Below are positions 1 through 64,000 of a DNA stretch of 64,000 nt, one piece after another. The stretch is from assembly GCA_963850305.1 (NCBI GenBank), contig CAWKKR010000008.1, forward strand, positions 160,001-224,000, read 5' to 3'. Every line of letters starts with the position of its first letter. Position 1 is the stretch's first letter. The position numbers and the translations under genes were made by a program. Source of the DNA: an uncultured delta proteobacterium. GTDB taxonomy: Bacteria > Myxococcota_A > Polyangia > Polyangiales > Polyangiaceae. The notes under the pieces were generated by a model. The model had not been told where the DNA came from and did no database searches. It saw only the letters and a program-made list of their open reading frames with translations.

Positions 1-200
1 CACTGGGGAGCCCGCTCGGCAGTGACGGCAAGCCGCTCGGCAGGCCACTCGGCAGCGGAGGCAAACCACTCGGCAGTGACGGCAAGCCGCTCGGCAAGCC
101 ACTCGGTAGCGGAGGCAGGCCGCTCGGCAGGCCACTCGGTAGCGGAGGCAAACCACTCGGCAGCGACGGCAAGCCGCTGGGCAGACCACTCGGTAGCGGA
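1..200 (-). repeat. Coding tandem repeat (LPSG x11 or more, interspersed LPS/LPP)
   Basis: Recurrent ccactcgg / ccgctcgg units on + strand with synonymous variation in the minus-strand frame. Confidence 0.85.
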
Positions 201-667
201 GGCGTCGACGGCTTCGACGTCGTCGTGGGAGTGGGCTGTGCGGCACCGGCAACCTGACCGAGGCACGCGCGGAACGCGCTCGCACAATCCCCGCCGTCGG
301 TCTTCCCCTGGAGGCACGAGACGTTGTCTTGCTGACACGCTTCGACGGCCTGCTCGAGCGCCTGGTCCTTCGATTGCGACGCGGCGTTGCACGTCTGAAG
401 AGCCTGCCCGCATGCCGCAAGCTTCGTCTGATCGCCGTTCGCCGCGGCGGCACAGGTCTGCGCGTCGGCCGCGCACTTCGTCAAATCCGAGACGAGTGCT
501 TCGTACGCGGTGCCGACGTGAGTCGACGCGGCGGGCGTTTCTCCCGCGTAGTCGGTCGTCGTGCCCGCCCCTTCACCGCTGCAGCCGGCGAAGAACGCGA
601 GGCCGATGCCGAACGTTGCACCGATGCCGACGGCGGCGAAGCGCCTTACTTGCTGACGATGTTGCAT
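1..667 (-). CDS. Cys-rich lipoprotein with C-terminal LPSG repeats (3' end outside window)
   Basis: Read manually (not in ORF track): ATG at 667 with GGAG upstream; MQHRQQVRRFAAVGIGATFGIGLAFFAG-C lipobox; four CX6C pairs; then LPSG/LPS/LPP repeats running off position 1. Confidence 0.8.
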   Translation of the reverse strand, partial: MQHRQQVRRFAAVGIGATFGIGLAFFAGCSGEGAGTTTDYAGETPAASTHVGTAYEALVSDLTKCAADAQTCAAAANGDQTKLAACGQALQTCNAASQSKDQALEQAVEACQQDNVSCLQGKTDGGDCASAFRACLGQVAGAAQPTPTTTSKPSTPPLPSGLPSGLPSLPSGLPPLPSGLPSGLPPLPSGLPSGLPSLPSGLPPLPSGLPSGLPSLPSGLPS

Positions 668-712
668 GTTGTCTCCAGGTGACCGCGTTCGCGGCGTTTC
701 ATGGCGGGAATC

Positions 713-1540
713 TCAAAGAGTCGGGGTGGCGCTCCAGGTGCCCACACAGGGGGTGGTGCCGTCCGTGATCCAGAACGCGCCGTCCAGCGCGTGCGTCGCG
801 GGCTCGATCTGACCATCGAAGTTGCCGATTTGAGGAGTCGACGTGAGCGGCGGCACCGGCGCACCGGGCGCGTTCGCCGTCGCGTGGAAGGAACCGGTCA
901 AACAGTCGAACTCGCCGGCGAAGAGGGACGAGAAAGAGAAACCGGTACCCGTCGCCGTCGCCGACGCGTCGTTGGTCACCAGAGTGAACGGACTGATTGG
1001 CGAAGCCTCCAGCGTGAACGTCACCGTCCCGGAGACGGGCGCCGGGACCGGCACCGTGGGAAGAGTGGAAGCCACTCCGGGCACGCCGGGGCCGCACGCG
1101 ATCGTCCCCGTGTAGCTGCCCGACGAGCAACCCGGGATTGGCGGAAATCCCGTCGTGCTTCCGCCGTCGGACGGCGGCGTCGTCTGCGATGGAGCGCCGC
1201 CGTCCGTACTCGGTGGTGGCGATCCGGACGGCTTCGACGAGGTCGTCGCGGGAGCTTGTGTCGTGTGCGTCGCGCCGCCGGTCCCCTTTTCCGCGGCGCC
1301 GGCACCGCCCGTGGAGGTCGCACCGCCCGCACCCGACGTGCCCCCGCCGCTCCTGCTGATACCCGCCGGACCAGTCGCCGCGGCACCATCCGCATCCGAA
1401 CCACCGGAGGCCAGATAGACTCCAACTTCGGCACTGCGACTCAGCGCGTCTGCACAGCCAACCACGAATATTGAGACCACACTGAACGCCGCCGGCGCGG
1501 CCAGGCGAAGACAACGCGAGGCCATCGTGCGGTTCGGCAT
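713..1540 (-). CDS. Hypothetical lipoprotein with Gly/Ser/Thr linker and Cys-containing beta-rich C-terminal domain
   Basis: ATG at 1540 in the 713..1807 ORF; hydrophobic signal ending IFVVG-C; GGTSGAGG linker. Confidence 0.7.
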   Translation of the reverse strand: MPNRTMASRCLRLAAPAAFSVVSIFVVGCADALSRSAEVGVYLASGGSDADGAAATGPAGISRSGGGTSGAGGATSTGGAGAAEKGTGGATHTTQAPATTSSKPSGSPPPSTDGGAPSQTTPPSDGGSTTGFPPIPGCSSGSYTGTIACGPGVPGVASTLPTVPVPAPVSGTVTFTLEASPISPFTLVTNDASATATGTGFSFSSLFAGEFDCLTGSFHATANAPGAPVPPLTSTPQIGNFDGQIEPATHALDGAFWITDGTTPCVGTWSATPTL

Positions 1541-1806
1541 GCACCTGATTACATGCCCCTCACCTGCGCCGTCCGTGCGTGCCTTCCACACATTGAGCGC
1601 AATGGAAGGTTTCGTGTCGCTTTCGGTGAAGTGACGATCCGTACAATGTCGCGGTGCCCTTGCCAGCCTTGCCCCCCGCGGCTCGCTTGCGCGACCGCTC
1701 CCCCCGCCGTCTTCGGCGGGCTCGCTCCGCGCGCGGACCGTGAATCGGCTGGAGCAAACGGTTTCAGCCGTCACGGTGCGGTGCGACGCATGACGATGGG
1801 AATCCA

Positions 1807-2715
1807 TTGAGAGCCGAAGCAGGCGCCGTCCTTTGCGTCGCGCTGATGTCGCGTTCCGCCGCGGCTACCGCGAACGATTTACCGGTCGCCCTGACGTGGA
1901 GCGCGCCCGCTGCGTGTCCATCGGAGGCTGACGTGCTGGAGGCGATCCGGGCCTGGCTGAAGCCGGCGCTCGATGGCGCCGCCATGCGCACGATCCACGT
2001 CGTCGCTCGCGTGCATCCGGTGGCCGAGGGGTGGGAGCTCGAGCTGTCGATCGCGTCTCCGGGTGGAACCGGAGAACAGACGCTCATCGCGCAGCAATGC
2101 CGGACGCTCGCGGACGTCGTGGCGCTGAACGCGGCCCTGGCGACGAACCCCACCACGATGATCGGTGCGTTCCATCCGGCAGACGGCGCGTCGAACGGAC
2201 ACTGGCTCTTTGGGCTCCGGGCGGCAGGCGGCGCGGCGCTCGGGCCGCTGCCCGGACCCGTGACGCCCATCGGCGCCGTGTTTCTTTCCGTGGGCACACC
2301 GCACGCGCGCGTGGAGCTCGGCACGAGCTACTTCGCGACGCGCGAAGTCCGCTACGCGTCGCCGCACGAGATCGGAGCCACGCTGGATCTCCTCGCCGTC
2401 ATGCTCCGAGCTTGCGCGGTGCCGGCGGCCGGCGTCGTGCAGTTTCCGCTCTGCGCCGGGCTGGACCTTGGCGATTTGAGAGGGGTTGGTTTTGGCGGAT
2501 CGGAAAACGAGACTGCCGATTGGCTCTGGCTTGGGCTGGAGATGGGCCCGTCCGTGTCGGTGCCGATTGCTCGAAGGCTGTACGCCTCCCTCGAAGCCGA
2601 CGCCGGCCTCTCGGTGACGCGGCCGCGCTACTCCGTGCGGAACCTCGGTGTCCTCTATGACGTGGGGCCGGCGTCCGCGCGCGCCTGGGCGGGGCTGGAG
2701 TATCGGTTCCCATGA
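1807..2715 (+). CDS. Exported protein with probable outer-membrane beta-barrel C-terminus
   Basis: Signal peptide; WSAPAACPS N-terminal domain; alternating beta-strands ending AWAGLEYRFP; ATGA overlap with sigma gene. Confidence 0.7.
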   Translation: MRAEAGAVLCVALMSRSAAATANDLPVALTWSAPAACPSEADVLEAIRAWLKPALDGAAMRTIHVVARVHPVAEGWELELSIASPGGTGEQTLIAQQCRTLADVVALNAALATNPTTMIGAFHPADGASNGHWLFGLRAAGGAALGPLPGPVTPIGAVFLSVGTPHARVELGTSYFATREVRYASPHEIGATLDLLAVMLRACAVPAAGVVQFPLCAGLDLGDLRGVGFGGSENETADWLWLGLEMGPSVSVPIARRLYASLEADAGLSVTRPRYSVRNLGVLYDVGPASARAWAGLEYRFP

Positions 2716-3296
2716 CGGATTTCGCGCGACCCGGGCATCTTGCAGGTGGCGTGGAGCAATCCGTCGCCCCATCGAACACTGAACGGCCGGCGTCCGCCGA
2801 GGACTCGGCCAGATTCTCGGAGATCTTCAGAAGCCATGCCGACTTCGTCTGGCGCGCCCTCATCCGGCACGGCGTGCGCCGTGCCGACGCCGAGGACGCG
2901 ACCCAGGAAGTCTTCCTCGTGGTTCACCGGAAGCTCTCCGCGTACGAAGAGCGCGGCACGCTCCGCGCGTGGCTGTTCGCGATTGCACGGCAAGTGGCGA
3001 GTCACTACCGCCGTTCGGAAGCGCGCATCGAGCGGAAGACCGAGGCCTTGATGCACGCCGCCCCCGCGAAAGTCGACCCGCACGATGCGGCCGAGCGCGC
3101 CGAGGCGGCGGCGCTGGTCCGAGCGTTCCTCGACGGTCTCGACGACGCTCACGCGGCCGTCTTCTACCTCGCCGAGGTGGAGGGGTTGACGGCCCCGGAG
3201 GTCGCGACCGCGACGGACACCAACCTCAACACCGTTTACGGCCGGCTGCGCGTGGCGCGCAGGCGGTTCGAAGAAATGCTGTCGCGACGGCCATGA
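2712..3296 (+). CDS. ECF (sigma-70 family) RNA polymerase sigma factor
   Basis: Region 2 DAEDATQEVF / LRAWLFAIAR; region 4 EVEGLTAPEVA...NTVYGRLRVARRRF. Confidence 0.92.
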   Translation: MTDFARPGHLAGGVEQSVAPSNTERPASAEDSARFSEIFRSHADFVWRALIRHGVRRADAEDATQEVFLVVHRKLSAYEERGTLRAWLFAIARQVASHYRRSEARIERKTEALMHAAPAKVDPHDAAERAEAAALVRAFLDGLDDAHAAVFYLAEVEGLTAPEVATATDTNLNTVYGRLRVARRRFEEMLSRRP

Positions 3297-4207
3297 CCGA
3301 CGAACTGCCGCCCCTGTCGTCGCACGCGCGTCGCGTGCTCGAGCACGCTCGCGCCGCGGACCCGCTCGATGCCCTGACCCGCGCGCGGATCGAGCGAGCC
3401 CTCGAGGCGCGCCTCGCGGGCGGGCACGTGCCAAAAGTCGGGCCGCGGAGTGTCGCGCCGAAGATTGCGGGCGGCATCGCCGGGAAAGCAGCGTTCGGGG
3501 TCTTGCTCGCGGCGGCGGCCACCTGGGGAACGTACGAACATTTCAAGACAGGCGCCATCGACAGGACGATGCCGGCGCCCGCCGTCGCGCCGGCATCCGT
3601 GGCGGTTCGCACCCCGGTGCACGCGGGCGTCCAGGTGGAACCGTCCACGACAAAGGCGCACCAGCAAACCCCGCAAGCCGTGGAAGCTCCGGCCGAGAGT
3701 GCTCCGGCGAAGGCCCATGCGGTTGCCGTGCCCGGCGCAGGCTCGGGTGCGGCACACATGACTACTTCAGTGGCCACTCATGTCGAGCTCGCTGGATCCG
3801 ACAGAGCGGCCGCCGACCAGGGTTCTCCGACGGCCGTCGCGGCGACAGCTACAGACACCGAAGCGACGCCGAGCGGCTCGCCTGCCGGCATCGCTCGCGA
3901 CACACCGGAGCCGACGGGCGCCGCGGAACCGACGCCCGACGGCGTGGCGGAAGAGCTCGCGTTCTTGAAGCGGGCGCAGGCGGCGTTGAACGCCGGCGAC
4001 CCGCAAGCTGCCCTCGCCGCTCTCCGTGCGCACCAGGAGCGCTTTCCCCACGGGAAATTGAACGAGGCGTGCGAAGTGGAGCGGATCGTCGCGCTCTGCG
4101 CGGCCGGTGAGAAGAGCGCCTCGCGTCGAGCCGCGGAGCGGTTTCTCAACGCCAGCCCCGGCTCGCCTTTCGCCGACCGTGTGCGGAGTACGTGCGCCGC
4201 GGAGTGA
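3293..4207 (+). CDS. Putative anti-sigma factor (cytoplasmic N-terminus, one TM, Pro/Ala linker, TPR-like C-terminus)
   Basis: ATG at 3293 overlaps sigma stop (ATGA); TM AAFGVLLAAAATWG; helical C-terminus EELAFLKRAQAAL...FPHGKL...FLNASPGSPF. Confidence 0.75.
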   Translation: MTDELPPLSSHARRVLEHARAADPLDALTRARIERALEARLAGGHVPKVGPRSVAPKIAGGIAGKAAFGVLLAAAATWGTYEHFKTGAIDRTMPAPAVAPASVAVRTPVHAGVQVEPSTTKAHQQTPQAVEAPAESAPAKAHAVAVPGAGSGAAHMTTSVATHVELAGSDRAAADQGSPTAVAATATDTEATPSGSPAGIARDTPEPTGAAEPTPDGVAEELAFLKRAQAALNAGDPQAALAALRAHQERFPHGKLNEACEVERIVALCAAGEKSASRRAAERFLNASPGSPFADRVRSTCAAE

Positions 4208-4271
4208 GCTCCGCCCTCGGCGGCGCGACGTGACCCCACCTGGATGACCCCAGCCGAGTACCGGTTCGGCC

Positions 4272-4796
4272 TCAGCCGCCGAGGAGCATGTCGACGCGGC
4301 GATCTTTCGACCAACCCGCCTCGTCCGTGCCCGTGGCGTCGAGCGCGCCTCGTGAGCTCGTCGTCATCCGCTGCGACGGTAGACCCTCGGCAGCGATGAA
4401 GGAACGCACGTTGTCGGCACGGTGCCCGCCGAGAACCATGTTGTACTCGGCCTCGCCGCGCGGATCGGCATGACCGACCAGCTTCATCTCCTTGCCGGCG
4501 AGGGGTCCGCTCAGGAAGCAGCGAGCAACCTTCCCCAGGATGTCATGGTCGTGATGGGTCACGCTGGCAGAGTTGAACGCAAAGTATGCGTCGTCGGTCG
4601 ACAGACCACAGGCCTTCCTGATGTCGTCCGAGATCGAGATCTGTGATTGCGATGGATCATCCCCTGGTTTCTGGGCGGGTTGAGCCGTCGCCTCGGTGGT
4701 CGGGGGAGACGGGCTCACCGGGGGTTCCTTCACCGTGGAGCTGCAACCGCCGAGGAGTCCAATCAGTGCCAAAGATGGAATGATTCGGATCATCAT
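4272..4796 (-). CDS. OmpA/Pal-like peptidoglycan-associated lipoprotein
   Basis: Lipobox LLGG-C; YFAFNS, LVGHADPRGEAEYNMVLGGHRA, DRRVD motifs; AAGGA RBS. Confidence 0.9.
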   Translation of the reverse strand: MMIRIIPSLALIGLLGGCSSTVKEPPVSPSPPTTEATAQPAQKPGDDPSQSQISISDDIRKACGLSTDDAYFAFNSASVTHHDHDILGKVARCFLSGPLAGKEMKLVGHADPRGEAEYNMVLGGHRADNVRSFIAAEGLPSQRMTTSSRGALDATGTDEAGWSKDRRVDMLLGG

Positions 4797-4900
4797 GATG
4801 ATTTTGTCCTTCTCGTTCAACGGGGCAGCGCCATTCTCTGGCGCCGCACCCTGCCCACATCAACCAGTGGATGGGCAGGACCATTCCAACTAGTTTGGGC

Positions 4901-6817
4901 TCAAAGCTTAATTGGTTCGGGTCGCGGTTTAGATCGGGTGCAAGAAAAAGGCCAGAGGAAGCAACGTCGGAGCTCAGGGGAAAGGGCGCGCCACTGCTGG
5001 GGCTTCTGCTCGCCGAGCCTGCGGGTGTGAGCGGAAAGGATGTCGCTCCGGGTCAGCAGGCCGACGACCTTGGTCGCGTCTTCTGGCGAAACGACAGGCA
5101 GGCGTCCGATGCCTTCGGACACCATGAGGTCTGCGGCTTCCCGGAGCGAGCTGGTCTGCAGCGCGACGGCGAGAGGCCGGCGGACGAGAGCCCTCACGGG
5201 AGTCGTTGCGGTGACGTCGGTATCCAGCACGTCGCGCCGCGTGAGAACGCCGACGAGTGTGCCCGCGGCGTCGACGAGCGGAAACCCTTGGTGGCGGGTC
5301 CCCGGGGCCAGCGAGTGGAGCCACTCCCGGACCTTCTCGAGCGAGTCATCCGCGGCGATCGCGATGACCACGCGCGAGGCCACTTCTCCCACCAGCACCT
5401 GGTCCAGAAAATCGGCCGCGTATTCGCTCGGAACGCGCACCCCTCGACGCACGATCTTCTCCGTCATGATCGTGTTCGGCATCAGGTAGCAGGAGACCAG
5501 ATGAGCAGCCGCGCAGCCGCCGAGTAACGGCAGGAGCCCGAGCGGCTGAAGCGTCGTCTCGAATGCGAATACAACCGAGGCCAGGACGGCGCGCGACGCT
5601 CCGGCGAACATCGCGGCCATGCCGACGAGCCCGGCGATGCGCGGATCCACGCCGGCTCCGGGCGCGACGGCCACGATCAGCGCGCCGAGCGACGCGCCCA
5701 GACCGCCGCCGATCGTGAAGAGCGGCGCGAGCGTGCCGCCGGACGTTCCGCTGCCGAGCGAGATCACCCAGGACACGAACTTCAGGACGAACAGCACGAC
5801 GAGCGCCTTGCCCGCGAGCTCACCCGAGAGCAGATGCGCGATGTTGTCGTAACCGACACCCATCGTACGCGGCGCGAAGTAACCGACGATGCCGACGGCA
5901 ATGGCGCCGAGCGCGGGCCACCACATCCAGTGCACCGGAAGCTTCTCGAACAGGTCCTCGACCAGATACACGGCACGCGTGACGTAAACGGCGACGAGGC
6001 CGACGACGGCGCCGAGGATGACATAGCTGGCGAGCGCCCACCCGCTCGGCTGCGCGAGATTCGGCATCGCGAACAGCGGTGCCGTGCCGGAGAAGGCCAT
6101 CCTCACGGCGGCCGCGACGACACTCGCCAGCGCGACGGGGATCATGGAGCGCGCGCGAAACTCGAAGAGCAACAGCTCGACCGCGAGCAACACGGCCGAC
6201 ACCGGGCTGCCGAAGGTCGCGGCCATCCCGGCGGCCGCGCCCGCGGCGAGCAACGTTTTACGTTCCCCGGCGCTCGTCCGGAGCACCTGGCCGACGACCG
6301 AACCCAACGCGCCGCCCGTCGCGATGATGGGTCCCTCTGCCCCGAATGGACCCCCGGTGCCGATCGCTATCGCGGCGGAGAGAGGCTTGAGAAAGGTGAC
6401 GCGCGCAGGGATCCGGCTTTCGTTCGTCAGTACCTGCTCCATCGCTTCGGGAATGCCGTGGCCCCGGATCGCCTTGGACCCGTAGCGCGCCATGATCCCG
6501 ACGATGACGCCGCCCAGCACGGGGACGCCGATGACGAGCCATCCGAGGTGATGGTCTGCCGGTGAGACCGGCAAGAACGAAACACGACCCAGGAAAGACA
6601 GGTTCGTGACGAGCGCGATGAGCGCCATCAGCGCTTGCGCGATGAACCCCGAGACCAGGCCCAGACCGACGGCCAGGCAGGTGATGAAGGCAACCCTCCG
6701 ATCGACGACAGCAGTCGCGACCGGAAAGCGAATGCCCGAAAGGGTCGGACCGAGCGAAGGGGAGACGGGCAGTCCGCCGACCGTCGCGGCGGCCGTCGGT
6801 TCAGGGTGATGTCTCAT
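4901..6817 (-). CDS. CLC-family chloride channel/transporter with two C-terminal CBS domains
   Basis: GHGIPE, GAEGP, GTSGGTLAP motifs; many TMs; CBS motifs (GFPLVD, GRLPVV); ATG at 6817 coupled to MarR stop. Confidence 0.92.
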   Translation of the reverse strand: MRHHPEPTAAATVGGLPVSPSLGPTLSGIRFPVATAVVDRRVAFITCLAVGLGLVSGFIAQALMALIALVTNLSFLGRVSFLPVSPADHHLGWLVIGVPVLGGVIVGIMARYGSKAIRGHGIPEAMEQVLTNESRIPARVTFLKPLSAAIAIGTGGPFGAEGPIIATGGALGSVVGQVLRTSAGERKTLLAAGAAAGMAATFGSPVSAVLLAVELLLFEFRARSMIPVALASVVAAAVRMAFSGTAPLFAMPNLAQPSGWALASYVILGAVVGLVAVYVTRAVYLVEDLFEKLPVHWMWWPALGAIAVGIVGYFAPRTMGVGYDNIAHLLSGELAGKALVVLFVLKFVSWVISLGSGTSGGTLAPLFTIGGGLGASLGALIVAVAPGAGVDPRIAGLVGMAAMFAGASRAVLASVVFAFETTLQPLGLLPLLGGCAAAHLVSCYLMPNTIMTEKIVRRGVRVPSEYAADFLDQVLVGEVASRVVIAIAADDSLEKVREWLHSLAPGTRHQGFPLVDAAGTLVGVLTRRDVLDTDVTATTPVRALVRRPLAVALQTSSLREAADLMVSEGIGRLPVVSPEDATKVVGLLTRSDILSAHTRRLGEQKPQQWRALSPELRRCFLWPFSCTRSKPRPEPIKL

Positions 6818-7353
6818 GGGTTCTTGTCGCGCGATTTCCGGGTGGGAGCCCGGCGCGAGCTCGGACGTCGCTCCTCGAAGAAGAGCGCCGGGCGCCGCTC
6901 CGATGGCCGAACCGCGTCGGCCAGCCTGGTCAGGGTGCGGGCGAGACTCTTCCGGTCCTTGCTCGACAACGTCGAGAGGCCGGCGATGAGCCGCTCCTGG
7001 GCGACTTCCGGCGCCTTCGCCAGGAGCGTTCGACCTCGCCCGGTGATCGACAGCTCGAGTCGTCTGCTGTCTTCCTTGGAGCGCGTGCGCTGCACGAGCT
7101 TGCGCTCGACCAGCTTCTCCACCACCACCGAGACCGAGCTCTGGTGCGTGGCCGTGCGCTCGGCGAGTTCGTTCAACGACCAGGCGCGGGCGCGCGTCAG
7201 GGTCCGGAGGACGAACAGCTGCGCGCCACTGATCCGGAGATCCTGCTCGGCGGCGCGGGAGGAGAGTCGAAGGGCCTGCACGATTCGACGGATGGCATCC
7301 AGGACCGCGCGCGCCTCGTCCGGAGGAGCCTTTGCTGATGTATGGGATACCAT
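6814..7353 (-). CDS. MarR-family transcriptional regulator
   Basis: ISGAQLFVL, SLNELAERT...SSVSVVVEKLVERKLVQR...DSRRLELSIT winged HTH. Confidence 0.9.
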   Translation of the reverse strand: MVSHTSAKAPPDEARAVLDAIRRIVQALRLSSRAAEQDLRISGAQLFVLRTLTRARAWSLNELAERTATHQSSVSVVVEKLVERKLVQRTRSKEDSRRLELSITGRGRTLLAKAPEVAQERLIAGLSTLSSKDRKSLARTLTRLADAVRPSERRPALFFEERRPSSRRAPTRKSRDKNP

Positions 7354-7491
7354 ACGATCCGGACGCACGAATGACACCGGTCGGCCCCCGATGCAAGCCC
7401 CGGAGTCTCTGGCCCGGCGAAACCGAGGGTTTCAGTCCACGCAGCGACGTGGACCACGGGGTTCGGCCCTCGTCCCCGCCCGAATCCCGCT

Positions 7492-8868
7492 CTATCGTTT
7501 CGGATGGGCGCGGAAGAACTTCATCACTTCTTCCCCCCAGTTGAACGAACACTGGTCGTTGCACCCGAAGGAGATGAGCTGGTCCGGCTGAATCACCGTT
7601 TGCGCCGACGGTGTCGGTGTCTGATCGGTACTCCCCGGGTAGCAGTGGCCATCGAGCGCGACGCCGAGAAACGAGGACGACGTCTCGTACTGGTGCCAGA
7701 TGTACTCGAACGGCACGCCCTGCGGGTTCAGGTACCGCGTGCGCGTGTACGTCGCGTCACCCGCGATCTGCTTGCCGGGACCGAGCTCGAGCGCGGGGAA
7801 GACGTTCGATTTGAGCCATTCGTCGGCGCACGTCGGATCGACCAGGCCATCCTTGGCGCCTTGCACATAGAGCACGGGAATGTCGTGCGCGGGCACGTCC
7901 GCGCCGGCCTCGCCGCCGCTGAAACGGCACGCGACCTCGGGGGGTGTGATGCCCAGGTTTGCCAGGTTCGCGCATTGATAGGCGGCGGCGCCTGGCGCAA
8001 TGGACGCGAGCAGGTCCGAGTGCATGCAGAACCAGCGCCAGGTCATGTACCCGCCCTCGGAGAAGCCGGTCATGTGGATGCGGTTCTTGTCGGCGTGAAA
8101 CGCCTTCATGACCTGCGTGAGGATGTCGAGCACGCGAGTGTCGTCCGCGGGCGCGCCGGGCGCGTCCGCGACGAAGAGCCGCTGATTCAAGAGGGTTGGG
8201 TTCTGGAGCGCGTTCGGTTGAATGACGATGTAGTTGTACTCGAGCCCGAGCGCGCTCATGTTCGTGTTCTTGTCCTCCATCTGCGAGCTCATCATGCCGC
8301 CGTGGACGTCGATGATGACACCGCACGCCGTCTTCGTGCATTGCTCGGGGACGGTGATGACGTCGATGGTGGTGTCGCAGTTGACCTGATGAACGCCAGG
8401 CTTGAGATCGGCAGAGTCGAGGCAGCCGACCGGGATCGGCGCTGGCACGGGTGGCCCGGTGACGGAACCGTCGTCGCTGGCGTCGATCGCCACCGGACCC
8501 GCCTCGGGACCTGCGCTCACGTCAATCGACGCGTCGTGACTCGCGCTCGCGGCGTCCTTCGACGCGTCCTGTTCGTGTTCGGACGCGTCGCGAACGCCTG
8601 CATCCACGGCCCTCGCGCCCGCGGCGCCGCCCGCCGAATACGAGCCGCCCGCCGAATACGAGCCGCCCGCTGAATACGTGCCGCCTGCCCCGACGGTCTG
8701 AACGCCGCCCGACCCAGTGCCGCCTGCCGCGACGAGCGCGCCGCCGGAGCCATACGGGTACGCGCCCCCACTCGCGCCCGAGCCGCCACCGGCCGTGTTA
8801 CCCGACGAGCAGGCGATGACGCTCGCGGCCGTGACATAGAGCGCGATCGCTTTCCGCGGACGCATCAT
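7492..8868 (-). CDS. Lipoprotein alpha/beta-hydrolase (PHB-depolymerase/LpqC-like esterase) with Gly/Ser spacer
   Basis: Lipobox VIA-C; DVHGG, nucleophile elbow GFSEGG, QGAKDGLV, GHCYPG; GGSYSA repeats. Confidence 0.8.
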   Translation of the reverse strand: MMRPRKAIALYVTAASVIACSSGNTAGGGSGASGGAYPYGSGGALVAAGGTGSGGVQTVGAGGTYSAGGSYSAGGSYSAGGAAGARAVDAGVRDASEHEQDASKDAASASHDASIDVSAGPEAGPVAIDASDDGSVTGPPVPAPIPVGCLDSADLKPGVHQVNCDTTIDVITVPEQCTKTACGVIIDVHGGMMSSQMEDKNTNMSALGLEYNYIVIQPNALQNPTLLNQRLFVADAPGAPADDTRVLDILTQVMKAFHADKNRIHMTGFSEGGYMTWRWFCMHSDLLASIAPGAAAYQCANLANLGITPPEVACRFSGGEAGADVPAHDIPVLYVQGAKDGLVDPTCADEWLKSNVFPALELGPGKQIAGDATYTRTRYLNPQGVPFEYIWHQYETSSSFLGVALDGHCYPGSTDQTPTPSAQTVIQPDQLISFGCNDQCSFNWGEEVMKFFRAHPKR

Positions 8869-8937
8869 GGGGGCCTCGGAGCATAGCAGAGCTCGAGCGG
8901 TGCCGGTTCCTCTACGCTGAAACCGGGGCGGGCAGAC

Positions 8938-9816
8938 TCAGGGAGTGCCGAGCCATGGGGCCACGCGGACGACGTCGCATTCGAGTTCACAACTCTCCTT
9001 GTCGCCGGCGCACGCGCGATGCATGCACGGCGCGCCGGGAGGACAAGCACGCTGCTCGGCTTCGCAGCTCCGAGCGTCTTCGGCGCACGCTGTCCGGCAT
9101 TTCTTCGCGCCAGGACCGGAGTTCACGAGCGTACGCGTCGCCACGACGGCGCCGTGCGCGTACTTCTGCGTTTCGTAGCTCGGCGGCCCCATGTCCCAGG
9201 TCATGCGGATCCATGTGCCGACGCGCACGCCGTGCGCGAACACGCCGCGCTCCGCGTGTCCTCCGGGAAGCGACCCGGACGAGTCCATCGCGATCGAGGC
9301 GTACGGCCCGTCGAGCTCCCCCGTCACCGACCGACAGGCGACCTCGCCGTACCCGGCGCTGCGAGTATCGCTCCGCGCATCGCCCGCCGGGCACCGCGCA
9401 AGACCGAAGAACGGATTCGGGATCGAGTCGATCGACGTGATGTGTGCGCTGTGAGAGGTGATGGAGATCGAACGCGGCTCCGACGCGAGGTCTCTTGTCG
9501 GGGGGCTCACCGGAGGGAGCGGCGCGACTGGAGCCGTCGCACTCGTAACCGGTGAAGCCGTTGCTGCGACGGTCGGCGCCGGAGCCACCGCGGATGAGGC
9601 GGGCACGGGTGGGACGGGCGGTTGCGAAGCGCCGGACGCCGAAACCGCCGGAGTGACGATGGGGGCCCCGCCGGCATCAGGCGAGGAACCCGGCGTGGCA
9701 AGATCGGACCCCACACCGCCGGGAGGCAACATCGGTGGATTCGGCGCGCAGCCAATGACGAGCGCAGCCGTCATCGCCCACGGGAGTCCGGAGCGGCGTG
9801 AAGCTTCCGAGGACAT
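8938..9816 (-). CDS. Hypothetical lipoprotein, Pro/Ala-rich linker, Cys-rich C-terminus
   Basis: Lipobox LVIG-C; MORN-variant-like ERGVFAHGVRVGTW; eight-Cys tail. Confidence 0.6.
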   Translation of the reverse strand: MSSEASRRSGLPWAMTAALVIGCAPNPPMLPPGGVGSDLATPGSSPDAGGAPIVTPAVSASGASQPPVPPVPASSAVAPAPTVAATASPVTSATAPVAPLPPVSPPTRDLASEPRSISITSHSAHITSIDSIPNPFFGLARCPAGDARSDTRSAGYGEVACRSVTGELDGPYASIAMDSSGSLPGGHAERGVFAHGVRVGTWIRMTWDMGPPSYETQKYAHGAVVATRTLVNSGPGAKKCRTACAEDARSCEAEQRACPPGAPCMHRACAGDKESCELECDVVRVAPWLGTP

Positions 9817-9965
9817 TTGCGCGAATGCTACTGGATGTGCGCCTTGGCCGACTCTCCAAAGCGAACGCGAGGAAAGGCGCATCGAGAGACGGATGCGGAT
9901 CATAATCCGTCGATGCGACCGAACTGGTTCTTCGCGTTCCCCTGCCCGGCTGGGAGGATGAAATC

Positions 9966-10003
9966 GTGACACGGGGAGTCCACCCCGGGACTCCCCGTGT
10001 CAC
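9966..10003. terminator. Perfect 16-bp stem hairpin (6-nt loop), probable terminator/stabiliser of the 10020-10634 gene
   Basis: GTGACACGGGGAGTCC-ACCCCG-GGACTCCCCGTGTCAC, 16 nt after that gene's stop; only a weak U-tract. Confidence 0.7.
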
Positions 10004-10019
10004 TTCGACCACATCAGTC

Positions 10020-10634
10020 TCAATGCGCGGCCCCGTTCACCAATTGGGTGGATACTCCGTCAGTCGGAGTTGCCACTACGGGTGATGGGGCGGCCGTGGG
10101 GGCGGCCGTGGAGGCGGCGATCGGAGCGACGGTCGCAGGCGGCGACACGACGGGCCCGGTCGCGGGCGGCGACACGACGGGCCCGGTCGCGGGCGGCGAC
10201 GCGGGCACGCCGTGGATCGCAGCGCGCTGGCGCTTGCCCATCGTATGACGGGCGACACGCGTCGCGAGCTGTTTCTCCACCGCGGAGGCCTTCGTCTCCA
10301 CCGTCCGGATCCCTTGCTTCTTCGGCGTGAAGCCGAAGGAGGCAAACTCCGGACTCTTCTCCCCGTACTGCCCGGCCGCGTAATTCCGGATCCCCGAGAG
10401 GATCGGCGTCACTGCGGCTTTCTGCGACTTCTCCTGGGCGACGAGCTGCGCGACTTTCGCGTGCGCGTCGCTCAAGGAGTTCATCGTGTCCACGTGAGCT
10501 TGAAGCTGCGTTTGCAGATCCTTGCTCGCCGTGGGCTGGCCTCCTACGGGGAGGTTGGCGTCGGGCGTGAGCTTGGCGAGTGCCGCGATCACGGTCTCCT
10601 CCTGTTTGATGACGAGATTTCTTTGCTGTGACAT
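10020..10634 (-). CDS. Hypothetical helical protein with basic segment and SPPATGPVV repeat tail
   Basis: AAGGA RBS, ATG at 10634; coiled N-terminus, FGFTPKK motif, basic KQLATRVARHTMGKRQR segment; 27-nt repeats near the 3' end. Confidence 0.8.
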   Translation of the reverse strand: MSQQRNLVIKQEETVIAALAKLTPDANLPVGGQPTASKDLQTQLQAHVDTMNSLSDAHAKVAQLVAQEKSQKAAVTPILSGIRNYAAGQYGEKSPEFASFGFTPKKQGIRTVETKASAVEKQLATRVARHTMGKRQRAAIHGVPASPPATGPVVSPPATGPVVSPPATVAPIAASTAAPTAAPSPVVATPTDGVSTQLVNGAAH

Positions 10635-10977
10635 GACTGTGTTCCTTTGTTGTGGTGACCGTGATTGGTCACACCGCCCCCCATACAAACTGCGGGCCAG
10701 AGTGCTTCCGTACGAATCCGGCTGAAATGAAGCTCGGCCTTCGAGTCAGCTGTCGTTCGATATTCACACTGTTGCTGCGCAACCACACTGACTCGTAGCG
10801 GAGGCACTCATCGACGAGCTCGTCGAGACTCGGCTTCGGGTCGCGACATCGAACGCGGGACGCCATCGACCGAGACCGAGCTCCCCCGACGCAGCGCAAG
10901 CGTCTCCGAGTGCCCGGTTCGTCCCTCACAATGCGCTCGATGCGCGGTCACGTGAGGAGAACGGCCCCTCCAGCATG

Positions 10978-11229
10978 CGGAGCGTCGGCTCTAGCATCCG
11001 GAACGTCGGCTCTAGCATCCGGAGCGTCGGCTCAAGCACCCGGAGCGTCGGCTCTTGCATCCGGAACGTCGGCTCTAGCATCCGGAGCGTCGGCTCAAGC
11101 ACCCGGAGCGTCGGCTCTAGCATCCGGAGCGTCGGCTCAAGCACCCGGAGCGTCGGCTCTTGCATCCGGAGCGTCGGCTCAAGCACCCGGAGCGTCGGCT
11201 CTTGCATCCGGAGCGTCGGCTCAAGCACG
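10978..11229. repeat. Tandem array of twelve 21-nt units (cgga[g/a]cgtcggctc[tag/aag/ttg]ca[t/c]c)
   Basis: Counted directly: 12 contiguous units, four main variants, no unique spacers. Confidence 0.95.
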
Positions 11230-11292
11230 CGGTTCGTCGTTCCAAGCGCTCGGCGAGCGCTTCCGGACACGTAACTCGCCTTACCGCACGCT

Positions 11293-11460
11293 GGTGTCGA
11301 CGCTCCGCGTGTCCGGGCCGTCCTTCCCGACGCTGGTGTCGACGCTCCGCGTGTCCGGGCCGCCCTTCCCGACGCTGGTGTCGACGCTCCGCGTGTCCGG
11401 GCCGTCCTTCCCGACGCTGGTGTCGACGCTCCGCGTGTCCGGGCCGCCCTTCCCGACGCT
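11293..11460. repeat. Tandem array of four 42-nt units (ggtgtcgacgctccgcgtgtccgggccg[t/c]ccttcccgacgct)
   Basis: Counted directly; same 21-nt register as the upstream array; alternating t/c variant. Confidence 0.95.
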
Positions 11461-11763
11461 TGGCTCGCGTTGCCGGACGTCGGTGTCGCCTTCTCCGAGC
11501 GCTCGGTGCGCGCTTCCGGACACGTAGCTGCCCTTGCTACGCGCGGGTGTCGCCTTCCCGAGCGCTCGGTGCGCGCTTCCGCCGGCACGGCGCGAGTTGC
11601 CGGAGGTCCGGCACGGGTCTCCTGGCACGCCGTTCGCGCCGCTCCTCCCGGCGGGGACGACGCGGGGTCCTGAGCGGGCCGCCTCGCAGGCGCCCGGTAG
11701 TCTCTCACGCTGCGATTCGAGTCGCATGCATCGCATCCAGGGCCGGAACGACGACGTGCGCGA

Positions 11764-12000
11764 TCAGATCCGCGCGCAGGCGCGCACGGATGGCTTCCGG
11801 CAGGATCCCGAGCGCCGACGTATCCTCGAGTGACGGTTCGAGAGAGTGCACGTCTCCCGCCCGCCCCGTCCCAAAGCGCGAGGCCCGCGCGGGTCCCTCA
11901 CGCGGGCCTGTTTGAGAGCCTTCGCATCACGATGTTCGATCCACCAGCGCGCGTTTCGCTCGATTTCCCGTACTGCTCGACGGGCGAAAACTAACTTCAC
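11764..12000 (-). pseudogene. RelE/ParE-family toxin remnant
   Basis: MKLVFARRAVREIERNARWWIEHR resembles a ParE/RelE N-terminus; similarity lost after about 27 aa; GTGA overlap with antitoxin remnant. Confidence 0.6.
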
Positions 12001-12132
12001 TTGATCGCTCGCAGCGTCGACCAGACGTCCTCCTCAGTGGCGACGCGGCCGGCAACTATGTCCTCTTCGGCCTCATCGAGCGCTTGATGCAGCTTCGCTC
12101 GCTCTTCGTCGTCGAGGTCATCGCCGTCGTTT
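11997..12132 (-). pseudogene. Antitoxin C-terminal remnant
   Basis: DGDDLDDEERAKLHQALDEAEEDIVAGRVATEEDVW: acidic antitoxin-like C-terminus with no plausible start; the DHFR-like gene begins immediately upstream on the other strand. Confidence 0.55.
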
Positions 12133-12149
12133 TTTCGTAGAATCCACCC

Positions 12150-12704
12150 ATGGGTCTCCTCACCTTCGGTCTCAACGTGACTTTGGACGGGTGCATCGAT
12201 CACACCCAGGCGATCGTGGACGACGAGCTGCACGACTATTGGACGCAGCTCATGGATCAGAGCGGCGCCATGCTCTTCGGGCGCAACACTTACGAGCTGA
12301 TGGAGGGAGCCTGGCCCGCGGTGGCACGCGACGAAAAGGCGCCGCGCGCGATGCGCGAGTGGGCACAGAGGCTCGAAGCGAAGGCGAAGTACGTCGTGTC
12401 GAGCTCGCGGAGCGACTTTCCGTGGCAGAACACGATCAAGGTGGAGGGTGACCTTCGCGAGGCGATCTCGGCGCTGAAAGCGAAGACCGAGCGGGGTGTC
12501 CTCGTCGGAGCGCCCAAGCTCGCGGCTGCGCTCGAGGAGTTGCGGCTCATCGACGAGTACCGCATCGTCGTTCATCCCATCATCAGTGGCCGCGGGCCCA
12601 CGTTGTTTCATGGCCTCTCGAGTGCGCGGCATCTCGAGCTCCTATCGACGCAGCGGTTCGAGTCCGGCGTGCAGGCGCTCCACTTCCGTCGCAAGGCGGG
12701 ATGA
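12150..12704 (+). CDS. Dihydrofolate reductase family (RibD C-terminal-like) protein
   Basis: NVTLDG, MLFGRNTY, KYVVS, LIDEYRIVVHPIISGRGPTLF. Confidence 0.9.
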   Translation: MGLLTFGLNVTLDGCIDHTQAIVDDELHDYWTQLMDQSGAMLFGRNTYELMEGAWPAVARDEKAPRAMREWAQRLEAKAKYVVSSSRSDFPWQNTIKVEGDLREAISALKAKTERGVLVGAPKLAAALEELRLIDEYRIVVHPIISGRGPTLFHGLSSARHLELLSTQRFESGVQALHFRRKAG

Positions 12705-12865
12705 GCGTGGAACGACCCGAGCGCTTCACCGTACGCGCTCCTCCACCGGGAAGTGAACGGGCACGGGCTCGCGGACCCAGCGGCGAGGCAGCGTTTCGGG
12801 CATCAGGGTCATCACAGCGTACCATTCAGCGGGTGGAAGCCCAATCCGGGACCGAGCCGCGCCGT

Positions 12866-13762
12866 TCACCGCGATCGCACGGAGTTGGCGATGATGCGCT
12901 CGATCCGGTCGAGGCTGTCGAGGTCCTGGACCTCCAGGGTCGCGATGCGGTGGCGCAGCGTTCGGGCCCACCGGATCAACTTGCCGACGTCGATGCTGCC
13001 TCCGACGCGCACGGCCCGCTCGAGGCGTTCCATCACTTCCCTCGAGCCCGGGGGAAGCCGTAGCGTGTCGAGTAATTCGACGATGAAATCCGACCATCCC
13101 GCGCGGCCGGTGAGGGCAAGCTCCAGGGCGAGATCGACTGCCCGCACCACGGTCTCGGGTCTCGGATTGCGGCCACCCTTGGCCGCCGCGAGAAGCGCGC
13201 GCAGATGGACGCCGAGGAGTTGCTCGGCATCCGCGGCGCGGCCCCCGCGAATCGCCTCCATCGCGATGGAGGCGAAGATTTCCACCGCATCGACCCTCTG
13301 CGTGGGGACGACTCCCGGGGTGGTGCGCCCGGTGTCGTCGGGCGGCGGGGGGAGCATCGAAGAGAGCGTTCGCACCGTCGGTTCGTCATGGTCCTCGCGG
13401 AGCGGCGGGGTCCGCTCCTCTCCGCTGAGGGTGTCGGCCGCCGCCCGCGACCGCGGAGGGAACCCGGCGTCGACCTGCAGGAGCTCGTTACCGATCACGA
13501 TGCGACACCCCGGCAGGAGCGGCTCCGGCTGCGTCCCGATCCGGACGCCGTCCACGAAGACGCCGTTCACGCTCCCGAGATCGTTGACGCTTGCCGAGCC
13601 TGCTCGGACAATCAGCTGCGCGTGCCGTCGTGACGCCTGGGGATCGTCCACGACGATCTGGCACATGTTGCCGCGTCCGATGACGTATCGCCCGGGGCCG
13701 AGCCAGATGTCTCGATCCCGCAAGCGCAGCTTGAACCGTGGGCTTCCCTCTGGGTCAGTCAA
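12866..13762 (-). CDS. FHA domain-containing protein
   Basis: IGR, SRRHA, DLGSVNGVFVDG FHA motifs; helical C-terminal region. Confidence 0.88.
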   Translation of the reverse strand: MTDPEGSPRFKLRLRDRDIWLGPGRYVIGRGNMCQIVVDDPQASRRHAQLIVRAGSASVNDLGSVNGVFVDGVRIGTQPEPLLPGCRIVIGNELLQVDAGFPPRSRAAADTLSGEERTPPLREDHDEPTVRTLSSMLPPPPDDTGRTTPGVVPTQRVDAVEIFASIAMEAIRGGRAADAEQLLGVHLRALLAAAKGGRNPRPETVVRAVDLALELALTGRAGWSDFIVELLDTLRLPPGSREVMERLERAVRVGGSIDVGKLIRWARTLRHRIATLEVQDLDSLDRIERIIANSVRSR

Positions 13763-13952
13763 AGCGACCCTTGAGATTACCCCACTCGCCCGGACTTTAC
13801 ACGTGCGCGCGCCGGTTCCCCCCTGAGCGACCGGCTCCCGGGCGCGATTTGGGGGGAACCGGCCGAGCGCCTGGCGCGAGGACGATGGGGGGCAGCCGCG
13901 GCAATCCCACCCCGGTCCCCGCGCGCGGCCGCCACTCGGGATCGAGACCGTC

Positions 13953-14984
13953 TCAGGGATATTGCCCGGACTTGAACAGGTCCGAGAGAGCGTTCGCGCT
14001 CGAGACCTTGGAGAGCGTCGCGAGGCCGAGGATCGCCTCGATCGATTTGGTGACGGAGCTCGGCGAGTAGCTCACGCTGCCGGCGTAGTTCGTCTTCACG
14101 CCGGGGCCGATGGCGAGAAACGGCATCTTGAGCGTGCTGCTACCTTCGTCCCACTCGATGAAGATGACGCCAGCGTTGGCGTTCGCGTACGAGATGATGC
14201 GCGGTAGCTCCGTGCTGAGCCACGTGTCGCCCTGGTGAATCAAGTTCGAGTCCGGGCAACCCGAAGCGCCGTGCATGTCGTGGCACAGGTCCGGCGTGAT
14301 GAAGGTGTACGAGGCGACGTCACCCGCCGAAAGGTCCGTGGCAAAGGAGCTGTACGCGCGGTGATGGGACGCGCAGTACGAGTTCGTCGCGGATGGCGTA
14401 CTGCCGGACACGTCCTGATAAAACACGAATGGATCGTGCTTCGCGGCGTAGAAACCGCTGCTGTGAATCGGGCACGTCCCGGTGGAAGAATCGAGCCCTT
14501 CCTGGTAGCTCCTGAACGTCACCCCGTTGGTGGCATTCTTGATCTGCGTCGCGAGGTGGCTCGTGCTGCTCGTGCTGTTGCTCTTGGAGGGGTCGCTGTC
14601 CGTCGTGAAGGTGTGGTCGGAGAATGCGTTCGTTCCCGCTTCGATCCAGACGTAGTGCGGCTCGCTCGGGACCGAGAGGGCGAGCGGGTCGTTGTAGTTC
14701 GTCGCGTGAGCGTAGGCGGGGATGAGCGTGTTGTTGATGTACGGCGCGTCGGACGAATCCCCATACACCTGCGAGGCGTCGTGATTCTCCATCGCGATCA
14801 CGAAGACGTGCTTGATGACGGAGCTCGTGGCCGCCTCGGAGACGGCACCGGTGGCTTCCTGGGCAGCCGGATCGTTCGAAGCCTGGGTTTCTTGGGTTTC
14901 ATCGGCGGCGCCGCAGCCCATGACGAGGCCGAGACCACACAGGGACGCGACGGACAGACCACAGACGAGGACGCTCTTTCTCAT
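13953..14984 (-). CDS. Phosphoesterase-family (acid phosphatase/phospholipase C superfamily) lipoprotein
   Basis: IKHVFVIAMENH, PSEPHY, YAAKHDPF, FITPDLCHDMH, WDE; lipobox VMG-C. Confidence 0.88.
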   Translation of the reverse strand: MRKSVLVCGLSVASLCGLGLVMGCGAADETQETQASNDPAAQEATGAVSEAATSSVIKHVFVIAMENHDASQVYGDSSDAPYINNTLIPAYAHATNYNDPLALSVPSEPHYVWIEAGTNAFSDHTFTTDSDPSKSNSTSSTSHLATQIKNATNGVTFRSYQEGLDSSTGTCPIHSSGFYAAKHDPFVFYQDVSGSTPSATNSYCASHHRAYSSFATDLSAGDVASYTFITPDLCHDMHGASGCPDSNLIHQGDTWLSTELPRIISYANANAGVIFIEWDEGSSTLKMPFLAIGPGVKTNYAGSVSYSPSSVTKSIEAILGLATLSKVSSANALSDLFKSGQYP

Positions 14985-15137
14985 CGGATTGGACTCCATG
15001 GTTTGGGAGAGTCGCATCCTCGGCGCCGCGTGTGACGGCGCGCTCCCGATCTCGGTACGGTTCGGCAAACTCATTGTCGCGGTAAAAGTCACGAGAGCGA
15101 CACCTTTCGGATTTCGGAATGCGCGACAGTCGACTCG

Positions 15138-16406
15138 ATGCAGGGTCCCTTCGGCCGCCTGTTGCTCGCGTCAGCGGTCGCGATCCTCGCCGCCGTGATG
15201 GTGCGGGCGCACGGGGCGCCGCGAGGGCCGCACTCGATCACGCGGGTGCGCAGGACGCCGCCGGAGGCCGGCGCACCCGCTGCGCGCGGGCAGGGTGTCG
15301 GCCCCGTGAACGTCGAAGACGTGCGAGTGACGCTCGGGAGAAAGATGTTCTTCGATCCCCGGTTGTCGGTGCCCGAAGGGACGAGCTGCGCGAGCTGCCA
15401 TGACCCGCGGCAAGGTTACGCCGGCAACCACGGTTCCACGATCGGAGTGCCGCGGGGCAGCGCGCCGCATCGCTTCGCGCGCCGGAACACGCCGTCCACG
15501 CTCTACCTGCGATTCGTGCCGCGCTTCCATCTTCACTGGGAAGAGGAAGAGCCGTATCCGGAGGCCTTCGGCGGCTTCTTCTGGGACGGGCGCGTCGATT
15601 CGATCGCCGATCTCGTCCGGCAGCCGCTGCTCAACTCGAACGAAATGGGAAATCCGGACGTTCGCGCGATCGCCCGCGGGCTCGAGACGAGCGCCTACGC
15701 GGGCGACCTTCGCGCCGAGTTCGACGGCGTGTTCGACTCGCCCGAGAAGGCGGTCCAGGCGCTCGGGTTTTGCCTGGAAGCGTTCCTCATCAGCCCGGCG
15801 ATGTCACCGTTCACGTCGAAGTACGACGACTATCTCCGCGGGCGCGCGAACCTGAGCGCGCTCGAGGCGGAGGGGCTGCGGCTCTTCGACGATCGCTCGC
15901 GGGCGGCGTGCAGTTCCTGCCACAAGTTCAACGACACCTCGCGACTCCCGGAGGCCTCGATGTTCACCGACTTCGGCTACGACACCGTCTCGGTGCCGCG
16001 CAATCGGAGGCTCCCCGCGAGCCGCAATCCATCGGCCTTCGACCTCGGCCTCTGTGAGCGACACGACCGGAGGCTGCACACCGACGATGAATGGTTCTGC
16101 GGGAGCTTCCGCACGCCGTCGCTGCGCAACGTCGCGACGCGCACGAGCTTCATGCACAACGGTTACTTCACGAACCTGCGCGACGTCGTGACGTTCTACG
16201 CGACGCGAAGCACCGAGCCGAAGCGCTGGTACCCGAACGCGACGTTCGACGACTTGCCGGAGAAGTATCGGCGATACGTGAACACGACCGTGCCGCCGTA
16301 CAACCGCCCCGAAGGCGAACCCCCGGTCCTCGACGACCACGAGATCGATGCGCTCGTCGCGTTCCTCGGGACCTTGACGGACAGGTCAGTGCCACCGGGG
16401 CCGTGA
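15138..16406 (+). CDS. Diheme cytochrome c peroxidase/MauG superfamily protein
   Basis: LGRKMFFDPRLS, CASCH, RNTPS, FWDGR, CSSCH, FRTPSLRNVA, FMHNG, LVAFLGTLTD. Confidence 0.92.
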   Translation: MQGPFGRLLLASAVAILAAVMVRAHGAPRGPHSITRVRRTPPEAGAPAARGQGVGPVNVEDVRVTLGRKMFFDPRLSVPEGTSCASCHDPRQGYAGNHGSTIGVPRGSAPHRFARRNTPSTLYLRFVPRFHLHWEEEEPYPEAFGGFFWDGRVDSIADLVRQPLLNSNEMGNPDVRAIARGLETSAYAGDLRAEFDGVFDSPEKAVQALGFCLEAFLISPAMSPFTSKYDDYLRGRANLSALEAEGLRLFDDRSRAACSSCHKFNDTSRLPEASMFTDFGYDTVSVPRNRRLPASRNPSAFDLGLCERHDRRLHTDDEWFCGSFRTPSLRNVATRTSFMHNGYFTNLRDVVTFYATRSTEPKRWYPNATFDDLPEKYRRYVNTTVPPYNRPEGEPPVLDDHEIDALVAFLGTLTDRSVPPGP

Positions 16407-16443
16407 CTGGACCGAGCACTCGGCTGGCAGGCGACCTCCGGGC

Positions 16444-18087
16444 TCAGAGCGATCGTGAGGCAGGGCGCGTCGCGGGACGGGCGCCGGCGATGCGCAGCTT
16501 GTCGGCGTGGCGGCGATGCAGCACGAGCACCGAGTAGCGTCCCACGCGCGTCTCTTCGAAGTCCGGATCGAAGTCCGTCTTCCCGCTCCGGAACTCCGCT
16601 TCGCGGCGGGCCAGCGTCTCCTTCGAGCGCAGCGGGTCGTAGACGTATGCGAGAGCGGGCTCCGCGTCGACTTCGCGCCTGTAGGGCGGATAACGGTCGA
16701 GCGTCGCGTGCCAGGGAATGAGGGTCGGGTTCTCGTGGAAGAGAAACGTGAGCCGGTACGCCACCCAGTAATCGGCGAGCCCGTAACGAATGCCGCGGTC
16801 ACGGCAGAACGCGCCGAGCGCGGTCTCGTCGCGCGCGATCCCGTTGTCCCTGCGAATGCGCCATCCGTCGACGTTGCTTCCGTTGCCGATCCATCCGCCG
16901 ATCGCCGTCGACACGAGATAAGGCGCGAGCAGAAGAGCGACCTGGCCGGCGCCCGCGAGGCGGACGAGCGGCCCGAGCGCGAACGGAGCGAAGAGGAGGA
17001 TCGACACCAGGTAGCGTGCGGACCATCGATCGATGGCCATGACCGAGAACAGGAATGCGCCCAGAGTGAGCGGGAGCATCAGAGCGCCAGCGACGCCGAG
17101 CCGCCGCATGCCCGCCGGGGTGCCGCGCGCGAACACGGCCAGACCGCCGAGGACGATGCCGACGACGAGCACGCCGGCGCCGAGAATCTGGAACGCGTGG
17201 AACCACGTCGGCGGCTGCCACCACGCGGCACCTCGCTCCGGTGAAAAGGACGAAACACGGTCCCCCAGCAGGAACGGCAGGCACACGGTCTCGAGTAGCT
17301 TGAAGTTGTGAGAAAGGACTGTCTTCGTGAACCCGTACACGGCTCGCGTCGCGCCGCGGCTGTGCGAGAGCACGAAGAATGGCACGAGCCCGAGCGCGAG
17401 GCCGGCGAAGCCAGCGGCCAGGGAATGCGCCGGAAAGCGCCACCGCTCGAGGTCCCGCGCGATCAGACCGACGAGCAGCGCGAGGACCGGCATGAAGAGG
17501 AGGCAATAGGGATCCGCGAACGTCGCGAGGCCCGCGACGAAGGCTCCGACGCCCAGGCGCAGCGCGGTTCTTCGGGACGCGGGCGCGCCGTCGATCACCC
17601 AGATGGCGGCGAACAGCAGCGTGAGCGATGCCTGGCGCGGCGGATAGAAGACGTACACGTGCATCGGCCCGGCAATGAGGACGAGTGGAGACACGAGCAC
17701 CGCGGTCGAGCGTGCGTCGAACCTCCGTCTCGACGTGGCATACGCGAAGCCCACGAGCGCGACGTAACCGACGAATGGCGCCAGCATGAGTGCCGTCGGC
17801 GTCGCACCGAAGAGCCGGAAGAACGCCGCCACCACCCACGAATCCACCGACGTCTGGTAGCCGCTGCCCCACAGGAACGCCGCGTGCTCCCCGTGCAGCA
17901 GGTGCATCGCCTGGAGCCCGACGACGGCCGCGTCCGAGTGCATCCCGGCGGCATTCAGCAAAACCGGCAGAGAAAGGCCGACCAGCACCGCGAGCAGCGC
18001 CGCACCTACGATGGCGTCCTCTCGCTCGGGTACCCAGGTCTCGGAGCTCATCGTGGGCCGGGTCACTGGAGGCGCGACCGCCACCAT
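16444..18087 (-). CDS. Polytopic membrane protein, probable GT-C (ArnT/PMT-like) glycosyltransferase
   Basis: HSDAAVVGLQAMH and FLWGSGYQ in first loop, about 12 TMs, ADYWVAYRLTF C-terminal domain. Confidence 0.7.
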   Translation of the reverse strand: MVAVAPPVTRPTMSSETWVPEREDAIVGAALLAVLVGLSLPVLLNAAGMHSDAAVVGLQAMHLLHGEHAAFLWGSGYQTSVDSWVVAAFFRLFGATPTALMLAPFVGYVALVGFAYATSRRRFDARSTAVLVSPLVLIAGPMHVYVFYPPRQASLTLLFAAIWVIDGAPASRRTALRLGVGAFVAGLATFADPYCLLFMPVLALLVGLIARDLERWRFPAHSLAAGFAGLALGLVPFFVLSHSRGATRAVYGFTKTVLSHNFKLLETVCLPFLLGDRVSSFSPERGAAWWQPPTWFHAFQILGAGVLVVGIVLGGLAVFARGTPAGMRRLGVAGALMLPLTLGAFLFSVMAIDRWSARYLVSILLFAPFALGPLVRLAGAGQVALLLAPYLVSTAIGGWIGNGSNVDGWRIRRDNGIARDETALGAFCRDRGIRYGLADYWVAYRLTFLFHENPTLIPWHATLDRYPPYRREVDAEPALAYVYDPLRSKETLARREAEFRSGKTDFDPDFEETRVGRYSVLVLHRRHADKLRIAGARPATRPASRSL

Positions 18088-18237
18088 ATGTGGCCCCGTA
18101 CTATTTGGTGGTCAAACTATTTCGGCGGTTATTTATTCTCGAAGCGCGGCAATCAGCCCGGATTATCGCTGGATTTCGACGAGCAACACCCGGGCGTTCA
18201 AGACGCTGGAACCGGCGGCGCGCTCCGCGGCACTCCG

Positions 18238-19611
18238 CTACGCGAAGGCGCGCACGGCGCGGTAGATCCCGTAGACGACTCCGGCGGCCGCGCTTAGCGT
18301 GATGAGTCCGAAGAGCGCGGAGTAGGCGACCGGGTGGCGATCTACCCAGTGCGTGAAGCGGTGCGCCAGGCTCTTTGCGAGCGTCACGTGACACCGGACC
18401 TCGACGTGGCCGTCGAGGATTCTCTTCACACCCTGCTCGAGGTCCGCAACGCTCTGAAAGCGTTCCTCGCGACGCCGTGCGACGCCGCGGAGGACGACAT
18501 AGACATACTCCATGGGCACGCCGGTCCGGAGCGCGATCCCGCCGAGCCGCTCCCGGTCGAGATCCGTCGAGATGATGGCGGCGAGCACCTCCGTCACGGT
18601 GGTCTTGTCGGCGAGCGGATGCTCGAGCGAGAGCCACTCGAAGAACATCACGGAGAGCGCGAAGACGTCGCTTCGCTCGTCGAGGTCGTCGTTGCGACCT
18701 GCCGCCTGCTCGGGAGACATGTAGAGCGGCGTGCCGGCGAGCGCGCCGAGCTGGGTCTCGAGGAGCCGTTGATCGTGGGACTCGTCGAGCGTTCGCTCGA
18801 GGGGCTCCGCAGCGGAGGTTCCCGAGCGCTTGCCGATGGGCTTGGCGATGCCCCAATCCATCACCGTGACCTCGCCGTACGGGCCGATCATGATGTTCGC
18901 GGGCTTCAGGTCGCGATGCAGGATGCCGCGGGCGTGCGCGTACCTCACGGCGTCGAGGACGGCGAGGAAGACATGAACACGTTGCTCGATGGTGAAACGC
19001 TGGCGGTATGCGGCGTTGCCCGCCCGCAGCTCGTCGAGGACGGTCTCCATGGTCTCGCCCTGGAGGTGCTTCATCACGAGATAGATGTCGCCCGCAGGAT
19101 CGCTGCCCACGTCGTAGACGGGGACGATACCCGGATGCTCGAGCTGTCCGACGATCCGGACCTCGTCCGCGAAGCGCAGCAGCGCGGCGTCCGAGCCCGC
19201 GGCGGAGAGCATGCGTTTCACGGCGACCGTGCGCCGGATATCGTTGTCGCGCGCGAGCTCCACGACGCCCATCGCCCCCTGTCCGAGCTCTCGTACCCGA
19301 TCGAACCGGGGACGCGCGTCGCCCGCGACGAACTCCGCGGGAACGTCCTTGCGTCGGCGCGGCAACACCGTGGTGCGTCCCGCGACGCTCGCCCCCGCCG
19401 CGCCAGCGGGGAGGACGTCCGTGCCATTGCCCGCGCCGGCATAGAAGGTCTCGTCGAGCTCGACCGGACCCTGCCGGAACTCCTCGACCCGTCCAAGGCC
19501 CACGACGGTGCCGGACACCGACTTCAGGCCCGCGGCCACCGCCGAGGGCGAGTCACCGCCCAGAGTCGCCTTGAGCGAGGCGAGATCCGAGGCTCGACCG
19601 GCGGATGCCAT
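18238..19611 (-). CDS. Ser/Thr protein kinase (Hanks type) with C-terminal TM
   Basis: LGQGAMGVV, VAVK, HRDLKPAN, DWG, GTPLYMSPEQ, SDVFAL. Confidence 0.95.
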   Translation of the reverse strand: MASAGRASDLASLKATLGGDSPSAVAAGLKSVSGTVVGLGRVEEFRQGPVELDETFYAGAGNGTDVLPAGAAGASVAGRTTVLPRRRKDVPAEFVAGDARPRFDRVRELGQGAMGVVELARDNDIRRTVAVKRMLSAAGSDAALLRFADEVRIVGQLEHPGIVPVYDVGSDPAGDIYLVMKHLQGETMETVLDELRAGNAAYRQRFTIEQRVHVFLAVLDAVRYAHARGILHRDLKPANIMIGPYGEVTVMDWGIAKPIGKRSGTSAAEPLERTLDESHDQRLLETQLGALAGTPLYMSPEQAAGRNDDLDERSDVFALSVMFFEWLSLEHPLADKTTVTEVLAAIISTDLDRERLGGIALRTGVPMEYVYVVLRGVARRREERFQSVADLEQGVKRILDGHVEVRCHVTLAKSLAHRFTHWVDRHPVAYSALFGLITLSAAAGVVYGIYRAVRAFA

Positions 19612-19716
19612 GACGTTGCTTTCCGGCCAGGGTACACCGTCCCCCGCCGGAAATCATTCCGCGCGGAGGCCCTTCGCTCTCCGGCACGCAGCAATCCGAA
19701 GAGGTCGCGGGCGCGC

Positions 19717-20529
19717 CTATTTCGGCGTCTCGGGCGTGTAAACCACGACGGACAGATGGACCCTTCGGGCGTCCGCCGCCGGGGGCTGTTCGTCCGGCGA
19801 ACCTGTGTAGGTGGGCGCGGTCGCTTCGAAGATGATGAGCCGCGAGCGATCGATGCCGCGACTCTCCAGGAGCTTCCGCACGGCCTGCGCGCGGTCGTTC
19901 GCGAGGGAAAAGGGCTCGCCGGGCGCCGACTGGCCTTTGATCGCGACGCATTCGATGCGCGGGTTGTTGCGGATCGCGTTCGCTGCGTCGTCCGCGAGCG
20001 ACAGGACGACGGGGCTCTCCGCGACGGAGTTTTCGTCGAACTGAAACGGACCGGGGAGCGGCACGCTCGCAACGGCCGACGTGGAGACGTCCTGGTGCTC
20101 GATCTTCGCGCAGCCCGTCGCGACCTGCGGGTTGGTGGCGGCGGCGTTGGGGACGAAGTCGGGGATCGTGACGGCCATCTTGGGCGCGCACGGATCGCCG
20201 ATGGGGTTTGCCACCGCACAGTCGACGACGGGGTAGTCGTGAATGTGATTGGTCAGGTCGATCTCTTGCTCCGCCGGCGCAATCGTCTCCTTGCGAAACG
20301 GCGGAGGCGAGAATTGACCTCCGACGTTCTGCGGTTCGTACAGCGCCTCGACGACGACGTACGACTGCGGAAAGCGTTCCACCACGCGCGCCGTGCGCAC
20401 GCTGTCGAGGCGGCACTTGCCCTGCCACGATTGGTACCGGCAGCCTTCGCCGACCGACGGCCCACCGCATCCCGCGCCGCAGACCGACCCCCCCAACAAT
20501 ACCAAGGCCAGGCATCTCGTCAGTCGCAT
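19717..20529 (-). CDS. Exported protein with C-terminal OmpA-like domain
   Basis: Signal/lipobox; FQFDENS, LANDRAQAVRKLLESRGIDRSRL, ARRVHL. Confidence 0.75.
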   Translation of the reverse strand: MRLTRCLALVLLGGSVCGAGCGGPSVGEGCRYQSWQGKCRLDSVRTARVVERFPQSYVVVEALYEPQNVGGQFSPPPFRKETIAPAEQEIDLTNHIHDYPVVDCAVANPIGDPCAPKMAVTIPDFVPNAAATNPQVATGCAKIEHQDVSTSAVASVPLPGPFQFDENSVAESPVVLSLADDAANAIRNNPRIECVAIKGQSAPGEPFSLANDRAQAVRKLLESRGIDRSRLIIFEATAPTYTGSPDEQPPAADARRVHLSVVVYTPETPK

Positions 20530-20651
20530 GCGGTTACTCTAGCGTCGACTTCGGGAAGTCGCGACCGATTCTCGCGCTCGGACCGTGCGCGCCGAAGACC
20601 CGGAGGCCGGGGTCGTGCCATACGACTCCGCTTCGCGGTACCGTGGCGCCG

Positions 20652-21080
20652 ATGGAACTGCGCACCGAGGTAGAGATCGCGGCGGCACCGGAAGCCGTGT
20701 GGCGCGTGCTGTCCGACTTTCCCGCGTACGCCGAGTGGAACCCGTTCATCCCACAGATCGCCGGAGAGCCGTGCGTCGGCGCGCGGCTCGAGGTGGTTCT
20801 GGCCCCGCCCGGCGGCAAAGAGACGATGTTCCGCCCGAAGGTGCTCGTCGCGGAGACGCAGCGGGAGCTCCGCTGGCGGGCGCAGTTCCTGTTCCCGGGT
20901 CTGCTCGACCGCGAACATTTCTTCCGGCTCATCGAGCTCGCGCCGGCGCGAACGCGGCTCGTTCACGGCGGGGACTTCAATGGTGCCCTCGTGAAGCTCG
21001 CGACGCGCACGCTCACGAACACGGCGCGCGGCTTCGTGTTCATGAACCAGGCGCTGAAGCGCCGCGTCGAGGAGGACTAA
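20652..21080 (+). CDS. SRPBCC (polyketide cyclase/dehydrase-like) protein
   Basis: MELRTEVEIAAAPEAVWRVLSDFPAYAEWNPFI...MNQALKRRVE. Confidence 0.88.
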   Translation: MELRTEVEIAAAPEAVWRVLSDFPAYAEWNPFIPQIAGEPCVGARLEVVLAPPGGKETMFRPKVLVAETQRELRWRAQFLFPGLLDREHFFRLIELAPARTRLVHGGDFNGALVKLATRTLTNTARGFVFMNQALKRRVEED

Positions 21081-21087
21081 ACTAAAA

Positions 21088-21747
21088 CTAAGCAGGGGGG
21101 GCCTTGGCAGCCTTGGCCCCCCGCTCGCTGGTGAGCGCGCCACGAAGCTGCTCGACGATGCGCGCAACCTCCGCGTGACGCAGCTTGAACAGCGACCGAT
21201 TCGCGACGACGACGCTCGAGATGTCGCAGATCGTCTCGTGCTCGACGAGGCCGTTTTCTTCGAGCGTCGAGCCCGTCTCGACGAGGTCGACGATGCGATC
21301 CGCGAGCCCGACGATCGGCGCGAGCTCGACCGAACCTTGGACGAAGATCACTTCCGCCTGCACGCCCTGCGACGCGAAGTGCTCGGTCGCGATGCGGGTG
21401 TATTTCGTCGCGATGCGGGGCACGGCCGGTAGCACCGTTCCGGGCAATCCCGCTACGACCATGCGGCACCGTCCGATGCCCAGATCGAGTGGTTGATAGA
21501 GGTCGTACCGCCGCTCGAGGAGCACGTCGCGCCCGACGATGCCGAGATCTGCCGCGCCGTACTCGACGTACGTCGGCACGTCGTCGGGCTTGAGGAGCAA
21601 GAATCGCAGACTGCCGTCCTCCGTCTCGCGAATGAGCTTTCGATCGTCGTCGAGGAGCCGCGACGCTTCGAACCCCGCGCGATCGAGCAGGGGCACCAGC
21701 TGCTTTTGCACGCGACCCTTGGGGATGGCGATGGTGAGGGGTCTCAT
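21088..21747 (-). CDS. hisG: ATP phosphoribosyltransferase, short form
   Basis: IAIPKGR, DVPTYVEYGAADLGIVGRDVLLE, IATKY, GSVELAP, IVDLVETGSTL; lacks the C-terminal regulatory domain. Confidence 0.97.
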   Translation of the reverse strand: MRPLTIAIPKGRVQKQLVPLLDRAGFEASRLLDDDRKLIRETEDGSLRFLLLKPDDVPTYVEYGAADLGIVGRDVLLERRYDLYQPLDLGIGRCRMVVAGLPGTVLPAVPRIATKYTRIATEHFASQGVQAEVIFVQGSVELAPIVGLADRIVDLVETGSTLEENGLVEHETICDISSVVVANRSLFKLRHAEVARIVEQLRGALTSERGAKAAKAPPA

Positions 21748-21941
21748 ACCGACGCCACGAATACCCGAACGTTCGCCACGGGGATACGGCGAAGCGCCCG
21801 AACACCCTCGAACACCGTCGAATGGCTCCGGGCGGTCCTCGAATGATGATCGAACGATGATCGGTCTCACCTCGAACGATGACCGTTCGCGTGGCGGAAG
21901 AATTCCGTCACAAAAAGCCGGTCGCGTCACCTTCGGCTAAC

Positions 21942-23246
21942 ATGGCGCGGATGGACGGCTCGGCGCGACGTTGTGCCTTCGTGTTCTCGATTGCGGCGTT
22001 CGTGGCCTGCGGCGCAGGGACGCGGACCCAGGGTTCGTCGGATGGCGGGAGCGCGGGCGGTCACACGAACGGCGGGCGAGACTCGGGCACGAGCGGCGGC
22101 GCGACGAACGCGCGCGACGCGTCGTCGGGGGGATTCGCCGCGACGGGGAGCGGCGGCGCGGGGGGCGCAGCGCCTTCGGAGGGTGGAGGCGCCGGTGCCA
22201 GCAACAGCACGGCGGACGCCGGCGTGCCTCGGGCCTGCGCGGCGAGCGACGAAGGCAACGTCGCACTCGGCACCGACGTCTTCGTTCCGAACACTGGCAA
22301 GCAAGAGGTGAGCGCCCTCACCTACACCGATGTTGGCGCCTCGGGGGCTTACGACCAGGTCGTCACGGGCTGGTCCAAGGCGACGGGATGCGTGGCCGAC
22401 ACCGACGGCACTCTGTGCAACACCGTGTACCGGCAACCCAAGCAAGTGAGCGGCGCGCTCGCGCCGTTCGACGAGGAGATGAGCCTCGTGTTCGGAGGGC
22501 CCGTCGAGCTCTATCAAGTCGCGGTCTACAGCCCGACCGCGAGCGGCTGGGAACGCCAGGCATACTGGGACCGATGCGTGACCGATGGCCTCGTGTTCGC
22601 GGGAAACAAGTCCTGGTACGAGTGCGGCGGGTTCGTCGAGAGCTACGTCACCGCCGACGGCACCGCGGAGAGTGACGTCCCGGTGCAGTTCTCGGGGAGC
22701 ATCGCCGCCGGCACCGAGGTGAACGTCATGTCGAGCGCGCTCTGCTCGGGCTCGACCGCGGCCAGCGACTGCGGCTGGAGCTCGGGCCTCCCGCTTCACG
22801 GGTTCAAGGGCGACGCCGCCGGCAGCAAGATGTTCGCGACCAAGTTTCGCATGCCACTCGGGTCGAAGACACCCGCGTACTGGATCCTGCCGGCACAGGT
22901 CATCCGCAGCTCGCAGTACGGGTGCAACTGCCGCGGCGAAGGCTCGGACCCGACTTACAAGGGCGGGTGCGGCGAGCTGGACGTCGCGGAGATCCTCGGC
23001 GGCGTCACCACGTCGGTCGAAGCGACGACCACGCTGTACTCGTTTCAAAACATCACGGGCGGCGGCTCGGTCGCGTTCGAACGTCCCGTGGACGAGTCCG
23101 CAGTCTTTCTGGTGATCTTCGACGCTCCGTCGCGACAGATCGCGATCCGGCGCCTCGGACCGTCCGACTTCGACTTTGCCGCGACGGAGCCGTCCGCGCG
23201 GATTGCCGCGTTCCTCGCCGCGGCGAGCACGATCCGCGCGCTGTAG
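21942..23246 (+). CDS. Lipoprotein with Tos1/YJL171C-like (DUF2403/DUF2401) glycoside hydrolase domain
   Basis: Lipobox FVA-C, Gly/Ser linker; SGALAPFDEEMSLVFGGPVELYQVAVY, PAYWILPAQVIRSSQYG, GCGELDVAEIL recall the fungal family; ExDxxE motif. Confidence 0.75.
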   Translation: MARMDGSARRCAFVFSIAAFVACGAGTRTQGSSDGGSAGGHTNGGRDSGTSGGATNARDASSGGFAATGSGGAGGAAPSEGGGAGASNSTADAGVPRACAASDEGNVALGTDVFVPNTGKQEVSALTYTDVGASGAYDQVVTGWSKATGCVADTDGTLCNTVYRQPKQVSGALAPFDEEMSLVFGGPVELYQVAVYSPTASGWERQAYWDRCVTDGLVFAGNKSWYECGGFVESYVTADGTAESDVPVQFSGSIAAGTEVNVMSSALCSGSTAASDCGWSSGLPLHGFKGDAAGSKMFATKFRMPLGSKTPAYWILPAQVIRSSQYGCNCRGEGSDPTYKGGCGELDVAEILGGVTTSVEATTTLYSFQNITGGGSVAFERPVDESAVFLVIFDAPSRQIAIRRLGPSDFDFAATEPSARIAAFLAAASTIRAL

Positions 23247-23262
23247 AGTGAGAGCTTGGCGT

Positions 23263-24531
23263 TCAGCCGTCTTCCGTCAGCTGGATCCGCGCGATGTCGG
23301 CACCCACCGCCGCCAGCTTTCTCTCGATGCGCTCGTAACCCCGATCGAGATGGTAAACGCGACGCACGATGGTTTCGCCATCGGCGACGAGGCCCGCGAT
23401 GACGAGGGAGGCGCTCGCGCGGAGATCGGTCGCCATGACGCTCGCGCCCTCGAGCGCCTTCACGCCGCGGACGATCGCGGCGTTGTTGCGGATCTCGATG
23501 TCGGCGCCCATGCGAATGAGCTCGGGCACGTGCATGAACCGATTCTCGAAGATGGTCTCCGTGAGCACGCTCGTCCCCGGCGCGATTGTCGTGAGCGCCA
23601 TCAGCTGCGCTTGCATGTCGGTCGGGAACCCGGGGTGCGGCGCGGTGGTCGCGTCCACCGCGCGGAGCGGCGCGTGCCGGGACACGACGGTGCCCGCGCC
23701 GTCGCGCTCGATCTCGACGCCCGCCTGGCGGAGCTTCACGATGACCGGCTCGAGGTCCTCCGCAGGCACGTCTCCGAGCACGACGGTGCCGCCAGTGGCA
23801 CCCACGGCGGCGAGAAACGTCCCGGCTTCGATGCGATCGGCGATGATGGCGTGATCGAACGGGTCGAGCGCGTCGCGGCCCTCGATGCGGATCACGGACG
23901 TGCCCGCCCCGTCGACGCGCGCGCCCATCTTGTTCAGCACGCGCCCGAGCTCTTCCACCTCCGGCTCGCGTGCGGAGTTGACGAGGGTCGTGCGGCCCTT
24001 CGCGAGGGCGGCGGCCATCATCAGATTCTCGGTTCCGGTCACGGTGGGCAGATCAAAGACGATCTCGGCGCCGCGAAGCCGCTGAGCCTCGGCGACGATG
24101 TAGCCGTGCTCGACGTGGATCTTCGCGCCCAGCGCCTCGAGTCCCTTCAGGTGCTGATCGACCGGGCGCGCGCCGATGGCGCACCCTCCCGGCAGCGAGA
24201 CCTTCGCGCGCCCGTACCGCGCGAGGAGCGGGCCCAGCACGAGCACGCTCGCGCGCATCTGCCGCACGAGCTCGTACGGCGCCTCGGGCCGTCCCGGGCC
24301 CGTCGCCTCCGCCAATCGTACCTCGGGGATGTCCACGTGGACGTCGCGTCCGAGAAAGCGCAGGAGCGCGGCCGTCGTGTCGATGTCGCGCAGGCCCGGC
24401 ACGTTTCGAAGGCGGCTCGCGCCGTCCGAGAGCAACGTTGCGCAGAGGATCGGCAGGGCCGCGTTCTTGGCACCGCCCACGTGAATCCGTCCGTTCAGCG
24501 GCTTGCCACCACGCACTCGAATCGCGTCCAC
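23263..24531 (-). CDS. murA: UDP-N-acetylglucosamine 1-carboxyvinyltransferase
   Basis: [53 protein letters not shown]. Confidence 0.98.
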
Positions 24532-24594
24532 CCCGCAACTTGACCATATTTCGCGGCTGATTGCTGCTCCCGCGCGGACGAGCCCACCGAATAA

Positions 24595-26013
24595 TCAGCG
24601 CCTTCTGCGCGAGGGCCAGTCGGGGTGCGCCGGTCGCTCCCGCTCGAACGCGCGCGCGGCCTGGAACAAGAGATCTTCGCGATGATGCGGTGCGACGAGC
24701 TGCAGCCCGACGGGGAGCCCCGCACGCGTGAAGCCGGCGCGCACCGTCGCGGCAGGGTTCCACGACAGGTTGAACGGGATCGTGAACGCGGCGACAGAAG
24801 CCGTGATCTGCGCGCGTCCCTCGGTCTCGCTCGGGAGCGGCCCCTTCGCGGGCGGAGGATCGTACGGGACCGTCGGCGTCACGAGCAGATCGTATTCGTC
24901 GAGGATCGAGCGGCACCAGTTCACGAGCTCGACGCGCTTCCGGGCAATGCCGCCCATGATGCGCGGATTCATCGCCTCGACGAACCTGATCGTGTCGAGG
25001 AGAGCGCGGCCGAACTCCGCGTCGTGCTCCGGGCGCAAGGGAGCGATGAATCCCCCGGTCTGCGCCGCCATCAACAGGCCCCAGTCGCCGTTCATCTCGG
25101 GCGGCCCGCCGCGGATGGCGTGAATCGAGTGCCCGAGCCTCTCGAGCTCTCGAACGCCGTCTTCGACCACGGCGGCGACGTCGGATTGCACGACCGCGTA
25201 TCCGAGATCGGGCGAGTACGCGATGCGGAGCTTGCGATCGAGCGGCCGGCGCGCGGCGTCGAGATACGACGCGCCCGGGCGCGGCAAGCTCGTCGGATCG
25301 GACGCATCGTACCCCGCGACGACGTCGAGGAAGAGCGCGCCGTCCTCCACGGTCTTCGCGATCGGCCCGTATGCGACGGTCGCCGAGTGATCCCATTCTG
25401 CGAGCGGACCGCGCGGCACGCGCCCGAACGACGGCTTCAAGCCGAACGCGCCGACGAATGTCGCCGGGATCCGGATCGAGCCGCCGGCGTCGCTCGCGGT
25501 GATGAGCGGGAGCATCTCGCCGGCGAGCGCCGCGGCGGAACCGCCGCTCGAGCCGCCGGGAGTGCGCTCGAGATCCCACGGCGAGCGAGTCACGCCGAAC
25601 ACGAGATTCCTGGTGATGGCCGCGCTGCCGAACTCCGGCACGTTCGTCTTGCCGTACACGATCGCGCCGGCCGCCCTGAGCCGCGCCACCTGAGTCGAGT
25701 CCACGGTCGCGAGCGCGTCTCGAAACGGCTTCGACCCGTGCGTGGTCACGAGTCCCGCGGCGTCTTCGAGGTCCTTGACGCCGAAGGGGATGCCTTCGAG
25801 CGGGCGAGCGCGCCCTTCCGAGATCCGCGCTTCGCTGACCCGGGCATCGGCGACGAGCGCCGTGCGATCTCGCTCGACGACGATCGCGTTCAACTCGGGA
25901 TTCCGCGCGTCGACCGCAGCGAATACTTCGTGCATGAGCTCGACAGGAGATGCACGCTTCGCGCGAAGCGTCTCCGCGAGCTCGAGGAGCGTGAGAGACA
26001 GGAGATCCGCCAT
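24595..26013 (-). CDS. Amidase signature family enzyme
   Basis: GIPFGVKDL, GKTNVPEF, GGSSGGSAAA, SDAGGSIRIPA, GLPVGLQ. Confidence 0.95.
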   Translation of the reverse strand: MADLLSLTLLELAETLRAKRASPVELMHEVFAAVDARNPELNAIVVERDRTALVADARVSEARISEGRARPLEGIPFGVKDLEDAAGLVTTHGSKPFRDALATVDSTQVARLRAAGAIVYGKTNVPEFGSAAITRNLVFGVTRSPWDLERTPGGSSGGSAAALAGEMLPLITASDAGGSIRIPATFVGAFGLKPSFGRVPRGPLAEWDHSATVAYGPIAKTVEDGALFLDVVAGYDASDPTSLPRPGASYLDAARRPLDRKLRIAYSPDLGYAVVQSDVAAVVEDGVRELERLGHSIHAIRGGPPEMNGDWGLLMAAQTGGFIAPLRPEHDAEFGRALLDTIRFVEAMNPRIMGGIARKRVELVNWCRSILDEYDLLVTPTVPYDPPPAKGPLPSETEGRAQITASVAAFTIPFNLSWNPAATVRAGFTRAGLPVGLQLVAPHHREDLLFQAARAFERERPAHPDWPSRRRR

Positions 26014-26108
26014 CGGTGCCGGGAGGATACACGAGCTCGAGGGCGTCCACGGTGCCGGGGCGTGGCCTCCCCACCGGAGCGCCCAAGACTTCTCGTCAGC
26101 GCTTCACG

Positions 26109-27262
26109 CTAGGCGCGCCCGGGCTCCACGGCCGGCACGGAGGGTGCCGGATGCGTGGGCCGGACTGGGAACCAGCGGTCCTTGAGCGCCAGGAACCTGG
26201 CCTCGAACAGGTGAAACGACAGGCTCGCGGCGGCGATCGTCGCGACCAGCTGAACGACCATTCTCGTTCCGAGAAGCTGGTGTGGCATCGCCTTTTCGAG
26301 GAGAGACTGGAACGGATAGTGAAAGAGATAGAAGCCGTAGGAGATCTTCCCGAGATACCGGAGCGGGGACAGGTCGAAGAACCAGGCTCCCAGCCGTCGC
26401 TGCACCAGGCAAACGATTGCGAACGCGCTCAGAACGTTCAGGAGTGTGTAACCCCAGATGAATTCATGGCGAGACCGAAGACCCAGTGGATACCCGAAGC
26501 TGTTCTCCACGAGGTCCGGCGCGTGAGGGAGATGCGAAACCGCGATCCCGCCGATCACCACGGCCAGCAGCGTCAGCACGAATCCCAGCCTCGCGCGGCG
26601 CGGCGGAAACAGCGACACGAGCCCGCCGACGGCAAAAGCGTCCAGGTGGGTTGGCGTCGCGGCATACAGAGCCACCTCGCGCTCGGGGAGAAAGACGTGG
26701 GGAAAGTGGTTCAGCACGATCCACTCCATCCCGCGAATCGCTGGCCCGGCAAGGACGATGGCCGACAGCACCAGCTTGATGCGACGTGGGGGACAGAGAA
26801 GATCAGACACGGCCAGATCAGATAGAACTGTTCCTCGACGCACAGCGACCAGAAGTGGGAGATCAGCCTCGAGTGCTCGAAGCCGGCCGTCGTGTGATAC
26901 CAATTGTAAGTGTAGGTGTAAGCGAACGGCAGACCTGCCCGCAGGCCATGCATCTCCAACCCGAGTCTGGACGCCGTCCAGAACAAGGTGAGAATCGCGA
27001 AGTAGACGGGAAAGATCCTCAGGCTGCGCCGGCCGTAAAACTCCCGCACGTACTGCCCGAAGGGGACGCCCTTGGCCCTGTAGAGCAACCCGGTGATCAG
27101 GTACCCGGACAGAACGAAGAAGATCTGGACGCCGATCCAGCCGCAGCCGAGAAGGGTGTCGTGGAACAGGAACACCAGCAACACCGCGATCGCCCGCAAT
27201 CCATCGAGCCCCGAGAGCCTCCCGGTCGCCGCCGCGCCTCGCGAATGATGTGTGGATTCCAT
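26109..27262 (-). CDS. Acyltransferase 3 (OafA/YrhL-like), frameshifted near 26795
   Basis: LDGLRAIAV, FFVLSGYLI, RRSLRIFP, HFWSLCVEEQFYLIWP in one frame; YLGKISYGFYLFH in the next. Confidence 0.88.
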
Positions 27263-27361
27263 GGCACCGGTGCGCGTCGGGCGGGTGGACAACGGCGTCG
27301 AATCGGAACCCGACCCGATGGATTGTCGACGTTTATCACGACGTAGGCGGCGAAGGGGGCA

Positions 27362-27679
27362 TCAATTCAGGAGAGGAAGCCTGAACCAGAGCGATCGCTT
27401 GCTGCCGCATTTTCGACATCGGAGGCGTGCTTCACGCAGCCTCGTGCCGTCGCGAGTGACGGCCGCGTGTTCGTCGATGGCGTGCTCGGCGCCGCATCTC
27501 GGACAAGAGACGGCGCGCGCCCGGAGCTCGATGACGCTCGCGGCTTCGACGTCGAGGGGGCGCTCGGGGCTCCCGCCAGGCTCGCGTGCGAACAGTCGCT
27601 CGCGGTCCCGGGCGAGCTTGTCGACGTCCCGCGCGGCTTCGCGACGGAGGGTCCGCTCGCGCTTCGGCTTCCGCGCCAT
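27362..27679 (-). CDS. Small Zn-ribbon protein
   Basis: CPRC...CRKC; starts 2 nt after the corrected manC stop. Confidence 0.75.
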   Translation of the reverse strand: MARKPKRERTLRREAARDVDKLARDRERLFAREPGGSPERPLDVEAASVIELRARAVSCPRCGAEHAIDEHAAVTRDGTRLREARLRCRKCGSKRSLWFRLPLLN

Positions 27680-27680
27680 G

Positions 27681-28770
27681 CTAGAGCTTGTCGGTCCGCC
27701 CGCGACGCTCGAGCTCCTCCACGAGCTTGCGCACGTCCTGCGAGCGATCCCGCGGGACGATGAGCGTCGCGTCGTCCGTCTCGACGATGCAGAGGTCTTT
27801 CACGCCGAGGAGGGCCACGACCCGGCCGCCCTTCGACCCGAGAATCACGGACGAGATTGCCGCTCGCCTCGACGAATACGGCGCCCTCCCCGACGTTGCC
27901 CGCAGCGTCCTTTTGTCCGAGCTCCCACGCGGCTTGCCAGCTCCCGACGTCGCTCCAGCCGAACTCCGCGGGCACGACGTGGATGAGCGGCAGCTTCTCC
28001 ATTATGCCGTAGTCGATGCTGATGTTCGGCAGCGAGGGGAAGACCGCACGCGTCTCGGCGTCTTCCGCCTCGGGGCCGCGCAGGGAGGCGGCTTCGATCC
28101 GGTCGAGTCCGCTCGCGAGGGCCGGCAGATGAACGCCGATCGCGTCGCGGAGAGCGCTCGCGCGGTAGAAGAACATCCCGCTGTTCCAGAAATGCCGGCC
28201 GCTCTTCGCGTACTCCTCGGCGCGCTGCAGATCCGGCTTCTCGACGAACCTGACGGCTCGCCGAACGCCATCGCCGATCGCATCGCTCGCTTCGATGTGG
28301 CCGAAGCCGGTCTCGGGCCGGTCCGGGCGGATCCCGATCGTCGTGATCGGGCCGGCCGCGGCGGACTCGACCGCGCGCTCGACGGCCGCGCGGAACGCGT
28401 CCTCGTGCTTCACGTGATGATCGCTGGGCAGGGCGACGACGACGGCGTCCGCGTCGTCGCGCGCGAGGATCGCGGTTCCCCAGCCGAGACACGGCGCGGT
28501 ATTTCGCGCGACCGGCTCGGCGATCACGCGGACGCCGGGATAGGCGCTCACCGCGGCGCGCGTGACGGCGAGCAATCGCTCGCCCGTCACGACGAGGATC
28601 CGCTCCGCCGGACAGAGCGGCAACATGCGCTGAATCGTGGACTCGAGCAGACTTCGGTCGGCGCCGGGTGCGAGCGGGAGGAGCTGCTTCGGCAGCGAAC
28701 GCCGGGACGCGGGCCAGAAGCGCGTTCCGCTGCCGCCCGCCATGATCAGCGTATGAAGGTGAGTCCTCAT
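27681..28770 (-). CDS. manC: Mannose-1-phosphate guanylyltransferase, frameshifted near 27835
   Basis: IMAGGSGTRFWP, PKQLL, EPVARNTAP, FVEKP, WNSGMF, SIDYGIME, WSDVGSW; C-terminal VALLGVKDLCIVETDDATLI in a shifted frame ending at 27681. Confidence 0.92.
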
Positions 28771-28805
28771 GAGCGGCAGGTCCAAGGCGAATAGCACGAG
28801 CGCGG

Positions 28806-29603
28806 TCAGGCCGGCCAGGCCCAGGCGAGCGCCATCGTCGCGAACGCGAGCGGCACGACCCAGAACGCGAACAGCGAGAAGGAGCCGCGGACGACGGCGC
28901 GGCGCAACAGGACGATGGCGACCGTCGCCGCGGCGAACGCCCCTCCGGCGGCGACGAGCGCGACGGGCACGTCGGCAAGATCGAAGCCGCGGCGAGCGGC
29001 GCCGAGCGTGAGGAACAGGTCCATGGGTATCCCGAGCATGACCGACAGCTCGAAGGCGCGGACGGGACGAACCCCGAAGAGCAGAGAGAGCCCGACCGTG
29101 AACGCCGTCCGCGAAAGCCCGGGGAGCACGGCCGCGCCCTGCGCCGCGCCGAGGATCAGCGTCTGAGGGAAGGAGGGGCGGTCGCGCACGCTCGGACGGC
29201 TCGCACCAGATGCCGCGAGCAACGCGCCGGTGACGAGAAATCCGAACGCGACCGCGCTCGGCGACGCGGACCAGCGCACCGCCGTGTCGTGGACGAGCAC
29301 GGCGAACGCGATGCTCGGCCCCGCGCCGGTGACGACGAAGAGCGCGTCCCCGGCCGCGTCGCCGAGCGGGCTACCCCCGGCCGTGCCGAACGCGTCCCGG
29401 ATCGCATCCCCGAGCGGGCGGCGAAGGACGAAACACGCCGCGGCGAGCGTCCCGGCGGCGAGCATCGCGTGCGCCGCGGGGGGCACCTCGATGTGGAACA
29501 GGAACTCCGCCAGCGCGGCGTGGCCGCTTCGCGAGACCGGCAGAAAATCCGTCAGGCCCTGGATGGTGCCGAGCGCGAACGCGTTCCCGTACGGTGTGGT
29601 CAC
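28806..29603 (-). CDS. uppP: Undecaprenyl-diphosphate phosphatase (BacA/UppP family)
   Basis: QGLTDFLPVSRSGH and QGAAVLPGLSR motifs; polytopic. Confidence 0.88.
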   Translation of the reverse strand: MTTPYGNAFALGTIQGLTDFLPVSRSGHAALAEFLFHIEVPPAAHAMLAAGTLAAACFVLRRPLGDAIRDAFGTAGGSPLGDAAGDALFVVTGAGPSIAFAVLVHDTAVRWSASPSAVAFGFLVTGALLAASGASRPSVRDRPSFPQTLILGAAQGAAVLPGLSRTAFTVGLSLLFGVRPVRAFELSVMLGIPMDLFLTLGAARRGFDLADVPVALVAAGGAFAAATVAIVLLRRAVVRGSFSLFAFWVVPLAFATMALAWAWPA

Positions 29604-29621
29604 TCGGTTCTGGCGCTCGGC

Positions 29622-30005
29622 TCAGTGCAGCGTGTGGTCCGTCACCATGTTCGGCGGGGGCACGGATTCATCCATGTCCTCGAATGACTCTTCCACGGCC
29701 TGCGCGATGATGCGGGCCACCTCGGCGTCCATCTCGCCGATCCGGGTGAGGTGCCACATCTTGACGTTCGCAGCGACGGCGTGGACCGGCTCCCACGGGA
29801 GCTCGGGAGCGCCGTCGAGGCGCCGGGCGATCCACGCCGGAACCACGGTGAGCCCGAGCGCGGCCAGCAACCAGCTCATGCGGCGTGACACGAGGCCCAC
29901 GGCGAGGCATCCGAGGCCCGCGGTCATCGTGGTGAAATGGAGTCGTCGGAGGGCGGAACTCGCGTGCGCGCGGACGAACAGGGTCCAGTACTCGGGGAAG
30001 TCCAT
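29622..30005 (-). CDS. DUF962/Mpo1-like small membrane protein
   Basis: FPEYWTLFVRAH...RRLHF pattern, two TMs; ATG at 30005. Confidence 0.65.
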   Translation of the reverse strand: MDFPEYWTLFVRAHASSALRRLHFTTMTAGLGCLAVGLVSRRMSWLLAALGLTVVPAWIARRLDGAPELPWEPVHAVAANVKMWHLTRIGEMDAEVARIIAQAVEESFEDMDESVPPPNMVTDHTLH

Positions 30006-30093
30006 GAGCCTCAATCCTTGCACGAAAGGGTCCGCGCTTCGAGCACGCGCGGACCGGTCCCTCCCCTCGGGCGCGCGCGGCTCGCGACGATTC

Positions 30094-30661
30094 TCAGGAT
30101 TTCTCGAGTGCCCTGTCGATGAGCGCTTCGAGCTCGTCCTCGTGCGCCATGCGGGGCCGGACGGCCGTGACGACTCCCGCGCGGTCGACGACGACGAGCG
30201 TCGGCAACTGCCGGACGAGGTACGCGCCCGACGTCTGGTCGCCGTCGTCGAAGAGGGTCGCGTACGAAAGCTTCTCGCCGGTCGCAAACGCGGCCGCGGG
30301 GGCCCACTCGTCGCCGCTCGTGGCGATCCCGAGCACCACGACATCCTTGCCGGCGTAATGGCGGGCCACCTTGTCGACGATGGGCGTCTCCGCACGACAC
30401 GGACCGCACCAGCTCGCCCAGAAATCGATCAGGACGACCTTGTGCTTCAGAATCGTCGAGAGACACGCGACTGCCGGGGTCGCCGCCGGTCAACACGGGC
30501 AAGGTGAAGCGAGGCGCGGGCCCTCCCACGAGCTGCGAGCGGGGCGGAGTGAGCGTCGGGAGAACCGTGAGTCCCAAGATCACGCCGAGCGCGAGGACGG
30601 CGCCGGTGATGAACGTCCCTTGGTTGGGGCGCGGGATGCGACGGGACTGCGGCTCGGTCAC
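30094..30661 (-). CDS. TlpA-family thiol-disulfide reductase, frameshifted near 30450
   Basis: TM + APRFTLP, then shifted-frame VVLIDFWASWCGPC...LPTLVVVDRAG. Confidence 0.88.
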
Positions 30662-32283
30662 ATCGTCTCCGGTTCGGAGGAAATGACGTCGACGCCGGCC
30701 ACCGGATCCCGGCTGAGCGCGGCTGCCGCGGCGGCGCTATCGCCCACCGGGATGGTGACGCGCATGCGAGCGCCGCCGAGCGGGCTCTCTTGCGCCGAGA
30801 TCGCGCCGCCGTGTTCGACTATGATCTTCTTCACGATCGCGAGTCCGAGTCCCGTGCCGTCGTGCTTCGTGGTCACGTAGGGGTCGAAGATTCTCTCACG
30901 ACTCCCCGCGTCGATGCCCGGCCCATCGTCGTCCACGTCAATCTGCCAGAAATCCCCGGCTCGCGAGAGCGCCACGACGGCCTTGCCGCCGGCGCGGCCC
31001 TGATCGCGGATCGCCTGAAACGAATTTCGAACCAGGTTGATGAGAACGCGCCTCAGCATCTGGCGGTCGAGGTGAGCGGGTGCCGGCCCGTCGGGGAGAC
31101 GGAACGAGACGTCCACGCGCGCGCTCGGTTTCCTGCTCCCCTCGTCTTCCGGGAGGGTCTCGTCGCGGAGCAGCGCCTGGCTCGCCTGCTCCTCGAGGAA
31201 AGCCCTGAGGTCCGCGGGCTCGAGATTCGCCCGGGGCAGCCGCGCGAAGTCGGAGAACTCACCGACGAGCCGCCGCAGCGTGCCCACCTCGGCTTCGACC
31301 ACCTCGAGCGTCGCGTCGAGCAGCTTCCGGAACTGCGGATCGGGTCCCGGGTAACGCTGATGGATCTCCTGGACGGCGAGCTGGATGGGCGTCAAAGGGT
31401 TCTTGATCTCGTGCGCGAGGCGGCGCGCCATTTCTTGCCACGCGCCGATGCGCTGGAGAAATTCGATGCGCGCTCGCGTCGTCTCGATCTCCGCGAGCAT
31501 GCGATTGAACGCGCGCGCGAGGTCTCCGACCTCGTCGGTGCCGACCTCCGCGACGCGCGTCGCGAGATCCCCCTTGCCGACGCGGCCAGCCGCCTCGGCG
31601 AGCCGGACCACGCGCGTCGACACGCCACGCGCGAGGAGCGTCCCGACGCCGATCGCCGCGACGATCGACAAGCCGAGGAGCACCGCGAACGCGAGGAGGT
31701 ACGCGCGCTCGTCTGCCCTCCGCCGCGCGGCGATCTGGTCGTACAGGTCTACGAACTGACTCATCCGATCGAGCCCGTCGTATCGCGAGCGTTGGGCGGC
31801 AAAGACCAGCGACAGGGCCGGACTGCCGTCCTCGTCCTTCTTCTCCGCCTGTTCGCCCAGAGGTCGACGCACCTCGAGGGACAGCTCGTGTGCATCGTCG
31901 ATCGGGTGGCCGCGGTCGGCACTTGCGAGCCTGGCGTCATCGTTCGCGACCGTCGCGGATACGAGATCCGGGTGACGACGAACCACGTCCCCGAGGACGC
32001 GGCGCATGGCCGCCGGGTCGTGCTTTGCGACGGCCGCGACGAGCGCGGGTTCTTCGGCGATGGCGGTCGCTTCGTTCCGCATCGCCTTCTTGTCGGCGCG
32101 TGCGAGCTCCTGGTAGAGACCGAGCGCCTCGTCGAGCCGCGCTCCGATGTCGGGCACGAAGAACCGCTCCGATGTCTGCCGGACCATGCTCTTGGCCAGA
32201 TAGACGGCGCCCAGGAGCGGGATCAGCGCCGTCAGGACGATCGCCGCCGCCAGTCTCCGCTCGATCCTGCCGGTCGAGGCCAT
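30658..32283 (-). CDS. NtrY-like sensor histidine kinase (HAMP, HisKA, HATPase)
   Basis: Two TMs, DEVGDLARAFNRM, AWQEMARRLAHEIKNPLTPIQL, NLVRN, DDGPG, GTGLGL. Confidence 0.95.
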   Translation of the reverse strand: MASTGRIERRLAAAIVLTALIPLLGAVYLAKSMVRQTSERFFVPDIGARLDEALGLYQELARADKKAMRNEATAIAEEPALVAAVAKHDPAAMRRVLGDVVRRHPDLVSATVANDDARLASADRGHPIDDAHELSLEVRRPLGEQAEKKDEDGSPALSLVFAAQRSRYDGLDRMSQFVDLYDQIAARRRADERAYLLAFAVLLGLSIVAAIGVGTLLARGVSTRVVRLAEAAGRVGKGDLATRVAEVGTDEVGDLARAFNRMLAEIETTRARIEFLQRIGAWQEMARRLAHEIKNPLTPIQLAVQEIHQRYPGPDPQFRKLLDATLEVVEAEVGTLRRLVGEFSDFARLPRANLEPADLRAFLEEQASQALLRDETLPEDEGSRKPSARVDVSFRLPDGPAPAHLDRQMLRRVLINLVRNSFQAIRDQGRAGGKAVVALSRAGDFWQIDVDDDGPGIDAGSRERIFDPYVTTKHDGTGLGLAIVKKIIVEHGGAISAQESPLGGARMRVTIPVGDSAAAAAALSRDPVAGVDVISSEPETM

Positions 32284-32288
32284 CCCGG

Positions 32289-33224
32289 TTATCTCTTGGC
32301 CCCGCCGTTCCCGGGCCGCGCCGACAGAAGATCGCGAAGTATCGACAGCGGCTCGAGCATGCCTGCGCGTTCGATCCACGACGACAGTCCGAAGCGCGCC
32401 GACAGCTCACGCGCCGCCACCGCCGCGACCCGACCGACGTCGAACGCGAGGGGGATCGAGAGCGCGACGTTCGCGGGATGGAACACGAGCTCCCGGGCGG
32501 CGACGGCGGCGGCCCATGCGCCCGGCTCTCGATCCGCGACCAGCGACTTCCACGTGCGCGCCTCGGCAAAGCAGCCGAGCGCGAGCGGCCCCACGGAGAG
32601 CTCGTACGCGCGAGCGAGGCCCCTCGCATCTCGCGTGAAGTCCCCCGAGCGCATCCCCATCTCCGTTCGCGCGGTCGCCGGGCCCGCGATGCGATCGAAC
32701 CCGCCCGGCCCGCGATGCGCCGCGAACGCGGTCGAGACCTCGCCGCCTTCGAACGCGCCGAGCACGAGGGTCTTCCCGACCGGACAGAGCACGTCGAGCG
32801 CGCGCTCAATCGTCGCGACGCTCGGCAAGAGCTCGCGCGCGTCGCGCGGGCACGACTCCAGCAACCCCTCCCCGGCGAGCTCCCGCACCGTGACCGCGAG
32901 CTTCGATATTTGCCCCGATAAGTCGTCCAGGGGCTCGACGCGACGCGCGAAACGCTCGCAGAGAATCGGCAGCACGCGCCGGTCGAGCCGCGTGGCCCAT
33001 GCCCCCCCGCGCGCTTCGAGTAGCGCCGCAAGACTCGCATCGGCGTGAATCCCCTGGGGCTCGAGGCGGCCACGCGCGGTCGACCAGAGCTTCACGACGC
33101 GCGCGCCGTCCACGACCAGAATCAGGCCGTCCCTCTGCCACGGCGCCCTGCCTCCGAGGATATCGCCGATGGCGATCCAATCGGAGGCGTCGAATTCTTC
33201 GACGCGCACGTCGGCGGTCAACAT
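32289..33224 (-). CDS. Hypothetical protein
   Basis: 311-aa ORF with normal composition, 5 nt upstream of the kinase; first gene of a long minus-strand run. Confidence 0.7.
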   Translation of the reverse strand: MLTADVRVEEFDASDWIAIGDILGGRAPWQRDGLILVVDGARVVKLWSTARGRLEPQGIHADASLAALLEARGGAWATRLDRRVLPILCERFARRVEPLDDLSGQISKLAVTVRELAGEGLLESCPRDARELLPSVATIERALDVLCPVGKTLVLGAFEGGEVSTAFAAHRGPGGFDRIAGPATARTEMGMRSGDFTRDARGLARAYELSVGPLALGCFAEARTWKSLVADREPGAWAAAVAARELVFHPANVALSIPLAFDVGRVAAVAARELSARFGLSSWIERAGMLEPLSILRDLLSARPGNGGAKR

Positions 33225-33250
33225 CGGTGGCAGGAAGTATAGTCGGAACG

Positions 33251-34576
33251 ATGACGCTGCCCAGCGGCCCCGAGTCCGTCTCCGATCTCCGTGCGTTCCT
33301 GGACGCCTCGCCGACGCCGTATCACGCCGTCGCGGAAGTCTCGCGCCGCCTGCGTGCCGCCGGGTTTCGCGAGCTGGACGAACGGGACGAATGGCGCGTC
33401 GCTCCGGGCGATAGCGGGTACGTCGTGCGCGGAGGCACGATCGTGGCGTTCGTGGCTGGCAGCGCGCCGCCTTCGCGAGCGGGTTTCCGGGTCATCGGGG
33501 CGCACACGGACTCCCCGACCCTGCGCGTCAAGCCGCGTGGCGAGACGCGCGTCCAGGGCCAGACGCAGCTCGCCGTGGAGGTCTACGGCAGCCCGCTCCT
33601 CCACACCTGGCTCGACCGAGACCTTTCCCTCGCGGGACGGGTGAGCCTCATCGATGGCTCCACGCACCTCGTGAGATTCGACCGCTCGCTTTGCCGGATC
33701 TCGAACCTCGCGATTCATCTCAGCCCCAGCCTGGCGACGGACGGACTCCGGCTGAACCCGCAGCAGCACGTCGTTCCGACGCTCGGCCTCGCCGAAGACG
33801 ACCTCCCCGTACTCGCCGAGCTGATCTCCGTCGAGCTCCACGCCCGCGGAGAAGCCGAGGCCACCGCCGACGCCGTCGCGGCGTTCGATCTCATGCTGTA
33901 CGACACGCTCCAGGCCGCGACTCTGGGCGCGCACGACGAGTTCCTTGCCTCGTCGCGCATCGACAATCTGGTGTCGTGTCACGCTGCCACGGTCGCCTTG
34001 ACCTCGAACCTCGAACCTCGCAACGCGACGCGCGCCATCGTCCTTTACGACCACGAGGAAGTCGGGAGCCAGAGCGCGACCGGCGCGGGGGGAGCCTTTC
34101 TGCGAACGGTCCTGGAGCGGCTCACGTTCGCCCTCCCCGGCGGCTCGGCGGACGCCGCGCCGCGCGCCTTCGCGCATTCGCTCCTCGTCTCCGCGGACAT
34201 GGCCCACGCGATTCATCCGAACCACGCCGACAAGCACGACCCGCTGCACGCGCCCAAGCTCGGCTTTGGACCCGTCATCAAGGTGAACGCGGGTCAGTCC
34301 TATGCGACGGATGCGCCCGGCGCCGCGGCATTCGAGCGGGCCTGCCGGGAGGCGGGCTTCTCGGCGCAGCGGTTCGTCGCCCGCAACGACATGCGGTGCG
34401 GCTCGACGATCGGTCCCATCTCCGCGTCGCGCCTCGGGATGCGCACGGTCGACGTCGGGAGCTCGATGCTGAGCATGCACTCTTGCCGCGAGGTTACGGC
34501 CACCTCCGACGTGCCGAAGCTCATTCAAGCGCTCGCGCGGATGCTCGAAGCCGACGCGCCGCCGTTCGCCGTCTGA
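33251..34576 (+). CDS. M18-family (aspartyl) aminopeptidase
   Basis: SPTPYHAV, GAHTDSP, TWLDRDL, RIDNL, DHEEVGS, SADMAHAIHPN, CGSTIGP, SMHSCRE. Confidence 0.95.
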   Translation: MTLPSGPESVSDLRAFLDASPTPYHAVAEVSRRLRAAGFRELDERDEWRVAPGDSGYVVRGGTIVAFVAGSAPPSRAGFRVIGAHTDSPTLRVKPRGETRVQGQTQLAVEVYGSPLLHTWLDRDLSLAGRVSLIDGSTHLVRFDRSLCRISNLAIHLSPSLATDGLRLNPQQHVVPTLGLAEDDLPVLAELISVELHARGEAEATADAVAAFDLMLYDTLQAATLGAHDEFLASSRIDNLVSCHAATVALTSNLEPRNATRAIVLYDHEEVGSQSATGAGGAFLRTVLERLTFALPGGSADAAPRAFAHSLLVSADMAHAIHPNHADKHDPLHAPKLGFGPVIKVNAGQSYATDAPGAAAFERACREAGFSAQRFVARNDMRCGSTIGPISASRLGMRTVDVGSSMLSMHSCREVTATSDVPKLIQALARMLEADAPPFAV

Positions 34577-34582
34577 CGATCC

Positions 34583-35647
34583 GTGCAAGACTCCCGCCCA
34601 GTGGAGAAACGGGTTCCTACCTACCGCTATCGCGATCCGCTCGATCATATCTGGCTTGCAGCGGCCGCTCGCATCGGCCTCTGCGTGCGCCGCACGGAAG
34701 ATGCGTACGCCTCGACGTCCGGCGACGGCGAGCTCCTGCTCGCCGCGACCCCGCATCTCGACCCGGACGACTGCCTCGCGCAGATGATCTTTCACGAACT
34801 CTGTCACTCCCTCGTCCAGGGCGAGGCGTCGTTTCGCGAACGCGACTGGGGGCTCGACAACGAATCCACGCAGGACGACTCCCGCGAGCACGCTTGCCTC
34901 CGACTCCAGGCGTGGCTGGCCGGCGCGCACGGTCTACGTCAGTTTCTCGCCCCGACGACCGACTTTCGCGCGTTCTACGACGCGCTGCCCGAAGACCCCT
35001 TCTCCCCGCGCTGGCATCCGACCACCGTCATTGCCGTACAAGCCCGCCGCCGCGCGTCCGAGCCGCCGTGGGCGCCGCATCTGGGGGAAGCTCTCGTCGC
35101 CACGCGCGCCGTCGTGGAGCGCGCCGCCGCGTTCGCGATGGACGGAGCCGAGCCGACGCGAAACCTCTTCAGCGTCGTCGGCGACGCGCCGCCCGCGCAT
35201 CCCTCGGGGCTCCCCGCCTCGCCGCTCGCGGCCGAAGAGCGAACGTGCGGCACGTGCGCCTGGCGTCACGGCGCGAACCGTTGCCGTCAGGCGCTCGCCC
35301 GCGTGAAGCCCGAGTGGCCCGGCTGCGAACGCTGGGAAGCGCCGCTCGACTGCCAGGAGTGCGGCGCCTGCTGCCGCGCGGCCTACGACTGCGTCCAGGT
35401 CACGCCGCGCGACCCCGTGCGCAAGAAACACCCCGCCCTCGTCGTCTTGCGCGGCCCCTATCTCGAGATCCAGCGCAACGGCGACCGCTGCTCGGCGCTC
35501 GCCGGAGGCCCCGAGCCCGGCAACGCCGCGCGCATCGAGCCCTACGTCTGTGCCATCTACGAAGACCGTCCGAAATCCTGCCGCGACTTCGAGAACGGTG
35601 GAGCCCACTGTCTGACCGCGCGGCGGAGAGTCGGCCTGTCGATGTGA
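34583..35647 (+). CDS. HExxH-domain protein fused to YkgJ-like cysteine-cluster domain
   Basis: FHELCH motif; CGTC..C..C; DCQECGACC...C...CAIYEDRPKSCRDF. Confidence 0.8.
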   Translation: MQDSRPVEKRVPTYRYRDPLDHIWLAAAARIGLCVRRTEDAYASTSGDGELLLAATPHLDPDDCLAQMIFHELCHSLVQGEASFRERDWGLDNESTQDDSREHACLRLQAWLAGAHGLRQFLAPTTDFRAFYDALPEDPFSPRWHPTTVIAVQARRRASEPPWAPHLGEALVATRAVVERAAAFAMDGAEPTRNLFSVVGDAPPAHPSGLPASPLAAEERTCGTCAWRHGANRCRQALARVKPEWPGCERWEAPLDCQECGACCRAAYDCVQVTPRDPVRKKHPALVVLRGPYLEIQRNGDRCSALAGGPEPGNAARIEPYVCAIYEDRPKSCRDFENGGAHCLTARRRVGLSM

Positions 35648-35721
35648 TGGCGCGGAATCACACGACGCCGCGTGCCTGGCCGTCAGCGAGGGAGTCCCTG
35701 CCGGGAAGCGCCGATCGCTCA

Positions 35722-35805
35722 CGACGAGCGATCCGTCCTTCCCGGCAAGGCTTCCCTCGCTTGCGACGAGCGATCCGTCCTTGCGGGGAAGGATTTTCGT
35801 CCCTG
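35722..35805. repeat. Degenerate intergenic repeat with 42-nt period
   Basis: cgacgagcgatccgtcctt at 35722 and 35764. Confidence 0.7.
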
Positions 35806-35913
35806 AGGAGCGAGCTGGAGTTTTCGTGCAACTGCAATCGTGGGCGCGCATTGCGCCCACGACGGAACATCACCTGGTTCGGCTGGCGCGCCGGCCGCCA
35901 CGGGAACGTGCAC

Positions 35914-36645
35914 CTAGAATGAATATCCGAGCCCGACTCCGAGCCGGAAGTCCCAGCTGCTCTGGGCCGTCACGGTGTAGCCCGTGAGGCTCGTCCCGGA
36001 GTAGGCGAGGCCAACGCGGTCGGACCAGCTGTCGTCCTGGCTCAGGTTCTTCGACGCGCGCAGGTCGATGGGGAGCTCGAGCGACGCGGGCAGATCGAAG
36101 ACCATGCCCAGGGCGAGCGCGAGCAACGTCGAGCTCTTCGCCTTGGCGTGGATGAGGCCGCTGACGCCGGTCACCGGAATCGGAGAGCTCGTGACGCTGA
36201 GATCCGGTTTCGCCGACTCGCCGACGAGGAACTCGGGACCAATGCCCGCCCAGAGACGGAACGCGGGTAACGGAAGGATGCCCTTGATGAGCAAGGGGAT
36301 GCGCGCTCCCGTCATCGTCACCTTCTCGGTCGTCTTGACCACGTTGTCGTACGTCACGTTGCGCTGCAGAATCGTCGAGTCGTAGAGCACGTCGGCCTCG
36401 ACGCCGATCACCTTGATGAACCGCGCCTCGACGTAGCCGCCCAGGTCGTACGCAAAGCCGCCCGCGCTGCCGGCGAAGCCGAGCCCCTGGTAACCCGCCG
36501 GAATCGCCGACGGCGTCGTCCAGAGGCTTCCGCCGACGAGCCCTTTCGCGCCGGCGGAAAAGTCCACCAGGCCGCTCGCCGCGGCGGGAACCGAGATGAA
36601 AGCGGAAGCGGTCGCGAACGCTGCGGCAATGGACGATTTTCGCAT
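35914..36645 (-). CDS. Outer-membrane beta-barrel protein
   Basis: Signal peptide, amphipathic strands, C-terminal RLGVGLGYSF. Confidence 0.8.
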   Translation of the reverse strand: MRKSSIAAAFATASAFISVPAAASGLVDFSAGAKGLVGGSLWTTPSAIPAGYQGLGFAGSAGGFAYDLGGYVEARFIKVIGVEADVLYDSTILQRNVTYDNVVKTTEKVTMTGARIPLLIKGILPLPAFRLWAGIGPEFLVGESAKPDLSVTSSPIPVTGVSGLIHAKAKSSTLLALALGMVFDLPASLELPIDLRASKNLSQDDSWSDRVGLAYSGTSLTGYTVTAQSSWDFRLGVGLGYSF

Positions 36646-36778
36646 CGGATCCTCACTCTCGCCAATGTGTGGACAGGAAGATAACCGAGTTTGCGCTCGT
36701 TTCACACCGCGGATTGCGATGACCACTATGCCTCGTGGATCGCGAGACCACCAAGCGGAACCCGAAGCGCGGCGCAGT

Positions 36779-38158
36779 TCAGGAGAGGAGCTGCATCATT
36801 CGGATCATGGCGGGGCGGACGCCGGTGGTGAAGCGCTTCAGACCCTGCTGCATGCTCGGGTCACCCGCACGCTGCCTCACGCCACGGGCCAGATTGAGCC
36901 GAGCGCGCTCGAGCCAGTCTGCGATGTCTTTCTCCTTCGACCAGAGATATTCCGCGTTCATGCCGATGAGCATTCCCCGCACCCAGTCGAGAGGCACGCT
37001 CGGAAGCGGGTTCGGGGGGCAAAGGAGATTCTTCCGGTCGGTGTCGTCGCGGGTCGCTTCGATGTAGCCGACCACGGCCGCATTGAAAGGAATCAATCCG
37101 AGCCGGATCGGCTGCAGCGTGATCCGGTCTTCCGCGAAGACAGGTACCCCTCGATTGGGGTTGAGTCCGATCGCAGCGCAGTGAACGTGCAGCTGGCTTC
37201 GGCTCGTGGGGACGGTGCCGTGATCGAGCACGATGGTATCGCGTTCGATGCGGCGGACCTTTCCGCGGCGGACGACGTTCTCGATGCGCCGGAGTTGTTC
37301 GACCTCGCGAGTGCTCAGCGTCGGTCCGCGGTACATCGTCGGCACGACGCTCTCGTCCACGCGCAGGAACTGCTCGGCCGCTTCGAGCCGGGCGAACAGG
37401 TCGTCGACGGAGCTCGCCTCGGCCGCGGCCTCCATCTGCAGCGCCAGGCCCTCGATCTGGGTTGAAACCAGCTCCCCACCCTGGAAGAACTTTCGATTTT
37501 GAAGCCACGCCTCGCGTGGCTTGATCCAGAGGATGGCCGCGGGCGAGACGCCCTGGTCGAGGAGCCACGTGCAGGCGTCCATCGCGGTCTTGCCGGCACC
37601 GATGATCACGTATCCCTCCGCCTCCTCCGCCAGGCGACTCAGCTCTCCGACGGGCACGCACCTCGCTTCCGGCGCGACCTCGAACGGGGGCGGAGTGCTG
37701 CTCGGGGTGGACGTCTCGAGGTACCTCGCGTCCACGAACTTCTTCCTGACCTTGACCTCGTAGACCTCGCCGGACAGACGCGAGACGAAGCGATGGGGGC
37801 TCACGTAGCTGCACATCGGGAAGTACCGCACCCGCCCCGAAGGCAAGAGCTTCTCCCGCATGACCCGGTCGAAGTAGGCGCAGATCTCGGAACCACTCGC
37901 CTGCTCGTAAAAGCCTTCGTTCGGCCCGTGGCTATCGATGACCTCGTTGCCGAGCGGTAGCGAGTTCACGCCGTAGAATGCGGACGGCTGGTGCAGCCGC
38001 ACGAATGGGTACGCCTCGATCCAGTGTCCCCCGGGCGCGTGACGCCGGTCGACCATGACGACATCCGCGTCGCAGTCGGTGATCAGCGCATCGGCGAACG
38101 CCATGCCCGCCGCTCCGCAGCCGACGACTAAATAATCGGTTTCGAGGGTTCGGGACAT
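36779..38158 (-). CDS. NAD(P)/FAD-dependent oxidoreductase
   Basis: DYLVVGCGAAG, GGHW...YPFVRLHQPS, second Rossmann IIGAGKTAMD. Confidence 0.88.
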   Translation of the reverse strand: MSRTLETDYLVVGCGAAGMAFADALITDCDADVVMVDRRHAPGGHWIEAYPFVRLHQPSAFYGVNSLPLGNEVIDSHGPNEGFYEQASGSEICAYFDRVMREKLLPSGRVRYFPMCSYVSPHRFVSRLSGEVYEVKVRKKFVDARYLETSTPSSTPPPFEVAPEARCVPVGELSRLAEEAEGYVIIGAGKTAMDACTWLLDQGVSPAAILWIKPREAWLQNRKFFQGGELVSTQIEGLALQMEAAAEASSVDDLFARLEAAEQFLRVDESVVPTMYRGPTLSTREVEQLRRIENVVRRGKVRRIERDTIVLDHGTVPTSRSQLHVHCAAIGLNPNRGVPVFAEDRITLQPIRLGLIPFNAAVVGYIEATRDDTDRKNLLCPPNPLPSVPLDWVRGMLIGMNAEYLWSKEKDIADWLERARLNLARGVRQRAGDPSMQQGLKRFTTGVRPAMIRMMQLLS

Positions 38159-38216
38159 GCGCTGCTCGCCGCGTCCACGCGAGCGAACCACCCCGCCCCG
38201 AGAGTGTCAACACGGG

Positions 38217-39506
38217 CTACTCCGGCGAAGGGTAGTTCCGTTTCACGAAGCACAGACCGTCGGAGTTCAGGTGGCCCTGGGTGCTCTGATCGTACGTGGC
38301 GAAGTCGTAGTAATCGCGGAGACCCGTCGCGGGGTTGCCATTCGTCGCGTGGGGCACGCTTTGGGGATCGAAGCTCATGGGGCCGACGAACTTCGGGTGC
38401 ACGTCGGTGGGCGGCGGGGTGCAGTAGCGCCACTCGAGCGCGGTGCCGAGCGCGTCCGTGTACGCAGTGTAGTCGACTCCCTTCGTCAGCTCGAGCGTCA
38501 CGGTCGGCACACCCGCGTCCGGTCCGACGACGCGCGCCGCGAATTGATCGAAGTGTGCCGGTGAGTCGTGCAGCACGCTGTCCCAGAACGGATGGTCCGT
38601 GTGGATGGTCACCTGTCCGATGACCGACGCATTGCTCTCCAGCGCGATGCCGCGCTCATGCTCTTCGTCGGGGAACGGCGCCGCGGGATCGTTGTCGGGG
38701 TTCTGGCAGTTCAGATAGGACGTCGGTGACTTGAAGCACAACCTGAAGTTCACCGTGTCGGGCCAGCCCTGTCGGTCCGGCGGATAGCAACCCGGGTCGG
38801 TCTTGTCACCCTTGAACGTCGCCGTCCCGACGTAGAAGACGACGCAGTCGTCCGCTACCATCGTCTGGTAGTCCGCCAATGAAGCCGCGTCCAAGTTGAC
38901 GTTGTACGCAGACATCGTGGCGTTGACGGTGTCGAAGCCGAACGCGTACCGCGTCCCATCCGTCGCGAACGGCTGATTCCCGTTCTTGTTCTGTTTCGAC
39001 AGGGCGGCGATGGGCGCCGCTTCTTCGCCCGCGCCGCCTTTGCCCGGGAGATAGCTCGGGTCGCTGTGGGCGAGATCGATCGCCCACGGGCCGTCCACTT
39101 CCGCGACCTCGGAGCCGGTCTTCGATTGGTCGCCGGGCACGGCGTCCGGATTGTTCGACAGCGTGATCTTGTCGATCGTGACGAGCAGGCGTGTGAACTT
39201 CACGTCCCAACCGTCGACGAAGGCGGGGTCGTCGGGCTGTATCGGGGGGAACGGATACCCGGTTAGCGCCAGGACCTCCCCCGATGCCGCGAAGAGAATG
39301 CCGCCACCTCCAGGATCCGAGGGAGGTGTGAATGCCCGCAGGCCGCCGCTGGTGCCGGACGAACCACCGCTCCCTGTCGAGGCGTCCGAGCCGGGTGAGC
39401 CGCCGGCGCCCTCCGATGTGCCTGTGTCATTGCTGGAGCAAGCGCAGAGGCCTGCGAGCGCCGCTGCGCATACGATGAATCTGGAAACGTGGATATTCTT
39501 CTTCAT
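38217..39506 (-). CDS. Lipoprotein of unknown function in the TonB-receptor operon
   Basis: Lipobox LCA-C; FVDGWDVKF, TIHTDHPFW, HFD, GHLN; AAGGA RBS. Confidence 0.8.
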   Translation of the reverse strand: MKKNIHVSRFIVCAAALAGLCACSSNDTGTSEGAGGSPGSDASTGSGGSSGTSGGLRAFTPPSDPGGGGILFAASGEVLALTGYPFPPIQPDDPAFVDGWDVKFTRLLVTIDKITLSNNPDAVPGDQSKTGSEVAEVDGPWAIDLAHSDPSYLPGKGGAGEEAAPIAALSKQNKNGNQPFATDGTRYAFGFDTVNATMSAYNVNLDAASLADYQTMVADDCVVFYVGTATFKGDKTDPGCYPPDRQGWPDTVNFRLCFKSPTSYLNCQNPDNDPAAPFPDEEHERGIALESNASVIGQVTIHTDHPFWDSVLHDSPAHFDQFAARVVGPDAGVPTVTLELTKGVDYTAYTDALGTALEWRYCTPPPTDVHPKFVGPMSFDPQSVPHATNGNPATGLRDYYDFATYDQSTQGHLNSDGLCFVKRNYPSPE

Positions 39507-39575
39507 GTGCTTGGTCCTTCATGGATTTGGTGTCCTCGATACGGCGATGTTTGGCCATGCTTCGATTCCGTTGCG

Positions 39576-40409
39576 CTAGAGCGCCGGATCCCAGCTGAAC
39601 GTGAAGAGCGAACCTGCGCTGTGGAGGTCCAAGTAAAGGTTCGTGCTCGGCTGCGAGTAGAACGCCGGTGACGTTGGATTGATGTCGCCCGGGTCGTCGC
39701 TGAACGTGTAGACGCCGTTCCTCGAGACGAGCTGTCCGAAGTCCACGTTCACGAAGAGCTGGCGCGGGTCGATCCGGAGGAGCAGCCCGCCGGTGGTCTC
39801 GAGCGTCACGTCCGTCTCGATGGGAGACACGATGCGCTGCTTGCAGATCGGGTCCGCGCCCGCGGTGACGCCGGTCGATTCGGCGCGGTTGCTGGAGATG
39901 GTGATCTGACCGACGAATGGGCGCACGTCCGTCCCGAGCGTCGCCGTGCCTTCGACGTCGAGGATGGGACTCGTATCCGGGTCCGCGACTTCATTGACGT
40001 CCCCATGCGTGAGCCACACCTGACCGACGAGAGCCTGGAGGGTCGTGCCGTGTCCTTCGCCCGGAAAGTCCTGGGGAGCGGGCGACAGGAGATCGATGTC
40101 GAGAGCCGTCAGGACTTCCGCGACGTACGTGCCGGGCAGGATGCACGCGGAGTTCTGCGCGCCGGACACGGGCAGACTCTGTTCGAGGTACATCGCGCCG
40201 ACGTGCAAGGTCGCCTTCGTGAGAGAGACGGTCCACCCTCGGTCCGTGGTGAAGTCGAGGGGTTGCCCCGCAGTAGCGTCCGCCGGTCCCGCGGCAGCCG
40301 CGGGAAAGTCGATGATGTCGTCCCCCGTCGTGCCGGTGCACGCGGCGGACGAGAGCGCCATCGCGACGGAAACCAGGGTGCGCAGGGCCGTCGAGCTGCG
40401 GAACTTCAT
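39576..40409 (-). CDS. Lipoprotein of unknown function in the TonB-receptor operon
   Basis: ATG overlaps the receptor stop (TGATG); lipobox SAA-C; GWTVSLTKATLHVG. Confidence 0.8.
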   Translation of the reverse strand: MKFRSSTALRTLVSVAMALSSAACTGTTGDDIIDFPAAAAGPADATAGQPLDFTTDRGWTVSLTKATLHVGAMYLEQSLPVSGAQNSACILPGTYVAEVLTALDIDLLSPAPQDFPGEGHGTTLQALVGQVWLTHGDVNEVADPDTSPILDVEGTATLGTDVRPFVGQITISSNRAESTGVTAGADPICKQRIVSPIETDVTLETTGGLLLRIDPRQLFVNVDFGQLVSRNGVYTFSDDPGDINPTSPAFYSQPSTNLYLDLHSAGSLFTFSWDPAL

Positions 40410-43006
40410 CACGAACCTCCCAGGTTGATCGCGAGGTGGGCGAAGATGCCGAGCGGCGGACCCGCCGTGAAGGCGCGCTCGGGGACGAGCGTCGGTTGCG
40501 CCTGGCTGTGGAAGTCCGAGGCGTAGTTGTATTCGCCGAGCCGGTACTTGGCGTCGAAGAGGTTCGTCGCGGTGAGACCGATCTCGTAGTGCGACCATCT
40601 CAGGGTCGCCGATGCGTCGGTCGTGAAGATGGTGTCGCTGCGCTGGCCATAAGGGAGCGCGCGCGGCCCGACGTAGGTGATACCGGCGCTGACGGAGCCG
40701 CGCACGTCGGAGCCGCCGAGGGTGAACGGCAGCGCGCCGAAGTACGCGGTGTCCGAGCGGAACACCGCGTCCGGCACGTAAGCGACGAGCAGGTGCGTAT
40801 CATCGTACGTCGACTTCACGAGCGTCAGGTTCGCGGACTCGTCGAAGTGGGTTCCCGTGAGCCGCAGAGCGCCGACCCAGCCGTTCCGGGTCGTGCCCGT
40901 ACCGAGCACGTTCCGGCCCTCGGTTTCGCTGAAGATGAGGTCCTTGTCGACGTGGGTCTGGAAGAGGATCGAGCGGGCGACGACGGACATCACGTCGAAC
41001 TCGTGCGCGTAGGTCACGCCGCCCTCGTACGCGACCACGCTCGCGAACGGGGTCTTCACGTCCTGGGTGATGTAGCTCGGGTCGACGGAGCGGACGCCTT
41101 TGCCGTAGCTCGCGCTGAACGAGAAGTGCTCGTAAGGGCCGAGGATCACCGACGCTCGCGGCAGGAGCGCCGTGCTCGACGTGCTGATCTCCTGGTTCGG
41201 TTCCCGCGGACGGCCGAATTCTTCCTGCGTGAGGCAGCTCTGGTCGATGGGCGGGTTCGTCGGGGACGGATGCGCGACGGACTGGGCTGCGCAAAGATCG
41301 TTGACGTGATACGTGAGCACGTCCGCACGGAACCCGCCTCGAAGCGTCAGCCACCACGCCGGCTTCACGTTGCCGTCGGCATAGAGTCCGAGGTCGCCGA
41401 TCTGGGAATCCAGATCCGTGTCGGTCTTGTACGGATTTCCGGTCGCCGCTTCGAGCCGTTGCTCGAGCCCCGTCACCTGGTCCCCGCGGGCGAAGTACCC
41501 GAGCTCGAGCGACTGCTTCTGTCCGAAAGCTTTGGCCGTGTACGTGGACGCGCCGCGGGCGCCGAACGTCAACTCGGTGACGTTCATGTCGATCATGTCG
41601 CCACGCTGCTCGTGCAAGCTCTGGAGAGGTTCCTGGACGTCGAGGAGAAATCCGGTGAAGTCCTCGAGCAGGCGCATGTCGCGTTGGATGAGGAAGAACT
41701 GCTGCGCGAACGTCGTGTCGCCGTCCTTCAACGTGAGATCCCCGGCGACGGAGTAACGGGATGAGTCCCCTCCCGGAAGCACCGCCTGTCGCGCAAAAGA
41801 GGAGAGCGCGTAGCTGTCGTAAAAACCGATGCGGCCAGCCTTGTAGTCGTCTTCTCGGATGACGCCCGCGGAGTGGTAGTGCGTGCTGTAGGCCTGCGCG
41901 GTGATGCGATACGAGCCGTTGTTGCCGAGACGGCCCTCGTACTGACCCATCGCGGTGCCGTGCTGCGCGTCCCGGTTCTGTCCGAACCCGTTCGTCGTGT
42001 AGATGTCGGCCCCGGCGAACGTCCGCGTGCTCTCACCCTTCGGGCCCCACGTCAGGAGCAAGCGCTCGGTGCCCCAGCTCCCTGCGGTATACTTCGCGGT
42101 GAGGCCGCGCCGATCGAGGCCGAGTTCGTAGTCTGCGCTGCCCGCGACCGCGTAGTTGCCTTGCCGCGGATCGAATGGTCCTTCTACGACGCGTAACCCG
42201 TTCACGAGCTCGGGGATGATGAAGTGGGTGTCCGCGTAGCCGTTACCGTGGAGGTTGCCGCTCTCGTTGATGGGCACGCCGTCCACCGTGAATTCGATGT
42301 CCTGCCCTTCGCGCGCATCGAAGCCGCGCATGAACACCTGCTCGGCGTGGCCTTCGCCGCTCTCGTTCGTGAGAAGGATCCCCGGGGCGAGCTTCAAGAA
42401 CCCCGTCGCGTTCTGTCGCGGCACCTGAGCGAGCGCGCCGATGTGCAGATTGAAATCCGAAGCGCCGCGGCTCGGAGGCGCTACACGCCCCGTCACGGTG
42501 ACGGCTTCGGGCGGTGCTTCCGGCGCGATCTCCGGCGCGGTCGGGCCCGGCGTGGTTGCCGGCGGGGGCGCGGCCGGCAACGGTTGCACGGCATTCCGCG
42601 ACGGGAGCTCGGGCTCCGGACCTTTCACCGGCTCCACCCACTCGGGCGGCGGCGCCGGCGGTGCGAAATGGAAGGGGACGCGGATGCGGCTCGCGACGGG
42701 CTTGTCGTTGCGCTGCGCGGGAACGAACGTCCACTGGCGCGCCGCGACGATGGCGGCTTCGTCGAGATCCGCGCCGCCCGAAGTGAGCACGTCCACCTTC
42801 GAGACGTGGCCATCGACGTCGACGGTGAGCGCGAGCACGACGTCCCCGTGTTTGCGCTCCTTCAGGGCCGCGGGCGGATAGACGGCGTCCACATGCGTGA
42901 GGACCGTTGGCGGCGTGACCGCGGCGGCTTGTGCCCGCGCCGCAGGGGTCAATCCGAGGATGAGACCGAACACCGCGCAGGCCGCAATTTCGTTGAGACG
43001 GGACAA
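40409..43006 (-). CDS. TonB-dependent receptor with N-terminal TonB-C-like domain
   Basis: Signal peptide; YPPAAL...VVLALTVDVDG...QWTFVPA TonB-C domain; plug EGHAEQVFMRGFD, HGNGYAD, GPFDPRQG; barrel ending NLFD...AINLGGS. Confidence 0.92.
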   Translation of the reverse strand: MSRLNEIAACAVFGLILGLTPAARAQAAAVTPPTVLTHVDAVYPPAALKERKHGDVVLALTVDVDGHVSKVDVLTSGGADLDEAAIVAARQWTFVPAQRNDKPVASRIRVPFHFAPPAPPPEWVEPVKGPEPELPSRNAVQPLPAAPPPATTPGPTAPEIAPEAPPEAVTVTGRVAPPSRGASDFNLHIGALAQVPRQNATGFLKLAPGILLTNESGEGHAEQVFMRGFDAREGQDIEFTVDGVPINESGNLHGNGYADTHFIIPELVNGLRVVEGPFDPRQGNYAVAGSADYELGLDRRGLTAKYTAGSWGTERLLLTWGPKGESTRTFAGADIYTTNGFGQNRDAQHGTAMGQYEGRLGNNGSYRITAQAYSTHYHSAGVIREDDYKAGRIGFYDSYALSSFARQAVLPGGDSSRYSVAGDLTLKDGDTTFAQQFFLIQRDMRLLEDFTGFLLDVQEPLQSLHEQRGDMIDMNVTELTFGARGASTYTAKAFGQKQSLELGYFARGDQVTGLEQRLEAATGNPYKTDTDLDSQIGDLGLYADGNVKPAWWLTLRGGFRADVLTYHVNDLCAAQSVAHPSPTNPPIDQSCLTQEEFGRPREPNQEISTSSTALLPRASVILGPYEHFSFSASYGKGVRSVDPSYITQDVKTPFASVVAYEGGVTYAHEFDVMSVVARSILFQTHVDKDLIFSETEGRNVLGTGTTRNGWVGALRLTGTHFDESANLTLVKSTYDDTHLLVAYVPDAVFRSDTAYFGALPFTLGGSDVRGSVSAGITYVGPRALPYGQRSDTIFTTDASATLRWSHYEIGLTATNLFDAKYRLGEYNYASDFHSQAQPTLVPERAFTAGPPLGIFAHLAINLGGS

Positions 43007-43196
43007 GAGGATGAGTCTCCAGAACGTTGCAAGAATCGGGGCGCGACGGCGCCCGTCGGATGGACCCTCGATCGACCACGAAGGTGCGACAGTTTCGCGT
43101 TCGCGATCGAAATCGGCGGGTAACTACACGCATCGGTTGCGCGAGAAAGCGCTCAGGGGTAACCGCGCGCTCGTTCGCTCGGACGGGCGAATGCCG

Positions 43197-43607
43197 TCAG
43201 ACCGGCGGCGACGTCTTCGGCGCGTATGCGAGCGCGTCGGTCGGGACGACCACGATGAGCACGGGCGCTTCCGGCGCGATCGTCGCTCGGACCCGCACGA
43301 ACGCCAGCATTGCGTCGTGCGCGCGCGAGCTCGCTGGCCGGATCGGCACCGCGGCGAGCGAGCAGTGCTCGTGGTGCCGACCGGTCGTCGAGTTCCGGGA
43401 GACTTCCGGGCGTTTCCCTGGGTTCGAGCGCCGGTAATCGATCCTCGGCAGCTCCGCGACGTCCATGAGCTCGCCGTGCTCCGGACACACGACGTGGTGC
43501 ACGGTGGCCAGGTGCACATCGCGCCACAGATCGCCGAAAATGAACGTCGATATCCAGACGATCGCGACGAGGCGAAATGCAAGCCGGGCGGGCGAACCGA
43601 GAACCAT
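43197..43607 (-). CDS. Small exported His/Cys-rich protein (DUF2946-like architecture), putative leader
   Basis: Hydrophobic N-terminus, HLATVHHVVCPEHGE, HHEHC, C-terminal ALAYAPKTSPPV; 190 nt upstream of the receptor on the same strand. Confidence 0.65.
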   Translation of the reverse strand: MVLGSPARLAFRLVAIVWISTFIFGDLWRDVHLATVHHVVCPEHGELMDVAELPRIDYRRSNPGKRPEVSRNSTTGRHHEHCSLAAVPIRPASSRAHDAMLAFVRVRATIAPEAPVLIVVVPTDALAYAPKTSPPV

Positions 43608-43737
43608 ACGCGCGGACCGCGTTTTCGCACCGGTCGCGCGCGCCGTCAACTCGTGACGGCTCGTCCACGCGGTTGGTCGCGCCGAGTTCACCTCGGAGCG
43701 TTCGGGGGTATCGTCTTCGCTCCGAAGGAGAACCCCC

Positions 43738-44193
43738 ATGCCCAAAGCCATTCCCGACGGATACGCCACGCTCACGCCGTACCTCGCTTGCTCGGACGCA
43801 TCGAAGGCCATCGCCTTCTATGAGGAAGCGCTGGGCGCGAAAGAGCTCTACCGGCTACCCATGCCGAACGGAAAGATCGGTCACGCGGAGCTGCAGATCG
43901 GCACTGCACGCCTGATGCTTTCGGACGAAGCGCCGGAGTGGGGCAACAAGAGCGCCAGGTCCTTCGGCGGCACGCCGGTTGGACTCGTCCTGTACACGGA
44001 AGACGTGGACGCGCTCGCGGCCCGCTTCGTCAAGGCTGGCGGCAAAGTCGTGATTCCGGTTCGCGACCAATTCTACGGCGACAAGTCGGGCCGCTTCGAG
44101 GACCCCGAGGGCTTCAAGTGGACTCTCTCGCAGCACGTCGAAGACGTGACGCCCCAAGAGATGGCCGCCCGCATGGAGAAGATGGGCAGCTAG
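43738..44193 (+). CDS. VOC/PhnB-like glyoxalase family protein
   Basis: IPDGYATLTPYL, AIAFYEEALGA, HAELQIG, DQFYGDKSGRFEDPEG; AAGGAG RBS. Confidence 0.92.
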   Translation: MPKAIPDGYATLTPYLACSDASKAIAFYEEALGAKELYRLPMPNGKIGHAELQIGTARLMLSDEAPEWGNKSARSFGGTPVGLVLYTEDVDALAARFVKAGGKVVIPVRDQFYGDKSGRFEDPEGFKWTLSQHVEDVTPQEMAARMEKMGS

Positions 44194-44234
44194 CGTTCGA
44201 GCGCGAGCCCCTTCATTCCCGGAAAGAGAACGTC

Positions 44235-44350
44235 ATGGACGATGAGCGAAGGGCGGAACCGGACGACACGGCCGTGCGGGTCGCCTTGTGGCGGGCCCTC
44301 CACGTGGAAGTCGATCCACCGCCGCACGTGCTCGAGGACGAGAATCGGTG
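44235..44350 (+). pseudogene. N-terminal remnant of a class I SAM-dependent methyltransferase
   Basis: PDDTAVRVALWRALHVEVDPPPHVLEDE resembles LCM/TIGR00027-type methyltransferase starts; similarity ends after about 36 aa, at the 3' end of the convergent gene. Confidence 0.6.
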
Positions 44351-44377
44351 TTGGTGGCGACCACGTAGTCGCGCGCT

Positions 44378-46063
44378 TCACGGCCGCGGCACGATCGGGA
44401 GGCGCTTGTTCGGCGTCGTCGGGCCGCGGAGCTCGACGTCTTCGAGGAGGAGCGAAGGGGCGACTATGGACGCGGGGATATCGAGGCCGCCGTCATTCTC
44501 GGTCACGAAGCTGTAGACCGCCGTGTCCCTGCCGAAGGCGAGGATGTCGCGGAGGTCGCGGACGGACATGGGCGCGAAGGTGGCTCCACGGATCGGTGTT
44601 TCCGTGCCGTCGAGCGCGACGCGATACGCGAGCTCGGGCGCGGGCATGAGCTCGCCGCTCGTCGCGCTGGTGCGGGTCTGGAGTTCCTCGACGACGAGAC
44701 CCGATTCGATGCCTTCGTCGCGGAGGGCCTGAACGAAGCGCGCGCGGAGGGCGGATGGACTCAAACCGTGCTTGCCGGTCATGATGAGGTTCGCGACGCG
44801 ACCGCGCGCCCATCCGACGAGGCCCGAGCGACCGTGGCCGTTCGAATGCGCGAAGCCGTCGCGCGGAGTCCGCGACATGAGGAAGTTCCGCAGACGGCCG
44901 TCGTCGATCAGGAGCACGCGCTCGCCGAAGATGCCCTCGTCGTCCACGACGTAGTGGCCGAGCAGCGGCGTTCCTTCCCAGCTCGTGAGCGTCGGGTCGT
45001 CGAATACCGTCAGCCCGCGCGGCAGCACGCGCTTACCGACGCGGCGAGCGAGAGGGCTCTCCATGCCTTCGTTGAGTTCGGCCGGCGGCGTTCCCGAAAG
45101 GGACTCGCCGAGGAGCTCGTACACGAGCTGCGCCGCAGCGCGGCCTTCGAACAGAACGGGGCCGCTGTAGTCCTGGGCGCTTTGCGCGCGCTGTAGAGAG
45201 CCGAGTTCGGCGCCGATGCGACGGGCCTGCGAGAGGGCCGCGGCTTCGGGGAGCGGCCCGTTCTCCGGCGCGGCGAGGAACGCGCTGCGTTCGATGGCCA
45301 TTCCGTCGGTTGCCTGACCCGCGCAGGTGATTTCGATGCCCGCGAACCGCGAAGGTTCGATCGCGAGGCCGCCGTCGCTTGCGAGAAAGCGTCTCTTGTC
45401 GGACGCCTCGAGCACGTGAACGCTGCTCCTCTGCACGGCGGGGAACGATCCGAAGACCGCGGACACGTGGCGAGCGACTTCGAGCGGATCGCCGAGCACG
45501 CCGGGCGGAGGGTCTTTCACGATCGTGGCGGACGAGGTGTCCGTCGAGAAGCTCGGCACTTCGGCGCGAGTCGCGATCTCGGATTGCCGGGTGGCCTGCT
45601 TCTTTTCGAGCGCGGCGACGGCGTCCTTGTACGCGCCGTCGGTGGCGAGCCAGAGGTCGCGTCGGATCGCGTCGGCGTCGTCGTCCACGGTGACGGCCGT
45701 CGGGGCCGAGTCACTGACGGGATCGCCGTCCGTGCTCACCGCGAGGGCGAGGTTCGAGTTGTCGGATTCGCGCGTACCGACGCGGAGCTCGACCTTGATG
45801 AAACAATCGCGCGTGAGCTCGTCAGAGACGACGGCGCCGAGGGTCGCCTCGACGCTGCGCTCGTTCTCGTCGACGAGCCAGTATGCGACGTAATAAGGGG
45901 CAGGCGCGCTCGGCAGTTTGAGCTGCCGGGTCGCGCGCGTGAGCTCGGCCCGCATCGCGCCGAAGAGCACCGCGTCGGTCGGCGGAGGCTCCGCGGCGCC
46001 GAGCAACGGCAACGCGCACGCTGCGACGAACCAGAGCCGGCCGGGTGCCCTGCGGACCCTCAT
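44378..46063 (-). CDS. TldE/PmbA-like subunit with signal peptide
   Basis: YSGPVLFEGRAA, DDPT, DDEG, FLMSRTP, SNGHGR, APSLL; no HExxxH motif; ATGA-coupled to the TldD gene. Confidence 0.85.
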   Translation of the reverse strand: MRVRRAPGRLWFVAACALPLLGAAEPPPTDAVLFGAMRAELTRATRQLKLPSAPAPYYVAYWLVDENERSVEATLGAVVSDELTRDCFIKVELRVGTRESDNSNLALAVSTDGDPVSDSAPTAVTVDDDADAIRRDLWLATDGAYKDAVAALEKKQATRQSEIATRAEVPSFSTDTSSATIVKDPPPGVLGDPLEVARHVSAVFGSFPAVQRSSVHVLEASDKRRFLASDGGLAIEPSRFAGIEITCAGQATDGMAIERSAFLAAPENGPLPEAAALSQARRIGAELGSLQRAQSAQDYSGPVLFEGRAAAQLVYELLGESLSGTPPAELNEGMESPLARRVGKRVLPRGLTVFDDPTLTSWEGTPLLGHYVVDDEGIFGERVLLIDDGRLRNFLMSRTPRDGFAHSNGHGRSGLVGWARGRVANLIMTGKHGLSPSALRARFVQALRDEGIESGLVVEELQTRTSATSGELMPAPELAYRVALDGTETPIRGATFAPMSVRDLRDILAFGRDTAVYSFVTENDGGLDIPASIVAPSLLLEDVELRGPTTPNKRLPIVPRP

Positions 46064-47850
46064 CTGGAAGCCGGACCTTCCCCGGCGAGCGAAGGCGCAG
46101 GGAGCAACGGGGGGCGATCGTCGCTCTTTTCCCGGCGAGTCACCTCGATGGACCCGAGCAGCAAGCTCGGACTCGACGCGGAGACGGGAACCCAGCCCGA
46201 CTCGGCGCCGCAAACGCCGTTGAAGACTTCGAAATCGTTACCGGCTGCCTCGACTCGCTCGAGTGACGCGAGCGGGGTCCCCTCGATGTCCACGCCGCGC
46301 ACGAGCTCTTCGCGTCCGTCCGGGTAAACGCGATAGACCATCACCGGCAGAACCTTGAAGGCCTGCGATGCGGCGCGCGTCGTGTTGGTGAAGCCGCCGC
46401 TGATCTCGTGGAAGCGAAGGCCGAACGGCTTGCCGTCCCTCTTGATGTCGTCGATGAGGCGCTGCTTGAGTGCGGCCGGAGAGGTCGTTCGCGTCGGATC
46501 GACGATGAGGTTCGCCTGCCGCGAGACGATACGATGGCCGTGCTCGCGCCGGCCGTGGCCATTCGACCCGCGGAAGCCGGCAATGGGCGAGCGCGAAAGG
46601 AGAAAGTCCCGGAGCACGCCGTCCGTGACGAGGTTCGCACGCGCCCCGCGCACGGCTTCGTCGTCGAAGGGGTAGTAGCCGTTGAGGGGGACGCCGTTGA
46701 GGGCCGAGACCGAGGGGTCGTCGTAGACGTCGAGAAACGACGGCATCACCAGCTGACCCACGCGATGCGAGAAGGTCTGGCCTTCTTCCTCGTCTTTCTG
46801 ACGATGCCCCTCCATCCGGTGTCCGAAGATCTCGTGAAAGAATACGCCAGCGGCGCGCCCGTCGAGGATTGCCGGGCCGCTATAGGGGTCGATGGGGGGA
46901 GCTTTCCTGAGCGCGAGCAGATCCTGGATGACGCGCGTCACGAGCCCTTCGACGGCCTCGTCGTTCGGCAACGCTTCGATGGACGGCGCGTCCACGGTCT
47001 CCGTCCGCTCGAGGCGCATGCCGTCGTCGGCCGTGGTGCTCGCCGTGACCTCGACGCGACCGTGCGTGCGCGCGACCTGCACGCTCGAACCTTCGGTGTC
47101 GATCACATAGCGCGTCTCGGCCGACGCCTGCAGCGTCACCGAAGACTCCAGGATCTCCGGATGCTCGGCGAATGCCGCCGAACACCGTCGCACACGCGCC
47201 TCCCACGACGGCACGTCGACGGTGATCGAGGCGGGCGCCTCATGGAACACGGCGACGGGCGCGCTCGGAAAATCATTCGACGCATCCTCTTCCGCCACGA
47301 GGACTTGCTGGTTCGCCTTCACCCGGACGAAGTCTTCGATCGCCCGCCGGTACTCCGTGTTCGTCGTGAGCCACGCGACGTTGCGGAGCGCGGGCGCGTC
47401 GTCGTCGAGGGGCAGCCATGCGGAGCGCGTGAACTCTCGCGACGCGTCATATTCGTCGCGGAGCCGGTGCGTGTTGTCGAGCTTCGGAGTCCCCACACGA
47501 ACATCGACGTCGAGGCTCCTCGAGCAATCGTCGGTCGAGCTCTCCAGCTTGCCGAACGACCCTTCGACCGTGACGCCATGCTCGTCGATGGCTTCGTATT
47601 CGATGAAGTAAGGCGGCAGCTCCGCGCGCGTGCCGAGTTCGTGGAAGTTCCGGGTAAGCTCGTCGCCGAGGATCTTCAGGACCGGCGCGGCTTCGGCGGT
47701 CCCGACCGCCGGCGGCTGCGTCAGTTCGAGCCGTTTCGGCGCGACCGGCAAGGGCGGTGGCAGAACGCCATGCGCCTCTCGCGGACCGCGCATCCCCGAG
47801 CACGAGAGCACCGCCAGAGCGAAGACGGCGGACCACCGCGCAGACGGCAT
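46060..47850 (-). CDS. TldD-like metalloprotease, probable lipoprotein
   Basis: FFHEIFGHRMEG, DDEA, SNGHGR, SRQANL, GVCGAESG; N-terminal LAVLS-C lipobox. Confidence 0.9.
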   Translation of the reverse strand: MPSARWSAVFALAVLSCSGMRGPREAHGVLPPPLPVAPKRLELTQPPAVGTAEAAPVLKILGDELTRNFHELGTRAELPPYFIEYEAIDEHGVTVEGSFGKLESSTDDCSRSLDVDVRVGTPKLDNTHRLRDEYDASREFTRSAWLPLDDDAPALRNVAWLTTNTEYRRAIEDFVRVKANQQVLVAEEDASNDFPSAPVAVFHEAPASITVDVPSWEARVRRCSAAFAEHPEILESSVTLQASAETRYVIDTEGSSVQVARTHGRVEVTASTTADDGMRLERTETVDAPSIEALPNDEAVEGLVTRVIQDLLALRKAPPIDPYSGPAILDGRAAGVFFHEIFGHRMEGHRQKDEEEGQTFSHRVGQLVMPSFLDVYDDPSVSALNGVPLNGYYPFDDEAVRGARANLVTDGVLRDFLLSRSPIAGFRGSNGHGRREHGHRIVSRQANLIVDPTRTTSPAALKQRLIDDIKRDGKPFGLRFHEISGGFTNTTRAASQAFKVLPVMVYRVYPDGREELVRGVDIEGTPLASLERVEAAGNDFEVFNGVCGAESGWVPVSASSPSLLLGSIEVTRREKSDDRPPLLPAPSLAGEGPASR

Positions 47851-47921
47851 GGCTCGCAACCTACTCCACGCTCGCGAAGCGAGGCGAACTCAGGTTCCCG
47901 GCAGACCGAGGCGCATGCCGC

Positions 47922-48971
47922 TCAATGGCAGCGGTAGGCTTGATCGGCGGGGAGCGACTTCGTGCTACCCGAGCAGACCAGCGTGCCGGAGCAGGTCACG
48001 TAGGCGGCACTCCCGCAATAGGCATCACCGGTCGTTCGCGTCGTCTTCGAATAGCCGCTCCCCTGGCAAGGGCCCAGGGACAACGCGGTGCAGCTCGAAT
48101 AAGCGGCTTGCGAGGGATCGCCCGTCTCGGTGCCGGAACAGTCGTAGTCGTAAGATTCACCGCCGCCGGGCACGGAGTACGGTGTGTAGTAATAGACTGT
48201 ATTGGCGCTATCCTGCGGGTGTACGAGCGGATTGTCGTCCAGGCAGTCACCGCCGATCGTGACCCACGTTCCGGTCGTCGGCGCCTCGCAAGCCTCGACG
48301 GCCGCAGCGGTGACACCGTACCCGTCATGGTCGTTGTCCGGGTACCAGGTCGTCGGGGTCGTGCAGGCGCCGCCCGAGCCGGCACCGCCCGAGCCGGCAC
48401 CGCCCGAGCCGGATACCCCGCCGGAGCTCGAACTGCCGCCCGATGCGGCACCGCCAGAACCGGACGCGCCACCCGACCCATGCGCGCCGCCGGAGCCCGG
48501 TGTCCCGCCAGAGCTCGAACCGCCGCCGCTCCCCGGCGTCCCGCCGGACGCGCCGCTGCCGCCAGAATCCGTGCCCGAATCGGAACCACCGACGCCGCTG
48601 GCATCCGCATCGGACGAGCCAGCGTCTTCATCGTGGCCGACGGTGCTGCCGTCCGAGCCGTCGAGGTCGCCGCCGCCGTTGCTTCCCCCGGCGCCCGTCA
48701 CGCCGCCGGCGTTCGCGCCTCCGCCGCCGTTTCCGTTCGCGCCGGCAGACCCGGATCCGCCGTTTCCGTTGGACGTCACGCCGCCTGCGTCGGCTCCGCC
48801 GCTTCCCGACCCGCCGCTCGTGAATTCGGACCCGCCGCAGGCGATGGCGAACAGGGCGAGAAGTGCGCTCAGCCTCGCTCCCGTCGGGCCGCGACGGCTC
48901 CATTGGAAGAAAGCTCCGTTGTCGAAGATCACGTCACTCCTGGATCCCGCGCCGCGAGTGTTGACCCCCAA
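47922..48971 (-). CDS. Gly/Ser-rich lipoprotein with C-terminal Cys/Asp putative metal-binding motif (start uncertain)
   Basis: Lipobox AIA-C; long GGS linker; WYPDNDHDGYG...GDCLDDNPLVHP...DYDCSG. Confidence 0.75.
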   Translation of the reverse strand: MGVNTRGAGSRSDVIFDNGAFFQWSRRGPTGARLSALLALFAIACGGSEFTSGGSGSGGADAGGVTSNGNGGSGSAGANGNGGGGANAGGVTGAGGSNGGGDLDGSDGSTVGHDEDAGSSDADASGVGGSDSGTDSGGSGASGGTPGSGGGSSSGGTPGSGGAHGSGGASGSGGAASGGSSSSGGVSGSGGAGSGGAGSGGACTTPTTWYPDNDHDGYGVTAAAVEACEAPTTGTWVTIGGDCLDDNPLVHPQDSANTVYYYTPYSVPGGGESYDYDCSGTETGDPSQAAYSSCTALSLGPCQGSGYSKTTRTTGDAYCGSAAYVTCSGTLVCSGSTKSLPADQAYRCH

Positions 48972-49066
48972 TCATCCCACGAGACGGCCGGTGCCGCACG
49001 TTCTTCACGTCGACCAGCCGGCGGGCGTCGCCCCAGCCCTCGCCTTTCTCGCAACAACGCTAGGCG

Positions 49067-49846
49067 TCAAGCATTTCCACCCTGGGCCAGCAACGCCTTC
49101 AAGCGGTCGATCGCTCGGCGCAATTCTCCTTCGGTGGCGTGCTCTCCAGGTTCCGTGGGGCCCCATCTCGACCAGCACGCGGCGAGGACACGCTCGTCCT
49201 CCGACTCCTGTGACGGCAAGGTGCGAAGCACGAGGACCGAGTCGTTCCGTTCGCGCCACGAAAGCGCAACGTCGCGACCGCCGTCACGGACGAGCACACG
49301 CCCGGACATGCGCTCCCCCGTCCCGAGCGTGATGCAATACGCTTCCCCTTCTCCGCCCATCCTTGCCTCACGCCCGAGCCAGGTCGCGAGCGCTTCCGAT
49401 TCCGTGAAGCAGACATGAGCCAGCGCGGTACTCGTCTTCGCCCGTCGAACGGCCCACCGGGTCCGGCGCGGGCCATTCAGGCGCGATCCCTTCGCGTGCG
49501 CGAGGAGCGAGAGCCCGACGCGCCAGGAGGATCGAAACCCGTCGATGTCGTCGTCTTCGGTCAGCCCCTCGTGCAAGAGGGTGAGCCGGCCGTCCGAGAC
49601 TTCCAGCGAGACATCGGTATCGCCATTTCGGAACGTGATGCGCTCCATGGGCACCACGTCGGTGACCCGCAGCTCGACGGCGACGCCGAGATCGGGCCAC
49701 GCGAGTTCCACGGTGCCTCCTCGCACGAAGGATCCGGAGACTTTGTCCGCGTACCAGCCTTCGAGCCCCCCAGGAGTGCTGCACGCTTCCCAGAGCTCCG
49801 AGCGAAGCGCCCGCGCGGTCTGAACGAGTCGAACTTCGGCGGCCAA
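49067..49846 (-). CDS. Tandem SRPBCC/AHSA1-like domain protein
   Basis: [15 protein letters not shown]...VVPMERITF...LTLLHEG; first possible start outside the tRNA is TTG at 49846. Confidence 0.7.
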
Positions 49847-49852
49847 GGTCGG

Positions 49853-49925
<73 letters not shown>

Positions 49926-49939
49926 GAGGGCCGGGGGAC

Positions 49940-49967
49940 CTTGTACCGGGACGGTCGGACCTGTCAA
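49940..49967 (-). promoter_or_regulatory. Candidate sigma70-type promoter for tRNA-Ala
   Basis: TTGACA-16 nt-TACAAG on the minus strand, 14 nt upstream of the tRNA. Confidence 0.5.
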
Positions 49968-50025
49968 CACGGTTTCGGCAACGATCGGCCACGAAAAGCC
50001 GAGCGCTGGATATCCGAGGTAGCGG

Positions 50026-50053
50026 TTGACCGGTAAGGGTGGGTGGTTAAGTT
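50026..50053 (+). promoter_or_regulatory. Candidate promoter for dnaK
   Basis: TTGACC-16 nt-TAAGTT upstream of the GGAG RBS and ATG at 50091. Confidence 0.4.
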
Positions 50054-50090
50054 GCCGGCAAATTCGGCGAAAGGGAACCGGAGAAGACAC

Positions 50091-52005
50091 ATGGGCAAGA
50101 TCATCGGCATCGACTTGGGCACGACGAATAGCGTCGTCGCGGTGATGGAAGGGAAGGACCCGAAGGTCATCGTGAACGAGGAGGGAGCGCGCCTGACGCC
50201 GTCGGTCGTTGCTTGGGACGACAAGGGAGAGATTCTCGTCGGCACCATCGCGAAGCGTCAGGCGGTGACTAATCCCGAGAACACCGTTTACTCCTCGAAG
50301 CGCTTCATCGGACGAAGGTACGAGGAGGTGACTCAAGAGGCGGAGCGCGTTCCGTTCAAGGTCACCAAGGGCAAGAACGGAGACGCATGGATTTCCGCGC
50401 GCGGGAAGGAGATGGCTCCGCCCGAGGTGAGCGCCAAGGTCCTCCTGAAACTGAAGAAAGCGGCGGAGGACTATCTGGGTGAAGAAGTGAAGGAGGCGGT
50501 CATCACGGTTCCCGCCTACTTCAACGACGCGCAACGCCAGGCGACGAAGGACGCCGGGCAAGCATCGCCGGCCTCGACGTGAAGCGCATCATCAACGAGC
50601 CGACGGCGGCGGCGCTCGCGTACGGTCTCGACAAGAAGAGCAACGAGGTCATCGCCGTCTACGACTTCGGCGGAGGCACGTTCGACATTTCGATCCTCGA
50701 GGTAGGCGACAACGTCGTGCAGGTCATCTCGACCAACGGCGACACGCACCTCGGCGGCGACGACGTGGACATTCTCATCATGGACTATCTGATCCGGCGA
50801 ATTCCGGAAGGACACGGGCATCGACGTCGGCAAGGACAAGATGGTCATCCAGCGCCTGAAGGATGCCGCAGAACAGGCGAAAATCGAGCTCTCGAGCAAG
50901 CAGGAGACGACGATCAATCTGCCGTTCCTCACCGCGGACGCGAGCGGCCCGAAGCACCTGCAGAAGACGCTCACGCGCGCGAAGCTGGAGCAGATGATCC
51001 GGCCGCTCATCGACCGCACGATGGAACCCGTGAAGAAGGCGCTCGCGGATGCGAAGAAGTCGCCGAGCAACATCGACGAGGTCGTCCTCGTCGGCGGCTC
51101 GACGCGCATCCCGCTCGTGCAAGAGACGGTCATCAAGTTCTTCGGAAAAGAGCCGCACAAGGGCGTGAACCCGGACGAAGTGGTGGCGGTCGGCGCGGCC
51201 GTCCAGGGCGGCGTGCTCTCCGGCGACGTGAAGGACGTCGTCCTGCTGGACGTGACGCCGCTCTCGCTGGGCGTGGAGACGCTAGGTGGCGTCATGACGG
51301 TCATGATCCCGCGCAACACGACGATCCCGACGCAGAAGAAGGAGATCTACTCGACGGCAAGCGACAGCCAGCCGTCGGTCGAGATCCACGTGCTGCAGGG
51401 AGAGCGTGCCGAGGCGCGCTACAACCGGACGCTCGGGCGCTTCCATCTCGACGGACTTCCGCCCGCTCCGCGCGGCATCCCCAAGGTGGAAGTGACATTC
51501 GACATCGACGCGAACGGCATTTTGTCGGTCGCCGCCAAGGACATCGCGACGGGCAAGGACCAGCGCATCACGATCACGGCGAACAGCGGTCTCCAGGAGA
51601 AGGAGATCGAGCGCATGGTGAAGGAAGCGCAGGAGCACGAGGAAGAGGACAAGCGTCGGCGCGAGGAAGTGGAACGCCGGAACAAGCTCGACAACCTTTG
51701 CTACCAGCTCGAAAAGCAGATCGCCGACAACAAGGACAAGCTCTCCGGCGTCGATCTGGGCAGCGTCGAAGCGCTCATCAAGGAGGGCCGCGAAGCCCTC
51801 GAGAAGCAAGACGACGCAAAGGTCGGCAGCGTGCTCGAACGGCTCGAGAAGGAGGCCCACACGATGGCCTCGAAGCTTTACGAGCAATCGGGCGGACCGC
51901 CGCCGGGCGCCGGGGGCGCGGCTCCCGGGGGGCGACCGACGGATGCGGGCTGGCGGCAAGAAGAAGGGTGACGTGATCGACGCCGAGTTCGAAGAAGGCG
52001 CGTAA
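50091..52005 (+). CDS. dnaK: Chaperone DnaK (Hsp70), three apparent frameshifts (about 50560, 50795, 51950)
   Basis: [48 protein letters not shown]-terminal [10 protein letters not shown] ending at 52005. Confidence 0.96.
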
Positions 52006-52235
52006 GCGAGCGGCGCTTGCTTCGAGCACGGGGGCATCTGCGCGCTCTCGCTCCTCGCCGTACTTCCCCGTACGGCTCCGGGGCTCACCCGCGCAGCTAC
52101 CCCCGCGGTCTTCGCAATCGCCGCTCCCTTCGTCGGTGACTCCTTCGTCCACCGCCGCTTCGGCGCCCTCTCGCTCCTCGCCGCCTTCGCGATCACCGGC
52201 CCGCCACCTCGCCTGACGGCGCTATAGTCGCGTCG

Positions 52236-53414
52236 ATGCGGTCGGCGGGTTGCGTCGTGGTGGGGGGCGGACCGTCAGGGATCGCCACGGCCTTGTTTCT
52301 GGCGAGCGCCGCGCCGGAGTTGCGAGAACGCATCGTGGTGCTCGAAAAGGAGCGGTACCCGCGGGAGAAGATCTGCGCGGGCGCCGTGGGACGCCGCGCC
52401 GATAGGTTGCTCGCGACGATCGGCGTGATGGTGAACGTGCCGCACGTGCCGATCTCCGGCCTTGCCGTGCGCGCGCTCGGCGAGAGGCGGGTCGTGCGCG
52501 ACGAGGTGGGTGGGCGCGTGGTGCGGCGCGCGGAATTCGATCATGCACTGGCCGCGAGCGCCGTGCGCCGCGGCATCGAAGTGCGCGATGGCGTCAGGGT
52601 GACGGCCCTCACCCCCGTCCCCGACGGATGGCTCGTCGGTACGAGCGCAGGAGAGTTGCGGGCGGACATCGTCGTGGGCGCCGACGGCGCGGGGAGCTTC
52701 GTCCGCAGGGCGGTACGGTTACCTGCGAGCCGGTACCTCGGACAGGCGGTGGAAGTGGACACCGAGCCCGTTGCGGGCGACTTCCAGCGCGACCTCCTCG
52801 CGTTCGATCTGACGCGTCGCGATCTGCCCGGTTACTTCTGGGATTTTCCGACGATCGTCGGCAGCCGAAAGCTCGTGTGCCGCGGCGTGTACGTCGTGAA
52901 GCAACGCGGTGAGATCACGCCCGAGATCGATCACGTGCTCGCCGAGGAGCTCGCCGCGCGGGGGCTCGTCCTCTCGCATTATCGCAAGCGGCGATATGCG
53001 GAACGCGGCTTCCATCCCGGTTCCACCATCGCGCGCCGCCGCGTGCTCCTCGTCGGTGAAGCCGCAGGCATCGATCCGGTCACGGGCGAGGGCATCGCGC
53101 AGTGCATCCAGTACGGGGCCGTCGCCGGAACGTACCTGGCGCGAAAGCTACGCTCGAAAGACGTCGACTTCGCCGACTGGGCAGCGACCGTCAGACGAGG
53201 TGCGGTCGGAAGGGACCTCGGGGTTCGCTCGCGTCTCGTCGGGCTGGCGTACGGACGGCACCGCGCCGAGGTCGAGCGCTTCCTGTTCGAGAACCCCGAC
53301 TTTCTCAGGCTTGGCTTCAGGCATTTCGGAGGCCTCACGTTGCCTCGAAGTGCGGTGGCACGTGTCGCGACGACGGCCGCCCTCCGAGTCGCTCGCGCCC
53401 TCGCTTTCGAATAG
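52236..53414 (+). CDS. FAD-dependent oxidoreductase, geranylgeranyl-reductase-like
   Basis: VVGGGPSG, YPREKICAG, GADGAGS, LVGEAAGIDPVTGEGI. Confidence 0.88.
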   Translation: MRSAGCVVVGGGPSGIATALFLASAAPELRERIVVLEKERYPREKICAGAVGRRADRLLATIGVMVNVPHVPISGLAVRALGERRVVRDEVGGRVVRRAEFDHALAASAVRRGIEVRDGVRVTALTPVPDGWLVGTSAGELRADIVVGADGAGSFVRRAVRLPASRYLGQAVEVDTEPVAGDFQRDLLAFDLTRRDLPGYFWDFPTIVGSRKLVCRGVYVVKQRGEITPEIDHVLAEELAARGLVLSHYRKRRYAERGFHPGSTIARRRVLLVGEAAGIDPVTGEGIAQCIQYGAVAGTYLARKLRSKDVDFADWAATVRRGAVGRDLGVRSRLVGLAYGRHRAEVERFLFENPDFLRLGFRHFGGLTLPRSAVARVATTAALRVARALAFE

Positions 53415-53459
53415 CAACGCCTCTTCAACCCGAGCTGAGGGCGGGCTACGGTGACCGGC

Positions 53460-55355
53460 ATGTCGATAACTCGGTTCGTTGGAGCTGCGTGCGCCTTGCT
53501 GAGTACCCTCTCCGGATGCGGAGGGTCGAAGCCCGAGCCAGTGGCCGTTCCCGCGGCGCAGCCCCCCGCCGCTCCGGCACCAGCCCCCATCGTTGCGCTG
53601 GAGCCCGCGACCGCACCTCCCGGCCTCTTTGCAATCGGACGCATCACGGACGCTTCGAAGCTCGCGGACACGGCGATCCTGTGGTCCGGGCTTCCCACGA
53701 ACTGGAGAGACCTCCTCACAAAAGAAGTTCCTGGGTTCGATCGCATTGCGGCGCTGGGTGCCCCGATCGACTTTGCCGCCGCGCTCGACCCGGCGTCCGA
53801 AGCGCCGCGAGTCTTTCGCGCGTTCGCATTCGGAGTCGGATCAGTGGATGCGGCAGCATCGTTCTTTCGCGGACAGGGGTATCACGTTGCTGCGGACTCC
53901 GGCGGCTACCGGATCGAGAACGGGACGCTCGCGTGCCTCGATGTCCCCGCGCTCGGCGCGTCACCGGCACGAGTCGTGTGTTCCGACGAAGCCGATGGTG
54001 TGAACGCGCTTGCTCCATACATGGCGCGCGGCCTGCCATCCGAGTCTTTCGGGGCGTCCGAGGTGCACATCCACGTCCTCGCAGCGCCGTTTCGAAAGCG
54101 GTACTCGACGCAGCTCATGCTCCTCCGGACGATGGGCGTCAGCGTCGCGCTCCGCGAGCTCTCGCTCGATTATCCGAAATTCGATCGCGCGCTCAGCGAC
54201 GTTCTTTACCCGCTCGCCGACGAGCTCATCGCACTCGGGGCAGACATCGATCGTCTCGACCTCGACATGACCCTGACGCCGAATTCGGACGCGCTCGATA
54301 CGAACTTCGTCTTCGCTCTCGACGGCCAGCAGTCGTTCACCGGGCAGGCCCTGGCGCGATCCGCCGGAAAGGGCGGACCCGCCCCGGACATTTTCTGGAG
54401 GCTTCCTGGTGATGCCACGGGGGCGACGTACTCCGCCTATTCCGACGGCGCTCGTCTTCGAGGGATCGCCTCGTCGCTTCGGGCGCTCCTCGTGGGCTGG
54501 CTCGATTACGAGCAGCTTTCGGACGTGCGCCAGGCCGCGCTGGGACAGGCCTTCGAGGATATGCTGACGCTCGACGCCCATAGCGCCTACGCAACCCTGC
54601 CGATCCTCCCATCGAATGTGACGGGGTCGACGAGCCCGGCCGATCGCATGCGGCAAACCATTCAGGCCTCGCTCAGCGGGGGCCTCTTCATCGTCGATCG
54701 AAACGGGGATCGCTTCACTCGATTCGCGTCGGAGCTCGTGAAGTCGCTCGACGACAAGGGCTTCCGAGCTCACCTAGTGAAATCGAAGCTCGTCCGCGCG
54801 GAACAGATTCCGACCGCCCGGGAGCGCGGGCCCAGGCTGGCCAAAGGGCTGCCGAGCGGAACGAAGGTCTTCGAGTTCACCCTGCCGGGCGACGCCTTCG
54901 GGGAGACCGACGCCCTCGAGGCGCCGTCGAAGGGAAAGAAGCGCGCAGCCGCGCAGCCGCTCTCGGTCTTCTTCGTCGCGGTCCCCGACGGTTCGTCGAC
55001 CTGGTTCGGATACAGCACGGACGAGAAGGCCATCGAGGACAGACTCGCGGGTCTCCGTGCCGGAACTGCCAGTCGCCTCGACAAGCGCGACGGCCTGGCT
55101 TCTCTCAGGTCGGACACGGCGCTGACCGCCGGGTTCTCCACGCTCGAAGCACTGTCGGCCAGCCTCGCCGCAGCCGGCGATTTCGGCATGGACGCCTTTT
55201 CGCATCTTCCCCATCACGGCGAGACTCCGATGCTCTGGCACACCACGAGCGACGCGCGAGGGCCGCGAGCGACGTGGACCGGACGCATTCCGAAGGAAGT
55301 CGTCCAGGATGCCGTGGCGCTCGCCGCCACTGCCGCCACTCACCTCGGTAAGTAA
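53460..55355 (+). CDS. Large hypothetical lipoprotein
   Basis: Lipobox LSG-C; about 630-aa ORF with normal composition. Confidence 0.78.
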   Translation: MSITRFVGAACALLSTLSGCGGSKPEPVAVPAAQPPAAPAPAPIVALEPATAPPGLFAIGRITDASKLADTAILWSGLPTNWRDLLTKEVPGFDRIAALGAPIDFAAALDPASEAPRVFRAFAFGVGSVDAAASFFRGQGYHVAADSGGYRIENGTLACLDVPALGASPARVVCSDEADGVNALAPYMARGLPSESFGASEVHIHVLAAPFRKRYSTQLMLLRTMGVSVALRELSLDYPKFDRALSDVLYPLADELIALGADIDRLDLDMTLTPNSDALDTNFVFALDGQQSFTGQALARSAGKGGPAPDIFWRLPGDATGATYSAYSDGARLRGIASSLRALLVGWLDYEQLSDVRQAALGQAFEDMLTLDAHSAYATLPILPSNVTGSTSPADRMRQTIQASLSGGLFIVDRNGDRFTRFASELVKSLDDKGFRAHLVKSKLVRAEQIPTARERGPRLAKGLPSGTKVFEFTLPGDAFGETDALEAPSKGKKRAAAQPLSVFFVAVPDGSSTWFGYSTDEKAIEDRLAGLRAGTASRLDKRDGLASLRSDTALTAGFSTLEALSASLAAAGDFGMDAFSHLPHHGETPMLWHTTSDARGPRATWTGRIPKEVVQDAVALAATAATHLGK

Positions 55356-55408
55356 GTCCCTAAGTGACGAAGTTGGCCGGGTCCTGAGGGACTCGGTACG
55401 AACGACTC

Positions 55409-57220
55409 GTGGTCGTTGAACTGCGGTTCGCACGAGCTCTCGCGGTCATTCTGATGCTGCTCGCCGTCGCGCGGCCGGCTCGAGCCTGGGTGGAGCGCGC
55501 CGTCAAGAGCGACTCCGCCACCGTGGACGTCGATCGCGACGGGTCTGCCGTCGTGACGCACGAAATCCTGCTGTGGGTGCGCGGCGGACCGCTCCCCGAA
55601 ATCACGGTGGCCCCCATCGACGCGGACGCGGAAATGATGGATGGCGCGACCGCGGTCCGTGCGGAGAGCGGTCGCGCTGCCGGGTTTCCGGTACCCCTGT
55701 CTCCGACCAGGCAAGACACGCAGCTCGAGCTCCACGTCCTAGGAGAGAAAGGCCTTCGAAGCGGGACGTATCTGATCCGCTTTTCGTATCGAACCCATCT
55801 TTCGACCGGGGATCACGTGCACACGACGCCTTCGGGGACGATTCTCGAGTGGCGCGGACCGAGCTTCGACGACGGTATCGACTCGGAGCGGGTGGTGTTC
55901 CGCGTTCCCCCCGGGAACGTTCCGTTGCGACTTCCGTCGACGGCCGGCGGCGACGAGACGCTGGCGGACGACGCGCGCGGCGTGTTCCTGAGCTCCTACC
56001 GCCGCACCTCGGACAAGGACGAGCTCGAAGTAGTCCGGCCTCACGTCGCGAAGGGCGAGATTGTCTCCTGGCGCGTCGCCGTGGACGCGTCCGCCCTGGA
56101 CATCGCGGCGCCGCCCGGAGCGGCGGAGCCCGCGCCAGTCCACCCGGCATCGGTGATCCAACCAGCCCCGAGGTCCAGACCGTCGCCGGTTCCCTATGTC
56201 GTCGCCGGGCTTCTCGGGATTTTGTTTGGTGGCGCGGTTTTGAAGAAGGCACTCTCGATTGCCTCGGCATGTCGTGAGCGTCGCGCCACGCCGCGATCGC
56301 TGGTGCTGCTCGCTCCGGCGTTCCGCGCGGTCCTCGGTGCCACCGGGATCCTCTCCGCGACCGCCATGGTCCTGTCGAGCGCGCCGCCGATCCTCGCCGC
56401 GGTGAGTCTCTTCGTGGCCATTGCCGCAGCGATAGAGCTGCCGCCGCGAGCGATCGCGCCGCTGCGAGGTCCAGGCAAGTGGGTTCGTCTGTCGCCGGAG
56501 AGCGCGTTCGACGACACCGGGAAGGCCCCGATGTCGGGCTTCCTGGACGCGGGCACGTGGCTCGGGTTCGTGCTGTTCCTGGCGTTACTCGCCGGATTCG
56601 TGGCGACCGCGATCGTGGTCATGCGTCACTCCGACTATTACGGACTGTCCGTCGCGCTCGCATCGTCGCTCCTGTTTCCGATCTTCTGCACCGGCAGAGT
56701 GTCCGATCTGCCGCAGGATCCGGCCCGAGCTCCCGCAGATCTGCTGGAGTTCCTGGACGAGACCCTCGCCAGGGATGCGAGACTGACCAGCCACCCCCTA
56801 GGCCGCGTACCGCACGGCGGCGACGATCATGACGAGCTGCGATTGTTCGTGGCGCCGAGGCGCCCGCTGGCCGGCTTCGTTGCGATCGAGGTCGGCCTCG
56901 ACGCGCACCAGGGGGCGCTCGGACTGCTGCCGCTCCCCTTCATCCTCGTGCGCGTGAGCGATGGCTCGCCCGCGGCGGACGCGTTGCCCAAGGGCCTCCT
57001 GTGGACTCGCGGGCGCAACGCCGACGAGCGGGTCGCGGTCCTGCGACCGAAATTGCCGACGCGGCGATTGACGGCGCGGCTCGTGTCCGAGATCGGAAGC
57101 CGGCTCGCGATCGTGAAGCCCGTCCGAGTTCACTCGCCGAGTAGCGCGCCGAGATCCTCCGGTAAAGGATCCGTCACGGCAAACCCGGCAACGGCGTCGT
57201 CCCCCGTCCACGCCACGTAG
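55409..57220 (+). CDS. Membrane protein with DUF2207-like periplasmic N-terminus
   Basis: Signal peptide; ERAVKSDSATVDVDRDGSAVVTHEI pattern; five TMs. Confidence 0.65.
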   Translation: MVVELRFARALAVILMLLAVARPARAWVERAVKSDSATVDVDRDGSAVVTHEILLWVRGGPLPEITVAPIDADAEMMDGATAVRAESGRAAGFPVPLSPTRQDTQLELHVLGEKGLRSGTYLIRFSYRTHLSTGDHVHTTPSGTILEWRGPSFDDGIDSERVVFRVPPGNVPLRLPSTAGGDETLADDARGVFLSSYRRTSDKDELEVVRPHVAKGEIVSWRVAVDASALDIAAPPGAAEPAPVHPASVIQPAPRSRPSPVPYVVAGLLGILFGGAVLKKALSIASACRERRATPRSLVLLAPAFRAVLGATGILSATAMVLSSAPPILAAVSLFVAIAAAIELPPRAIAPLRGPGKWVRLSPESAFDDTGKAPMSGFLDAGTWLGFVLFLALLAGFVATAIVVMRHSDYYGLSVALASSLLFPIFCTGRVSDLPQDPARAPADLLEFLDETLARDARLTSHPLGRVPHGGDDHDELRLFVAPRRPLAGFVAIEVGLDAHQGALGLLPLPFILVRVSDGSPAADALPKGLLWTRGRNADERVAVLRPKLPTRRLTARLVSEIGSRLAIVKPVRVHSPSSAPRSSGKGSVTANPATASSPVHAT

Positions 57221-58047
57221 CTTGCGTGCAGCGCGTGGCGCGCGCCAAGGGCCGGCACGGCCGGGCCTCCGTAGAGCGCGTCCCCCGCGATGGGGTGCCC
57301 GGCGTGCGCCAGGTGCGCTCGCACCTGATGCCGGTAAGCATGATTCAGCTCGATCTCGACGAGCGCCCAGCCATTCCGGCGAAGGCCGGTCCGGAATCGC
57401 GTCGGGGCGCCGCGCGAAGCCATCGCCGCTACGACGCGCACGAGACGCGGATCCTCGGGGTGCGGCTCGAGCGCGGTGTCGATGACGCCCTCGTCTTCGA
57501 GCGCGCGATCCTGGACGATCGCGAGATAACGTTTCGTGATGTCGCCCCGCGACAGGGCGGCGCGGAGACGCACAAACGCGTCCGCGTCGCGCGCCGCGAC
57601 GATGAGGCCGGACGTTTGTGTATCGAGACGGTGAATCAACCCGGGCTCACGCGCGCGATACCCTACACCGTCCATCTCCGGGTAGCGCCCGAGCAAGGCG
57701 GCGGCGAACGTACCCTCCTCTCCGAAGCGCAGGGGAACGGCGGGCTGCCCAGCGGGCTTCCGCGCGACGATCACCCTCGGCGCTTCGAGCCGAACATCGA
57801 TCGGCGCGAGCGGCTCCCCACGGATGGGCGTCGCGTCGGCGCCGAGCGAGATCTCGCTGCCGGAACGCGCACGGTCGCCTTTGAGAGCGCGCCGTCCGTC
57901 CGCACGCACGACTCCTCGCTCGAAGAGCGCCGAGATCGCGCGGCGGCCCAGAGTCTTGGCGCGCCGACCGACGACCTTGTCGAGACGCTCGCCCTGCTCG
58001 TCCGGACCGACGATGAACGTGAGGAACGGCGCGACGCCTTCCGTCAC
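57130..58047 (-). CDS. RluA-family pseudouridine synthase with S4 domain
   Basis: GERLDK, KPAG, IHRLDTQTSG, KRYLAIV, HQVRAHLAHAGHPIAGDALYG, LHA. Confidence 0.92.
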   Translation of the reverse strand: MTEGVAPFLTFIVGPDEQGERLDKVVGRRAKTLGRRAISALFERGVVRADGRRALKGDRARSGSEISLGADATPIRGEPLAPIDVRLEAPRVIVARKPAGQPAVPLRFGEEGTFAAALLGRYPEMDGVGYRAREPGLIHRLDTQTSGLIVAARDADAFVRLRAALSRGDITKRYLAIVQDRALEDEGVIDTALEPHPEDPRLVRVVAAMASRGAPTRFRTGLRRNGWALVEIELNHAYRHQVRAHLAHAGHPIAGDALYGGPAVPALGARHALHASYVAWTGDDAVAGFAVTDPLPEDLGALLGE

Positions 58048-59462
58048 CAAGTTCCGGCGACCCCGGCGCCGGTGACGGGCGTGCTCGTCCCATCCGGCTT
58101 CGTCACGGCGTCGATCACGCCCATCATGGGCACCAGACTCGGCATGCTCCGCGCGCTCTGAGTCTCGCGAACGGACGACGTGGTGAAAACTCCGATGCCC
58201 GCGCCGACGAAGGTGCCGAGCGCGATGCTCGATAGCCAGAGACGATTGCGCGTGGGCCCGACGTTGTCGCCGAACACGAGGGGGCTCGCGACGGCGGCGC
58301 CGGTCAGCGCGCCGAGCCCGGCGCCGAGGTCTATCAGCAGCACCCGTGATGGGGCCTGCGGCGGCGTGAACCGAGCGAGGGCCCCCATGAGTACCACGCC
58401 GGACATGGCGCCGATCCCCAGGCCGCGGGTTGGAGAGACGTCCGTCTGTCCGTGCACGATCAAGTCCGCAACACCGCCAAGCATGGTTCCGAATGCTCCG
58501 CCGGAATGGGTCATCAGTGCTCCGCCCTCGCTCATGTCGCCGAACGTGAGCGCTGTGGTCGCAAGTCCGAGCCCGATGGCACCCGCGGTGGCGCCGTACA
58601 GAAAGCGACGGTCCGCGTCCTCGTGCCGCATCACGAGGAGGGAACCAAAGACGGGCCACCAGATCCCCGCCGACAGGTACCAGGCGTCACCGATGCTCAC
58701 GTCCCATTCATCCGCGAGGATCATGGAGCCGCCCAGACCGATGCCGGTCCCGAGCGCGATGAGCGGGTACGTCAACCGCGGATCGCTGGAACCGCCGGCG
58801 CGCTGCAGCGAGTACCCGACATAGCCGCCGAATGCGGCAGCGTTCAGCGCGAGCACCGCGCGGCCGGGCGAGCGGGTTTCATGGACGACCGTGCCCTCGT
58901 CCGCGCGAGGGGGGAGCGGGGCCGCCGCCTGCGCGGGCGCTCCCGCGGCGCGCACCAGGTCTCGCATCATGAGCACCGTACGAACCTCGAGCTCCGTCGG
59001 CTTGACGTCCTCGCCGCGCACGAAGAGCACGGAGCCGTCGGGCGGGACCGCGACGATCCGTACGGTGAGGTTCGTGTGGTCCATGGCGATGCGCGGCGAG
59101 AAGACCCATCGCGTCTTCGCTTCTTCCACGAGCGCCGCCTCGGACGGCGACGACAGTTTGGGGTCCGGCCGCGCCGAAACGTCGACGGTGAGGCCAAGAT
59201 CCTCGGCTGCGCCGACGACGACACAATCTAGCTGTTGCGCCAGCACCGAAAGCTCGCGTTCGGCCTCCGGATCCGGCTTGTGCAGCGCCGGACACACGAC
59301 GCATTCCGCCACGGGAGTCACCACGGGGAGAACTACCGCGTCGGAATCCTTGGCTTGCACGTTCTTCGCCACGAACAGGGTCGCGACGAGGAGCGCGCCG
59401 TAGCCCAGAGCTGGGGCGTTCCCGGGAACGTTCAAGCTGTTTCGGCGCCTGGTCTTCGCCAT
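58044..59462 (-). CDS. Hypothetical exported/membrane protein with Gly-rich hydrophobic helices
   Basis: Signal-like N-terminus; repeated GxxxG hydrophobic segments; GTGA-coupled to the RluA gene. Confidence 0.7.
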   Translation of the reverse strand: MAKTRRRNSLNVPGNAPALGYGALLVATLFVAKNVQAKDSDAVVLPVVTPVAECVVCPALHKPDPEAERELSVLAQQLDCVVVGAAEDLGLTVDVSARPDPKLSSPSEAALVEEAKTRWVFSPRIAMDHTNLTVRIVAVPPDGSVLFVRGEDVKPTELEVRTVLMMRDLVRAAGAPAQAAAPLPPRADEGTVVHETRSPGRAVLALNAAAFGGYVGYSLQRAGGSSDPRLTYPLIALGTGIGLGGSMILADEWDVSIGDAWYLSAGIWWPVFGSLLVMRHEDADRRFLYGATAGAIGLGLATTALTFGDMSEGGALMTHSGGAFGTMLGGVADLIVHGQTDVSPTRGLGIGAMSGVVLMGALARFTPPQAPSRVLLIDLGAGLGALTGAAVASPLVFGDNVGPTRNRLWLSSIALGTFVGAGIGVFTTSSVRETQSARSMPSLVPMMGVIDAVTKPDGTSTPVTGAGVAGTW

Positions 59463-59481
59463 GAGCCGCGCCGGAGCTTCA

Positions 59482-61050
59482 CTAGAACATCACGACGGCG
59501 TTGATCCACGCGTCCCAGATCGTCGAGTCGTCCAGGCGGAAACGGCGGCCTGGCGAGTCGATGACGGCGCGATAGTTTGGATTCGGGATACCGGTCGCCG
59601 TGAAGGCACCCGTGGTAGTGGCGCTGTTCGAGCGGCACGGGCCGGCAGCCCCGACGCTGCTCGCGAAGGCCGGATTGCACGGCTGGTCAAACGTGATGAC
59701 GTGACCCTGTTCCGCGGTGAACGCGCCGCCGACGTTGAACTTCACATACTCACCCGCCTGGAACGTGACCGCCGTGCTGAACGTGTAGATACCGTACTGC
59801 TGCACGTCCGTGATGCCCGTCATGTAGACCTGCTCGGAGCTCGGATTCACGACGGATGGATAGGCGCTGTTCGGTCCCGCCTGGAACGAAGCAAAGTTCG
59901 GCCGCCGCAGCGACGGAGCGTCCGAGCTCCCGAGCGCGTCGAAGAGGGGCGAGTAGTCGCGACCCTCCGAGCGATACGTACCCTTCGCCCGCAGATCGAT
60001 CTGAATCCGCTGATATTGATCGCGGACCTCCCACGGCGTTATCGCCATTCCGCCGACGAGGGTGCCCTGAAACGGCGGGTGATTGACGAGCGAGCCCTGA
60101 AGATCCGTGGCTCCGAAATCGCTGCTGGCATTCTGAAACTCGAACAACGCGACGAAGCCCATGTACGGTTCGATGTACTTGATCCGCTTCGATACGTAGG
60201 TGTGCGCCTCGAGCCCTGTCGTGCCTCGACTCACACCCGGCGAGCGGCCGCCGCTGAAATTCGTTCCCTCGAGCTGCACGGAACCGCCGCTGGGCGTCGG
60301 GACGGCTGCGATGTCTCCCGCCTTGCCGTCGCGGTTGACGTCCGACGGGTACGCGCACTTTTGCTGTGTGCCGGCGATGTTCAGGCCTGCCGCGTTCCCG
60401 CACGCGTGCATCGGCTCCGAGACGCTGAACCGTCCCTCGACGCCCAGGGTCCAGGTCGGCTTCGTCGCGTCACGTGTCTGATTGAACGGGGACGCGTCCA
60501 GGCCGATCGCGAGGTATTCGATGCCGCTCCGGGTCGGTGAGCTGAACGGCAGGGAGAACAACTGCTCCCCGGGCGCGCCGGCCGTCGCCAGCGCCTGGCT
60601 GGCCGGGCCGCCCATTCCGGCGAGCTTCTGATCGTCCGAGAGGATGACCGGGAGCCTCACGATGAGCGCGATGTCCTTGTAGAGCCCGATGTCGGCTCGT
60701 GTGTTCAGCCGGCTGATGCTCTCCGTGTACTTGGCGACACCCAGGTTCGACGCGGTGAAACCACCGCTCGAATACTGCGCCAAGCTGCTCGATGTTTCGC
60801 GATTGATCGTGCCGCTCTTCCAGGACTGCTCGAAGCCGAGCGACAGATGAAGGTCGAATTTGTCGTTATCGTCGAACGCGTCGACGACGTCCGTCACCTC
60901 GGCAGGCTCGTCCATGACGGACGGCTCCGTCACCTTGCGAGGCTCCTCCGCGCGCGCGACCCTGCCGGCGCCCGAAAGCGTCACGAGGGTCGCCAAGGTA
61001 ACGGCGGTGCGCGCCGAAGCAGGGTGTCTCATGCGAGAGTGGGATCTCAT
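59482..61050 (-). CDS. Hypothetical outer-membrane beta-barrel protein
   Basis: Signal peptide, amphipathic strands, C-terminal Phe (WINAVVMF). Confidence 0.75.
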   Translation of the reverse strand: MRSHSRMRHPASARTAVTLATLVTLSGAGRVARAEEPRKVTEPSVMDEPAEVTDVVDAFDDNDKFDLHLSLGFEQSWKSGTINRETSSSLAQYSSGGFTASNLGVAKYTESISRLNTRADIGLYKDIALIVRLPVILSDDQKLAGMGGPASQALATAGAPGEQLFSLPFSSPTRSGIEYLAIGLDASPFNQTRDATKPTWTLGVEGRFSVSEPMHACGNAAGLNIAGTQQKCAYPSDVNRDGKAGDIAAVPTPSGGSVQLEGTNFSGGRSPGVSRGTTGLEAHTYVSKRIKYIEPYMGFVALFEFQNASSDFGATDLQGSLVNHPPFQGTLVGGMAITPWEVRDQYQRIQIDLRAKGTYRSEGRDYSPLFDALGSSDAPSLRRPNFASFQAGPNSAYPSVVNPSSEQVYMTGITDVQQYGIYTFSTAVTFQAGEYVKFNVGGAFTAEQGHVITFDQPCNPAFASSVGAAGPCRSNSATTTGAFTATGIPNPNYRAVIDSPGRRFRLDDSTIWDAWINAVVMF

Positions 61051-61084
61051 CGGACGCTCGGCCCGTAGTAGCCGACGCTACCGG

Positions 61085-62038
61085 TTACCCGGCAAAACTG
61101 TCAACGGGACTCGCCTTTTTGGGGGGGACCGTCGTCTTCGGGACCGCGCGCCAGAGCGATTCCGAACCCGCGACGGCTGCCGCAAGGTCGTCGCGGATCC
61201 GCCCCGTTTCCAGGGTTCCAGTCGCCGCCGAGGCGATCACGCACGCGGCCCGCGCGACCCGGCGCGCCCGCACGTGGTTCGCCGCCCGCGTCCCGAGCGA
61301 GAGCGACGGATCCGTCGGCGCCAGGACTTCGGTCGCGCGCTGCGCGGCCACCTTCGCGGAGTCGGCACAGCGTGTCACAAGGGCCTTGACTTCCAACGCG
61401 GGACCGAGACGCTCCGCTGTGCTCCCCGCCGCGATCCTGGCCGGCTCCGCGGGGGACTGCGGCGCGGCGAGCCAGGCGTCTCCACTTTCGGCGTGGACCG
61501 CCAGCCGGCGGGCGGTCACGCTCACGTCCAGTCGCGCGTCGCCGTACCAGACGGCTCCGAGCGGCGTGCCGAGCAGGACCTCTGCTCCAGGTCGCGCGCC
61601 GGCCGAGGTCGTCGTCGAGACGTGGCCTTCGGTCAGCAGAAATCGTTCCTCACCGCGATCACAGGGGAGCACGCGCGCAGGGCCGGCGAACGTAACCTCG
61701 CGGGAAGTTACCACGTGTTCCACGACGAGCTCGGCCGACGGTGCGATCTGGAGCCAGACTGGATGGTCGAGGACGTCGCCTGTCGCTAGCGTCGTGCCGT
61801 CGGGTCGCGTCACCCTGCCTTTCACGGAAAGCGCGCGACACGCCTTCGCCGCGACGTAGGGCGTGGCCCCGACGGAGGCGGCGGGGAGGGCCGCAGCGGC
61901 GGACCGCGCCGACGGCGGGGCCGACGCGGATGGTCGCGCCGATGCCGCGCCGGACCTCGTGGGAGCGCTCTGTTGACGTCCGCAGCAGGTGGCGACGAGG
62001 GTGACCAGGATCGGCCAGGCTCGCGCGAGTCGGTTCAC
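61085..62038 (-). CDS. Hypothetical lipoprotein with FecR-like beta domain
   Basis: GTG at 62038 coupled to the upstream stop; LVATC-C; VKGRV...LATGD...LTEGHV...TPLGAV...SGDAW pattern. Confidence 0.6.
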   Translation of the reverse strand: MNRLARAWPILVTLVATCCGRQQSAPTRSGAASARPSASAPPSARSAAAALPAASVGATPYVAAKACRALSVKGRVTRPDGTTLATGDVLDHPVWLQIAPSAELVVEHVVTSREVTFAGPARVLPCDRGEERFLLTEGHVSTTTSAGARPGAEVLLGTPLGAVWYGDARLDVSVTARRLAVHAESGDAWLAAPQSPAEPARIAAGSTAERLGPALEVKALVTRCADSAKVAAQRATEVLAPTDPSLSLGTRAANHVRARRVARAACVIASAATGTLETGRIRDDLAAAVAGSESLWRAVPKTTVPPKKASPVDSFAG

Positions 62039-63419
62039 CGGGGCGACCGGATCGAGGGCGGCGCAGGCGCGGGCGCGGGCGGCAGCTTCGACGTCTGTCG
62101 ATCTTCGTCCTCTTCGGAGAAGAAGATTTCCTGGGTGACGTCCTCGGCGGCAAGCTCTTCGCGCGCTTCTCCGAGCTCGCGGCTCGTGTCCGCGAGACGG
62201 TCGGCGAGCACGCCGAGGAACTGCCACAGGAGCTTCACGGCTAGCTGGTGTTCGTTGCGGAGGATCTCGAAAAATCCGAGCGGCGAATGAGCATCAGCTC
62301 GCTCTTGCCGCTGGACTTGACCGTCGCCGAGCGCGGCTGACTCCGGATGAGCGCCATCTCGCCGAAGTGTTCGCCCGGCGACAGGCTCGTGAGCTTCGCG
62401 TCCCCGCGCATGACGTCGACCGTGCCCTCGAGCACGATGAAGAGCTCCTCGCCACGCTCGCCCTGCGTGATGACGGTCCCACCGTCCGTGTAGGTCGCGA
62501 CGTCGGTCACCTGGAGGACGCGCAAGATTTCACGGTCGTTGAGCGGGCGGAACAGCGGCATGCGCGCGAGGAGCTCGCGCTTGAGCTGCAGCTTCTTCGC
62601 GCGACCCTCATCCCGCGCGCCGGCTTCGCCCACCATGACGAGGACGGCCGTGATGTTGTCACTGCCGCCGCGCTCGTTCGCCGTGTCGATGAGCTTCTTC
62701 ACCGCGACGTTGGCGTCGGGCTCGGCAAGCCCGCTCGTGAGGCCCGGGAGATCGTCCTCGAAATACTGACTGAGCCCGTCCGAACAGAGCAGGAATCGAT
62801 CCCCGTCGGTGACGTCGACGACGAGGCTGTCGGGCTCGCAGTGCTCGTAGACGCCGACGGCCCGTGTGATGGCGTTCTTCGGCGCGAGCTTCTCGACTTG
62901 CTCGCGCGTCATCTTCTTGCGCTTGATGAGCTCGTTGTAAACGTTGTGATCTTCGGTGACCTGCTCGATCGCGCCCTCCCGCAGGTGGTACACGCGGCTG
63001 TCGCCCACATGGACGATGAACGCCTGGTTTCCCGCGAAGAGGATCCCGACGATCGTCGTGCCCATGCCGCGCTTCTTCTCGTCCTTGGCGGCCTCGGCGT
63101 GGACGCGGCTCGATGCGCGGTTGACGGCGAACTCGAGCATGTTGAGGATGTCGCGCTTGCTGACCAGATCCGCGCCCTTCTTCCCCGCCACGTAGTCGTC
63201 GAGGAGGCCCTTCTCCTTCTTGACCTCGTCATGGACGGTCCGGACGGCGAGGGCGCTCGCCACCTCCCCCGCGGCGTGACCGCCCATGCCGTCACATACG
63301 ACGAAGAGCCCCAGCTTCTTGTCGACGAGGAAATTGTCCTCGTTATGCTCCCTCTTCCGTCCGACGTCCGTCAGCGCGGCGAAGTCGATGCGAATCTGTA
63401 GCCACAACCCCCGCACCAT
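62035..63419 (-). CDS. PP2C (Stp1/IreP) phosphatase fused to a cyclic-nucleotide-binding domain, frameshifted in A5 run at 62270-62274
   Basis: TDVGRKREHNED, VCDGMGGH, GMGTT, HVGDSR, LCSDGL, DNIT; cNMP domain HFGEMAL...RSATV; C-terminus continues in 62035..62238. Confidence 0.92.
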
Positions 63420-63475
63420 AACCGAAGCGGCAACCCTTCCGCCATACGCTTACTGCGGCAGCTACTGCGGCACCC

Positions 63476-63526
63476 TCCCGTCCCCGTCCCCGTCCCCGTC
63501 CCCGTCCCCGTCCCCGTCCCCGTCCC
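63476..63526. repeat. Hexanucleotide microsatellite (TCCCCG)7 plus partial units
   Basis: Directly visible between the radC stop and the PP2C start; preceded by tactgcggca x2. Confidence 0.95.
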
Positions 63527-63560
63527 GGACCCGGAGGTGCGAGAACCGGGTCCCCCTCCT

Positions 63561-64000
63561 CTACCCGTGTCGAGCGAACCCCCCTAGCTCGCGCAGGGAC
63601 GTCGCGCCGCCGCGGGCGACGACGACGTGGTCGAGGAGTTCGATCCCGACCGCCTCGCACGCGACGGCAAGGGCGGCGGTCATGCGCGCGTCTTCCGCGC
63701 TCGGCGTCGGATCTCCGCTCGGATGATTGTGGAGCAAGATGATCGCCGCCGCGCCGTCACGCACGGCGGGACGGAGCACGTCCCTCGGCGTCAGCGCGCA
63801 ACCGTGAACTCCACCCTGCGCGACGCGCATCGCGGCGCGGAGCCCGTTTCGGCCGTCGAGAGCGAGGAGCCACACCTCCTCGTGCTCGAGCGTCGCAAGC
63901 CGCGGCCTCGCCCATGCGACGACGGAGTCGAACGACACGATCGACTCACGACGTTCTGCCAGCGAATGCTCCGCGGCGCGCCGCCCGAGCTCGAGCGCGG
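63561..64000 (-). CDS. radC: RadC (JAB domain) protein, 5' end outside window
   Basis: HEEVW, PRDVLR, LHNHPSGDPTPSAED, LLDHVVV. Confidence 0.92.
   Translation of the reverse strand, partial: ALELGRRAAEHSLAERRESIVSFDSVVAWARPRLATLEHEEVWLLALDGRNGLRAAMRVAQGGVHGCALTPRDVLRPAVRDGAAAIILLHNHPSGDPTPSAEDARMTAALAVACEAVGIELLDHVVVARGGATSLRELGGFARHG

Follow-up and report, generated by a model that had tools for sequence, protein, structure and literature searches.

A candidate zinc-responsive arrest-peptide leader upstream of metal-uptake genes in Myxococcota

We describe a short open reading frame (ORF), found in a 64,000-nucleotide stretch of DNA from an uncultured delta proteobacterium (hereafter the window, meaning the whole stretch that was analysed), which on balance we consider to encode a cis-acting zinc sensor: a ribosome pause at the motif APKxSPP would keep the uptake genes that follow it on. 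The parts of this reading differ in strength. That the ORF is a cis-acting arrest leader we regard as very likely; if it is one, then zinc is the signal with good confidence; and release of the stall on binding is likely, to a slightly smaller degree. The most complete version, in which a natural zinc-sensing APKxSPP arrest peptide with a two-part His/Cys latch has replaced Zur repression in many lineages of Myxococcota, most of those sampled also being without Rho, is tentative, and we give it a little less than an even chance.

Leaders of this class are known already, as represented by CruR, CutF, the CutF-like clusters and the published lists of RAPP peptides; the APKxSPP tail and the proposed link to zinc appear to be new. 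(Statements about cited papers refer to the portions of their texts that were available.) The known nascent-chain metal sensors, CruR and CutF, respond to copper, and the riboswitches covered in the first half of the text of a 2024 review respond to B12, Moco, Mn, Ni/Co/Fe, Mg, Li, Na, Ca and F, zinc not being among them. A zinc-responsive arrest peptide, if that is what the ORF encodes, would mean that zinc homeostasis also has a post-transcriptional arm. It would also be a natural counterpart of the engineered zinc-finger/SecM force sensor, in which zinc-driven folding releases SecM arrest (PMC4571824), and APKxSPP, if it stalls, would be a new motif for structural work on the ribosome. Finally, the pattern of leader or Zur box described below would provide a clean example in which orthologous operons have exchanged transcriptional for translational control.

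The leader ORF

The ORF list and its translation place the leader, a predicted metal-sensing arrest peptide of 136 amino acids with an ATG start, on the reverse strand at positions 43197-43607 of the window. The initial annotation had reported an ORF of about this length with an export-like N-terminus and an APKxSPP-type end, and all of this is borne out. A hydrophobic segment at residues 9-25 (43533-43583, reverse strand) would act as an export signal or signal anchor, judging by its hydropathy and by a modelled helix; its 15-residue KD maximum is 2.1, and this measure exceeds 1.5 in 99% of 122 homologues. In the structure model the single N-terminal helix spans residues 6-35, with a core pLDDT >90, and the remainder is mostly extended apart from a small hairpin (pTM 0.39; best Z 3.1, no fold match).

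Two clusters of potential metal ligands follow the helix, H32-xxxx-H37-H38-xx-C41-P-E-H44-G-E (43470-43514) and H78-H79-E-H81-C82 (43362-43376), both on the reverse strand. The C-terminus reads ALAYAPKTSPPV, followed by the stop codon, and contains the candidate arrest motif A129-P-K-T-S-P-P135 (43203-43223, reverse strand) one residue from the stop; C82 lies 53 residues before P135. The motif is more than a chance occurrence: the six-frame translation of the 6.26-Mb genome contains the pattern APKx[SAG]PP 4 times, with a stop no more than 6 residues away in 2 of these. Two other readings of the ORF were ruled out on anatomy: a C-terminal sorting signal, since the tail has neither a transmembrane segment nor a basic end, and a RiPP precursor.

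We think it probable that the leader is transcribed from a promoter of its own, with a very short 5' UTR, because a predicted -35 element, TTGACG (43644-43649, reverse strand), lies 37 nt 5' of the ATG and TTGAC is enriched at this place in other leader loci: in 25 of 43 independent loci it lies between 70 and 230 nt 5' of the H32 codon, with 3.3 expected. A candidate -10 hexamer, GAAAAC (43621-43626, reverse strand), is a weak match to the consensus and stands 17 nt after the -35 element and 13 nt before the ATG. A strict sigma-70 scan of the window did not call the TTGACG promoter. The gene upstream of the leader is divergent and belongs to the glyoxalase family.

Conservation of the leader family

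The ORF matches no family in Pfam or NCBIfam. Six homologues were found directly, and a query built from the alignment of the ORF with these first 6 retrieves 3,210 cluster representatives (50% clustering) with E<=1e-3. Thirty-eight leader loci lie in GTDB genomes, labelled mostly as Myxococcota or delta proteobacterium, with some Planctomycetota and one Bdellovibrionia. As to the earlier suggestion of a possibly undescribed family, the sequences are unnamed in Pfam and NCBIfam and their motif strings were not found in the literature searched; the class to which they belong is known from CruR, CutF and the RAPP leaders.

Among 122 aligned members, residues H32, H38, C41, H44, C82, A129, P130, P134 and P135 are invariant, and K131 (99%), S133 (94%) and H79 (89%) nearly so. 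Thus, both ligand motifs first proposed, HxxxxHHxxCxEHGE and HHEHC, are present and hold five invariant ligands, but H37 and H78 are not conserved. The residue three before the last proline, which is Arg in RAPP, is T in 80% of the 122 members and otherwise Q, H, N, A or S.

Since these 122 members were selected by a profile that includes the C-terminal tail, we assessed conservation of the tail separately, using a DNA pattern restricted to the N-terminal motif, which matches at least 120 metagenome stretches. Of the 104 complete frames among the matches listed, 57 have APKx[SAG]PP at their end. When the listed matches are divided by hydrophobicity (10 were dropped for too little upstream frame and 20 for too little downstream DNA, and duplicates were kept), 56 of the 62 hydrophobic matches contain the motif in frame and 2 more contain it in a shifted frame, as opposed to 1 of the 28 non-hydrophobic ones. 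Inspected by eye, the four hydrophobic matches without the motif comprise two from another, longer protein family and two that look frameshifted. It had been proposed that homologues be collected and the distance of APKxSPP from the stop compared; the motif proves to lie close to the stop, the tail after the last proline being 1-5 residues long in 129 of 150 proteins. Every codon of APKxSPP varies at its third base while the residues hold (67 loci), and so the motif is conserved at the level of the peptide.

The spacing between the second cluster and the tail is constrained as well. The distance from C82 to the last proline is 49-54 residues in 121 of the 122 members, with a standard deviation of 1.45 (3.8 for the distance from C41 to C82), and it falls in the same range in 50 of 54 distinct N-terminal-motif matches among those listed; the linker that it spans has no conserved residue. 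In 39 of the 122 members (e.g. P0003 and P0065; loci L001, L027 and L038), the query not being one of them, an extra R[AG]PP stands about 10 residues before the last proline, which makes this subgroup a candidate for two stall sites in tandem.

Relation to DUF2946 and other arrest peptides

The leader was initially regarded as analogous to CruR and CutF. A build like that of CruR and CutF is supported, but the leader family is probably more than a mere analogue: we consider it a likely remote offshoot of DUF2946 that has neither CxxC nor RAPP, because it has the same Cys-to-Pro spacing, weak Pfam matches to DUF2946, and hybrid forms. We therefore take it to function in the manner of CruR and CutF and probably to share their ancestry, but do not count it as a member of DUF2946. 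With respect to spacing, the first Cys of CxxC and the last Pro of RAPP stand 52-53 residues apart in four DUF2946 matches (three above the Pfam cut-off, and L288). In CruR (Bp2923 of Bordetella pertussis, PF11162) the interval from C90 to P142 is 52, and a 5-residue insertion strongly cut regulation (PMC9426467). With respect to Pfam, the leader ORF itself has no match to PF11162 (DUF2946) at E<=1; 41 of the 122 members match it at that threshold, as compared with 3 for the next family, and PF11162 searched singly against 60 members gives one score above the gathering cut-off (24.1 vs 23.7). As for hybrid forms, two leaders that precede orthologous receptors (L375:959-1297 and L376:880-1308) combine a His run and CxxC with an end of the form R-A-P-x-T-S-P-P, and are possible links between DUF2946 and the leader family.

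An hhalign comparison of the leader family with one DUF2946 protein was not significant, and the leader-family HMM gives four DUF2946 proteins scores that do not exceed the best obtained for their shuffled versions. A feature match in the Atlas (0.92) links the leader to clusters with 15% DUF2946. PF11162 was not found in 41 relatives, and neither a pattern scan of viral contigs nor plasmid searches for DUF2946 sequences returned anything usable.

Like CruR, for which arrest has been shown (PMC12992588), the leader is a small exported-type upstream ORF, first in its operon, with a long gap before a TonB receptor and a conserved Cys 52-53 residues before the last proline of a C-terminal Pro-Pro motif. 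Unlike CruR, the leader family has kept the equivalent of the first Cys, C82, without CxxC (Cys is not among the eight commonest residues at C82+3), has four to five conserved His in addition, and ends in APKTSPP with no RAPP; where a DUF2946 match has WCTAQG, the leader family has VCxEHG. RAPP upstream ORFs with ICAEHG do occur in a published table. The targets also differ from those of CruR, being zinc-type ABC and receptor operons, and rho was found neither in this genome nor in 14 of 15 leader genomes. Because the signal sequence of CruR is dispensable, sensing by the leader could be cytoplasmic.

The leader resembles the CutF-like proteins (named for CutF of Rhodobacter capsulatus) by the filter of PMC9973294, having fewer than 150 residues, PP in its last 15 residues and a same-strand neighbour within 1 kb; the N-terminal signal is assigned from the hydrophobic helix. 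As in CutF, an output that depends on sequestering the ribosome-binding site (RBS) is predicted, here for the short-spacer members. In contrast to CutF, the ligand set and tail are different and the predicted polarity is opposite. The CutF-like proteins form 29 clusters (PMC9973294), and the main text of that paper mentions neither zinc nor Deltaproteobacteria; a few leader-family members may be among them.

The leader shares with the RAPP/RGPP peptides ApdA, ApdP and SecM (PMC10951233, PMC10987492, PMC12992588) a localisation signal at its N-terminus and, shortly before the stop, a C-terminal Pro-Pro. RAPP arrest depends critically on its Arg (PMC10951233), but the corresponding position varies in the leader family, and conservation lies instead in A-P-K at -6 to -4; none of the papers found demonstrates stalling at APKxSPP. 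Given that the critical Arg is missing, the chemistry of stalling would differ from that of RAPP; replacement of the Ala by Ser is partly tolerated (PMC12992588). A KTSPP-type motif is absent from the main texts and supplements of PMC10951233, PMC10987492 and PMC12992588 in the parts that were searched. The published RAPP lists include neighbours of zinc receptors. Searches for the motif strings found no bacterial paper, and the literature on zinc, leaders and stalling yielded no matching system (some supplements of PMC9973294 and PMC12992588 lie outside this search).

Downstream genes

In the window, the leader is followed on the same strand by a TonB-dependent receptor of 865 amino acids with a fused N-terminal TonB_C domain (40409-43006; Pfam TonB_C and Plug), for which a PDB sequence search for the substrate gave no match. 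Two probable lipoproteins come next on this strand: one of 277 amino acids (39576-40409), whose start overlaps the receptor stop and which has no Pfam family, and one of 429 amino acids (38217-39506), the third gene of the operon. Their homologues occur in 5 of the 38 leader loci, behind the receptor, and in 9 of the 38, respectively. The language-model features of the 429-residue protein resemble those of MbnP clusters (score 0.91; no Pfam match), which we treat as a lead only. The MbnP family is linked to copper.

Across the 38 loci, and within the DNA that was fetched, a cluster A-I (ZnuA-type) binding protein is found in 22, an unannotated outer-membrane-type protein of about 420 residues in 23, and a TonB receptor in 11, of which 9 match the window receptor and 2 more were recognized by Pfam. 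The profiles for the binding protein and the 420-residue protein were built from these same loci; the ZnuA assignment was confirmed independently by Pfam. Thus, the position upstream of metal-uptake genes, which the initial annotation had singled out for comparison, is conserved. In the binding proteins, three His at metal-site positions are invariant, and the best PDB relatives of one of them are zinc transporters. A scan of 119 downstream proteins found no copper chaperone or oxidase family and no sec or yidC family. The 420-residue family, to which the first downstream genes of L001, L002, L006-L008, L012 and others belong, has HxH and a C-terminal GAHGAHxF, adjoins ZnuA-type genes in many genomes, and shows weak likeness to porin P only.

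One variant leader (L311), ending in APKQGPP, heads an outer-membrane efflux (OEP) gene, and would for that reason need the opposite polarity. It is relevant to a reading in which the leader undergoes a plain EF-P-sensitive slowdown at Pro-Pro that metal prolongs, or acts as a secretion monitor, with no zinc-released stall. There is a precedent in CutF, which stalls at PPP in an EF-P-dependent manner when Cu binds (bioRxiv 2025.02.05.636593), and L311 would require just this polarity. We nevertheless regard such a slowdown as quite improbable: the targets are mostly uptake genes, for which a stall on metal combined with RBS opening has the wrong sign, and the invariant A-P-K before SPP implies tunnel contacts beyond Pro-Pro. 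A secretion monitor is further opposed by the absence of sec and yidC families from the scanned proteins.

Leader versus predicted Zur box

If the leader senses zinc, we may ask how the same operons are controlled where the leader is absent. The sequence TGCAA-N5-TTGCA is the core of the predicted Zur site of Desulfovibrio (PMC545781). In one reverse search, we took the best 30 loci of the 420-residue gene in 91 genomes of the phylum. Fifteen of these have a leader (13 canonical and 2 variants recognized by eye, one off-frame match to the regular expression having been discarded) and 15 have none; the exact box lies upstream of 9 of the 15 leaderless loci vs 0 of the 15 leader loci. In a second reverse search, we took 30 loci of the window receptor and dropped one that had no upstream DNA. 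Of the remainder, 18 are preceded by a leader, which is a variant in 4 cases, and 11 are leaderless; the exact box occurs in 7 of the 11 vs 0 of the 18. The two orthologue sets together give 16 of 26 leaderless loci with the exact box and 0 of 33 leader loci. There are exceptions: three leader loci (L355, L363 and L367) have a box with one mismatch, and one of the 43 curated leader loci (L066) has the exact box.

Two receptors that share 60-61% identity, and come from the taxonomic family of the present genome, have the box and no leader, and one of them reads ATGCAACTGAGTTGCAT, identical to the predicted Zur site of Desulfovibrio desulfuricans (PMC545781). The likeness to predicted delta-proteobacterial Zur regulation (ATGCAACnnnGTTGCAT; PMC545781) is that the same box core precedes the leaderless orthologous operons; the difference is that Zur regulation is transcriptional repression by a Fur-family protein, in whose place the leader stands.

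In four box loci the neighbouring gene belongs to the Fur family, the four genes being related, although NCBIfam does not classify these regulators as Zur. More broadly, a Fur-family subfamily with HPHFxCxxC (L323, L335, L352 and L372) stands beside the palindrome TGCAA-N5-TTGCA, with boxes in L330, L333, L338-L340, L342, L344, L351, L357, L362, L369 and L370, and is a probable Zur-like regulon. This subfamily was not found in the present genome; it occurs in 3 of 15 leader genomes vs 19 of 26 others (p 0.0014), and with one genome per genus in 2 of 10 vs 19 of 25 (p 0.006). These counts of leaders, boxes and regulators include related genomes, and the p values overstate the evidence since kin are not independent. 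In the sample of the phylum, where leaders were recognized by a weaker 7-sequence profile, the subfamily occurs in 9 of 54 leader genomes vs 54 of 147 others, and leader and box-linked regulator are found together in 12 genomes across both samples. The sole exact TGCAA-N5-TTGCA site of the present genome is at C6:222798.

In lineages that carry it, then, the leader appears to do the job of a Zur-like repressor of sister lineages, where the Zur box, for its part, was predicted in another phylum and the regulator is a putative Zur. We take zinc as the signal because leaderless orthologous operons carry the predicted Zur box and leader genomes are mostly without the Fur-family repressor. Of the metals initially proposed, Zn, Ni, Co and Cu, zinc is favoured by this alternation and by the ZnuA-type targets, and the other three less so.

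We must weigh against this an arrest leader of the same kind that responds to another metal, be it copper, nickel or cobalt, or to divalent metals in general, in the manner of CruR and CutF. His/Cys ligands bind several metals, so those of the leader would fit such a sensor, as would the remote likeness to copper-linked DUF2946, the MbnP-like third gene and the efflux gene behind L311; moreover, cluster A-I binding proteins also carry Mn, and MntC is listed close behind AztC. This alternative is unlikely, however, as the leader has no CxxC, copper chaperone and oxidase families are absent among the 119 downstream proteins scanned, the His-triad binding proteins find zinc transporters as their best PDB matches, and the leader and the predicted Zur box exclude each other.

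Coupling to the downstream gene

The region between leader and receptor in the window (43007-43196, reverse strand) is exactly 190 nt long up to the TTG start of the receptor, as initially reported. It gave no Rfam match above the gathering score (two sub-threshold miRNA matches only) and no terminator-like site, and the intergenic regions of seven relatives gave no useful alignment, the sequence not being conserved. The receptor's Shine-Dalgarno sequence, GGAG at 43017-43020, is predicted to be enclosed in a local hairpin that also takes in the start of the receptor gene, whether or not a ribosome stalls.

Over all loci the median gap between leader and next gene is 109 nt. Downstream starts were picked by hand, and 10 of 10 tested ORFs agree exactly with database gene calls. 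At the 25 loci with a gap of at most 135 nt, the downstream RBS of the same locus is a better pairing partner for the 30 nt surrounding the motif than are those of other loci (z -3.4, p 0.0005), and three control windows show no effect; in 20 of the 25, the pairing of motif codons with the RBS beats synonymous recodings. The 18 long-spacer loci, including that of the window, show no preferential pairing (z -0.8, p 0.22). When the motif window is blocked, opening the RBS becomes cheaper by over 1.5 kcal/mol at 17 of the 43 loci, compared with 8 and 3 for controls. At the window locus, the cognate duplex of motif and RBS is no better than non-cognate ones, blocking the footprint shifts RBS opening by +0.4 kcal/mol, and equilibrium folding gives no RNA switch.

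These results might suggest that an RNA element, either a riboswitch or an anti-SD sequence, is what is conserved and that the peptide is incidental, given that the motif codons of short-spacer loci pair with the RBS better than recoded ones do. Yet third codon positions vary where residues do not, the intergenic regions are not conserved and lack an Rfam match above threshold, and the invariant His and Cys lie 50-100 codons upstream, so that we give this explanation hardly any weight.

A different alternative is that the ORF yields a mature zinc-binding protein, membrane-anchored or periplasmic, which acts in trans as a chaperone or as a sensor for another regulator, its tail being a docking or proteolysis signal. 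Five invariant ligands could make a stable site, and the absence of an RNA switch in long-spacer loci agrees with this. But no globular domain is predicted, the Cys-to-Pro distance is fixed across an unconserved linker, the ORF heads its operon behind its own predicted promoter with a median gap of 109 nt, short-spacer loci show cognate RBS pairing, and CutF does not complement in trans (PMC9973294). We judge a trans-acting protein improbable, to the same degree as a sensor of another metal, and prefer the cis-acting arrest leader.

An output through Rho, as in CruR, is unlikely for most leader genomes because rho (PF07497) was found in only 1 of 15 of them. Searches of the present genome, which is 94.8% complete, did not find it, nor was it found in any of the 7 genomes of the genus or in 37 of 41 relatives, bearing in mind that absence from incomplete genomes is no proof. 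Loss of Rho among these genomes is broader than the one Myxococcota species of 12 for which it was reported (PMC11347177). The C-over-G bubble is mild in the window, and near the motif it is accounted for by Pro and Ser codons.

Proposed mechanism

The conserved -35 element stands just upstream of the leader, and uptake genes follow on the same strand. Upon translation, the hydrophobic helix would take the nascent chain to SecYEG, and H32, H38, C41 and H44 would come to lie at the periplasmic face of the membrane. When zinc is scarce, elongation would stall at the two prolines; arrest at the stop codon is argued against by the variable length of the tail after the prolines. At the stall, C82 would be 52-53 residues from the peptidyl-transferase centre, a length that could reach the periplasmic mouth of the translocon. 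Zn2+ would then bridge the tethered His/Cys cluster and the emerging H79 and C82, pull the chain and free the ribosome. At short-spacer loci, the stalled ribosome is predicted to cover codons that otherwise pair with the RBS of the next gene, so that low zinc would mean ON and high zinc OFF.

Other features of the genome

A second paralogue of the window receptor, with 31% identity, lies elsewhere in the genome (C4:490678-493092). Within the window, positions 44378-47859 encode two neighbouring TldD/PmbA-domain proteins with signal-like N-termini, and a dnaK-like gene at 50043-51971 appears split over three reading frames, probably by assembly frameshifts.
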